DNA from: Candidatus Wolframiiraptor sinensis
Lineage (GTDB): Archaea > Thermoproteota > Nitrososphaeria_A > Caldarchaeales > Wolframiiraptoraceae
Reading direction: 5' to 3'
Assembly: GCA_023261815.1 (NCBI GenBank)
Contig: JALNKA010000007.1
Coordinates: 1 to 43,516 of the forward strand
Length of the DNA: 43,516 nt
This document shows, piece after piece, positions 1-43,516 of the stretch. The stretch's first letter is position 1. The number at the start of each line of letters is the position of its first letter. A model generated the notes under the pieces. The model was not told where the DNA came from and ran no database searches. It worked only from the letters and a program-made list of their open reading frames with translations. The translations under genes and the position numbers were made by a program.

Positions 1-94
1 GCCTGAATATGTTTGGGTCGAGCGCGATTGTCTTGGCAGTTCCATCCTCTGGGTTTGAAAGGATGAGCTTCGGCGCGGCGGCTTTCTCCGACAT
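1..94 (-). CDS. rps6e: 30S ribosomal protein S6e, 5' part (runs off window)
   Basis: Hand translation MSEKAAAPKLILSNPEDGTAKTIALDPNIFR resembles the S6e N-terminus (xKLVISDPxxGxAK); GGGAGG SD; S6e commonly follows aIF5B in archaea. Not in the ORF track. Confidence 0.75.
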   Translation of the reverse strand, partial: MSEKAAAPKLILSNPEDGTAKTIALDPNIFR

Positions 95-130
95 CCTCCC
101 GAGGGCTTTGAGGGGCGTCTTATTAACTCT

Positions 131-1915
131 TTATCTCGCCCAGAGGGGATCTTCTTTCCTCCTTATCTCGACTATCTCCTCTAGGGCCTTTCGCGAGTCC
201 TCGTCGAGCATGTCATAGTATTCCTTTAGGAGCAGCCTGGCGTCGTTTTCCGGGACCGCGACGTAGAGTGTTTCGCCTTCTCTGATGTGCCTGCCGACGA
301 TCGGCTCCCTCATGGAGATGGCGACTTTCATTCCCGCCCTCGCCTCCGGTATGCTTTGCCCCTTATCCTGTATTTGCGCTATGGTTCCAACGATTTTCCC
401 CTTATCGTTCATCATGGGGTATCTTGGCTTAACTATTCCCGCTTGAACCTCGATGCCGACTATCGCGGGATCACTCCTCCTGAAGACGTAGCCTTCAAGT
501 ATCTTTATCTTTCCCGGCTTTATTAAGCTCTCGAACGCTCTTAGCCTCCGCTTCCTCGTCTCATCCTCAACCCAGCTCATGTAGTTCTCGATGAGCCTGA
601 AGAGTATCCTCTCCTTGAATATCCTTATGCCCCTGCTATTCGCGTCGGCCTCGAGCTCGTGATCGACTCTGACGTTGAATGCGAGGATTACCCCCTTGAG
701 CTCATCCTTCATCCTCACGACCTCGGCCTCCACCACATCCCTTTTCGAGACATCTCCTATTCCAGCGCGCCTCACCGGTATACCCCTATTCCTCAGGGCG
801 AGAATCGCGGCCTCGAGTGTTCCCAGGGTATCGGCCTTTAATACGACGCCGATCTTGTCGGTGCTGAGAATTATCTCGCCCACCTCCGCCTTGATCTTCT
901 CCAGGATCTCCTTCTCCCGCTCTGGCGAGTCTATCACGTAGATCGGCGACCCAGCTATGGCCTCCTCCAGCCCCTCAGCGACTACCTTCACCCCAGCCGC
1001 GGCCTTAACCTCCTCGACTCGGTTAAATCTGTCTCTCGGATCCCTCATCTCGTCGAGCGGCTTTGGGACTAGAAGCACCCTGACCTTCGCCGTGAATGGA
1101 CCGTTTACGCCCATTAGGGCTATCGTGTCACCGACCCTCAGGACCCCATCGCTGATTATCGCGTTTATCGTTGTTCCGAGCCCCTCCTCCTCCAAGACCT
1201 CGAGAACCGCTCCCTCAGCCGGTCCATCGCCCACGGTCAGCTGCTCCCTCATGAATGCCTGCGCGAGGCCGAGGAGGACTAGGAGAAGGTCTGGGACTCC
1301 TTCCCCGGTCTTCCCGCTAACCGGAACTATCGCGAGCGTCCTCGTGAAGTCCGTGATCTTGTAGTATAGATTCGAGTTGAATCCATGAAGCGATAGCTGG
1401 CCCATGAGCGTGTATACCCTGTTCTGTAGCTCCTCCTTCGCATACTCCGACTGCGCCTGGAGGGCCTTAAGGAGCGGGGTTACCCCCTGAGGCTTCCAGC
1501 CCGGTATCATGTCTATCTTCGTGGCCGCGACGACGAAGGGCGTCCTCCTGGCCTTAAGGAGCTCTATGCTCTCCCGTGTCTGCTCCTGGACGCCCTCATT
1601 CACGTCTATGACGAGTATTGCGAGGTCCGCGAGCGATCCGCCTCTCCTCCTCAGGTTCGCAAATGCAGCGTGCCCCGGCGTATCTATGAAGAGCAGGCCC
1701 GGTATCTCGAGCTTCTTGACCTTGACCTCTCCCAGAAGCGCCTTGCACGTCTCGATTATCGCGTCAAGCGGAAACATGCTCGCGCCTATGTGCTGGGTTA
1801 TCCCGCCCGCCTCCCTCGCCGCGACCAGCGTCCCCCTCATCTTATCCAATAACGTGGTCTTGCCGTGATCGACATGGCCCAGTACGGCGACTATCGGCGC
1901 CCTCAGCCTCGCCAA
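131..1915 (-). CDS. infB: Translation initiation factor IF-2 (aIF5B)
   Basis: GHVDHGKTT, REAGGITQHIGA, DTPGH motifs; 594 aa; TTG start with GGAGG SD. Confidence 0.97.
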   Translation of the reverse strand: MARLRAPIVAVLGHVDHGKTTLLDKMRGTLVAAREAGGITQHIGASMFPLDAIIETCKALLGEVKVKKLEIPGLLFIDTPGHAAFANLRRRGGSLADLAILVIDVNEGVQEQTRESIELLKARRTPFVVAATKIDMIPGWKPQGVTPLLKALQAQSEYAKEELQNRVYTLMGQLSLHGFNSNLYYKITDFTRTLAIVPVSGKTGEGVPDLLLVLLGLAQAFMREQLTVGDGPAEGAVLEVLEEEGLGTTINAIISDGVLRVGDTIALMGVNGPFTAKVRVLLVPKPLDEMRDPRDRFNRVEEVKAAAGVKVVAEGLEEAIAGSPIYVIDSPEREKEILEKIKAEVGEIILSTDKIGVVLKADTLGTLEAAILALRNRGIPVRRAGIGDVSKRDVVEAEVVRMKDELKGVILAFNVRVDHELEADANSRGIRIFKERILFRLIENYMSWVEDETRKRRLRAFESLIKPGKIKILEGYVFRRSDPAIVGIEVQAGIVKPRYPMMNDKGKIVGTIAQIQDKGQSIPEARAGMKVAISMREPIVGRHIREGETLYVAVPENDARLLLKEYYDMLDEDSRKALEEIVEIRRKEDPLWAR

Positions 1916-2098
1916 AGCCCCTCCACCAGGCTCTAAACTATCAGCTCACCCTAAAAACTGTATTCCCAAGCCTTCTCTCCAGCTCTCGTAATGCCGCGAT
2001 ACCCCTTAAGAGCCAGGCTCATTAATACCTTCAGATATGCGCATGTAGAAGTGTCAGCATGATATGGTTCTCGCTGGTGAATTCCGGGAGCATTGATG

Positions 2099-3082
2099 CT
2101 ATCTCGCCGATTGTTTTTGCTCAACTTCTCGGGGCTTCCAGTAGGGTTCTCTGAGCTCGACCGCCCTTAGAAATAGCTTTCTCAGCTCCTCATCCGAGGC
2201 TCCCGATCTCATCGCTGATAAAAAATCAATTTCATTATCGCTTCTCATCAGGCATGGCTTGAACTTCCCATCATGCGTTATCCTGAGCCGTGTGTCGTTC
2301 ATGCAGAAGAGGCTGTTTCCCGCGGGCTTAACGAGCTCAACCCATACCCCGCTCGGCATAAGATACCTGCTCCTATAATGCAAGTCTCTCACGATCACCT
2401 TGACAGCTCTTCGTGCAATCTCTCCCTCGAGCTCGGAGAGGGGGAAATAGCGATCTCTCATGAGGTGGCTGGAGGCTAAGCCGCATCCCACGAGCTCTAT
2501 GAGCTGAATTACCACCTCGCCCCGTAACCTGAGACCCTCGGCGAAATCGAGCAGATTATCCAGCTCATCATCGTTCACGCCGCGAGCCACGACGACGTTA
2601 AGCTTGATGGGGTTGAGCCCGGCCTCATCCGCGGCCCTAATCGCCTCGATGACTCGGGCATGCCTCTCCTCCGCCTCAGCCAAGCTCAATCCAACTATCC
2701 TCGCATACCGCTCGGGCCTAGTCGAGTGCAAGCTAATATTGACTCGCTTCAGCCCAAGCCTCCTCAGGTCTTCGGCCACCTCCGCGAGCCTGAAGCCGTT
2801 AGTGGTCATGGAGAGATCTCTTAGGCCGAGCTGGCCGAGCCTCGATATTATCTCCAGTATGTCGGGCCTCATCATCGGCTCTCCGCCAGTGAGCTTCACC
2901 GAGTCCACGCCGAGCCCCATTGCGACCCTGACGATGCGCTTGATCTCCTCCGGGGACATCAATGCGTTAGATCGCGTGTTGAGGCCTTCGCCGTGGCAGA
3001 AGAAGCATCTCAGGTCGCAGGCTGGGGTGACCGAGATCCTGAGCCCTTTCACCGGCCTACCATAGCGGTCAGTCAGCTTCAA
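2099..3082 (-). CDS. moaA: GTP 3',8-cyclase (radical SAM, molybdopterin/tungstopterin synthesis)
   Basis: LTDRYGR, LRISVT, CxxxCxxC (CDLRCFFC), LTGGEP, RLRITHDGKFKPCL. Confidence 0.95.
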   Translation of the reverse strand: MKLTDRYGRPVKGLRISVTPACDLRCFFCHGEGLNTRSNALMSPEEIKRIVRVAMGLGVDSVKLTGGEPMMRPDILEIISRLGQLGLRDLSMTTNGFRLAEVAEDLRRLGLKRVNISLHSTRPERYARIVGLSLAEAEERHARVIEAIRAADEAGLNPIKLNVVVARGVNDDELDNLLDFAEGLRLRGEVVIQLIELVGCGLASSHLMRDRYFPLSELEGEIARRAVKVIVRDLHYRSRYLMPSGVWVELVKPAGNSLFCMNDTRLRITHDGKFKPCLMRSDNEIDFLSAMRSGASDEELRKLFLRAVELREPYWKPREVEQKQSAR

Positions 3083-3112
3083 TGGAGGCGCGTTTTAGAA
3101 TGATGTCGCGGG

Positions 3113-3156
3113 CTTTTAAGCCTAACCCCACGATGCATCGTGAATAACGCTTAATA
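3113..3156. promoter_or_regulatory. Divergent TATA boxes (moaA / ferredoxin-AOR) flanking a 14-bp palindrome
   Basis: TTAAAA on - strand 3119-3114; TTAATA on + strand 3151-3156, ~26 nt before ATG 3182; CACGATGCATCGTG at 3129-3142. Confidence 0.6.
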
Positions 3157-3181
3157 GGAAATCGGGATTGTTAAACCCATC

Positions 3182-3667
3182 ATGCCGAAAACGCTTGTGA
3201 TAAGCCCGAACAAGTGCACGGGATGCAGGATATGCGAGCTCGCATGCTCCTATAGGCATTTCAGGATGATCAATCCCGCGAGGTCGAGGATCAGGGTCGT
3301 GAGACTACCCCATGAGCCCGTGGACTCGCCGATATATTGTATCCAGTGCGGCCTCTGCATAAGCGCATGTCCTTTCGGCGCGCTTTCAAGGGATCTGAAG
3401 ACCGGCATCGTCAAAGTGAGCTTCGAGAAGTGCACGGGATGCGGCATGTGCGTTCACGTCTGCCCATATGGAGCCGCGTCAAGGGACCCTGAATCGCGCA
3501 AAGCCCTCATCTGCGATCTCTGCGATGGCGATCCCGAGTGCGCTAAAATCTGCCCGGAAGGCGTGCTCCTCTACCTCGACCCCGATGACGCCGCCGCATA
3601 CAAGCGGATAGCATTCTCGAGGCTCCAGCGCAAGGAGGTTACACCATTAAAGCCCGATGCGAGGTGA
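3182..3667 (+). CDS. 4x[4Fe-4S] polyferredoxin (HycB/CooF/AorA-like), AOR small subunit
   Basis: CTGCRICELAC, CIQCGLCISACP, CTGCGMCVHVCP, CDLCDGDPECAKICP; directly upstream of AOR. Confidence 0.9.
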   Translation: MPKTLVISPNKCTGCRICELACSYRHFRMINPARSRIRVVRLPHEPVDSPIYCIQCGLCISACPFGALSRDLKTGIVKVSFEKCTGCGMCVHVCPYGAASRDPESRKALICDLCDGDPECAKICPEGVLLYLDPDDAAAYKRIAFSRLQRKEVTPLKPDAR

Positions 3668-3670
3668 TGA

Positions 3671-5587
3671 ATGATGCTGGGCGGAAAGCTATGCGGTTAC
3701 GCCGGCAAGATACTCCGCGTCAACCTCTCCAAGAAGAAGGTGGCTGAGGAGGAGCTCAAGCTGGAGCTTCTCAGGCTATACTTGGGCGGGACGGGATACG
3801 CGGCGAGAATCCTCTGGGATGAGCTGGAGAGGGGCGTGGACCCCCTGAGCCCGGAGAATAAGCTGATAGCATGCACTGGGCCGCTCACCGGCACGCTGGC
3901 GCCATGCTCGGGAAGCATCGAGTTCGCCTTCAAGTCCCCGTTAACCGGGATCTTCGGACAAACGAGGGCGGGCGGAGGCTTCGGGCCAAGGCTGAAGTAT
4001 GCCGGCTACGATTTCATAGTTATCGAGGGCGCATCCGATAAGCCGGTCTACCTGAGCGTCATCGACGGCTCCGCGGAGATCCGGGATGCATCTCATCTCT
4101 GGGGAAAAACCGTTCATGAGGCGACCCACATGCTGATCGAGGAGATCGGCGACCCACAAGCATCCGTCGCATGCATCGGGCCGGGCGGCGAGAGGCTGAT
4201 CAGGTATGCGAGCATAATGGTGGATTATGATCGCGCTGCTGGCAGGTGCGGCGGAGGAGCCGTGATGGGCTCGAAAAAACTGAAGGCGATTGTAGTGAAT
4301 GGAGATCGCGGGATAGAGATCGCCAAGCCCGACGAGTTCTATGATGCCGCGAGGGAGGCGATTAGTGCCGTAGGCAGGCAGAGAATGGGTTTGGGCCAAT
4401 TCGGCACAGTAGGTGGCTTGAAGGGGTTGAACGAGTCCGGAGCCCTGCCGACGAAAAACTTCCAGACATGCTATTACGAGAAAGCCGAGAAGATGTCGGG
4501 CGAGGAACTTGCTAGGAAGTATTTGCTTAAGCGGAGAGCCTGCCTTGCCTGTCCGATTGGATGCGGAAGATATGTCTGGGTTCCAGCCGGACCATACATA
4601 ACACCACCTCACGAGGGCGCTGAGTATGAGACCGTGGACATGTTGGGCGTGCAATCTATGATGGGCTCTCTGGAGCCGCTCATCAGAGCAGATTATCTCT
4701 GCAACACATACGGTATTGACACAATCTCCGCCGGAAATGCGATTGCATTCGCTATAGAGGCTTATGAGAGGGGCCTGATAACTGATGAAGATACCGGCGG
4801 ACTTAAGCTGAGGTGGGGGGACGCTGACACCTGCCTAAATCTGCTCGAGATGATCATCGAGCGCAGGGGTATTGGAGACTTGCTCGCCGAGGGAGTTAAG
4901 CGCGCCGCGGAGAAGATTGGGAGGGGTGCTGAGGATTTCGCGTGCCATGGTAAAGGGTTGGAGGTGCCGGCCCATGATACCCGTGGAACATCGAAGTCCT
5001 TCGCGATCCAGTATGCGATCGGCAACCCGAGGGGCGCATGCCACATCGAGCCGCTGTGGGCGGGAATGTGGGACTTCTCCGGATCCGGCCTGGGGCTCAG
5101 GGAGCTTGGGCTGCCGTGGCCGCCGCCGAGCAGGTTCGAGGAGGTTGGCGTGAGGCGAGGCGAGGCCTGCAGGCTACTCTGGCTCTACGGGGAGCTTGCG
5201 AGCATACTCGGGATCTGCAGATTCAGCATGCAAGGAGGAGAGGATGAGATACTTACGCCGGCGAGGCTCTCGCGCCTCGTCTCCACCCTTACGGGATGGG
5301 AGCTGAGCCCCCGGGATCTACTCGTGATCTCCGATAGGGCATACACGCTGAAGCGCTGCTTCAATGTTCGAGAGGGTATTAGCAGGAAGGATGATAAGCT
5401 TCCGAAGAGGCTTATGGAGCCGCTCGCAACCGGGCCCACGAAGGGCCAGAAAGTTGAGAACTTGGACGCCATGCTCGATGAGGCATATGAGGCTCTTGGA
5501 TGGGACAAGATGACCGGGAAGCCCAAAAGGGATAAACTGAGAGAGCTCGGGCTCGACGACGTCGCCGAGGTAATCTGGGGAACCTAA
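3671..5587 (+). CDS. Aldehyde:ferredoxin oxidoreductase family (W-pterin) catalytic subunit
   Basis: GYAGKILRVNLS, KSPLTG, GRCGGGAVMGSKKLKAI, CxxCPIGC, EYET, KGLE, RGACH motifs. Confidence 0.93.
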   Translation: MMLGGKLCGYAGKILRVNLSKKKVAEEELKLELLRLYLGGTGYAARILWDELERGVDPLSPENKLIACTGPLTGTLAPCSGSIEFAFKSPLTGIFGQTRAGGGFGPRLKYAGYDFIVIEGASDKPVYLSVIDGSAEIRDASHLWGKTVHEATHMLIEEIGDPQASVACIGPGGERLIRYASIMVDYDRAAGRCGGGAVMGSKKLKAIVVNGDRGIEIAKPDEFYDAAREAISAVGRQRMGLGQFGTVGGLKGLNESGALPTKNFQTCYYEKAEKMSGEELARKYLLKRRACLACPIGCGRYVWVPAGPYITPPHEGAEYETVDMLGVQSMMGSLEPLIRADYLCNTYGIDTISAGNAIAFAIEAYERGLITDEDTGGLKLRWGDADTCLNLLEMIIERRGIGDLLAEGVKRAAEKIGRGAEDFACHGKGLEVPAHDTRGTSKSFAIQYAIGNPRGACHIEPLWAGMWDFSGSGLGLRELGLPWPPPSRFEEVGVRRGEACRLLWLYGELASILGICRFSMQGGEDEILTPARLSRLVSTLTGWELSPRDLLVISDRAYTLKRCFNVREGISRKDDKLPKRLMEPLATGPTKGQKVENLDAMLDEAYEALGWDKMTGKPKRDKLRELGLDDVAEVIWGT

Positions 5588-5624
5588 ACCCTCAAAGCCT
5601 CATTTATCCCAAGTATAGCCGGGG

Positions 5625-6632
5625 TTGACGACCTCCAGCCGAGATGAGAAGCTGGTTCTCGGAATAGAGTCCACGGCGCATACATTCGGCGTGGGCATAG
5701 CCTCGAGCGCAGGCAGGATACTCGCCAACGTGAACTACGTCTACGCGCCTAAGGCGGGTGGAATACATCCGAGAGAGGCGGCGCAGCATCATGGCCGAGT
5801 CGCGGCGAGAGCCTTGAAGGAGACTTTCGAGAAGGCTGGCGTAAGGCCCAAGGACATTGATGGCGTGGCGTTCTCGATGGGGCCTGGAATGGGGCCGTGC
5901 CTCAGGGTCGGCGCGACTGTCGCCCGAGCGATCGCGCTGAAGCTCGGTAAGCCCCTGATAGGCGTCAATCACAGCGTGGCCCACATAGAGATTGGAAGGC
6001 TTATGACCGGATGCAGGGACCCGGTGATACTCTATGTCGCCGGCGGCAATACCATGATCGCGGGATACATTGATGGTAGGTATAGGGTTTTCGGCGAGAC
6101 CCTGGATATAGCTGCTGGAAACTGCCTGGATGTCTTCGGGATAAAGGCCGGGATAGGGCCCATGCCAGCTCCGGAAGAGTATGCTAGAAGGGGTGAGAAG
6201 TTCCATCCGCTTCCCTATCGGGTTAAGGGCATGGATGTATCCTTCTCCGGCCTGCTGACGGCGGCCCTGAAGCTCATCGGCAGCATTAAGCTTGAAGACC
6301 TATGTCTCAGCATAACCGAGACCGTGTACAGCATGCTCACCGAGACTCTGGAGAGGGCTTTAGCCTACACGGAGAAGAAGGAGATACTGCTCGTGGGCGG
6401 GCTGGCGAGAAGCAGGAGGCTAAGGGAGATGATAGAGGAGATGGCGAGGCTTCATGGTGCGAGGGTCTATTGCGCGCCACCCGAATACGCGGGCGATAAT
6501 GGGGCGATGATCGCCTGGACAGGAGTTCTCCAGCTCATCGCGGGCCAGACGCTGAGCATAGAGGAGAGCAGGGTTAAGCCGAGGTTCAGGATGGATGAGG
6601 CCGAGGCCCGGTGGAGGGAGCTAGGGCTCTAG
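5625..6632 (+). CDS. kae1: KEOPS tRNA t6A threonylcarbamoyltransferase Kae1
   Basis: LGIESTAHT, GGIHPREAAQHH, VNHSVAHIE, GETLDIAAGN, GDNGAMIA. Confidence 0.96.
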   Translation: MTTSSRDEKLVLGIESTAHTFGVGIASSAGRILANVNYVYAPKAGGIHPREAAQHHGRVAARALKETFEKAGVRPKDIDGVAFSMGPGMGPCLRVGATVARAIALKLGKPLIGVNHSVAHIEIGRLMTGCRDPVILYVAGGNTMIAGYIDGRYRVFGETLDIAAGNCLDVFGIKAGIGPMPAPEEYARRGEKFHPLPYRVKGMDVSFSGLLTAALKLIGSIKLEDLCLSITETVYSMLTETLERALAYTEKKEILLVGGLARSRRLREMIEEMARLHGARVYCAPPEYAGDNGAMIAWTGVLQLIAGQTLSIEESRVKPRFRMDEAEARWRELGL

Positions 6633-6647
6633 GGGGATCATGCGGCC

Positions 6648-7313
6648 ATGATGCTCGGCGAGAAGATCGAGGTGATAAGGATCGGCGCCGAGGCCGTGGT
6701 CTCCCGTCTCGAGTGGAATGGCCTCAAGATGGTCTCAAAACACCGGGTGCCGAAGCCTTACAGGTTCCCGGAGCTCGATAAGTGGGTCAGAGATAGGAGG
6801 ACGCTACATGAAGCCAGGGTGATAATGAGCTTGAGAAGGCTTGGGATACCGTGCCCGGCGATCCTCATGCTGGATAGGAGCGAGGCAACCCTATACCTCC
6901 AGCTAATCGAGGGTGTTGAATTGAAGAGGATCCTTGACTCGCTGCCGGCCGAAGAGTTGGAGAGGCTGGCTTATGAGCTCGGCAGGATCATCGGGAGAAT
7001 GCACGCGGGCGGGGTGGCGCACGGAGACCTTACGACATCCAATATCATGCTCGACAAGTCCAGGAACATCTATCTCATCGACTTCGGCTTGAGCGCGATA
7101 ACTGATGACCCGGAGGAGCTCGCCGTGGACATACACCTCCTCGACAGGAGCCTCGAGAGCGTCCATCACAAGGTGAGAGCATCGTTCATGAGAAGTTTTC
7201 TCAGGGGCTATGCGGCGGCCGCGGGAATGAGCTTCCTCCAGAAATTGGTAGAAAAGGTTAAGGAGATCAGGAGCAGGGGGAGATACGTTGAGGAGCGGAG
7301 GAAGAGGCATTAG
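6648..7313 (+). CDS. bud32: KEOPS kinase/ATPase Bud32
   Basis: GAEA, KHRVPKPYR, HGDLTTSN, IDFGL, RGRY; follows kae1. Confidence 0.95.
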   Translation: MMLGEKIEVIRIGAEAVVSRLEWNGLKMVSKHRVPKPYRFPELDKWVRDRRTLHEARVIMSLRRLGIPCPAILMLDRSEATLYLQLIEGVELKRILDSLPAEELERLAYELGRIIGRMHAGGVAHGDLTTSNIMLDKSRNIYLIDFGLSAITDDPEELAVDIHLLDRSLESVHHKVRASFMRSFLRGYAAAAGMSFLQKLVEKVKEIRSRGRYVEERRKRH

Positions 7314-7893
7314 ATTCGTCGTCGTGACCAGTAATCCGGGGAAGGCTCGGGAGTTCGAGGACCTATTCTCGAGATATGGCTTGAGCTTCAGGGTAGAGCC
7401 GATAAAGACGCCGGAGATACAGGCGATGGATCTGAGGCTAATAGCGGAGGAGAGCGCCCTCTACGCCTACGACGTTCTCAGGGAACCCGTCATGGTCGAG
7501 GATGCCGGTCTCTTCATAGACGCGCTGGGCGGCTTCCCAGGACCCTTCAGCAGCTACGCCTACAAGACCATCGGGATAAGGGGTATCCTAAAGCTCATGG
7601 AGGGCGTCGAGGATAGGAGGGCGAGATTCACGTCCGTCATAGCGTTCTACACGCCCATGATAGGCTCTGTCAAGACATTCGCGGGAGAGGTCGAGGGATA
7701 TATCTCGTATGAGCCGCGAGGCTCCGGGGGATTCGGATTCGATCCAATATTCATTCCCGCTGAGGGGGATGGAAGGACTTTCGCGGAGCTGAGCATGGAG
7801 GAGAAGAACAGGTTCTCCCATAGGGCGAGGGCTGCCAGAAAATTCGCCGAATGGATCTCATCGATAGAAGCGATCTCGCCGGCATACGAGTAG
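7288..7893 (+). CDS. rdgB: Non-canonical purine NTP pyrophosphatase (RdgB/HAM1)
   Basis: TSNPGK, EDAGL, GFPGPFS, GFGFDPIF, KNRFSHR. Confidence 0.95.
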   Translation: MRSGGRGIRFVVVTSNPGKAREFEDLFSRYGLSFRVEPIKTPEIQAMDLRLIAEESALYAYDVLREPVMVEDAGLFIDALGGFPGPFSSYAYKTIGIRGILKLMEGVEDRRARFTSVIAFYTPMIGSVKTFAGEVEGYISYEPRGSGGFGFDPIFIPAEGDGRTFAELSMEEKNRFSHRARAARKFAEWISSIEAISPAYE

Positions 7894-7895
7894 CA

Positions 7896-9431
7896 TTAGA
7901 TGAGACCGATTTTCCTCGTGAGATATGATGCTGGCAGGCTTCTAATCCAGTTCAGGTCATTCATGTAGAATGTTCTTATGTCGTCTAGGTCATAGAGCGC
8001 GAGGGCGAGCCTTTCCAATCCTCCTCCCCAAGCGAGGACGCGATGCTTGACGCCCATGGGCCTCGTAACCTCCGGCCTGAAGACCCCCATCCCTATGAGC
8101 TCGAGCCAAGTCTTCTTATCCTCGAGATACGCTATCGCCTCCGCCGACGGCTCCGTGTAGGGGAAATAGCTCGGCCTAAACCTCACGTTCCTGAGCCCGA
8201 GCCTCGCATAGAACTCCTTGATAAGCCCCAGGAGATCCCTGAACGATACATTCTCACCCATGACTATGCCCTCTATCTGATGGAACTCGGCGAGGTGCTT
8301 CCAGTCAACTCTCTCATTCCTGTAGATCCTGTCTACGGAGAAGACCTTGACCGGCGGCTCACGGTGATCGGCGAGCCACCTGATCGTGGTTGCCGTCGTA
8401 TGCGTTCTCAGGAGAAGCTTTTTCGCCTCCTCTTCCCTCCATCTGTAGCCCCAGCCCGTTGAGCCCGTATCACCGCCATTCTCGTGAGCTCGCTTCACGG
8501 GCTCGACTAGATGGGCTGGAAGATCTCCGATCTCGGGCTCGGCTAGATAGAATGTGTCGTGCATCTCGCGCGCCGGGTGATCTTGGGGCTGGAAGAGCGC
8601 GTCGAAGTTCCAGAAAGCCAGCTCGACCAGCGGCCCCTTAATCTCCTCGAAGCCCATCTCGACGAAAACTTCTCTCACGATCCTTATCAGCTCCCTAAGC
8701 GGATGCCTCTTACCTGCGAAGACCGGCGGGGTCGGCGCCCTTATATCGAATCTGCTGAGCTTCACACGCCTCCACTCGCCGGAGCTAATCATGCCCGGGG
8801 TAAGCCTGGTAACCTCCCTCACCTCGAGGAAGGAGTTATCGAGCGCGAAGAGGGAGACCGTCGGCTTCAGGATGTGAGTTCTCCTGATCTTGATCTCGAG
8901 GACGCCGGGTCTCGAGGCGAGCCGCTGGCAAGCCTCCCTTAAGTTCTCGGGCATCTCCGAGATCTCCCTCTCGCCATTCCTCAGAATCCTTAGAACATGC
9001 TCCTCAGGAAGATCGCCAGGCTCCGAGACCAGCCTGGCATAAACATCTCCACCGATCTTCTCGACTTCTATCCAGTTCATCCTGCGAGCCCAGCTAACCC
9101 CGATTTTGAACTCCTTCTCTCCGAGATCTCTTTCGAGCGTTTTTAGGTCGAGCCTCCCGCCAGCTGCTTTGAGCCTTTCTATGAGCCTTCGCTCCGGAAG
9201 GCCGCGCTCAGCGTAGATCCTTCCTTCCTCGCCGAGCCCGTAAAGCTTTTTCTCGACCTCCTCGACCTCGACTAAGCCCTTGCTCGATAGCCAGAGAGCG
9301 GCTTTAGCGATTGAGCCTATATCCCTGCCAGTGAGCTCCGCCGCCTCCTCGAAGCTGAGCGGCCTGCCCGCCTGCTTTAAGACCTTGGCAACCTCCTTCT
9401 CAAGCCAATGAAGAACTGGCTCCGAAACAAT
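7896..9431 (-). CDS. pheS: Phenylalanine--tRNA ligase alpha subunit; start uncertain (frame open to 9449; ATT at 9431 used)
   Basis: FWNFDALFQPQDHPAREMHDTF, LLRTHTT, FPYTEPS, GGGLERL. The same frame continues upstream of the tracked ATG (9080) through a typical archaeal N-terminal wHTH region (LSSKGLVEVEE...YAERGLPERRL). Confidence 0.93.
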   Translation of the reverse strand: MVSEPVLHWLEKEVAKVLKQAGRPLSFEEAAELTGRDIGSIAKAALWLSSKGLVEVEEVEKKLYGLGEEGRIYAERGLPERRLIERLKAAGGRLDLKTLERDLGEKEFKIGVSWARRMNWIEVEKIGGDVYARLVSEPGDLPEEHVLRILRNGEREISEMPENLREACQRLASRPGVLEIKIRRTHILKPTVSLFALDNSFLEVREVTRLTPGMISSGEWRRVKLSRFDIRAPTPPVFAGKRHPLRELIRIVREVFVEMGFEEIKGPLVELAFWNFDALFQPQDHPAREMHDTFYLAEPEIGDLPAHLVEPVKRAHENGGDTGSTGWGYRWREEEAKKLLLRTHTTATTIRWLADHREPPVKVFSVDRIYRNERVDWKHLAEFHQIEGIVMGENVSFRDLLGLIKEFYARLGLRNVRFRPSYFPYTEPSAEAIAYLEDKKTWLELIGMGVFRPEVTRPMGVKHRVLAWGGGLERLALALYDLDDIRTFYMNDLNWIRSLPASYLTRKIGLI

Positions 9432-9586
9432 AACCCGGTCCCTCGCGATTCACCGCCGAGCCGGCGAAATTTAAGCCTCACGTAGAATCCCACCCACGAG
9501 CATGAAAATGCTCGAGCGTGAAGATCATCAAAGCATGCGCTCGGAGAAAAGATTAAGAGTGGATCGGGAGGAGAGGCTCTGTCGGA

Positions 9587-9661
9587 GGGCCCGTGGCCTA
9601 GCTTGGATAGGGCGTCGGCCTCCGGAGCCGAAGGTCGTGGGTTCAAGTCCCACCGGGCCCG
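9587..9661 (+). tRNA. tRNA-Arg(CCG)
   Basis: GGGCCCG/CGGGCCC acceptor stem, TCGGC-CTCCGGA-GCCGA anticodon arm, GTTCAAGT T-loop; no encoded CCA. Confidence 0.97.
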
Positions 9662-9743
9662 CATTTCATAATTTGTGAATGAGTTGCTGGAGGCTGCTAT
9701 GGTTTTATTCACCGCGCATCTTGCTTAAGCTTGGGAGCTGAGA

Positions 9744-10817
9744 GTGGTTAGGACGAGGGTTATCGATGTTGATCCCGTTAATCCTAGTGAGTCTGCTCTC
9801 GTTGCGGCAGCTGATATCATTAAGCGCGGCGGGCTTGTTGCTTTTCCAACTGAGACGGTTTACGGCCTTGGAGCCGACGCCTATAATCGCGAGGCCGTGA
9901 GGAGGATATTCGAGGCGAAGAATAGGCCGATGGATAATCCATTGATCGTCCATATCTGCGGGCTCGAATGGCTTGGTATTGTCGCGAGAAATGTTCCTGA
10001 GGAGGCACATAGGATCGCTGAGAGGCTCTGGCCTGGGCCCGTGACTTTAGTTCTCTGGAAATCCGATGAGGTTCCGGGAGAGGTTACCGCCGGGCTCCCG
10101 AAGATCGCCATCAGGTTTCCATCCCACCCCGTTGCCATGGGCCTCATCGAGCGGAGCGGCGTCCCCATAGCTGCTCCGAGCGCGAATCTCGCAGGCAGGC
10201 CATCCCCGACCACGGCCCAGCATGTCATCCAAGACCTCTACGGCAGAATAGAGCTGATCTTGGACGGTGGCGAGACGCTCTTCGGCGTGGAATCAACGAT
10301 AATAGACTTGACGGGTGAGGAGCCTAAGCTGCTGAGGCCGGGTCCAATCCCCGTCGAGGATCTGGAAAGAGTGCTGGGAATACGGATCCGAATACCCGAT
10401 TATGCTAAGGGGCTATCGGAGGCCGGGGTTGCGGAATCTCCCGGCATGAAGTACAGGCATTATGCGCCGGAGACGCCGCTCGAGCTCATCGAGGCTCGAG
10501 AGTATGATGATATCAGCCTTTACTCGTTGAAAGTTCTCGAGATAGCTGAGAGGCATCGCTCGAGGGGGTTTAAAGTAGTGATACTCGCGTCTCGGGAAAC
10601 CGGGCATGAGTATGCCGAGAGGGGGTTTAGGGTGATCGAGCTCGGATCGAGGAAAAATCTCTATGAGGTTGCGAGAAACCTCTTCAACAGCCTTAGGGCC
10701 GTAGACTCGCTGGGAGTGGATCTGGCGATAGTGGAGGGATTTGAGGAGAGAGGGCTAGGGTTGACGATAATGAATCGGCTCAGAAAGGCGGCGAGGCAGA
10801 ACAGAATAGTAGTCTAA
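9744..10817 (+). CDS. sua5: Threonylcarbamoyl-AMP synthase Sua5 (YrdC + Sua5 domains)
   Basis: VAFPTETVYGLGA, KNRPMDNPLIVH, APSAN, SPGMKYRHYAP. Confidence 0.96.
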   Translation: MVRTRVIDVDPVNPSESALVAAADIIKRGGLVAFPTETVYGLGADAYNREAVRRIFEAKNRPMDNPLIVHICGLEWLGIVARNVPEEAHRIAERLWPGPVTLVLWKSDEVPGEVTAGLPKIAIRFPSHPVAMGLIERSGVPIAAPSANLAGRPSPTTAQHVIQDLYGRIELILDGGETLFGVESTIIDLTGEEPKLLRPGPIPVEDLERVLGIRIRIPDYAKGLSEAGVAESPGMKYRHYAPETPLELIEAREYDDISLYSLKVLEIAERHRSRGFKVVILASRETGHEYAERGFRVIELGSRKNLYEVARNLFNSLRAVDSLGVDLAIVEGFEERGLGLTIMNRLRKAARQNRIVV

Positions 10818-11092
10818 AAGCTGTTCTTGTTCTCCTCTTGGAGGGAGAGAAGAGCATTAGCTCGATGATAGAGCACCCTAATCCTGAACTCTATGTCCGA
10901 GGTCCTTTCCTTAAGGCTCTCCGGGAGATCCGACTCCAAGAGACCCCTGACCTCCTTGATCAAGTCCTCAAGAACGATCTTCACCAGCTCCATTCTAGCC
11001 TCTTTTCGCAGCAGCTGCTCGCAGAACTGAAGATCCTCCTCGATCTCGCGAATCTTCTTCTCCGCCTGCTCGACCTCCATGAACCTCGCCAA
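10814..11092 (-). CDS. Hypothetical helical/coiled-coil protein
   Basis: 92 aa, E/K/L-rich amphipathic helices, host-like codons, fills the intergenic gap. Confidence 0.7.
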   Translation of the reverse strand: MARFMEVEQAEKKIREIEEDLQFCEQLLRKEARMELVKIVLEDLIKEVRGLLESDLPESLKERTSDIEFRIRVLYHRANALLSLQEENKNSF

Positions 11093-11175
11093 GAGATCAG
11101 AACAACCTCCACGATAAAAGGATTATAATGCGGACTGGATGAGGATTAATTAATGACCTTTCAGGGCGAGATTGG

Positions 11176-11892
11176 ATGATCGAGAAAAAGTATAAGGATG
11201 ATCCCCTTTGGGGCGTCCTCGTCGATGTCGTTAAGGCGCTTCCGCGCTTTCAAGAGCACCTAACCTATGTCAGGGATGAGATCCTGCCCAAGAGACCTGA
11301 TATAAGCGCCGAGGAGCTATCCAGAGCTCTCTCGATCCCGATTGGAGAGGCTCTCATTATCTTGGATGAGCTGAGAAAGTTTCCGTGCGAGGTCGAGGAG
11401 GAGCTGTCAAAGGAGCTGCCGGACCCGGAGCATGAGCACGTTGCCCTCGGCGGAACATTCAGCAAGCTACATTATGGGCACATGATGCTCCTGCTCGAGG
11501 GATTCAAGCTCGGAAGAAGCGTCATCATAGGCGTTACGACCGACGAATTCGCCAAAAAGCTCGGGAAAAAATATCAGGTCCCGCCATTCGAGATGAGGGT
11601 GAGCGAGCTGAAGTCGTTCTTGCAACGAATGGGCTGGATTGATAGATGCGAGATACTGCCATTACATGATCCATACGGCGTGACGGTAGTGGACCCGGAT
11701 CTCGAGGCGCTGATCACCAGCCCATTTACTCATTATAGGGGCGTTGAGATAAATGACGTGCGCTTGAGGAAAGGATTGAGGCCCCTGAGAATAGTCGTCT
11801 GCCCGCTCGTCATCGCATGGGATGGAAAGCCCATCTCGAGCACGCGAATATTCCTCGGCGAGATTAATGAGAGGGGCGAGCCGCTGGGCTAG
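11176..11892 (+). CDS. coaD: Phosphopantetheine adenylyltransferase (archaeal CoaD) with an extra ~85-aa N-terminal domain
   Basis: VALGGTFSKLHYGH, GVTTDEF, LHDPYG, INDVRLRKGLRPL, DGKPISSTRI. Confidence 0.88.
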   Translation: MIEKKYKDDPLWGVLVDVVKALPRFQEHLTYVRDEILPKRPDISAEELSRALSIPIGEALIILDELRKFPCEVEEELSKELPDPEHEHVALGGTFSKLHYGHMMLLLEGFKLGRSVIIGVTTDEFAKKLGKKYQVPPFEMRVSELKSFLQRMGWIDRCEILPLHDPYGVTVVDPDLEALITSPFTHYRGVEINDVRLRKGLRPLRIVVCPLVIAWDGKPISSTRIFLGEINERGEPLG

Positions 11893-12812
11893 ATCCCCCC
11901 GAAGAAGAAGAGCACTAGCAGGAGGAGGACGCCGACTACAACCGTAAGTTTTGTCGATGCTTTGTAAATCCCCTTGAACCCTATGCTATTGTAGATCGCC
12001 AGCCCGACGCTCGAAAGCACGGAGAGAATACTCATCATCATCTCGCCGAATCCGGCCTCCTGCTCCCTGACCGAGAACCTGCTCAGCATATCCTGATACT
12101 CAACCGCGGCCCAATCGCCCACGCAGAAGTCGAGCTTCTCCGACGTTAACTCCTCCCTGCCGGATAGCCAACTCACCCCCGTGAGATTCATGTATGTTCT
12201 AGTGTCCTTAATTACTTCCCTGATTTTCCCCGGCTCTATAATGCTCCAGTCCGGGAGTGTCATGTTGGAATAGGCGCGATAAACCCTCGCATAAGATGCC
12301 CTGATGATCGGCGATGTTATATTCATGCTTCCCTCCGGCGCGACGCCGACCAGCGTCGCCTCCCTAAATGTGATGTTCTCGAAGCTCGCGTCAACTATCA
12401 TGTAGGATACCTTCGGAACCTGCCAGATGAATGGTATTTGCAACACCGTGAACAGCGCTACTATTATGAACGAGTGCGCCACCAGGGTTAAGAGTCTCAC
12501 CAAATTGAGGCTTTCCCCCTTAAACATTGCTACGAGAAGCATGACCATGGTGATGAGGGCGAAGGTTATGCCGAACTGAATCCCCCGAGCGGCCACTATC
12601 GACTCGAAGTCTGGAATTGTTGGGGAGAGCCTCTCAAAGCCCTCCAGCTCATAAACAATCTTTATCTTCTCATTGACCACGTAACTGGTTACGTAAGAGA
12701 CTATTAGCAGGGCGGCTATGAGTATTGCCAAGCCCCGGAAAAGCCTCAGCCATTTGCCCACATCCACGCGAGAAAAATACTCCCTTACCCTTAACACTTT
12801 ACGGTTGATCAA
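11889..12812 (-). CDS. Multi-pass membrane protein (Yip1-like topology) with a large extramembrane loop
   Basis: About 5 hydrophobic segments in a 3+2 arrangement; NxS/T sequons (NIT, NMT, NLT) in the loop; start uncertain. Confidence 0.65.
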   Translation of the reverse strand: MINRKVLRVREYFSRVDVGKWLRLFRGLAILIAALLIVSYVTSYVVNEKIKIVYELEGFERLSPTIPDFESIVAARGIQFGITFALITMVMLLVAMFKGESLNLVRLLTLVAHSFIIVALFTVLQIPFIWQVPKVSYMIVDASFENITFREATLVGVAPEGSMNITSPIIRASYARVYRAYSNMTLPDWSIIEPGKIREVIKDTRTYMNLTGVSWLSGREELTSEKLDFCVGDWAAVEYQDMLSRFSVREQEAGFGEMMMSILSVLSSVGLAIYNSIGFKGIYKASTKLTVVVGVLLLLVLFFFGGI

Positions 12813-12839
12813 TTCCGATTCGCAATCTTTCTAAGGATG

Positions 12840-13214
12840 TTATTTAAGTTTTGTACGCCTGGCTAAGAAGAAGGCCGAGGCCGCCGCGATCAGCGAGAAC
12901 ACTAAGTTCAGCGGTAGAGAGGGTTCTTTCTGCCCCAGCGGCCGCTCGCCCTCACTCCCATAAGCTTCCCCGGGCGCTCTCTCGAGCTGGGAGGTTTTCG
13001 TGGCTATTTTCTCGGTGGTTTCCCCGATGGTTGCCTTGAGGATTGCTGCGGGAGCCGTTGTTGATTGCTCGATCTCACTCGCTTGCAAGCTGGAGCGCAT
13101 GCCTGCTTGAGCCAGGTTTATGGCCTGGTTTATGAAGAAGGCTAGGATTAGCGCCGAGACCATCAGGAGGATCAGCCGCTTATTCACGGGCATAGCTATG
13201 CTGATCACCCCCAT
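12840..13214 (-). CDS. Small exported/membrane protein: N-terminal signal/TM, S/T/A/E-rich linker, C-terminal TM with basic tail
   Basis: KRLILLMVSALILAFF...STTAPAA...TIGETTEK...LVFSLIAAASAFFLARRTKLK. Confidence 0.7.
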   Translation of the reverse strand: MGVISIAMPVNKRLILLMVSALILAFFINQAINLAQAGMRSSLQASEIEQSTTAPAAILKATIGETTEKIATKTSQLERAPGEAYGSEGERPLGQKEPSLPLNLVFSLIAAASAFFLARRTKLK

Positions 13215-13233
13215 AATTCTATCAGTTAGAACG

Positions 13234-13661
13234 CTACCAGGATCGGTGCCTCCAGATTCTTAAGGTCTCGATCCAGAGGAAGAGGGAGGAGAAGCCGCCG
13301 AGGGCGACCGCATGCAGGTTCACGTCCGGGAAGCTTTGGGCCACATACAGGGCGAGGAGTGCAGTTATGAAGACAGCGTAGAAGATCATCCTGGGGATGA
13401 GCCTGCCGCCCAAGAGCACGAACATCCTCAGCATCCCGACATCAACCTTCTCCTGAGCCAGGTATCTGTTCCCCTCATCCCTCGAGACCAGTCCCATCTC
13501 CCTGAGCTTCTCGAGGTGGTGGTGGGCGACGCTGGGGCTCGAGAAGCCGAGAGCCCTCTGAAGCTCCCTCACCCCGACAGGCCTCCCCGCCTTAAGCAGG
13601 TAGATGTAGACCTGGAGAGTTTTCCCCTGAGCTTGTAGAACTCATCCTCCTGCCCCATCAT
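13234..13661 (-). CDS. Winged-HTH + 2-TM membrane-anchored regulator, with a -1 frameshift at 13626-13620
   Basis: 0-frame MMGQEDEFYKLRGK, then -1 frame TLQVYIYLLKAGRPVGVRELQRALGFSSPSVAHHHLEKL followed by two TMs. Confidence 0.7.
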
Positions 13662-13756
13662 CGGCCACGCCCATAACCCCTCCATATCATCCTTAAAAAT
13701 CTCGTTATGCCGCGTGATGACAGCCCATTGGATAATGCTCGAGTGGTGATTAGGGG

Positions 13757-13990
13757 ATGGTGAGTTTCGTGAAGGTTATTGGGCTTATCATGATGGTCGG
13801 CGCAGCGGCTTTCGCAGTATTCTACATCCTATGGTTCTTTGGTCTTACATCGCTTGATCCCCAGCTCGCGGTGAAGATGCCAGTTCTGGCAATAGTGCTG
13901 GGCCTATGCTTTATCGCCGGCTGGATGGGGTACGTGATGGCGACCGCGCCCTCTAGGCTGGAAGGCCGAGCCAGAGAAGGAAGTCGATGA
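13757..13990 (+). CDS. Small two-TM membrane protein, DPM2-like pattern
   Basis: GGTGA SD; TM1 ending FYILW, TM2 PQLAVKMP...GYVM; 3' end overlaps the PMT-like gene. Confidence 0.7.
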   Translation: MVSFVKVIGLIMMVGAAAFAVFYILWFFGLTSLDPQLAVKMPVLAIVLGLCFIAGWMGYVMATAPSRLEGRAREGSR

Positions 13991-15272
13991 ACCACTGCGG
14001 CTTGACCGGGAAGAAGTAAAAGAAGTAGCATAACTGGCTGATGAGGAGGAGGCAGAGTACCAGCTCGGAGAACTTCTCGCCCTCGAGCATCTTAGATATC
14101 GCTATTGCTATCGCAGGGACTGAGTTGTAGAAGTAGAATGAGTAGACCCAGCGGTGGAGGATGTGCGCGAGCGGGAAGTAGATCAGGTAGTTCATGAAAA
14201 GCCAGAAGAGCGTGAAGAGCTCCAAGCCCGGGAACTCTCCAGCCCTAATCCTCAGATACGCTAAGTAGATCGCGAAGATGAATACTATCCAGGTCATCCA
14301 CCAGAGAGGAGTCTGCATCCCGTAATAGGCTATCGGGTGATAGGTCTTTAGCGAATCCACCTGAACAGCTACAACGAAGTAACCTGCCTTGGGAAACTGG
14401 GATATGGGGTTCGTCCAAGAGAGAGGCATGTCCACAGCATCGCCCTCCGAGAACCTTAACCCGAAGTGGTAGTTAAGGATGAAGTCAAGGTGCTCGAATG
14501 GTGTCTGGAATGCTCCATAGGCGTAATCATAGATCCCTAAGCCCGCGGCCAGGACTATTATCGCCGTGAAGCACGTCCTCTCGACCACCCATATCCAGCT
14601 CCTCATTGCATCGCTGAATGATTTTCCCCTATAGGATGCTCTCGCCAAGTCGTAGAGCAGTATCGTGGCTAGAATAAAGGCTGTGGAGAACTTTGAGAGC
14701 AGGGCCAGGCCGAATAATAGGCCGGAGAAGATGAGCTTCCTCCTGAGATAGAGGTATGCTCCGAGGAGCGAGAACGCCAAGGCCGGAGCATCGAGTATTG
14801 CTATTGAGCTGATGTTGAATGATGTGATGTCGAAGCCGAATAATGCGGCGGCAATCACGGAGGCCCTGAAGCTCCCAGTCAGTATATACGCGAGCAAGCC
14901 CAAGAGATATACCGAGGCCGCTCCACAAATCGTTATGAGCGTTCTCCAGCCATATGGATTGTCGCCGAAGATCAGTATGCCGAGCATCATCAGCGCTTTC
15001 GAGAGCGGCGGGTGCTCATTATTAGCCGCCTGTCCTCTGAGCATTTGCCTGACCGCGGGGATATAGTGCGCCTCATCGAATACGAAGCCGCATTTAGCGC
15101 CATCGACAGGCGGGTAAGTGCATGATTCCGGCGGAAGCTCAGGCCATGGATATGGTATTATCAGGATCTTGAATACTAGAATTGTCAGCGTTAATCCTAT
15201 CAACCAGACCCTGAGCCTACGCTCCGACCCTATGCTAAGCCATCTCCCTAATCTTCTCAGCAATTCTAGCAC
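13953..15272 (-). CDS. Lipid-phosphate-mannose protein O-mannosyltransferase-like (PMT/GT39, GT-C fold, no MIR domain)
   Basis: VFDEAHY (DE motif), EHPPLSK, YGWR, ILD, SK, PLWW, RWVYSFY; about 11 TMs. Confidence 0.85.
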   Translation of the reverse strand: MLELLRRLGRWLSIGSERRLRVWLIGLTLTILVFKILIIPYPWPELPPESCTYPPVDGAKCGFVFDEAHYIPAVRQMLRGQAANNEHPPLSKALMMLGILIFGDNPYGWRTLITICGAASVYLLGLLAYILTGSFRASVIAAALFGFDITSFNISSIAILDAPALAFSLLGAYLYLRRKLIFSGLLFGLALLSKFSTAFILATILLYDLARASYRGKSFSDAMRSWIWVVERTCFTAIIVLAAGLGIYDYAYGAFQTPFEHLDFILNYHFGLRFSEGDAVDMPLSWTNPISQFPKAGYFVVAVQVDSLKTYHPIAYYGMQTPLWWMTWIVFIFAIYLAYLRIRAGEFPGLELFTLFWLFMNYLIYFPLAHILHRWVYSFYFYNSVPAIAIAISKMLEGEKFSELVLCLLLISQLCYFFYFFPVKPQWFIDFLLWLGLPA

Positions 15273-16332
15273 CCCTCGATGCGAAGTAGACCTCTGCGAG
15301 TATGAGGAATAGCATTAGCGCCCTGAGGGCAGCGAGGATCTGGGGCGGCGAGCCCGGCGCGAGCGGATTCGGGGTCTCGAACCAGAGAATTATTATTCCC
15401 GCGTTGGCGAGGTCGAGGAAGAAGTATGGTATTGGCAGCCTCCCCATCATGGCTAGGAGCGGGAGGAGCCAGAGAAGCATCTGGGGCGTGAAGACGTAGT
15501 TCGTCAGCAGGAAAACGGATAAGGCCATGAATACCCTCTCGATCAAGCCTGCGCCATCCTGAAGGTATACCTTCAGAAGGCCGTAGATCATTAGGGCCGC
15601 GCCGAAGATCTTCGCAGTGTCCCACGACCCGCTGCTGGGGAATAGGATTAGGTACCAGGCGTTCTCGAGACCCCACTCGACGTGATATAGATATGTGCCT
15701 TTTATGAATGCTGGGTTCAGGAGCCAGAGCGCGAGATTCACGGAGGCGAAGATTCCTATCGAGATCAGCGCATACTTCACGCGATTTCTCCACCCCTCAA
15801 CGTAGAGCAGGATGAATGGTAGCGTGATGAGGTTTATGAGCTTGACAAGGGCCGCCGTTGAGAATGCTATCGCGGAGGACGTGAGCCTGCCTCTAACCAG
15901 CAGAAATAGAGAGAGAACGAGGAGGGATGCAAAAATCGTGTCATAGTTGTAGACTGAGTAGAGGATCATGGATGGGCTGAGGCATAAGAGGATCAGGGCA
16001 TACTCGAGCCCGATGCCTCTTTCATCGCAAAATCTGATAACCACTTCAATCATTAGCATGTAGAAGATGAGGATTATCGCGGAGAAGATCGAGTAATATG
16101 AAATGAGATTTGAGCTTATGGCCGCGAGGAAGGTCAAGAAGCCCGCGAGCGGGGGATACTCAAAGGAAGCCTCTATATACGGTATCTTGAGGCGCTCATA
16201 CCATCCCTCCCTATACCAGAACGAGACTATATCCGAGTAAATGTTTCTCGATAAACCCGGGCTATGAATGATGAATGAGAGGGTGAATGAGGCTATGGCC
16301 GCCGCGTAGATGACCTCCCTACTTAGTCGCAT
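15235..16332 (-). CDS. GT87/DUF2029-like GT-C glycosyltransferase (PimE/PIG-M-related)
   Basis: YSDI, PYIEASFEYPPL, NYD, VKL, VFTPQMLLWLLP; multi-TM; overlaps the PMT-like start. Confidence 0.8.
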   Translation of the reverse strand: MRLSREVIYAAAIASFTLSFIIHSPGLSRNIYSDIVSFWYREGWYERLKIPYIEASFEYPPLAGFLTFLAAISSNLISYYSIFSAIILIFYMLMIEVVIRFCDERGIGLEYALILLCLSPSMILYSVYNYDTIFASLLVLSLFLLVRGRLTSSAIAFSTAALVKLINLITLPFILLYVEGWRNRVKYALISIGIFASVNLALWLLNPAFIKGTYLYHVEWGLENAWYLILFPSSGSWDTAKIFGAALMIYGLLKVYLQDGAGLIERVFMALSVFLLTNYVFTPQMLLWLLPLLAMMGRLPIPYFFLDLANAGIIILWFETPNPLAPGSPPQILAALRALMLFLILAEVYFASRGARIAEKIREMA

Positions 16333-16336
16333 GAGA

Positions 16337-17923
16337 TCACCCGGCTAGTTTTTTGCTCACATAAGGTCCCTCCAGCTTATATCCATGGCGGTAGTAGTAT
16401 CTCCTGACGCCCACGCCGCTTATCACGACGATCTTTCTCGCATCGAGCTCCTCGGCGCTCATCCTTTCCGCCTCCCTTAGGAGTAGCGAGCCGATCCCAA
16501 TGTGCTGGGCCGATGAGATCTCAGGCGATCCGCCGACCGGTATCATCTTGCCATAAACATGGAGCTCCCTCACCATGGCCGCTCCCTCAAGCTCCGGCCT
16601 CAAGATCCTAGATGGAAGCCTCAGCCTGAGAAATGCGAATAACACGTCCTTCGCGGGATCCTCATAGGAGATGAAGCACTCGAGACCTCCGGATGCTTCG
16701 TATCTTCTCACGATTATCCTTCCATCCTCCGGCCTAGCGTGCACGCGATCCCTGAGTAGCCTATGCCCATACTCCCTGCATCTTATGCACCTGCACCTGA
16801 GCCCCCTTATCCTGAGCCTCTCCTCGACAGCATCCCTCAGATTCGCGATCCTGTTTCCGGCGGCAGCGAGCCTCAAAGGTATCTCGCGCTGAATCCTCTG
16901 AATCCTGGCGTATGGCGGGGTGAGCTCAAGCCATTTCGCGAGAAGCTCCACCAGCTCCTCATCGCTATATGGCTCGTAGAGGCCGGACTTCCAGAGCTCG
17001 TAAAGGCGCGTGCCCGGAAGAACGAGAGTCGGGTAAATCTTGACCTGATCGGGCCTAAACCTCGAGTCGCGCCAGATCCTCTCATACATTTCTAGATCCT
17101 TCTCGAGGCTTGATCCAGGTAGGTTTGGCATTAGGTGGTAGCCGACCTTGAAGCCCAGATCCTTCAATACCTGCGTTGCCTCAACCACGTCCTCGACCGC
17201 GTGCCCGCGATTCACGAGCCTGTAGATCTCATCGTCAATCGCCTGGACCCCGAGCTCGACCCTGGTGATCCCGAGCTCGAGAAGCCGCTGAGCTTGAGGA
17301 AGTCTCGCCCAATCCGGTCTAGTCTCAACGGTTATGCCCGAGACGTGAATACGATGCGAGACCTCCGCCCTTCTCAGGGCATCCTCGAGCGAGCTCGACT
17401 CAACGCCGTTGAACGCGTCGAGACACCTCTTTATGAACCACCTCTGATATCCCTGGGGAAGCGCGGTGAATGTCCCGGCTATTATTATGAGCTCGACCTT
17501 ATCGACATCGTGTCCCATGCGCTTAAGCTTCTCGACCTGCGACCAGGCCTGGAGATAGGGATCATAATCATGCAGCCGCGCGAGCTTAACGGTTTCCTCC
17601 TCGCCAGTATGGCTTTTCGGAGCATCACCTCCTCCCGGGCAGTATATGCAGCCGCCATGAGGGCAGGCCTTCATCGGGTTCATCACGGTTATCGTCGCTA
17701 TCCCGGAAACAGTCTTCACAGGCTTCTTCACGAGAATTTTCCTGAGCCTCTCCCGAGCGCTTTCTGGCACATTCTCAAGGATCTCGAGGTTTGTGGGAAC
17801 CCTTCCGAGCCCATATTCCTTGGCCACGACCCTTTTCGCTTTCTCAACGCTGATGCCCAACTCGATGATGAGGGATGCGGCCGCCCTACAAGCCTCCCTC
17901 AGCCTGCCCTCATCAGCGATCAT
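16337..17923 (-). CDS. elp3: tRNA U34 carboxymethyltransferase Elp3 (radical SAM + KAT)
   Basis: KPVKTVSG, CPHGGCIYCPGG, ETRPD, VELGVQ, KIYPTLV, CRCIRCRE, VRELHVYG, VISGVGVRRYY. Confidence 0.96.
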   Translation of the reverse strand: MIADEGRLREACRAAASLIIELGISVEKAKRVVAKEYGLGRVPTNLEILENVPESARERLRKILVKKPVKTVSGIATITVMNPMKACPHGGCIYCPGGGDAPKSHTGEEETVKLARLHDYDPYLQAWSQVEKLKRMGHDVDKVELIIIAGTFTALPQGYQRWFIKRCLDAFNGVESSSLEDALRRAEVSHRIHVSGITVETRPDWARLPQAQRLLELGITRVELGVQAIDDEIYRLVNRGHAVEDVVEATQVLKDLGFKVGYHLMPNLPGSSLEKDLEMYERIWRDSRFRPDQVKIYPTLVLPGTRLYELWKSGLYEPYSDEELVELLAKWLELTPPYARIQRIQREIPLRLAAAGNRIANLRDAVEERLRIRGLRCRCIRCREYGHRLLRDRVHARPEDGRIIVRRYEASGGLECFISYEDPAKDVLFAFLRLRLPSRILRPELEGAAMVRELHVYGKMIPVGGSPEISSAQHIGIGSLLLREAERMSAEELDARKIVVISGVGVRRYYYRHGYKLEGPYVSKKLAG

Positions 17924-18011
17924 CCCGGAGATCTCCGGCTAATAGCCTATGAGAGCCTGCCTTTAAGCCTCACTCCTAAAATATCTGGCTCGCTGGAGAA
18001 CGCTCGGAGTA

Positions 18012-19121
18012 ATGCCGGAGATCTGGTTCAGGTATGGGGGCACTGAGGTCTCGCTCGAGATCCCGGATGATCTAAGATACAGGATACTCGAGCCCAGGGA
18101 GCTTAAGCCCGATGAGAAGCTCTGGAGGGAGGTCGGCGCGTTCGCGGACAATATTGGGAGAGATGCGGGTTCAAGAGGCTTCACGATACTTTATGATCAC
18201 TCGGGGGACAAGCTGCCCCTAATAATCTTGAGGCATCTCGCCGACTCCCTCGAGCAATACTCGGATAAGATTAGGGTGATCGTGTCGAGCTGGAGGCTCG
18301 ATCCATCCGAGGGCTGGGAGGATGCGAAGAAGGGGTTAAAGGAGTATGGCGTAAGAGCCGAGATACTGGATGTAAGGGACTGTGAAATGGAGGAGTTTGC
18401 GGGAATGAGGGTCGTGAAGGAGCTTCTCGACGGCTCCGTGAAGCTGATCTTCACGGCCTCGGAGCCCCATGGATTATTCGGAAAAGCCTCGCTTCGGGAG
18501 GCATTGGTTCTCGGAGGCTTCGCCGAAGTCGATCTCTCAGAGGACATTCAAGCGGATATCATGCGGGCGTGGAGCCGGCTGGTCGAGGGGCTGAGGCCGT
18601 GGGCCATCACCGTGCTCAATGATCGCCTGTACATGGGCGACGCGGAGGATGTAGCTAAAAGCGTCTACGGCACGGAGTGCGAGATCCCGGTTGAGGACTT
18701 CGATGCCGTCTTGGCAGGCTGCGGCGGAAGGCCCCGGGACTCCTCATTCCAGCTCATCGCCCACATTATCGGTCTTCTAAGGGACTCAGTGGTAGATGGG
18801 GGTCTGATAGGGCTCGTGGCGGAATGCAGCCGCGGCCTCGGATCAAAATCATTCATGGAGGCTATTCTCGATGGCGGCGGAACCCAGCTCGACCGAGCTC
18901 TCGCAAGGCTAATCCGAGCTATCCCCGGTGATAGGAAGATAGCCCTGGTCACGACGCTCCCCCGAAGCATTATGAGAAGGCTCCTCGACATCAGGTGCTT
19001 TGACACACCGGAGGATATGCTGACCTACGTATTGAGGAGGTATACAAGGGAGGCTCGCATCCTCATACTCGAGAAGCCGCATGCCAAGCCCATTAGAAGG
19101 AGTATGCGGGGACAAAGCTGA
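18012..19121 (+). CDS. Divergent LarA/DUF2088-like protein
   Basis: MPEIWFRYG.TEV.LEIP N-terminus, GCGGRPRD, GGLIGLVAECSRGLG; catalytic LarA motifs not seen. Confidence 0.6.
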   Translation: MPEIWFRYGGTEVSLEIPDDLRYRILEPRELKPDEKLWREVGAFADNIGRDAGSRGFTILYDHSGDKLPLIILRHLADSLEQYSDKIRVIVSSWRLDPSEGWEDAKKGLKEYGVRAEILDVRDCEMEEFAGMRVVKELLDGSVKLIFTASEPHGLFGKASLREALVLGGFAEVDLSEDIQADIMRAWSRLVEGLRPWAITVLNDRLYMGDAEDVAKSVYGTECEIPVEDFDAVLAGCGGRPRDSSFQLIAHIIGLLRDSVVDGGLIGLVAECSRGLGSKSFMEAILDGGGTQLDRALARLIRAIPGDRKIALVTTLPRSIMRRLLDIRCFDTPEDMLTYVLRRYTREARILILEKPHAKPIRRSMRGQS

Positions 19122-20196
19122 GGGCAATCATAAGCAGGACTGCCGCGAATAGGAGCTTCCTTCCCCTCGATAACGGCGAGACCTCGTCAAGGGGAGGTAT
19201 ATCCGGCATCCGGGACATCAGGAGTAAGAAGAGTATCGCGATGAAGAAGTAGCCCATCACCGCCAAGAATGCAAGAGATATGTAGCTGGCGATCCTATGC
19301 TGCCTCGGTGTGAGAAGGCTCCTGAAGATCTTGGATCCATCCAGCTGCCATATCGGCAGGAGGTTAAGCGCCGTGACTAGGAAGCCGAGCCACGCGGCGA
19401 AGCCCGTTACTCCCGCTATGAGTGGAACCTTCCCGGGAACAGCCGATAGAATCATTATCAGCTCCATTATTAGCGGCGCTGGAAGGAAGCTTCCCCCGCG
19501 GCTCTTAATAGCCTCAACCACTTTGAGGTACTCGGCTTCCGTGAGCCAGAGAGTCTGAACCTTCACGACGAAGATCGATGCGAGGAGGCTTATGATGAAG
19601 CTCATGATGGGGCCACTGATCCCGAGATCAAACATATCATCTCTATTGATTATCGGCTCTTTCTGGAAGATCACCGCGCCGAATGTCGGGATCATGCCGG
19701 GTATCCCCGGTATGAAGTAGGGGAGCGTGGCCTCCATTCCACTTCTCCTAGCCGATGCGAGGTGGCCGAGCTCATGTAATCCGATGATCATCATCAGGAA
19801 TATCGTGAAGAGGCTTGCTTCGAGGAATTTGTCGAGGATGCTTCTTTCGCCGAGCAGGATATCGTAGCCGGGGGATGAGGCTCTGAGAAATCCGTCCACG
19901 AAGACCGCCGCCAGCGTGGCGATGAATAGTATCAGCGGGAGATTCCTGTACCGCATCCAGCCCAGAGCCGGCTCGCGATATCTGAACACCCTAATCACGA
20001 CCTTGCCATCCTGCAGCCTGGCAGCTGGAAGATACCCGAGCCTCCTCAGATCTTTGTAAAGCTTTCGGAATCTATCCTTAATCTCCCTCTCCGCGACCTG
20101 AAACGTGAGTATCCCGGCCTCATAAAACACGTTCTCTACCGTAAAATGCTCCGAGACCGCTCTCTTCAGCTCCTCGAGCTCACTATAGTATTCCAA
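19093..20196 (-). CDS. Site-2 intramembrane zinc protease (M50)
   Basis: HELGH, PYFIP, TFGAVI, GISGP, LNLLPIWQLDG; likely TTG start at 20196 after a GAGGAAGG SD (the longer ORF overlaps the opposite-strand gene). Confidence 0.9.
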   Translation of the reverse strand: MEYYSELEELKRAVSEHFTVENVFYEAGILTFQVAEREIKDRFRKLYKDLRRLGYLPAARLQDGKVVIRVFRYREPALGWMRYRNLPLILFIATLAAVFVDGFLRASSPGYDILLGERSILDKFLEASLFTIFLMMIIGLHELGHLASARRSGMEATLPYFIPGIPGMIPTFGAVIFQKEPIINRDDMFDLGISGPIMSFIISLLASIFVVKVQTLWLTEAEYLKVVEAIKSRGGSFLPAPLIMELIMILSAVPGKVPLIAGVTGFAAWLGFLVTALNLLPIWQLDGSKIFRSLLTPRQHRIASYISLAFLAVMGYFFIAILFLLLMSRMPDIPPLDEVSPLSRGRKLLFAAVLLMIALSFVPAYSF

Positions 20197-20284
20197 GACC
20201 TTCCTCGTCGAGAATTCAGCCGGCGACTTTAATAGTTTACGAGACCTGCCGAAGAAATATATCTGGGGGAAACGCAATCCAATC

Positions 20285-20833
20285 ATGGCGTTTAGCGATA
20301 AGGTCTGCAGGTATTTTGAGAAGCCTGGACCGGCGAATACCGAGGCCGTCGTAGAGGCGGTCTCCAGGAGGCTTGAGGAGGGCGATATCCGGGCTGTAGT
20401 CGTCTCGAGCACTTCGGGGAAGACGGGGCTGAATTTCGCTGAGAAGCTCCAAGGCAGAGCTCAGGTCATAGTCGTATCATATGAGAGGATCTCGACGAGG
20501 ATCAGGAAGAGCATAACCGATCTCGGGGGAGTGGTTGTGGATGAGGCGAATCTGCCCCTGCATAGGCGCGGAATGGACAAGATGAGAAACGCGCTCTACA
20601 TGCTGGGCCAAGGGTTCAAGGTGGCAATCGAGGTGATATTGATAGCGGTTGATGAAGGGGCTCTAAAAACCGGTCAGGTGGTTATAGGCGTTGGGGGGAC
20701 AGGGCGGGGAGCGGATACGGCCATAGTCGCTAAAGCCTCATCCTCGAGGGAGATGATCGGCCCCGTGATTAGGAGAAGATTCGAGGTTAGGGAGACAATA
20801 GCCATGCCGCTGAGGAAGAAGTGGTGGGAATAA
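20285..20833 (+). CDS. Pyruvate kinase alpha/beta C-terminal-domain protein (COG1751-like)
   Basis: YFEKPGPANT, VVSSTSGKT, GQGFKVAIE, GGTGRGADTA. Confidence 0.85.
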   Translation: MAFSDKVCRYFEKPGPANTEAVVEAVSRRLEEGDIRAVVVSSTSGKTGLNFAEKLQGRAQVIVVSYERISTRIRKSITDLGGVVVDEANLPLHRRGMDKMRNALYMLGQGFKVAIEVILIAVDEGALKTGQVVIGVGGTGRGADTAIVAKASSSREMIGPVIRRRFEVRETIAMPLRKKWWE

Positions 20834-20890
20834 GAGGGGAGAAGATAAAAGGGGGCTGCATCACGCTCATAGCTAGAGGAAGACTAGGCT

Positions 20891-21385
20891 ATGGTGATCG
20901 ATGATAAGAGTCAGACCGTGCAGATCAGGCAAGCCTCGCCAGCGGATCTACCGCGCGTGATGATGATAAACAGGCTATGCCTCCCCGAAAACTACACCTA
21001 CTTCTTCTTCGACTCGATTCTCCAAAGCTATCCCAAAGCATTTCTGGTCGCGGAGGTCGGCGATGAGGTCGTGGGCTACGTGATGTGCAGGGTTGAGCAT
21101 GGGCTCTCAAAGCTCGATAAGCTGAACATGAAGAGGCTCGGCCACATCATCTCCATAGCCGTTCTCCCCGAGCACAGGAGAATGGGGATCGCGACCGCGC
21201 TACTGACAAAGGCGCTGGAAATACTCAAGGAAGAATACAGGTGCTCGGAAGCATTCTTGGAGGTTAGAGTCTCGAATGATCCCGCCATCTCGCTTTACCG
21301 GAGGCTCGGATTCGAGATCGTCAAAATCTCGAGGGGATATTATGTTGATGGCGAGGATGCTTATGTGATGGCGAGGAGGCTCTAG
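20891..21385 (+). CDS. N-terminal acetyltransferase Ard1/RimI (GNAT)
   Basis: INRLCLPENY, GHIISIAV, RRMGIA, LEVRVSN, YYVDGEDAYVM. Confidence 0.93.
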   Translation: MVIDDKSQTVQIRQASPADLPRVMMINRLCLPENYTYFFFDSILQSYPKAFLVAEVGDEVVGYVMCRVEHGLSKLDKLNMKRLGHIISIAVLPEHRRMGIATALLTKALEILKEEYRCSEAFLEVRVSNDPAISLYRRLGFEIVKISRGYYVDGEDAYVMARRL

Positions 21386-21696
21386 GGCTGGGGGAATAGT
21401 TCTCCAGCCTTCACCCTGATGAAAATCACGCTCACCTCATTAGGCTCGGCCGAGACCTCATCGCTAAACCTAATCCCCCCAGTTATCCTGTTGAGGTGGG
21501 CAAATCTTTTCCCCGGGACCTCATCGAGCCTAGCGAAGTAGATTATTGGGGTCAGAGATGCTATGGGCATTAGGAACGTGAATGCTATCTTGCGCTCTTC
21601 ATCCACATTAATCACGGATGCGTGCAACGTGGAGGCGATCCGCACGAGCTCATCTATCCCCGAAACCTCTATGCGCAGCGGCTCAACCCCGCTCAT
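21382..21696 (-). CDS. Conserved hypothetical protein (resembles the small 'cren protein' family)
   Basis: 104 aa; IEVSGIDELVRIA...PIIYF pattern; follows the NTP-transferase in the same operon. Confidence 0.6.
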   Translation of the reverse strand: MSGVEPLRIEVSGIDELVRIASTLHASVINVDEERKIAFTFLMPIASLTPIIYFARLDEVPGKRFAHLNRITGGIRFSDEVSAEPNEVSVIFIRVKAGELFPQP

Positions 21697-21719
21697 CAGG
21701 GATTATTGGCCTTAGGCCC

Positions 21720-22427
21720 CTAATATTCCTTGAATATTTCGAGACGCGGGATGATCTTCGAGGCCTCCTCGAGATCCTTATGGCTATCTATGCTGAGCCA
21801 TGTGCAGTTCTCGTATGGGCAGGCTCTCAGCAGACCCCGCTCCGCCAGAGCCGGCAGAGTAATTCTTTCCATATTACCCTCATCGGGCAGGTAGTCGAAG
21901 ATCTCGGGCTTCATGGCATAGACGCCGGCATTAATCCAGTAGTCCCTTATCTTCGGCTTCTCGACGAACGACGTTATCTCCCATGTCTCTGGGTCGAACC
22001 GCACTATGCCGTATGGTGATGGAAGGGGGACTAGGGCGATCGCCGCGATGAAGTTCTTGCCCATGGCATCTACGAGCTTGAGTGGGTTTAAGTCGGTTAA
22101 CACATCGCCATTAACCAGCAGGAAGAAATCCTCATCCTCGAGAAGCTTTCTAGCGTTCTTTAACGCGCCGCCCGTTCCCAGGGGGTTCTCCTCGAACGCG
22201 TACTTGATCTTAACCCCGTATCTTGATCCGTCTTCAAGCCTCTCCACCAGTTTCTCCTTCAGGTAGCCGGCACATATCACCAGCTCGCTTATGCCATAGC
22301 GCCTCAACCATCTTATCTGCCACTCTATTATCCCCTTATCGCCGATTGGTAGAAGGGACTTGGGAAGAGTCTCTGTGAGCGGCCTAAGCCGCTTACCATA
22401 ACCTCCAGCGAGAATCGCAGCTCTCAC
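21720..22427 (-). CDS. Sugar-phosphate nucleotidyltransferase
   Basis: AILAGGYGKRLRPLT..PK, PLGTGGA, NGD, FVEKP, INAGVY; probable GTG start at 22427. Confidence 0.92.
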   Translation of the reverse strand: MRAAILAGGYGKRLRPLTETLPKSLLPIGDKGIIEWQIRWLRRYGISELVICAGYLKEKLVERLEDGSRYGVKIKYAFEENPLGTGGALKNARKLLEDEDFFLLVNGDVLTDLNPLKLVDAMGKNFIAAIALVPLPSPYGIVRFDPETWEITSFVEKPKIRDYWINAGVYAMKPEIFDYLPDEGNMERITLPALAERGLLRACPYENCTWLSIDSHKDLEEASKIIPRLEIFKEY

Positions 22428-22476
22428 GGATAAGTCTCCGCGAAAGCATACTATAATTTTTGCCACTGCATAGTGG

Positions 22477-23934
22477 CTACTGTTGCCTGAATCTAATCCT
22501 CTGACCCTGCGCGGTATCCTCCACGAGGATCCCCATTTCTGCTAATCTGCTGCGAATTCTATCGCTGATATCGTATATTCTGCGCCTCCTCAGCTCCTCC
22601 CTAACCTCCAAGAGTATGTCCAAGATCTCTTTCACCTCGACTTGAGCGCGAGCCTTCGAGGGCCTATATTCCTGTAATAGGCCGAAGACCCGTGAAAGCT
22701 CTAGGATCGCGTCATAATATGATTTGAGCACGAGCTTATCATGCCTCGCTCGTGAGCTGATATACGCGTTGGCCGATCGCGTGAGGGCATATATCTCGGC
22801 TAGAGCCCTCGGCGTGTTGAAGTCATCCTCCATCGCTGCCACGAATCCCTTCTTAGCATTCTCGATCAGCTTAATCTCCTCCGCTTCGGCGCCCTCAGGG
22901 GCCTCCCCAGCCTCTTCGAGGAGCTCATAAAGCGCGTCCAGCGTCTGCCTGATCCTCATCAGGTTCGATTGCGCCTGCCGCATCGCCTCCTCATTATAAT
23001 CTATCTGGCTCCTGTAGTGCGATGAGAGCATGAAGAGCCTTATCACGTCAGCCTCATACTTCTTCAGCGCGTCCTTTATCGCGATGAAGTTTCCGAGGCT
23101 CTTGCTCATCTTCTCGCCATTTATCGTCAAGTATCCCGTGTGGAGCCAGTACTTGGCGAAGGGCTTCTTGCCGGTATAGGCCTCGGCCTGCGCTATCTCA
23201 TTCTCGTGATGCGGCAGGATGAGTTCCTGTCCTCCGCCGTGGATATCGATCTGCTCGCCGAGGTACTTCATCGCCATGACGCAACACTCGATGTGCCATC
23301 CGGGGAACCCCTCGCCCCACGGGCTATTCCATTTGAGGAGATAGCCTTTCTCAGCCTTCTTCCAGAGCGCGAAGTCCGCGGGGTTCCTCTTGCGCGGATC
23401 CGGCTCGATCCTATGCTTTACCAGCTCCTCATATTTTATGCCTGATAGTTTTCCGTACTCGGGGAACGTCGAGACGTCGAAGTAGACGTTTCCATCCACG
23501 ACGTACGCGTGGCCTTTCTCTACAAGCTTGGCGGCCATCTCGATCATATCGAGTATGTGCATTGACGCCCTGGGCTGTATGTTCGGCCTCCTGATTCCAA
23601 GTGCATCCATATCCTGGAAGAAGGAGAACATGTACTTGTCAACGAGCTCCATGGGCTGGAGCTTCTCCCTCCTCGCGCCCTCTATCACTCGATCCTCTCC
23701 GGTCTCCTCCCGGATGTGCCCAACATCCGTGATATTTCTGACGTAAATGACCTTGTAACCATAATATTCGAGGAACCTTATTATCGCGTCGAAAGCAATG
23801 TAAGTTCTCGCGTGTCCCAGGTGGGCGACGTCCTGGACCGTGGGCCCGCAGACGTACATCTTAACGACACCGGGCTCAATAGGCTCGAAAACCTCGACTC
23901 TCCTTCCAAGAGTATTGAAGACCCGGATTGGCAT
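22477..23934 (-). CDS. cysS: Cysteine--tRNA ligase
   Basis: MYVCGPTV, HLGH, DFALWK, PGWHIEC, PHHENE, KMSKS. Confidence 0.97.
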   Translation of the reverse strand: MPIRVFNTLGRRVEVFEPIEPGVVKMYVCGPTVQDVAHLGHARTYIAFDAIIRFLEYYGYKVIYVRNITDVGHIREETGEDRVIEGARREKLQPMELVDKYMFSFFQDMDALGIRRPNIQPRASMHILDMIEMAAKLVEKGHAYVVDGNVYFDVSTFPEYGKLSGIKYEELVKHRIEPDPRKRNPADFALWKKAEKGYLLKWNSPWGEGFPGWHIECCVMAMKYLGEQIDIHGGGQELILPHHENEIAQAEAYTGKKPFAKYWLHTGYLTINGEKMSKSLGNFIAIKDALKKYEADVIRLFMLSSHYRSQIDYNEEAMRQAQSNLMRIRQTLDALYELLEEAGEAPEGAEAEEIKLIENAKKGFVAAMEDDFNTPRALAEIYALTRSANAYISSRARHDKLVLKSYYDAILELSRVFGLLQEYRPSKARAQVEVKEILDILLEVREELRRRRIYDISDRIRSRLAEMGILVEDTAQGQRIRFRQQ

Positions 23935-24054
23935 CCGGCTAAATTACTGCGAACAGATGAGTATAAATACCGATTTTCCGGGCCGGGGAAAAATTTATAA
24001 GTAACACTGTAAAAGATGATGATCGGGAATAAAAAAGTTTAGGAGGATTCGGAG

Positions 24055-25011
24055 GTGTCTTCGGAAAGGAAGAGATCCCCGCTTTGGAGAGAGGGAATGC
24101 TTTGCCCAGAATGCGGTAATGATGTCCTGATCCATGATCCTAGGACTGGGGAGATAACCTGCCCGAGCTGCGGCTACGTCGTTCAGGAGAGAGATGTCGA
24201 TAGAGGGCCTGAGTGGAGAAATCTCGATGAGGAGGAGGATAGGAGTAGAGCCGGCGCGCCGCTCTCGATAATGTACAGGGATCATGGCCTATCAACCGTG
24301 ATAGATAGGATCGATGAAGATGCTGCTGGGAGGAAGCTGCCGAAGGAGGTTAGGGAGAGGCTTCTAAGATTGAAGAAGCTTGATGCGACATCTCAGGTCA
24401 GCGCTTCCGAGGCCAGAAATCTCCAGCAGGCGGTCAATATACTGCAGATTTACGTGGATAAGCTGAGGCTGAGCCAGGCGATAGCCGAGGCAGCGATGCT
24501 CATCTACCGGAAGGCGCTGAAGGCCGGGCTGGTTCGGGGCAGATCCATCAGGTCAATAATGGCCGCGGCGGTTTATGCTGCTTGCAGGCTAATGGGCGCC
24601 CCCAGGGATCTAAGGGAGCTCGAGAAAGCCTACCCAATAGTCAAGAGAAAGACGATAGCTCAGGGCTATAGACTTCTCCTGAAACATCTGAACCTGAAGG
24701 TTCCTGTCGCTGATCCGGCAATATTCCTGAATAAGATAGCCTCTAAAGTTGGTCTCGATGAGGCGACCGTGCAGGAGGCTCTAAGAATACTCGAGGAAGC
24801 TCATAAGAGGGGCGCAACGATAGGAAAGGATCCCGTCGGTATGGCGGCTGCAGCGCTATACATGGCATGCCAAGAGAGAAATCAGCCGGTGACGCAGAAG
24901 GATATCGCGAGAGCGGCCGGCGTGACGGAGGTTACAGTCCGGAATAGGTTTAAGGGGTTGAAGGAGATTTTGGAGAGCCAGCCGGTTGCTAGCAGATCCG
25001 CGCCATCGTAG
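24055..25011 (+). CDS. tfb: Transcription initiation factor IIB (TFB)
   Basis: CPECG...CPSCG zinc ribbon, DRGPEWR, RGRS, TQKDIARAAGVTEVTVRNR. Confidence 0.97.
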   Translation: MSSERKRSPLWREGMLCPECGNDVLIHDPRTGEITCPSCGYVVQERDVDRGPEWRNLDEEEDRSRAGAPLSIMYRDHGLSTVIDRIDEDAAGRKLPKEVRERLLRLKKLDATSQVSASEARNLQQAVNILQIYVDKLRLSQAIAEAAMLIYRKALKAGLVRGRSIRSIMAAAVYAACRLMGAPRDLRELEKAYPIVKRKTIAQGYRLLLKHLNLKVPVADPAIFLNKIASKVGLDEATVQEALRILEEAHKRGATIGKDPVGMAAAALYMACQERNQPVTQKDIARAAGVTEVTVRNRFKGLKEILESQPVASRSAPS

Positions 25012-25034
25012 AGCTTACAGTTTCTTCCACGCAG

Positions 25035-25343
25035 CTAGATGACCTCGATGTTTTCGTCGAGCCATCCTATCGATAGCAAAATCTCTCTGACCTTCTGCCT
25101 ATGATCTCCCTGGAGAATAATCGTGTTATTTTTCACGGTTCCGCCGGATGCACAGGCGGCCTTCAGCATCTTCGCGAGCTTGTGCAGATCTTCCGCCCCA
25201 TCATCTAAGCCCTCTATGATTGTTACAGGCCTGCCCCACTTCCTGGTCTCAAGCTTTATCTTGATCTTCTGTTGCTCGCGGCTTATCGCCTGGCATGCGC
25301 AGATTGATTTCGGTAACCCGCAGACCGGGCAGATTCCCTCCAT
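25035..25343 (-). CDS. Translation initiation factor SUI1 (aIF1)
   Basis: CPVCGLPK.IC.C, VTIIEG, CASGGTVK, LQGDHR. Confidence 0.95.
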   Translation of the reverse strand: MEGICPVCGLPKSICACQAISREQQKIKIKLETRKWGRPVTIIEGLDDGAEDLHKLAKMLKAACASGGTVKNNTIILQGDHRQKVREILLSIGWLDENIEVI

Positions 25344-25448
25344 TACCTACCTCCTTTCAAGATTAGGAGATTGTGCGGTTATATAAGTTTGCCCCCGAGA
25401 ATCTCGTTAAAGAGACGTGATTGATTTTATTTTGGCTGAGCGGAGGAG

Positions 25449-26636
25449 GTGGCGATGGGGGCGCTACGCGTTGATGAGGGGTATATCGTCTCGATGGCCT
25501 CAAAACTCATTAGCATAAACTCGGAGAATCCTCCTGGCCGCGAGGCTGAGATCGCAAGCTTCCTCGCCGAGAGGCTTTCCGAGCTCGGGCTTAAGGCGCG
25601 GGTTGATGCCTTCGATGGGCGGGCTAACTGCATAGGGGCGAGCAAGGATTTTGGAGGAGCCGATCTCCTGCTTCTAACGCACCTTGATACTGTTCCAGCG
25701 GGCGAGAGGAGAGCTTGGAGCACTCCTCCATTTGGAGGGGTCATTCGGGATGGAAGGCTTTATGGCAGGGGCGCCGCTGACGCGAAGGGGTGCATCGCCT
25801 CGATGCTCGGAGCCTTGAAGGCTTTAGCGGATGGTGGAGTGGAGCTCGGCGGAGGCGGCCTAGTCTTCGCCGCGGTCGCCGACGAGGAGGCGGAGTCCCA
25901 GGGCGTCAGAAGGCTTCTCGGAAGCGGGTTTAGATCGCGTTATGCTGTCGTCGGAGAGCCCACGAGCTTCCGCGTTTGCGTAGCTCATAAGGGGAGGCTT
26001 GTCGCCGCCGTGAAGATCGCGGGAAGATGCGCTCACTCCAGTAGGCCGGAGCTGGGGGTAAATGCTCTATATGCGGCCGCTGAGCTCGCTCTCGGGATCG
26101 AGGAGCTCTCCAAGAAGATTTCCGGAAGAAGGCATCCCCTCCTCGGCTCTCCCATAGCCTCGGCGACGATCCTGAGGGCTGGCGAGAAGGATAACATGGT
26201 GCCGGGCTGGGCCGAGGTGATCCTAGATTATAGGGCTCTGCCGGATGAAGACCTCAGCACGATCATCGATGAATTTAGGCGCATAGCCGAGGAGATTGAT
26301 CGGAGGAGGAAGGCTAGGCATGAGATCTTGGTCCTCCGCTGGGTTCCGCCATCGGAGACCGATCCAAGCTCCAGGATCATCGAGGCCGCCGCCGAGGCCG
26401 TGAGGACTGTTCTGGGACGCGAGCCGGAGATAGCGGGCTTCCAGGCGACATGCGATATGAGCTACCTAGTTAATGAGGCGCGAATCCCCTCCGTAATCCT
26501 CGGGCCCGGGAGCCTAGAGCAGGCTCACTCCGTGGATGAATGGGTCTCCGTCTCGGAGCTCATCACGGCGGCCAAGATTTATGCGCTGATAATCCTCGGG
26601 ATCCTGGAGCCAGCTTATGCTCCGGACTCCTCATGA
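25449..26636 (+). CDS. M20 metallo-amidohydrolase (ArgE/DapE family)
   Basis: HLDTVP, LYGRGAADAKG, DEE, GEPT, HSS.P..G.NA, AHSVDE. Confidence 0.92.
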   Translation: MAMGALRVDEGYIVSMASKLISINSENPPGREAEIASFLAERLSELGLKARVDAFDGRANCIGASKDFGGADLLLLTHLDTVPAGERRAWSTPPFGGVIRDGRLYGRGAADAKGCIASMLGALKALADGGVELGGGGLVFAAVADEEAESQGVRRLLGSGFRSRYAVVGEPTSFRVCVAHKGRLVAAVKIAGRCAHSSRPELGVNALYAAAELALGIEELSKKISGRRHPLLGSPIASATILRAGEKDNMVPGWAEVILDYRALPDEDLSTIIDEFRRIAEEIDRRRKARHEILVLRWVPPSETDPSSRIIEAAAEAVRTVLGREPEIAGFQATCDMSYLVNEARIPSVILGPGSLEQAHSVDEWVSVSELITAAKIYALIILGILEPAYAPDSS

Positions 26637-27310
26637 GCCCTCCTCTTCTCATCATACTCCTCTCTGGTCATCATTACCCTGGCCGGGCATCCATATGCGA
26701 CCATCCCAGCCGGAACACTTCTCGTGACGACCGCGCCGGCACCTATGATGGCCCGCTCGCCTATCTCGACTCCAGCTAGGAGCACCGCGCCGGCACCTAT
26801 GATCGCTTCCCTCGCGATCCTAACTCCTAGAAGGCGCCTACTCACCGGATATGGATCATTCGTCACAATCACTCCTGGGCCTATGAAAACTCCATCCTCG
26901 ATGATTGTTAAGTGGGGGAGATATGCTCCGGACTGTATGCTGACCCTCGATCCGACCTCAACTTTTCCATCGAGCTTGGCATAGCTTCCTATCCTGCTAT
27001 CCGATCCTATTCTTGATCCTTCCCTGATCAGGACGTGATGCCCGGTCTCGACGTTATCGCCTATCTCGACGCCCTCGTAGATAACTGTGTGGCTGCGAAT
27101 AATGCACTTTCTCCCGATTCTGGCGCCGGAGCTCAGGTCGTCTAGATCGGCAAATTTCCCCGAGAACCCGAGCAGCTTATTCCTCCTCGGGTAGCCGACG
27201 CAGACGAACTCATCGAGGAATGTTTCTTCGCCTATCTCGGAGCGCCCTAAGATTATCGTTGATTCGGAGGCGAAGCCCCTCAAGACCGCATGCCTCGAGA
27301 TGTATCCCAT
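26615..27310 (-). CDS. Hexapeptide-repeat (left-handed beta-helix) acyltransferase, WbpD-like
   Basis: Hexapeptide repeats, FIGPGVIVTNDPYP, GAGAVVTRSVP, GCPAR. Confidence 0.9.
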   Translation of the reverse strand: MGYISRHAVLRGFASESTIILGRSEIGEETFLDEFVCVGYPRRNKLLGFSGKFADLDDLSSGARIGRKCIIRSHTVIYEGVEIGDNVETGHHVLIREGSRIGSDSRIGSYAKLDGKVEVGSRVSIQSGAYLPHLTIIEDGVFIGPGVIVTNDPYPVSRRLLGVRIAREAIIGAGAVLLAGVEIGERAIIGAGAVVTRSVPAGMVAYGCPARVMMTREEYDEKRRAHEESGA

Positions 27311-27363
27311 CTGGAGCCCGGCTTAAGCAAGGCTTATACTTGGCAAAAAACATTCCACAATCG

Positions 27364-28743
27364 ATGGGCTCCTCTCAAAGCTTGATAAGAAACTTCGATG
27401 ATCTCATCGGATCCAGATCCGGGATAATCGCCGATCTTAGGGGCGAGGTTTTAAGGGCCGCCGAGCAAGGGATCAGAAGCGTCATGCCCGAGAGCTTCAT
27501 GAAGAGAGTTCGCGTGGAGGATGATTTTCTGATCGTGAAGGACTCGCTGAAAATCGATCTGAGGAAGTTCGATGAGGTCGTCGTCTTGGGAGCCGGCAAG
27601 GCATCGGTCAAGATGGCGGAGATGCTGGAGCCGCTAATCTTCGATAAAATTTCCGGAGGCGTCATCGCGTCTTCGAGCAGCCCATGCGAGTGCATCAACC
27701 TTAGGAAGATCGACGTGGTTCCCTCGAGCCACCCGGTTCCAAGCGAGAGCAGCATAGAGGCCTCTGAGATTCTCCTAGAGTGGGCTGAATCAGTTACGGA
27801 GAGGACCCTAGTGATCTTCCTTCTTTCAGGCGGCGCATCCGCCATGCTCGCCCTACCAGCGCATCCCGTGACCCTGAAGGATAAGATATTCACGACCAAG
27901 CTCCTTCTGGAAAGCGGTGCGACGATTGATGAGATAAATGCTGTTAGGAAGCATTTATCCCTCGTCAAGGGTGGATGGCTTGGCAAAAGGATGTCAAGAG
28001 CCAGGGTTATTAGCCTGGCACTTTCAGACGTGGTTGGAAACCGGGTGGAGTGCGTAGGGTCGGGGCCGACCGCGCCGGATCCAACAACCTTCAGAGACGC
28101 ATACAATATACTGAGGAAATACGATCTATGGGATGTTGTTCCGGAGAGCGTTAGAAGGAGGATAATTGATGGGATGGAGGGGAGGGCTGAGGAGACGCCC
28201 AAGCCCAGGGACCCGGCATTCCGGCGGATAACGAATATAGTAATCGCGGATATCGGTGATGCTTGTAGAGCCGCGGCTAGCTACCTCGAGTCGAGGGGCT
28301 TCAAGTGCATGGTGCTGAGCAAATATGCGGAGGGCGAGGCATCGCAGGTTGGAATTCTATTAGCGGGGCTTCTGCGCCAGCTAGAAGAGAATGGCGAAAA
28401 ATGCGCGATGATACTCGGCGGAGAATACACTGTGACCGTTAAGGGAGGTGGGGTTGGCGGGAGAAATCAGGAGCTCGTCCTCGCATCATCGCTTAGGCTA
28501 AAGGAGTTGGAGAGGTCCGTTATACTGAGCGTCGGGACGGATGGGGTGGATGGAGTCTCATCCGCCGCCGGAGCGATAGCAGACCCGCAAACATATCATG
28601 ATGCGGTGAGGCTGGGCGTAAACCCCGTGAGATTTCTCAGGGAGAATGACTCGAATAGCTTCTTCAACCTCGTGGGCGGAGCGATATATACTGGTCCGAC
28701 CGGGACTAATGTCGGAGATCTGACTATCCTAGCGTCGGGATGA
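27364..28743 (+). CDS. Glycerate 2-kinase (MOFRL family)
   Basis: GAGKAS, LSGGASA, NAVRKHLS.VKGG, SDVVG, SGPT, GGRNQE, TDGVDG, TGPTGTNVGD; probable ATG at 27364. Confidence 0.93.
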   Translation: MGSSQSLIRNFDDLIGSRSGIIADLRGEVLRAAEQGIRSVMPESFMKRVRVEDDFLIVKDSLKIDLRKFDEVVVLGAGKASVKMAEMLEPLIFDKISGGVIASSSSPCECINLRKIDVVPSSHPVPSESSIEASEILLEWAESVTERTLVIFLLSGGASAMLALPAHPVTLKDKIFTTKLLLESGATIDEINAVRKHLSLVKGGWLGKRMSRARVISLALSDVVGNRVECVGSGPTAPDPTTFRDAYNILRKYDLWDVVPESVRRRIIDGMEGRAEETPKPRDPAFRRITNIVIADIGDACRAAASYLESRGFKCMVLSKYAEGEASQVGILLAGLLRQLEENGEKCAMILGGEYTVTVKGGGVGGRNQELVLASSLRLKELERSVILSVGTDGVDGVSSAAGAIADPQTYHDAVRLGVNPVRFLRENDSNSFFNLVGGAIYTGPTGTNVGDLTILASG

Positions 28744-28797
28744 GCTCGTCGAGCTCGAGATAATGCTTAAAACTGGGGGATAACGCTTAATCGCAGC

Positions 28798-28911
28798 ATG
28801 ACTCTCGAGGCCTTTCTCGATCTGGTTTATAGGAGCTCCTTCTGGCTCGCCGCCGTAATATTCGTGGCGATACTCGCCTACATAGTCTATACATCGCTTA
28901 AGAGGGAGTAG
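28798..28911 (+). CDS. Unannotated 37-aa single-TM protein
   Basis: MTLEAFLDLVYRSSFWLAAVIFVAILAYIVYTSLKRE*; CTTAAA box ~30 nt upstream; ends 12 nt before priS; host-like codons. Confidence 0.7.
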   Translation: MTLEAFLDLVYRSSFWLAAVIFVAILAYIVYTSLKRE

Positions 28912-28923
28912 CCTGGGAGGGAA

Positions 28924-30141
28924 ATGAGCTTCATAAAGGATGAGGACGCCGCATTTGTCCAGAAGCTCTTCAAGCAGTATTATCTCGAGCATGGTGAGGA
29001 GATCTACGTCCCCGAGAGAATTCAGGAGAGGGAGTTCGGGTACTTCACCTTCGCGGAGAAGGCGATGGTGAGGCACATCGGCTTCGCGAGCCCGAGCGAG
29101 CTTAAGCAGATGCTCGCGGAGAAGGCTCCCCTCCACGTATATCACTCTGCCGCGTTCTACAAATATCCGAGGGCTCCTATGGATCAGAAGGGGTGGATCG
29201 GCTCCGAGCTGGCCTTCGATATCGATGCGGATCATCTCAAGACGCCGTGCAAGAAGAACCACGACTTTAAAGTATGTAGGAGCTGCTTGCTGGACTATCC
29301 GGCTGATGCGGAGAGGTGCGCGAGGTGCGGAGCACCCCTCGAGAGAGTTGAATGGGTTTGTGAGAGCTGCCTGGAGAGCGCTAGAAGCGAGGCCGGGAAG
29401 CTTCTCGAGATCCTAGAATCCGATCTGGGATTCAGGAAGATGAGAGTAGCGTTCTCGGGGAATAGGGGATACCACGTCGTAGTCTCCGATGAGCATGCGC
29501 TGGATATGAGCCAGCAGGAGAGAAGGGAGATAATAGACTACGTGATGGCGGCTGGGCTCGAGCCAAGGCTTCTCGGGCTCGAGGGTAGAAAAGTGAGCAT
29601 GAAGGCTGCGCCGGATCTCGGCGACCCGGGCTGGAGGGGAAGGATAGCTAAGCAGGCGCTTCAACTACTAATGAGCAGAAATGTCGAGAAGATCTGCGAG
29701 CTCGCGGGCGATAAGCGGTCGCAGACGCTGGTGAGGGATCTCGAGAAGCTCGGCGAGCTCGAGACGGATAAAGTGCCCTGGAGCGCATTGAGCGCTTCAT
29801 CTAGGAGAATTTTGGTGAAAGCGGCCGAGGAGGCCGCCGCCGCGCACGTGGACGTGGTCGTGACCCAGGATATTCATAGGCTGATAAGGCTTGGGAACTC
29901 GCTGAATGGGAAGACTGGGCTAAGGGCTCAGATAATAGACCCGAATGAGCTCGATGATTTTGATCCAGCATGGAGCCCCGTCGCCCTGCCCATTGACGAG
30001 GAGGTTCATGTCAAGGTGATAAGATCCAGCGGAATCAGGATTCGCGGCATCGAGATACCCCCTATATCCAGAAAGCTGGTAAGACTTCCGCTGGCGGCCG
30101 CGGTCCTACTTCTATGCCGAGGGGCTGCCACGCTGCCATGA
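28924..30141 (+). CDS. priS: DNA primase small (catalytic) subunit
   Basis: REFGY, ELAFDIDADH, FSGNRGYH, DVVVTQDIHRLIRL; Cys-rich zinc insertion. Confidence 0.95.
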   Translation: MSFIKDEDAAFVQKLFKQYYLEHGEEIYVPERIQEREFGYFTFAEKAMVRHIGFASPSELKQMLAEKAPLHVYHSAAFYKYPRAPMDQKGWIGSELAFDIDADHLKTPCKKNHDFKVCRSCLLDYPADAERCARCGAPLERVEWVCESCLESARSEAGKLLEILESDLGFRKMRVAFSGNRGYHVVVSDEHALDMSQQERREIIDYVMAAGLEPRLLGLEGRKVSMKAAPDLGDPGWRGRIAKQALQLLMSRNVEKICELAGDKRSQTLVRDLEKLGELETDKVPWSALSASSRRILVKAAEEAAAAHVDVVVTQDIHRLIRLGNSLNGKTGLRAQIIDPNELDDFDPAWSPVALPIDEEVHVKVIRSSGIRIRGIEIPPISRKLVRLPLAAAVLLLCRGAATLP

Positions 30142-30186
30142 AATCTGATAAGCAGCCCTGACGCCTATTCGCGGGGTGCATCTGGG

Positions 30187-30633
30187 ATGAGAATAGCGGT
30201 TGGATCAGATGATGTTTATCACGTGGCCAAGGTGATCGTCGAGTACCTCAGATCGAGAGGGCATGAAGTTGAGGAGCTTGGGGCTCTGCGATCTGGGAGG
30301 CTCGAGCCTTGGCCTGATGTCGCCTGGCAGGTCGCCGAGAAGGTTGCGAACGGGCTCGCGGACTACGGGATAGTGATATGCTATACGGGAACCGGGGTCT
30401 CGATTGCCGCGAATAAGGTTAAGGGGATAAGGGCGGCCCTCTGCCCCGATGCGGAGACCGCCCGCGGAGCGAGAAGATGGAATGATGCAAATGTTCTGGC
30501 GCTAAGCGCGAGGCTGACGTCCGACGAGGTGGCGAAGGAGGTCGTGGACGCCTTCCTATCCGTGGATAAGCCCGATGAATCGGAGCTCGAGAATATACAA
30601 AAGATCGCGAGGATGGAGGAGGCGAAAGCTTAA
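30187..30633 (+). CDS. RpiB/LacA/LacB family sugar-phosphate isomerase
   Basis: MRIAVGSD, ICYTGTGVSIAANKVKGIRAA, NDANVLAL. Confidence 0.9.
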   Translation: MRIAVGSDDVYHVAKVIVEYLRSRGHEVEELGALRSGRLEPWPDVAWQVAEKVANGLADYGIVICYTGTGVSIAANKVKGIRAALCPDAETARGARRWNDANVLALSARLTSDEVAKEVVDAFLSVDKPDESELENIQKIARMEEAKA

Positions 30634-30653
30634 ACGCTCTTCGTGATTCTTCT

Positions 30654-31250
30654 TTGAATGGCATGAGCTCCAGTCCTCACGCGGATTTATATGAGGCGCT
30701 CATGGAAGCTTGGAGACTCGAGAAGGGCGAGCGGGATCTAGCAAGGCTTCCCGAGAACCTTCTAGAGGATATACGGAAGTATATTGGGAGCCTTAAGCAT
30801 CAGCTCAGGGTATCAGATAAGGGGACGCTCACATCGGAGCTGAAGGAGGTCTTCCTAGAGGCGGTTATGAGTGTTGTGCGGGAGCTCTTCGAGCTGAGGT
30901 TGAGGAAGCTCATTGGAGCGGCCGTCGAGGAGAAGCCCGTTGAAAACCTCCTAGAGTTCGAGCGCCGAATCTACCCGAGGCTGGTCTCGCTGATCAAGGA
31001 GTATAGGGATTACGTTAAGGAGCTCATCGAGGCTGTTGCCTACCAGAATTGGGAGAGGATGCCATCGAAATATGAACTCGTATGCTTTCTCAAGGATACG
31101 CCCGAGTTCATCGGAATAGACTTGGAATCTTATGGGCCGTTCAAGGCCGGGGATCTCGCCGCTCTCCCGCCGGAGAATGCCAGGAACTTGGAGCTCGCTG
31201 GAATCGTTAGGGTGATAAAGGTTCTTCAGCCTGGAGCTGGAAGGGAGTGA
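30654..31250 (+). CDS. GINS subunit Gins51 (A-then-B domain order)
   Basis: N-terminal helical domain with RLRKLI; C-terminal FIGIDLESYGPFKAGDLAALPPENA; close to priS. Confidence 0.85.
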   Translation: MNGMSSSPHADLYEALMEAWRLEKGERDLARLPENLLEDIRKYIGSLKHQLRVSDKGTLTSELKEVFLEAVMSVVRELFELRLRKLIGAAVEEKPVENLLEFERRIYPRLVSLIKEYRDYVKELIEAVAYQNWERMPSKYELVCFLKDTPEFIGIDLESYGPFKAGDLAALPPENARNLELAGIVRVIKVLQPGAGRE

Positions 31251-31264
31251 TTGATCCTCGCAGT

Positions 31265-32491
31265 TCAGCTGATGCTGCTCAGCGTGAAGAGCTTTGGATT
31301 TGAGTAAACCTCCTCCCCCTCGACGGATAGCAGTATCGCTCCCACGATGATCTCCTTGATCTGCCCCCTATATGGCGTCAGGATTCTGACGATTCCCTCC
31401 CTCGTATTGAAATCTATGAGCAGGCCTATGCCGGCGAAGGTCTCAGGAGAGCTCCTGAGGTAACTTAGCACTCCGATGCCATTCTTAGCGAGATCACTCA
31501 GGGCTTTCTCCACATCCCGCTCTATGGGCTCGATGGACTCCTCAGCATATCCCTGAGTCAGCATCTCGAGGTACCTCATTACATCCCTTAAAGCCGCTCC
31601 ATTGGTTAAAGTCTTGAGGTTTATCCAGCTTATGGGGATCCGCCTGATCGCGGATTTCCTCAGGAACCTTTCATAGGCTAGTTCGCGTAGCTTACGTCGA
31701 GCGGATTGATCCCTCTTTCTAACTTCTTGGGGCGGGGGGAGGACCTCGTACGTCGCACCAAGCATCTCGCATTCTCTCCGGAGCTCGTCGGGAAGCTCGC
31801 CTATCGAGGCGACATAATTTGGCCTGAGAACGCGTATCAGCGCTCTCTTGTGCTCTATTGCCCTATCGCCTGAAACCCAGCCATCGAGATCTATTGATGC
31901 GCTGACGTGGCCATATTTCCTGGAGACCACTTCAATCAGTTTCTCGACCGCTTTGAGATGCGCCTCGATGAGGGGCATCGGAGAGATATATCCGACGATC
32001 TCGCCGCCCTCCATCCTGTGATATGAAATGTCGAAGGTCGGCGTCCTCAAGGAGACATAACCTACCGTCGTCGGCGGGCATATATTTGATTGGCCAAGAT
32101 CTAAGTCGAGGTATACGGCAAATTTCTGCTTCTTGATCATGCTATTGAGTATTAGAGTTGCGAGAGTCGTCTTGCCGGAGTCAACGCCGCCGTAAACGCA
32201 GACTCTGCTCGAGCTCTTTGAAGCTTTCTCCGCGAGGACTTTCCATTCATCCGGAATCGTGTCGCCCTCGACGATGTCGTAGCCGCCGCTCTCGCCGTAT
32301 GTGATATCCGCCACAAAGTCCCTTTCTGCGTAAATGGGCCTCGACCTCCAGCTCTTCACGATCAGCTTAGCTCTGGGCGCTAGGGGGCATCCCAGCACCG
32401 ATGCTCTTCCCTCAATGAGGAGCGCTGAGGCCGGGCCGTGCAATATCAGTGTATCGCCCTTCTTCACCCTCACGATGGGCAATCGGACCAC
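31265..32491 (-). CDS. Clp1/Grc3(Nol9)-family polynucleotide 5'-OH kinase
   Basis: GPAS N-domain, GGVDSGKTT, DLDLGQS..PPTT, DLDGWV. Confidence 0.9.
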   Translation of the reverse strand: MVRLPIVRVKKGDTLILHGPASALLIEGRASVLGCPLAPRAKLIVKSWRSRPIYAERDFVADITYGESGGYDIVEGDTIPDEWKVLAEKASKSSSRVCVYGGVDSGKTTLATLILNSMIKKQKFAVYLDLDLGQSNICPPTTVGYVSLRTPTFDISYHRMEGGEIVGYISPMPLIEAHLKAVEKLIEVVSRKYGHVSASIDLDGWVSGDRAIEHKRALIRVLRPNYVASIGELPDELRRECEMLGATYEVLPPPQEVRKRDQSARRKLRELAYERFLRKSAIRRIPISWINLKTLTNGAALRDVMRYLEMLTQGYAEESIEPIERDVEKALSDLAKNGIGVLSYLRSSPETFAGIGLLIDFNTREGIVRILTPYRGQIKEIIVGAILLSVEGEEVYSNPKLFTLSSIS

Positions 32492-33121
32492 CTACCCGAG
32501 GCCGAGAATGCTCTTAAGAGAGAGCACTAAAGCGGAGTACTCATCCCTGCTTATTCCCTTCATTTTGGGGAGAATCCCCTTGGTCGTAAAGGACTCGTCA
32601 CAGACCATTATCGTCGCCCCCACGCCGCTAATGGCGTCCTCGAGCTTCCTCATAATAGACTTTATAGCATTTATGTTTGTAGTGGCCCCTAAAACCACGT
32701 ACTTTCTCTCCGCCTCTCGATGCCTGCTCAAGAAGCGCTTGACATCGCTCACGAGCTCCTCCGAGGAGCCATATCTCCTAGTTTTCAGGACAAAGTTATC
32801 TAAGAGGAATGCAGCGCCGAGGCTCTTGCCCGGGTCTATGGCAACAATCACCATTCCTCGGCCCGGCCTGCACATCGCCACCTCCAGCGCTCGCTCCAAG
32901 CACTCATCTAGCGACTCGAAGTCCTCGCAATAAACTACCCTTCTCCCATCAATGGATAATCCCTCATTCCTCGACGCTATGACCACATCCACATCGAGGG
33001 GGAGTTGGTCGGCATTTATGGAGTGTATTATCTCGACGCCATATTCCTTGGAGATCTCCCTTAGCTTCGCCGCCAGCTTCATATCCAAGGTTAAGAGCCC
33101 TATCCTCGCTCGGCCCCTCAT
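32492..33121 (-). CDS. RNase H-fold (YqgF-like) protein with an N-terminal extension
   Basis: VAIDPG, VVLG, CDESFTT, DEYSALVL resemble YqgF motifs; stop abuts the clp1-like start. Confidence 0.55.
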   Translation of the reverse strand: MRGRARIGLLTLDMKLAAKLREISKEYGVEIIHSINADQLPLDVDVVIASRNEGLSIDGRRVVYCEDFESLDECLERALEVAMCRPGRGMVIVAIDPGKSLGAAFLLDNFVLKTRRYGSSEELVSDVKRFLSRHREAERKYVVLGATTNINAIKSIMRKLEDAISGVGATIMVCDESFTTKGILPKMKGISRDEYSALVLSLKSILGLG

Positions 33122-33164
33122 ACAGCCTTCCTCATCACCCCGAGCACCCCTCCCTTCACCTAAC

Positions 33165-33190
33165 TCTAATATTTATCTAATATTTATCTA
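33165..33190. repeat. 11-bp tandem duplication TCTAATATTTA x2 (+TCTA) containing TATA-like boxes
   Basis: 33165-33175 and 33176-33186 are identical. Confidence 0.85.
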
Positions 33191-33216
33191 GCACACTACT
33201 ATGTAGTGTGCTAGAT
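33186..33216. repeat. Perfect 14-bp inverted repeat with a 3-nt spacer
   Basis: ATCTAGCACACTAC-TAT-GTAGTGTGCTAGAT. Confidence 0.9.
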
Positions 33217-33248
33217 GCTGATGGCGTCTCTTGATGGGGTGAGGGAGC

Positions 33249-33587
33249 TTGGGCCGTAAGAGAAGGAAGATCGTGAAGAAGGTGATTAAGCCGTTTCCGA
33301 AGCTCTTCACGTGCCCTATCTGCAATGAAGTTAGCGTGGCGGTTTATCATGAGGAGGGGTCGGATGCTGCTAGGGTTGCATGCGGGAGCTGCGGAGCCAG
33401 CGCCGAGGTCAGATGGCTTCCAGCCTACATGCCGGTAGACGCCTACGCGGAGTTCTACGATATAGTGACCGGTGCTAGGAGACCTCTCGAGCAGCTCATA
33501 CCTCAACCGGCCGATGAGCCTTCCGAGGCGGCTGATCCAGGAGAGCTATCCGGCGCAGAAGCTCAGGATCAGGGTGAAGCTCCTTGA
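33249..33587 (+). CDS. elf1: Transcription elongation factor Elf1
   Basis: MGRKRRK, PKLFTCPIC...CGSC, PVDAYAEFYD, acidic tail. Confidence 0.93.
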   Translation: MGRKRRKIVKKVIKPFPKLFTCPICNEVSVAVYHEEGSDAARVACGSCGASAEVRWLPAYMPVDAYAEFYDIVTGARRPLEQLIPQPADEPSEAADPGELSGAEAQDQGEAP

Positions 33588-33787
33588 CTATGTCAAGGTC
33601 AGGAATGATGTCTTCGAGTTCTGCCGGTTTTACGCGAGGTTCTTGGGGCATCGCTGGCCGAGAAATTAAGGACCGAGATATACCAGATTCTCAAGGACGC
33701 GATATCATGGTGGTTCCAGAAGCTGGAGGTGGAGGGATGACGAGGAGAATTTTCATAAACACCGCGTGAAACTCTAAGGTGTTCAGC

Positions 33788-33807
33788 TGGTGGGCTCAAC
33801 GGGATTT
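33788..33807 (-). other. tRNA 3'-end-like fragment (possible att scar)
   Basis: Minus strand reads AAAT-CCCGT-TGAGCCC-A-CCA, i.e. partial T-loop, T-stem, acceptor strand, discriminator and CCA. Confidence 0.45.
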
Positions 33808-33830
33808 CATGGTGGAAAGGTGACGATGAG

Positions 33831-34821
33831 GTGCCTTGGAAATCACGATTAGAGCCATACAGAGAAGAAATACTTCGTCTTCATGAAATAGGCTATTCGA
33901 TTAAAGTAATCAGAGACTGGCTTAAAAACAATTATGGACTTAGCGTTTGCAAAAACACCATTCGAAATTTCATAGCAAAACAAAGATCATTAAGACACCA
34001 TGGAGATACCAAGAAGTTAATGTACGAACTAGGATTGCTGCCAAGATTAACAGTTTATTCTAAGAGACCATTTGATCGCACAAATGAGTTACCATACTAT
34101 TGCGGATTTTCCGAAGATTTTAATGTAGAACGATATCATCACCAAATACGAATAGCCTCTGGGTCGACATCCAAGCTTTATAGCGTTGTCAATGAAGCTC
34201 TTCCGACCATATGGACATATAATATTGGTACCAACCTTTAAGAAGAGGTTTAAGGTTTTCACTCTGCAAATCACAATATTGCTCGACAGATCCTTTGAAT
34301 TCCTAGCCAATTATAAGGATGATAGGATTACCACAATTAAATGTTTGAGCATGGATGAAATGTGGAAGTATCTCGCTGGGCTCATTGATTCAGAGGGTTC
34401 AATAAGTGTGCTGATAAACAACCGTAAGGATTACTATTATCCTATTCTCTGCATTCAAATGAAAAATCAACAGATCTTACAATGGCTTGAAGAGAATTTC
34501 GGAGGGGGATTTTATCCCGGTGACCGCCTTGCCAAATGGCATGTCTATGGTAAAGAATGCATAGAGTTGTTGAAAAAGTTGGAACCAAAGCACATGGAAA
34601 AATTAACGAAGCGCTCTATAATTCTAAATAACTTGAACGACCTAAAAAGGGCCAAACATTTATTAAAGCAATATCAGCAACTTGTGGAGAGACAAAAAGC
34701 GGGATTTCAACTTTTCATGCGAAAAGTAGCCGAGAGCAGGAAAACATTTACCTTCTCCCCCCTCCCTTTTCCTTCCAAACAATTAATTAGTTCTTCTGAA
34801 CCCTTTTATGTACGTGATTAA
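33831..34821 (+). pseudogene. HTH + double LAGLIDADG homing endonuclease, split by a 2-nt frameshift near 34167-34170
   Basis: N-terminal HTH (SRLEPYREEILRLHEIGYSIKVIRDWL), degenerate first motif (PYYCGFSEDFNV), second motif YLAGLIDSEGSI; the two tracked ORFs join as GST/HPSFIALSMKLFRPYGH. Confidence 0.85.
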
Positions 34822-35550
34822 GCTTTCTAGCATATTTGGGTTCTGCTCTGCTAATGTTCCCGTGACAATCACACTTGCGCCTGCCTTAATTATTTCATTA
34901 ACCTGTGTGATATCCCGTATTCCGCCGCCCACTATTACTGGTATATCCACAGTATTAGCCACAGCACGAATTATTTCGGCAGGAATCGGAGAAGGAGCCC
35001 CTGAACCCCCCTCCAGATAGATAAAACGCATGCCTATGTACTGTGCAGCTAGTGAGTAGGCGACCGCCACTTCAGGTTGATTTTTTGGGAGCGGTAACGC
35101 TCTTCCCATTGAAGCAACAGCCGTCTCTGAATTAAAGACCAAATAACCCATGGGAATCGCCTCCAGATCGTATTTTTTGATTAATAGGGATGCTTGAATC
35201 TGAGCGCCCATTACAAAATACCAATCCAAGGAGTTCATTAATACCATATACCATATCGCATCAGCACTTGGCACTACGGCCTGAACGTTATTGGGAAAGA
35301 TTATTATTGGGAGACTTGTGGCGGCTTTTAACGATTTAACAAAGTTATCTAAGTCTATTTGTGAATCTATGGTTGAGCCGCCGACCATTACAGCTGCAGA
35401 GCCCTTACTTTCCGCAAGCCTTACCAATTTTTCGCCAGAGGAAATAGATACTTCATCAGGGTCAAGTAAAAGTATGTGAATAGGCCCTTTTTCGATTTCC
35501 TCAAGTAAATAATGTTCAACCTTTCCTAATTTTAGGAATTTAAACTTCAT
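34783..35550 (-). CDS. Geranylgeranylglyceryl-phosphate synthase (group II), intact, AT-rich copy
   Basis: LLDPD, MVGGST, IIFP, AIPMGYL, YLEGGSGA, IVGGGIR, IVTGT; ATG at 35550. Confidence 0.95.
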   Translation of the reverse strand: MKFKFLKLGKVEHYLLEEIEKGPIHILLLDPDEVSISSGEKLVRLAESKGSAAVMVGGSTIDSQIDLDNFVKSLKAATSLPIIIFPNNVQAVVPSADAIWYMVLMNSLDWYFVMGAQIQASLLIKKYDLEAIPMGYLVFNSETAVASMGRALPLPKNQPEVAVAYSLAAQYIGMRFIYLEGGSGAPSPIPAEIIRAVANTVDIPVIVGGGIRDITQVNEIIKAGASVIVTGTLAEQNPNMLESLITYIKGFRRTN

Positions 35551-35575
35551 GACCAAATTTTAATAAGCTACAGCA

Positions 35576-35583
35576 ATTTAAAT
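35576..35583 (-). promoter_or_regulatory. TATA box of the inverted GGGP synthase
   Basis: ATTTAAAT 26-33 nt upstream of ATG 35550, consistent with a leaderless archaeal promoter. Confidence 0.55.
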
Positions 35584-35700
35584 CTATCCACCTGGCAGTA
35601 GCCCCTAGACGGGTTTGTGGAAAGACTGAGAAGCTTTTAAGAAGATTTTTGAAGTATTGCTTGATTGACGAATTGTGGAGAGTGCTATTAAGAAAACCGG

Positions 35701-36156
35701 GTTCTCCTTAGTAGCGTGGATCACTACTTCATAATAGGCGCGCAGTCTCAGGGAGCAATCCTCGTCAGCCAGTACGGCCTAGAGGCGATACCCATGGGCT
35801 ACCTAGTCTTCGGAGGCGATACTGCTGTGGCTGCTATGGGGAGAGCGCTTCCGCTACCGCCGAGCCGCGGTGAGGTGGCGGCATGCTACGCCCTCGCCGC
35901 GCAATATCTCGGCATGAGATTCGTCTATCTCGAGGCTGGCTCGGGCGCGGAGAGACCTATACCCCCGCAGACGATCAGGGCTGTCAGGAGAGCCGTCAGC
36001 GTACCGATAATTGTTGGTGGTGGAATCAGGAGGCCCGAGGATGCGGTTGAGTCCCTTAAAGCTGGAGCGGATATAATCGTGACCGGGACGATCGCCGAGG
36101 AGAGCTTCGAGCGTCGCAGGGAGATCATTCGAGCCATAAAGAGCTTTAAGCCATAG
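35701..36156 (+). pseudogene. 3' remnant of the native (GC-rich) GGGP synthase; first ~100 codons missing
   Basis: In-frame homology starts at 35701 (VLLSSVDHYFIIGAQ versus VLMNSLDWYFVMGAQ); lacks the N-terminal DPD and VGGS motifs. Confidence 0.9.
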
Positions 36157-36216
36157 ATCTACTCGCACTTTACAATCCATAAAGCTTAAAGGTGCAGCTG
36201 AGGAGCTTCCCTTTGT

Positions 36217-37317
36217 ATGATCGATCCGCGGGTATCCAGGCTCGCCGAGCTGGTAACAGATTATAGCGTCTCGGTTAGATCCGGTGACGAGGTTCTGATT
36301 AGGGCTGAGGTTGAGGCGCTGCCGCTCGTCAGGGAGCTCGTGAGGCTCGTGGTATTGAGGGGAGGCTATCCGCACATCATGCTGGGCGATAGCCAGGTGG
36401 ACGAGATCTTTTACAGGTATGCAAGCGACCCAGTGCTGAGGCATTTATCCCCAATAGAGAAGTTCATCCAAGAGAATATCGACGTCTCGATCTCAATAAT
36501 ATCGAGTAGCCACACGAAGCCGCTTGTGAGCGTCGATCCGGAGCGGATCAGGATTAGGAGGGCCGCGAGGGCAGAGCTTACCGAGATCTTCATGCGGAGG
36601 CAGGCCTCAGGCGAGCTCCGCTGGAACGTGACGATCTACCCGACGAACGCGCTAGCGCAGGAGGCCGGGATGGGGCCGGTCGAGTACGAGGAGTTCATCT
36701 TCAGCGCGTGCATGGTTGATCGGGATGACCCGATTGAGGCGTGGAGGAGGAAGGCCGAGGAGCAGGAGCGCATAGTCGGCCTGCTCAGCGAGGTCGATGA
36801 GCTCAGGGTTGTCGCCGAGAAAACTGATCTCCTTATCAAGGTTGGTGGGAGAAAGTGGATAAACGATGATGGCCATCATAATATGCCGGCTGGAGAGGTG
36901 TTCACGGCGCCCGTCGAGGATGGGGTGGAGGGCCGCGTGGCCTTCAGCTTCCCGGCGATATGGGGCGGATTTGAGGTCGATGGAGTGAGGCTCGAGTTCA
37001 GGAACGGCGCAATCGTGAATGCATCAGCGGAGAAGGGAGCGGATAAGCTGAGGAAGATCATCGAGACCGATGAGGGGTCGAGGAGGCTCGGCGAGGTGGC
37101 CTTCGGCCTAAACTACAACATCACGAGGCCCACGAAGCAGATACTGCTGGATGAGAAGATAGGCGGAACCATGCACATGGCCTTGGGAGCGGCATACCCC
37201 GAGACAGGCGGGACTAACAAGTCCTCGATACACTGGGACCTCATCCTCGACCTGAGGCGGGGCAGGGTCTACGGGGACAACGAGCTGATCTACGAGAACG
37301 GTAGATTCCTGGCCTAA
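36217..37317 (+). CDS. Aminopeptidase, M29 (AmpS/AmpT) family
   Basis: NMPAGEVFTAP, RRLGEVAFG, DEKIGGTMHMALG, NKSSIHWD. Confidence 0.94.
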   Translation: MIDPRVSRLAELVTDYSVSVRSGDEVLIRAEVEALPLVRELVRLVVLRGGYPHIMLGDSQVDEIFYRYASDPVLRHLSPIEKFIQENIDVSISIISSSHTKPLVSVDPERIRIRRAARAELTEIFMRRQASGELRWNVTIYPTNALAQEAGMGPVEYEEFIFSACMVDRDDPIEAWRRKAEEQERIVGLLSEVDELRVVAEKTDLLIKVGGRKWINDDGHHNMPAGEVFTAPVEDGVEGRVAFSFPAIWGGFEVDGVRLEFRNGAIVNASAEKGADKLRKIIETDEGSRRLGEVAFGLNYNITRPTKQILLDEKIGGTMHMALGAAYPETGGTNKSSIHWDLILDLRRGRVYGDNELIYENGRFLA

Positions 37318-37351
37318 TTATTCATTAAGTGCTTTTACAGGCTAGTAGCCC

Positions 37352-38113
37352 GTGAAGGCTGGGCTCATGGAGCCATTCGAGAGGGTCTCGACCGGGATCC
37401 CGAAGCTCGATCAAATGCTCGGCGGAGGTCTGCTTAAGGGCAAGACCTACCTCGTCACGGGCGAGACCGGCGTCGGCAAGACAATCTTGAGCCTCCAGTT
37501 TCTCCTAGAAGGGCTGAGGAACGGCGAGAACTGCATCTACATATCGCTCGATGAGAGGATCGAGGGCGTGTTGAGGGGAGCCCTATCCCTTGGATGGAAC
37601 ATGTGGGAATACATCGAGCAGGGGATATTCCATCCATTCGAGCTGAGGCTCTACGCCGAGGACCTCAGGAGATTCGGGAAGGAGAGCAGGGCGTTCGTCA
37701 ATGCCCTGGCGAGGATTGCCGCCGGCAGGCCCGTTAGCAGGATAGTCTTGGACCCGATATCGGCGCTCGCGGCTGGCGCCAAGGAGGAGCTTGTTATAAG
37801 AGAATATCTGAGGGAGATAGTGAATATGATGGAGGAGAGGTTTGGGGCCACGACCGTTCTCACATGCGATATTCCAACGGGATCCAATAAGCTCAGTAGA
37901 TTCGGGTTCGAGGAGTTCCTCTCATCCGGCGTGATAGTGCTTGGCGTGATGAGGTTTTACGGGAAGCTGCTGAAGACGATCTACGTAAGGAAGATGAGGT
38001 GGAGCAAGGTGGACTCGGCAATCTACACCTTCGAGATTAGGCCCGGCGAGGGCATAGTCATATTGGAGCCGCTCTCGGAGGTCATGGACAGCAGCATGCT
38101 GAGTAACCTTTAA
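37352..38113 (+). CDS. Single-domain KaiC/RAD55-like ATPase
   Basis: STGIPKLDQMLGGG, GETGVGKT, RIVLDPIS, RKMR. Confidence 0.9.
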   Translation: MKAGLMEPFERVSTGIPKLDQMLGGGLLKGKTYLVTGETGVGKTILSLQFLLEGLRNGENCIYISLDERIEGVLRGALSLGWNMWEYIEQGIFHPFELRLYAEDLRRFGKESRAFVNALARIAAGRPVSRIVLDPISALAAGAKEELVIREYLREIVNMMEERFGATTVLTCDIPTGSNKLSRFGFEEFLSSGVIVLGVMRFYGKLLKTIYVRKMRWSKVDSAIYTFEIRPGEGIVILEPLSEVMDSSMLSNL

Positions 38114-38148
38114 TGCCCCACGTGGATTTCAGGGAGGTGGCGAGCTGC

Positions 38149-38379
38149 ATGGGAAAGGTCTCGAAGGGTGTTAAGTGCTCCGTGGCCGGCTGCGCGGAGA
38201 AGGCCGTGAAATCCGTCTCAGCCCAGCGCATCCCCTCAAGCATGAAGATCGAGGGCTCCGGAAGGAGAGCTTATCTCTGCGAAACTCACTGGAAGCAGCT
38301 CAAGAAGATGACTAGAGAGCAGCAGAAAGTTGAGAGGATGCGGCGCGTGGAAAGCTTCGGGTCGAAGGTGATTCTATGA
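38149..38379 (+). CDS. Small Cys/His zinc-binding conserved hypothetical protein
   Basis: MGKVSKGVKCSVAGC...RAYLCETHW; GGAGGTG SD before ATG 38149; stop overlaps the thrS start. Confidence 0.7.
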   Translation: MGKVSKGVKCSVAGCAEKAVKSVSAQRIPSSMKIEGSGRRAYLCETHWKQLKKMTREQQKVERMRRVESFGSKVIL

Positions 38380-40232
38380 AGATCTTAGCCCTCCATGTGG
38401 ATCACGTGGAGTATGAGCCGATTAGGCCCGAGAGCTCGATCTACGAGGAGGCTGAGAGAAAGGCCCATAGAATCGAGGACGCACTCCTGCTATTGACCTG
38501 CGTGGAGAAGGGTGATGATGCTGAGATCGCGATAAGGGCTCTCAGGGAGCTCGCGGAGCAAGCTAGAAAGCTCGGAGCCTCAAGGATCGTGATATACCCT
38601 TATGCTCACCTTAGCTCCAATCTCGCTCCGCCCAGCGAGGCCCTCTCAATACTCAGGGCCATGCGCGATGAAGCTCGCGCCCTAGGCATCGAGACATACT
38701 CGGCGCCATTCGGGTGGAATAAGAGGTTGGAGGTCTCCGTTAAGGGTCATCCGCTCGCCGAGCAGCTCAGGAGCTATGAGAGGGCAGGGGAGAGAGCCGA
38801 GGAGATTCCGCAGGCTCTGCTGCTTGAGGAGAGGCTTGAATCCTATTGGTATATTCTCACGCCGGAGGGAGATATGATCCCGGTCGAGGAGTATGACTTC
38901 AAGGGCCATGAGAATCTCGAGGCATTAGCGCGCTACGAGATCCAGAAGTCTAGAGCTGTTCTCGAGGAACCACCACACGTCTCCCTGATGAAGAGGCTGG
39001 AGATCGCGGATCATGAGCCGGCTAGCGACCCGGGAAATCTGAGATGGTATGCTAAGGGGAGGCTGATCAAGAGCCTCCTAGAGCAGTATGTCACTGAGAA
39101 GGTGATAGAGTACGGCGGGATAGAGGTCGAGACCCCCATAATGTATGACATGAACCACCCGAGCCTCAAGAGGTACCTCCACAAGTTTCCGGCAAGGCAG
39201 TACATCGTCGAGACCGAGGATAAGAGGTATTTCCTCAGGTTTGCGGCTTGCTTCGGCCAATTCCTCATCGCGAAGGATATGAGCCTCTCTTACAGAGATC
39301 TTCCACTAAGGCTTTACGAGCTCACGAGATATAGCTTCAGGAGGGAGAAGAGCGGGGAGCTCGTCGGATTAAAGAGGCTCAGGGCGTTCACGATGCCCGA
39401 TGTCCACGCGATATGCAGGGATCTCGAGCAGGCTAAGGAGGAGATGAGGAGGAGGCTGAAGCTTAGCCTGGAGGTCATGGAAGGCGTCGGGCTGACCAAG
39501 GATGACATCGAGATGGCGATAAGATTCACCAGGGACTTCTATGAGGAGCACAAGGACTTCATCTTCGAGCTCGTGAGGATGTTCGGGAAGCCCGTGCTGG
39601 CCGAGATGTGGAGCGAGCGCTACTTCTACTTCGTGCTAAAGTGGGAGTTCAACTTCGTGGACTGCCAGCGCAAGGCCGCAGCTCTCTCGACGGACCAGAT
39701 AGACGTGGAAAACGCATCATCTTACGGCATAACATACGTGAATGAGCGGGGCGAGAAGATGTATCCAATAATCCTCCACTGCTCTCCGAGCGGTGCGATA
39801 GAGCGCGTCATCTACGCCCTCCTCGAGAAGGCTTACCTCGCAATGATGCGCGGCGAGAAGCCCATGCTCCCCCTCTGGCTAACGCCGACGCAGGTCAGGC
39901 TGATCCCGGTGAAGCCCGAGTATCTCGACGACTGCCTCAAGATACTCGAGAGGCTCGAGAAAGCCCAGATAAGAGCCGACATAGATGATCGGGATGAATC
40001 CGTGGATAGGAGGATAAGGGATGCGGAGACGGAGTGGATTCACTACATCGTGGTTTATGGTGAGAGGGAGAGGAAGGGCGGGCTCCTGAGCGTGAGGAGG
40101 AGGGCGACGGGCAGCGTCGAGAAGATCTCGCTCGACGACCTGATCAGCGAGATAAGGAAGGAGATTGGCGGCAAACCATTCAAGAAGCTCCCGCTTCCGA
40201 AGCTACTATCAAAGAGGCCCTCATTCAGGTGA
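38376..40232 (+). CDS. thrS: Threonine--tRNA ligase, archaeal type with N-terminal editing domain
   Basis: IYPYAHLSS, APFGW.K, GHPLAE, LRFAACFGQF, SFRREKSGE, FTMPDVH, LHCSPSGAIER. Confidence 0.97.
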   Translation: MKILALHVDHVEYEPIRPESSIYEEAERKAHRIEDALLLLTCVEKGDDAEIAIRALRELAEQARKLGASRIVIYPYAHLSSNLAPPSEALSILRAMRDEARALGIETYSAPFGWNKRLEVSVKGHPLAEQLRSYERAGERAEEIPQALLLEERLESYWYILTPEGDMIPVEEYDFKGHENLEALARYEIQKSRAVLEEPPHVSLMKRLEIADHEPASDPGNLRWYAKGRLIKSLLEQYVTEKVIEYGGIEVETPIMYDMNHPSLKRYLHKFPARQYIVETEDKRYFLRFAACFGQFLIAKDMSLSYRDLPLRLYELTRYSFRREKSGELVGLKRLRAFTMPDVHAICRDLEQAKEEMRRRLKLSLEVMEGVGLTKDDIEMAIRFTRDFYEEHKDFIFELVRMFGKPVLAEMWSERYFYFVLKWEFNFVDCQRKAAALSTDQIDVENASSYGITYVNERGEKMYPIILHCSPSGAIERVIYALLEKAYLAMMRGEKPMLPLWLTPTQVRLIPVKPEYLDDCLKILERLEKAQIRADIDDRDESVDRRIRDAETEWIHYIVVYGERERKGGLLSVRRRATGSVEKISLDDLISEIRKEIGGKPFKKLPLPKLLSKRPSFR

Positions 40233-40790
40233 TCTCGAGCGCGGCATTACTATCACTCCCTCGCTCCTTTCCCCGAACTCCACATAATTCCCTTCGAGAT
40301 AATGCAAGCCGACAAGCGCGCATATCACCGCGTCGAGGACGTGCTGATCCAAGTCTTCTGGCAATCCTATCACGCCGCGCGAGATCAGGGCTCTGCGGAG
40401 AGCCTCAATCCCATCCTTCTTTGATGGAAGTCCCAGGACTTTCCGAGCGCCGGTCGGAAACACTTCTATGACGTCATAGCCGCGGGATCTTAGGATTCCA
40501 GCGAGCCCGATAGCCCTCTCGGTAAGCCTCCTCATGCCGCCCAGAGTAGGCGGGAGAACCCTGACGCCGGCTCTCCTAAGCTCCTCATCGCACTTCCTCA
40601 AGTTGCCGGACCTCGGAAAGCTCAATGGAGCATCGATGGCGACCACCTCGACATCATGCTCATCCGCGAAGAGCAGTATCTCGTCATCGGAGAGAGCGCA
40701 GGAGACATCGACATGCATATCGCGGTCTAGATAGCAGAGGCCTGTAATCCCCTTCGGGGAGCCGGCGAGGTCAACGCCAACGGCGCCCAA
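40221..40790 (-). CDS. DUF429 RNase H-like protein
   Basis: VGVDLAG, AIDAPLS, R.CDEEL, IEVFP, LDAVICA. Confidence 0.88.
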   Translation of the reverse strand: MGAVGVDLAGSPKGITGLCYLDRDMHVDVSCALSDDEILLFADEHDVEVVAIDAPLSFPRSGNLRKCDEELRRAGVRVLPPTLGGMRRLTERAIGLAGILRSRGYDVIEVFPTGARKVLGLPSKKDGIEALRRALISRGVIGLPEDLDQHVLDAVICALVGLHYLEGNYVEFGERSEGVIVMPRSRSPE

Positions 40791-40851
40791 TGCTCGAGAA
40801 AAACTCGCGCAAACTAAAGCATAAATAAATCCCTGGGAAGCCCATGATTGG

Positions 40852-40955
40852 GGGCCCGTAGCTCAGTCAGGTAGAGCGGTGGGCTCTTAGGGAGGAAGTT
40901 ATCTCAGCCCTCCAAGGAGACCCATTGGTCGGGGGTTCAAATCCCCCCGGGCCCG
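40852..40955 (+). tRNA. tRNA-Lys(CTT) with a 30-nt intron at 37/38 (40890-40919)
   Basis: GGGCCCG acceptor, GTGGG-CT-CTT-A-[intron]-A-CCCAT, GGGGG-TTCAAAT-CCCCC; intron helix GGAGG/CCTCC gives a BHB-like junction. Confidence 0.93.
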
Positions 40956-41032
40956 AATCACATGGAGGTCGAGGCTCCAGGCTTGGAGAGCTAGTTTAAA
41001 TCACAGGGTTATTCTCAGTAGCGCTTTAGGAG

Positions 41033-41566
41033 ATGCGCGCGAGGATCGTTTCGAGCGAGCAGGTTTATGAGGGCAGAGCCGTATCCTTGAGGAGGGAGCT
41101 CGTCGAGCTTCCATCAGGTAAGAGGTTCTACCGCGAGATCGTTGTTCACTCGGGCGCCTCGGCCGTGATCCCCATCACTCCCAGCGGAAAGATCGTTTTC
41201 GTCAAGCAATATAGGCGCCCCATCGGCGAGTATATTCTCGAGATTCCTGCTGGGACTCTTAGGCCCGGCGAGGATCCGGAGGCCTGCGCTAGGAGGGAGC
41301 TCGAGGAGGAGACGGGATATGCTGCCGACGAGCTCATTCACCTGATCACAATATATCCCTGCCCCGGATATAGTAGCGAGAGGCTCCACATTTACCTGGC
41401 GAGGGGGCTGAGGAGGGGTGCTCAGAGCCTCGAGATAGACGAGGACTTATCGGTTGTGGAGCTGGGCCTCGAGGAGGCGCTTGACGCGATAAGGAGAAGC
41501 GAGATAAGGGATGCGAAGACGATAACGGCGATCCTCTACTACTACAACTTTGTCACGAAGTGCTGA
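41033..41566 (+). CDS. Nudix hydrolase (ADP-ribose pyrophosphatase-like)
   Basis: KQYR, EIPAG...E...ARRELEEETG, DAKT. Confidence 0.93.
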   Translation: MRARIVSSEQVYEGRAVSLRRELVELPSGKRFYREIVVHSGASAVIPITPSGKIVFVKQYRRPIGEYILEIPAGTLRPGEDPEACARRELEEETGYAADELIHLITIYPCPGYSSERLHIYLARGLRRGAQSLEIDEDLSVVELGLEEALDAIRRSEIRDAKTITAILYYYNFVTKC

Positions 41567-42522
41567 TAACCCTTGTCCTCGAGAATCCTCCACTCGCCCC
41601 TCCACCTGACTTTTATCGCCTTATCCTCGGACGCTCTCCCTATGGCTATCAGCCTTCCACCAGCCCTCTCAACCGCTTCGCGCGCCGCATCAAATAGCAA
41701 CGGCTTTATCGTTACGACCAGCTCATACTCCTCGCCACCATAGAAGACGAGGCTGAATAGATCTAAGCCGTATCTCGTGGCATATTCCTCGGCGTCGCGG
41801 CTAACCGGCGGCTCATCAATTATGAAGCCCACGTCATTTAACCTGCATAGCTCATGCAGCGATCTAGCGAGGCCATCACTCGAGTCTATTGAGGATGATG
41901 CGGCGCCCGTTCTCGCGAGCTCCACCCCCTCCCTCACCCTAGCGATCGGCCTCGAGAAGCTCTTGATCACCCTCTCGGCGAGTAGGTCGCCCCTCACTCC
42001 CGCGAGAAGCGCGTGAAGGCCCGCCGCCTGCGAACCGAACTCGCCAGTCACAGCCAATATGTCTCCTGACCTAGCTCCAATCCTGGAGATTGTTCGATCA
42101 GCTTTCCCGATGCACGCGACGTCTATTATTATCTCGTCCCCGGAGCTCAGATCTCCTCCCACGATTCTTCCGCCATAGAGTTTAGCCGCCTCCTCCAGGC
42201 CCGCCCAAAGCTCCTGAAAATCTTCCAGGAGCATGTCGCCGGGGAGCATGAGCGAAATGAGGTATGCTATCGGAGCGCCGCCCTTTGCCGCCACGTCGCT
42301 CGTCGCCGCGGTCACCGCCTTGAAGCCGGCATCCCTCAAGCTCATCCCCTCAGGGATATCCGTGGACTTGGCAAGCATATCGCATGACATGATAAGCCTT
42401 CCCTCGAATAGCATGTCGGCGGCATCATCTCCGGGCGGGAGCGATGCGCCCTCGCACTCATCGAGCCGCCCGCGTATCCAGTCTAGGAGCCATCTCTCGC
42501 CGAGATCCCTAAGCCTCCTCAT
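41542..42522 (-). CDS. thiL: Thiamine-monophosphate kinase
   Basis: GDDAA, SDVAAKG, GGDL, R.GARSGD, DSSDGL, GGEEYEL, GYQHF; ATG 42522 overlaps the upstream stop. Confidence 0.94.
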   Translation of the reverse strand: MRRLRDLGERWLLDWIRGRLDECEGASLPPGDDAADMLFEGRLIMSCDMLAKSTDIPEGMSLRDAGFKAVTAATSDVAAKGGAPIAYLISLMLPGDMLLEDFQELWAGLEEAAKLYGGRIVGGDLSSGDEIIIDVACIGKADRTISRIGARSGDILAVTGEFGSQAAGLHALLAGVRGDLLAERVIKSFSRPIARVREGVELARTGAASSSIDSSDGLARSLHELCRLNDVGFIIDEPPVSRDAEEYATRYGLDLFSLVFYGGEEYELVVTIKPLLFDAAREAVERAGGRLIAIGRASEDKAIKVRWRGEWRILEDKGYQHFVTKL

Positions 42523-43259
42523 CTCCGCACGATCCTCCTGAACATCATCCTTAAGCACCAAAATGCATAGCGCGCGATCTCGCCTCCCCCAAGCTTGGAC
42601 TTTCCAGCCCTCCTCGGGAGAAATCTAAGAGGATATTCCTCGACTCTGCATCCGGCCTCATAGAGCAGGTAAAGTAGCTGGACTTGGAAGACGTATCCGG
42701 ACCAGAGGGCGCTCAGACGATCTATTACCTTCCGGAGAGCTGAGGATCTGATCACCCTAAAGCCAGAGGTCGCGTCCCTGACCCTGACGCCGGTCGAGAT
42801 CCTCGCCAGCAGATTGGCTCCACGGCTCACCATGACGCGGTGAATAGAGCCCTCAACCCATCCGCCGCCCGGAACATACCTCGAGCCTATCACGACGTCA
42901 GCGCCGGAGTGCTCAGCGTGCTCGAGCATCCCGAGAAGCGTCTCGGGAGGATGACTTCCATCAGCATCCATCTCGCAAACATACTCGGCCCAGCCATGCG
43001 CCTCCAAGGCCCTCCTAAACCCATCTATGTACGCGGAGCCTATGCCCATTTTCCCTGGCCTCTCGAGCAGATCTATTCCAGGGCGGGAAGCAGCTAGGCC
43101 GCGGACAACATCAGCCGTGCCATCAGGGCTCGAATCATCAACTATCAAGACCGCAGTCCTCCAGCCGGCGCCCTCGAGAAGATCTAGAATCACCGGGATA
43201 AGCCATCGAATATTCTCCGCCTCATTATATGTCGGAATGACGACAACGACGCCCCTCAA
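42519..43259 (-). CDS. Polyprenol/dolichol-phosphate mannose synthase (DPM1-like GT2), no TM domain
   Basis: IPTYNEAENI, VDDSSPDGT, MDADGSH, GSRY, DATSGFR, R.AGKSKL; probable TTG start at 43259. Confidence 0.9.
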   Translation of the reverse strand: MRGVVVVIPTYNEAENIRWLIPVILDLLEGAGWRTAVLIVDDSSPDGTADVVRGLAASRPGIDLLERPGKMGIGSAYIDGFRRALEAHGWAEYVCEMDADGSHPPETLLGMLEHAEHSGADVVIGSRYVPGGGWVEGSIHRVMVSRGANLLARISTGVRVRDATSGFRVIRSSALRKVIDRLSALWSGYVFQVQLLYLLYEAGCRVEEYPLRFLPRRAGKSKLGGGEIARYAFWCLRMMFRRIVRR

Positions 43260-43389
43260 GCCATTAAGAGGAAGCTTATGCAGCAATAAAAATCAAGCGA
43301 GCCCATGCTACACCTCAGGCTTTATCGGCACCAGGATTACTATCTGATCAAGAAATCTGAGCCATGTCTTTTCTCCAGACTTAATAATA

Positions 43390-43462
43390 AGCCCCGGGCG
43401 GGCTTTGAACCCGCGGCCTGCGGCTTACGAGGCCGCCGCTCTACCAGCTGAGCTACCGGGGC
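43390..43462 (-). tRNA. tRNA-Thr(CGT)
   Basis: GCCCCGG/CCGGGGC acceptor, GCGGC-CTCGTAA-GCCGC anticodon arm, GCGGG-TTCAAAG-CCCGC. Confidence 0.96.
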
Positions 43463-43516
43463 GCATTATTGAAATTTCTTTTGCTTAGATTTAGCTCTTA
43501 CAGTTTGGACTGGATT

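Follow-up and report, generated by a model that had tools for sequence, protein, structure and literature searches.

A candidate home-and-rescue cassette pairing a probable LAGLIDADG endonuclease gene with a replacement GGGP synthase gene in the archaeon Candidatus Wolframiiraptor sinensis

Archaeal LAGLIDADG enzymes that are borne by inteins or introns target conserved sites of essential genes. GGGP synthase (GGGPS) makes the first ether linkage in archaeal lipids, and established biochemistry is the ground for treating it as essential. Homing genes also exist outside introns and inteins, as in phage T4, where the free-standing Seg and Mob endonucleases act by intronless homing (PMC2330249, PMC2790892). 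In fungal mitochondria, the cited passages describe mORFs that carry the C-terminus of a foreign gene, namely atp6 in Allomyces and atp6, atp9, cox2 and nad3 in Glomus (PMC3630166), as well as cob and atp6 genes whose C-termini are partly duplicated, with free-standing endonuclease ORFs alongside (PMC6279837). Engineered gene drives include Cleave and Rescue (ClvR; PMC6442612) and home-and-rescue (HomeR; PMC7968924). In the literature searched, supplementary files aside, no archaeal endonuclease carrying a whole replacement gene was described, and the terms "homing endonuclease" and GGGP synthase were mentioned together only in work unrelated in subject.

The stretch of DNA analysed here (the window) comprises positions 1-43,516, on the forward strand, of contig JALNKA010000007.1 of Candidatus Wolframiiraptor sinensis (GCA_023261815.1; assembly 92% complete). 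Genomes are labelled G (G000 being the source assembly), metagenome loci L, and public hot-spring sequencing runs X. An initial annotation, made from the letters alone, had interpreted one block of the window as an endonuclease gene accompanied by a divergent replacement for the GGGPS gene that it disrupts. The comparison reported below (recurrence, a common site, the gene tree, synteny, polymorphism and sister cassettes) supports this interpretation, and a selfish "home-and-rescue" cassette is probably the best explanation of the locus.

Anatomy of the cassette

GC content between ~33800 and 35700 is 0.34-0.45 (with a single 200-nt window at 0.505), compared with 0.50-0.64 in the flanks, in agreement with the AT-rich block described in the initial annotation; the size given there, ~1.9 kb, is revised to 2121 bp by contigs of independent runs. 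In X4, X5 and X9, contigs join position 33582 directly to 35704, skipping 2121 nt, and this join sets the limits of the cassette (Table 1). Cassette unitigs span 33553/33597-35733, overlapping the flanks by ~30 nt in X5, X9 and X2. The native GGGPS gene, which had been thought to resume at 35701, resumes at 35704 according to junction alignments and the contigs of the independent runs. On the left side, the match to the cassette-free form stops at 33582, and the final 5 nt of elf1, including its stop codon, are cassette DNA. The M29 aminopeptidase gene on the right side also adjoins the GGGPS locus in relatives.

Table 1 Features of the GGGPS locus in the window
Feature	Position	Strand	Details
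elf1	33249-33587	+	Host gene left of the cassette; Pfam Zn_ribbon_Elf1, E 1.4e-15
orfX remnant (3′ part, two reading frames)	33559-33745	+	tblastn to L035 orfX
Left junction microhomology	33569-33581		13 nt, TCAGGGTNANGCT; native elf1-end/GGGPS-start region versus orfX
AT-rich mobile cassette	33583-35703		2121 bp; contigs joining 33582 to 35704, and GC profile
Probable HTH-LAGLIDADG homing endonuclease, pseudogene	33831-34821	+	Overlapping ORFs 33831-34241 and 34186-34821
Carried ("rescue") GGGPS	34783-35550	-	Complete; ORF 34783-35556; PcrB (PF01884), E 4e-50
TATA-like box of carried GGGPS	35575-35583	-	AATTTAAAT, 25 nt upstream of the ATG at 35550
Native GGGPS 3′ remnant	35704-36156	+	Codons ~104-252; opens with the right half of the proposed target
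M29 aminopeptidase	36217-37317	+	Host gene right of the locus; Peptidase_M29, E 2.1e-93

The carried GGGPS, which is oriented opposite to the native remnant, matches positions 7-219 of the 226 in the PcrB profile, a full-length match. Its TATA-like element is kept in the cassettes of G005, L035 and L037 and may be its promoter. The native remnant is GC-rich, corresponds to the 3′ two-thirds of the native gene, matches the profile at positions 83/88-222 only (E 2.5e-31) and shares 92% amino acid identity with the intact GGGPS of G002. The two synthases of the window are 58% identical across 150 common residues. A complete minus-strand synthase with its own TATA box, about 58% identical to the native one, had been read from the letters alone, and both points hold.

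The initial annotation had allowed only two genes in the block. Both are present, together with the 3′ part of a third gene, orfX, which is a conserved companion of mobile nucleases (~123 aa; a family of 92 proteins) that matches neither a Pfam nor a PHROG family and drew no usable match from the ESM Atlas. In tblastn, the L035 orfX matches the window at 33559-33648 (70% identity) and at 33642-33713. The left junction was read from an alignment of the window, G002, G007 and the full-length orfX of L035 and L042, and the 13-nt microhomology at this junction implies that a secondary deletion took away the 5′ third of the native GGGPS together with the cassette 5′ part. A search for tRNA genes in L035, L037 and L039-L042 found none. 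A transposon or insertion sequence was considered and rejected, as no terminal repeats (inverted repeats included) or target duplication were found at the window cassette ends (33583 and 35703) and none of the three cassette genes matched a transposase domain.

Recurrence at one site of the native GGGPS gene

The endonuclease-GGGPS pair was found inside a native GGGPS gene at eight loci (the window, G005/L029, and L034-L039, the last being six of the 15 metagenome loci returned), which cover at least four host lineages and both orientations. The two genes occur together in 8/8 of these loci, bearing out the expectation that such pairs would recur beside truncated native GGGPS genes. The inverted G005 cassette is 69% identical to the window cassette at the nucleotide level.

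When the site is numbered from the native ATG (1-3) AGC CTN CTC, the native 5′ part runs to nt 5 in L035, L037 and at the G011 contig end, and to nt 9 in G005, L036 and L039; the native 3′ part resumes at nt 7 in the window and L034, and at nt 10 at the G011 contig start. All of these junctions fall in, or at the edge of, the 4-nt window CCTN, an argument that counts four junction classes, each fixed to within about 1 nt, and this is as expected of the 4-nt staggered cut of a LAGLIDADG enzyme. G004 was not counted as junction evidence, as its contig begins 40 nt before the site and crosses it undisrupted. The endonuclease side has imprecise junctions, with deletions or with unrelated genes (L037, L039).

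The proposed target lies at GGGPS codons about 102-106 (...TTCATGAG/CCTN/CTCAAYAGC...). The native site reads ...TGGTTCATGAGCCTNCTCAAYAGC..., with the variant ATGTCNATG in G001, G010 and G013, and the carried allele departs from it at 10-12 of 22 nt; of the 4 central nt, 3-4 are changed. The site is undisrupted in ten genomes of the same genus (G001-G004, G006, G007, G009, G010, G012 and G013). The gene order elf1 - intact GGGPS - aminopeptidase, which had been predicted for relatives, is present in nine of the same genus (G001, G002, G003, G006, G007, G009, G010, G012 and G013) and also in G016, a member of another genus. G011 is without a complete GGGPS and its contigs end and start at the target site, which can be attributed to its bin having lost the AT-rich cassette contig.

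The same design of orfX, endonuclease and cargo also occurs with prolyl-tRNA synthetase (L040, L041) and with deoxyhypusine synthase (G005:C24). In the latter cassette TTATG stands at both junctions, a 5-nt target duplication that appears to be a second, independent signature of a staggered cut, and the only complete deoxyhypusine synthase found in G005 is the carried copy. Gene pairs at L094 and L097 (29-41% identity) were rejected as cassettes and judged ordinary paralogues. An HD-domain gene pair at G005:C30 consists of copies that are not separable into native and carried.

Movement of the cassette by transposition-like or recombination machinery associated with orfX, with the LAGLIDADG protein serving in retention or regulation only, is unlikely. 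It would fit the number of orfX matches per genome (12 in G007, five in G005, two in G000 and one in G002), the nuclease gene that always lies directly downstream of orfX (the ten downstream ORFs scanned comprise four LAGLIDADG, two TnpB and four unassigned), and a conserved GC-rich stretch that precedes orfX and that, folded from three sequences only, gave a covariation term of 0.17 kcal/mol. As orfX is multi-copy and also accompanies TnpB, some other activity could contribute to mobility. However, orfX has no recognisable catalytic domain, L034, which has a G000-type cassette, retains an intact endonuclease with a mere stump of orfX, no terminal repeats were found, and the target specificity and 4-5-nt overlap fit a LAGLIDADG cut.

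A passive xenologous replacement, in which ordinary horizontal transfer and illegitimate recombination brought in the GGGPS and the endonuclease was an uninvolved linked passenger, is quite unlikely. One 4-5-nt site is shared by three or more junction classes, by cassettes of either orientation and by hosts of no fewer than four lineages, which argues against it, as do the pair remaining unsplit across all eight loci, the purifying selection on the endonuclease, and the homologous nucleases that carry other essential genes likewise, where the deoxyhypusine synthase site shows a 5-nt duplication. These observations are set against the disruption of the endonuclease in six of the eight copies, the untidy endonuclease-side junctions, and a left junction in the window that is a plain microhomology deletion. 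The related scenario raised in the initial annotation, that the endonuclease is simply the fixed neighbour of GGGPS in a donor lineage, is opposed by the nearest free-living GGGPS lineages (G016, G017), which have no endonuclease at the GGGPS locus, and again by endonuclease relatives that carry other essential genes.

The carried genes and their movement

The endonuclease gene of the window is frameshifted by 2 nt missing at 34166/34167, where X4, X5 and X9 have a 2-nt insertion; intact forms are P0003 and L034 (330 aa), and also those of L035 (310 aa) and of runs X4, X5 and X9. Against LAGLIDADG_1 the window ORF scored 19.6 bits (E 0.0018), under the 23.1 cut-off, and the G005 and L035 proteins gave no LAGLIDADG match in Pfam. 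A profile of the endonuclease family matched LAGLIDADG enzymes in 24 of 27 matches in the PDB (best E 3.8e-4), and five of ten remote relatives pass the LAGLIDADG_1 or LAGLIDADG_3 cut-offs. Motif 2, LxGLxDSEGS (residues 181-191), has the canonical form and does not vary. Motif 1, YxCG[FL]xEDxN (residues 89-98), is one residue off the canonical LAGLIDADG register, which may have left one active site dead. Purifying selection acts on the endonuclease (dN/dS 0.10, L035 versus G005). Its position outside any intron or intein, as initially read, was confirmed: there is no intein context, and in Rfam no family, introns included, reached its gathering score in L034, L035, L037 and L039. With the E limit relaxed to 1, L035 and L040-L042 gave only microRNA-like matches, all on a single hairpin of L042. 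Viral contigs yielded a single weak partial match to the endonuclease (37% over 74 residues) and no lead to a viral carrier.

The off-register motif 1 and the weak Pfam scores could be taken to mean that the LAGLIDADG protein has lost catalysis or only nicks DNA, acting for instance as a regulator that binds DNA or in the manner of a maturase, and that the cassette persists through host dependence on its GGGPS. This is very unlikely, however, as E95/D96 of motif 1 and D187/E189 of motif 2 are invariant among relatives just 31-33% identical, and as the site-specific recurrence and the presence/absence polymorphism speak for activity that is recent or still under way.

Carried GGGPS genes form a clade of ten rows with a support of 100, on a long branch apart from the native copies, so that the tree places the two copies far from each other; the next-best database match to the clade is only 59% identical. 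dN/dS is 0.04-0.08 in 14 of 15 pairs (0.24 in the near-identical window/L034 pair), showing that the carried gene is under strong purifying selection at a dN/dS of about 0.05. A whole-genome scan found the carried copy to be the sole complete GGGPS in the source assembly, although at 92% completeness a second GGGPS may have gone unassembled, and the same was found in G005, where stop codons lie between the carried and native parts. Being the only complete copy in these two genomes, having a low dN/dS and forming a single fully supported clade, the carried GGGPS appears to be functional and to travel with the endonuclease.

In X4, X5 and X9, which come from three studies, a cassette unitig coexists with the contig joining 33582 to 35704, and the flank unitigs are common to both; contig depths in the runs are not readable as shares of cells. 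L034, an independent JGI metagenome contig, has elf1, cassette and native remnant with junctions identical to those of the window. An assembly chimera, in which the DNA of an AT-rich organism was joined to the source genome, as a composition jump within a metagenome-assembled genome might suggest and as the initial annotation had wished to exclude, has a negligible probability given the same junctions in L034, assembled independently, the bridging of both junctions by unitigs from runs of several studies (X5, X9 and X2), and the location of the junctions at non-homologous positions of two oppositely oriented GGGPS copies.

Host and cassette sequences have different divergences. Between L036 and L037, elf1 and the native 5′ part have a nucleotide identity of 0.66-0.67 with dS saturated, and the cassette GGGPS has an identity of 0.87 with a dS of 0.73; between the window and L036, host dS is 0.83-0.90 and cassette dS 1.78 (the L039 native 5′ fragment is left out of this comparison). 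L035 and L037 have an identical junction, with native 5′ parts just 70% identical in nucleotide sequence. The tree of the carried GGGPS conflicts with the host markers, and on this phylogenetic evidence the cassette moves between species.

Proposed mechanism and comparison with known systems

Under the home-and-rescue explanation, the HTH-LAGLIDADG endonuclease would recognise a conserved site in the single-copy, essential host GGGPS and cut it with a 4-nt stagger. The cassette would be fixed at the break by end joining in a new host, or by homologous repair (homing) in hosts with similar flanks, and since the target would be essential, only events that bring the cassette GGGPS would survive. 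The carried GGGPS has its own putative promoter, and with its 10-12 nt differences from the 22-nt site it would resist cleavage; the host would come to depend on it, and the native halves would decay or be deleted. In the window, the cassette would have entered inverted, a later deletion at the 13-nt microhomology would have produced the present left junction, and the 2-nt frameshift would have arisen in the endonuclease after that. Given this deletion and the frameshift, the window copy is fixed and probably an immobile relic.

The elements of a drive logic are in place, namely a nuclease, a target gene, and a linked divergent copy that is the only complete GGGPS in G000 and G005. The initial annotation used the label "cleave-and-rescue"; being inside its target, the cassette is closer to "home-and-rescue" than to ClvR proper. 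A wider reading, which we consider evenly balanced, is that the window contains one representative of an undescribed class of archaeal mobile elements, in which orfX accompanies a nuclease with site specificity (LAGLIDADG, perhaps also TnpB) and an essential gene is supplied in a version resistant to that nuclease, which cuts the host copy. Such elements would be natural gene drives in hot-spring Caldarchaeales-like archaea and would force the xenologous replacement of core genes for lipid synthesis, translation and hypusination across species, with orfX as a new accessory factor in nuclease-driven integration.

If the home-and-rescue explanation is true, the cassette is a natural counterpart to engineered home-and-rescue and cleave-and-rescue drives, and selection can join a nuclease and a recoded rescue copy of an essential gene without a splicing element. 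It would provide a concrete mechanism for the in-place foreign replacement of core housekeeping genes (GGGPS, an aminoacyl-tRNA synthetase, deoxyhypusine synthase), whose odd phylogenies are usually ascribed to unexplained horizontal transfer. Caution would be needed with single-gene trees of such markers and with bins missing the AT-rich cassette contig, as both can mislead. The cassettes would also be a source of thermostable LAGLIDADG enzymes with targets legible straight from genomes, and they single out orfX as a conserved unknown protein alongside both LAGLIDADG and TnpB nucleases.

Like LAGLIDADG elements of inteins and introns, the cassette has a conserved site of an essential gene as its proposed target; in those elements splicing restores the product, whereas here there is no splicing part and a second gene is brought instead. 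Intronless homing in phages resembles what is proposed for the cassette: the endonuclease gene lies outside an intron or intein, genomes without it are cut, and a resistant allele in the flanking DNA is passed on with it. The absence of an intron or intein, a divergent allele in cis and intact sites elsewhere, traits of free-standing homing genes, are all found at this locus, where cutting and the sensitivity and resistance of the two alleles are presumed. In phages, however, the resistant allele cleanly replaces the sensitive one through flanking homology during co-infection, whereas the cassette sits within the gene thought to have been cut, whose two former halves may both persist.

Fungal mORFs are partial precedents and, with phage intronless homing and the HomeR and ClvR drives, come nearest to the cassette. 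They likewise consist of a free-standing LAGLIDADG or GIY-YIG gene in a conserved gene, bring a copy of the target that is divergent and came by horizontal transfer, and leave a native remnant. They differ in carrying the 3′ end only, fused in frame into a hybrid gene, and in residing in organelle genomes. The archaeal cassettes carry a whole gene with its own presumed promoter, in either orientation, on a chromosome, together with orfX and with several cargos; the in-frame hybrid with the native 5′ part that is characteristic of mORFs is absent, the carried GGGPS being a full gene that has a start codon and a TATA box to itself. ClvR and HomeR combine a nuclease directed against an essential gene with a tightly linked, recoded, resistant rescue copy, the arrangement proposed for the cassette, and HomeR is in addition seated in its target locus, like the cassette. 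Those drives are engineered with Cas9 and gRNA in sexual diploids, whereas the cassette described here would be a natural, protein-guided system in a prokaryote.

Borders and polymorphism of the cassette

The source genome is a metagenome-assembled archaeon of 1.18 Mb in 33 contigs (92% complete), with the window being the whole of contig C6. All 20 of the 20 public runs holding the stretch or part of it were hot-spring metagenomes, and database relatives of its GGGP synthase (GGGPS) bore the names Caldarchaeales or Caldarchaeum. The AT-rich block described in the initial annotation was confirmed by gene, junction and composition data: GC was 0.34-0.45 at approximately 33800-35700 versus 0.50-0.64 outside, and elf1, a frameshifted endonuclease gene, a complete (carried) GGGPS, the remnant of the native GGGPS and an M29 aminopeptidase were all found. 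The two GGGPS copies share 58% identity over 150 residues, and no complete GGGPS other than the carried copy was found in the 92%-complete assembly.

Features of the window and of related metagenome contigs
Feature	Location	Strand	Remarks
elf1	window, 33249-33587	+	host gene left of cassette
Endonuclease gene	window	+	two overlapping ORFs, one frameshifted gene; ORF reading
Carried GGGPS, complete	window	-	PcrB, E 4e-50
TATA-like box	window, 25 nt before carried GGGPS ATG	-	read from sequence
Native GGGPS remnant, GC-rich	window	+	PcrB profile positions 83/88-222
M29 aminopeptidase	window, right of native GGGPS remnant		
GC-rich stretch	L035 1-268; L041 ~377-617; L042 ~863-1195		
ProRS/orfX/endonuclease contigs	L040 1456-4090; L041 2-2773; L042 1196-2559		endonucleases 32-34% identical

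In three public runs, each from a different study (X4, X5 and X9), there are contigs in which 33582 is joined straight to 35704, skipping 2121 nt. A unitig of the cassette, starting at 33553 or 33597, ending at 35733 and overlapping each flank by approximately 30 nt, is present in these runs too, and flank unitigs are common to both forms (for example, 35704-36162 at 99% identity). Added together, the word depths of the cassette form (X5 114, X9 54, X4 about 7) and of the joined form (88, 115 and 10, respectively) come close to those of the flanks (221, 194 and 17.5, respectively); these contig depths are not shares of cells, and what they support is the coexistence of both forms, whose flanks are otherwise the same. 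The JGI contig L034, assembled independently, extends from elf1 across the cassette into the native remnant and has the same junctions as the window. As the joined form, the bridging unitigs and L034 agree, the cassette is 33583-35703, it is polymorphic in natural populations, and a chimera, raised as a concern in the initial annotation, is excluded. At the window's left junction, the elf1-end/GGGPS-start region and orfX, a companion gene of the cassette nucleases, share 13 nt of microhomology (TCAGGGTNANGCT), which suggests that this junction arose by a secondary deletion. The cassette ends of the window showed neither terminal inverted repeats nor duplications.

Recurrence at one GGGPS site

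The order predicted for relatives, elf1, intact GGGPS and aminopeptidase, was seen in nine same-genus genomes and in G016, from another genus, as part of the longer order CLP1-like, unknown gene, elf1, intact GGGPS, M29, KaiC-like. G005, of the same genus, has a cassette of the same kind, inverted relative to that of the window, in the order elf1, native 5′ part (ending in ...AIWFMSL), carried GGGPS, opposite-strand endonuclease, the last ~80 native codons and M29. A scan of JGI metagenomes using the endonuclease alignment as the query returned 15 loci: six (L034-L039) with an endonuclease-GGGPS pair inside native GGGPS, three (L040-L042) with the endonucleases of the ProRS contigs (Table), and six partial, weak matches. 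Recurrent pairs at a broken native GGGPS, for which a search had been proposed, are represented by L034-L039 and G005 besides the window. In G011, GGGPS is divided between two contig ends exactly at the site. In L037, a host resembling G011 has the cassette, and all 50 of the 50 nt before the junction are identical.

With the native site numbered as ATG (1-3) AGC (4-6) CTN (7-9) CTC (10-12), the last nucleotide of the native 5′ part is nt 5 in L035, L037 and contig C53 of G011, and nt 9 in G005, L036 and L039. The first nucleotide of the native 3′ part is nt 7 in both the window and L034, and nt 10 in contig C59 of G011, which starts there. All four junction positions are at or within the 4-nt window CCTN. 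LAGLIDADG enzymes leave 4-nt 3′ overhangs, and the CCTN junctions are as expected if such overhangs were either retained or trimmed back by the time the ends were joined. Whichever way the cassette faces, its GGGPS-promoter end lies directly against the site. The retained length of this end varies: L035 and L037 have the least, G005 has 26 nt more and the window about 130 nt more. The different lengths and the two orientations point to separate integration events. The endonuclease side is untidy, with the native 3′ region partly deleted in G005, L036 and L038, and the native 5′ third entirely lost in the window. In two contigs, unrelated genes take the place of the native GGGPS 3′ part beyond the endonuclease: L037 (1-2515) has genes for a hydrogenase-like Fe-S protein, a maturation protease and ATP synthase c, and L039 (1-2226) has ribosomal protein S9, ComB and RpoN-like genes. 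These reflect either rearrangement at the break or misassembly.

The carried GGGPS, the endonuclease and orfX

The carried copy had been described as divergent, and in a tree of 83 GGGPS the carried and native copies were widely separated, with the ten carried copies forming one clade (SH-aLRT 100) on a long stem, sister (support 85) to the natives of G016 and G017, which belong to two other genera of the same family; natives of the window's genus lie elsewhere on the tree. Among 5.8 billion proteins, the four nearest to the window's carried GGGPS have 98, 88, 83 and 78% identity, and the next has 59%. Of 15 pairs of carried copies, 14 had a dN/dS of 0.04-0.08; the exception, at 0.24, was window/L034, whose copies are nearly identical. 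The low values indicate that the carried GGGPS is functional. Of the 22 nt around the site, 10-12 differ between the carried allele and the native, among them 3-4 of the 4 in the centre, and carried copies encode VLM or ILM and natives SLL; the native site variant ATGTCNATG is present in uninvaded G001, G010 and G013 (n=3, too few to interpret).

By host markers, the G005-like L036 is closer to the window (dS 0.83-0.90 for elf1 and M29) than to L037 (0.66-0.67 nt identity and saturated dS for elf1 and the native 5′ part), whereas the cassettes show the reverse, L036 and L037 being 0.87 identical (dS 0.73) and L036 and the window having a dS of 1.78; the cassette therefore moves between species. 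L035 and L037 have an identical junction, yet their native 5′ parts are only 70% nt identical, and transfer by homologous repair would fit this common junction. The window's native remnant has a dN/dS of 0.04 relative to G002 and zero stops, and this lack of decay is consistent with a recent insertion.

The full-length endonuclease is 310-331 aa, with an N-terminal helix-turn-helix (HTH) region (weak Clr5 and Tc3-like matches), motif 1 (YxCG[FL]xEDxN) at residues 89-98 and motif 2 (LxGLxDSEGS) at 181-191, and the acidic residues of both motifs are invariant even in relatives only 31-33% identical. The window's protein scores under the Pfam cut-off; a profile built from seven members of the family and searched against PDB gave LAGLIDADG enzymes as 24 of 27 matches (best E 3.8e-4), and five of ten remote relatives passed Pfam LAGLIDADG cut-offs, most of these having N-terminal HTH domains. 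The close family is tiny: it comprises 5 clusters by word-indexed search and 12 representatives at E <= 1e-30, and is present in 3 of 76 genomes of the class. The gene is intact in two of eight copies (L034 and L035) and disrupted in six (window, G005, L036, L037, L038 and L039); two bases absent from the window at 34166/34167 are present in X4, X5 and X9, and dN/dS between L035 and G005 was 0.10. Such a mixture of intact and decaying copies is what homing endonuclease genes normally show over their life cycle. A 441-aa distant relative (25% identity) in contig C9 of G017 (L052/L055, 1129-2451) adjoins nucleotidyltransferase/HEPN-like genes, not GGGPS; G017 is AT-rich, and its genus has the GGGPS nearest the carried clade.

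Upstream of the endonuclease is orfX (about 123 aa), of which the window retains just the 3′ part. It matched no known family, has 92 relatives in the protein database, and is sporadic (9 of 76 genomes) and multi-copy, with 12 matches in G007 (for example, L057, L066, L071, L073, L075 and L077), 5 in G005 (L058 and L067 among them), 2 in the window's genome and 1 in G002 (L059). The ORF directly 3′ of orfX, scanned in 10 cases, was LAGLIDADG_3 above cut-off in four, TnpB-like in two and had no assignment in four. On our reading, a nuclease gene is always directly 3′ of orfX, either HTH-LAGLIDADG or TnpB (Cas12f1-like_TNB), and orfX is a companion protein of both of these mobile nuclease types, which are unrelated to each other. 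Upstream of orfX, cassettes that are otherwise AT-rich share a conserved stretch with a GC content of 0.65-0.73 (Table); it had no Rfam family match and no tRNA, folding of three of its sequences gave a covariation term of 0.17 kcal/mol, and it could be a structured RNA or regulatory region. A second orfX remnant of the window's genome is located at the end of contig C13 (L095/L062, about 5808-6535), followed by a 187-aa ORF without a Pfam family match, the start of which resembles sequence just upstream of the window's endonuclease.

Other cargos and relation to known systems

Cassettes with prolyl-tRNA synthetase (ProRS) and deoxyhypusine synthase follow the design of the GGGPS cassette. L040 and L041 contain a truncated native ProRS 5′ fragment (ending at ~residue 35 and ~residue 95, respectively), orfX, an endonuclease and a second ProRS gene with its own start codon that reads on to the contig end, the 3′ junctions being past the contig ends. 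In contig C24 of G005 (L091, 746-4763), an AT-rich cassette interrupts the native deoxyhypusine synthase at Pfam position 225. Besides orfX and a LAGLIDADG gene, this cassette carries a complete synthase that shares 55% identity with the native; both native halves are kept, and TTATG (the counterpart of TATTG) is duplicated at the two junctions. The carried allele has HFL, with HHT in the eleven other same-genus genomes examined, and is the only complete deoxyhypusine synthase found in G005. A fourth cargo may be the HD-domain gene of G005 contig C30 (L092, 1187-5190), where a complete copy with 83-85% identity to orthologues in the genus is found together with orfX, a LAGLIDADG gene and an N-terminal fragment of the HD gene (75-77% identical).

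The deoxyhypusine synthase of G011 is likewise split over two contig ends (C24/C46). A complete GGGPS was not found in the G011 bin, and C53/C59 (L031 and L030) and C24/C46 end at cassette sites, which suggests either loss of AT-rich cassette contigs during binning or a polymorphic population; such splits are a practical trap for completeness and pathway calls.

The cassette is best read as a natural home-and-rescue element, for which we infer cleavage, resistance and essentiality. The endonuclease would cut a conserved site in an essential single-copy gene, the cassette would be fixed at the break, by end joining when it first enters a host or by homologous repair between similar genomes, and its resistant gene copy would sustain the cell, making the cassette indispensable. 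Comparative evidence supports the interpretation in the initial annotation of an endonuclease cassette with a replacement gene, cleavage itself being a predicted step.

No description of elements of this kind was found in the literature searched. Fungal mitochondrial mobile ORFs (mORFs) import a foreign 3′ end, and the native one stays as a remnant (PMC3630166, PMC6279837). Phage intronless homing and the synthetic ClvR and HomeR drives are also among the closest known cases. In contrast to mORFs, phage homing and ClvR/HomeR, the cassettes described here carry a whole gene with its own promoter, are found in either orientation in an archaeal chromosome, and combine several putatively essential cargos with an orfX companion.
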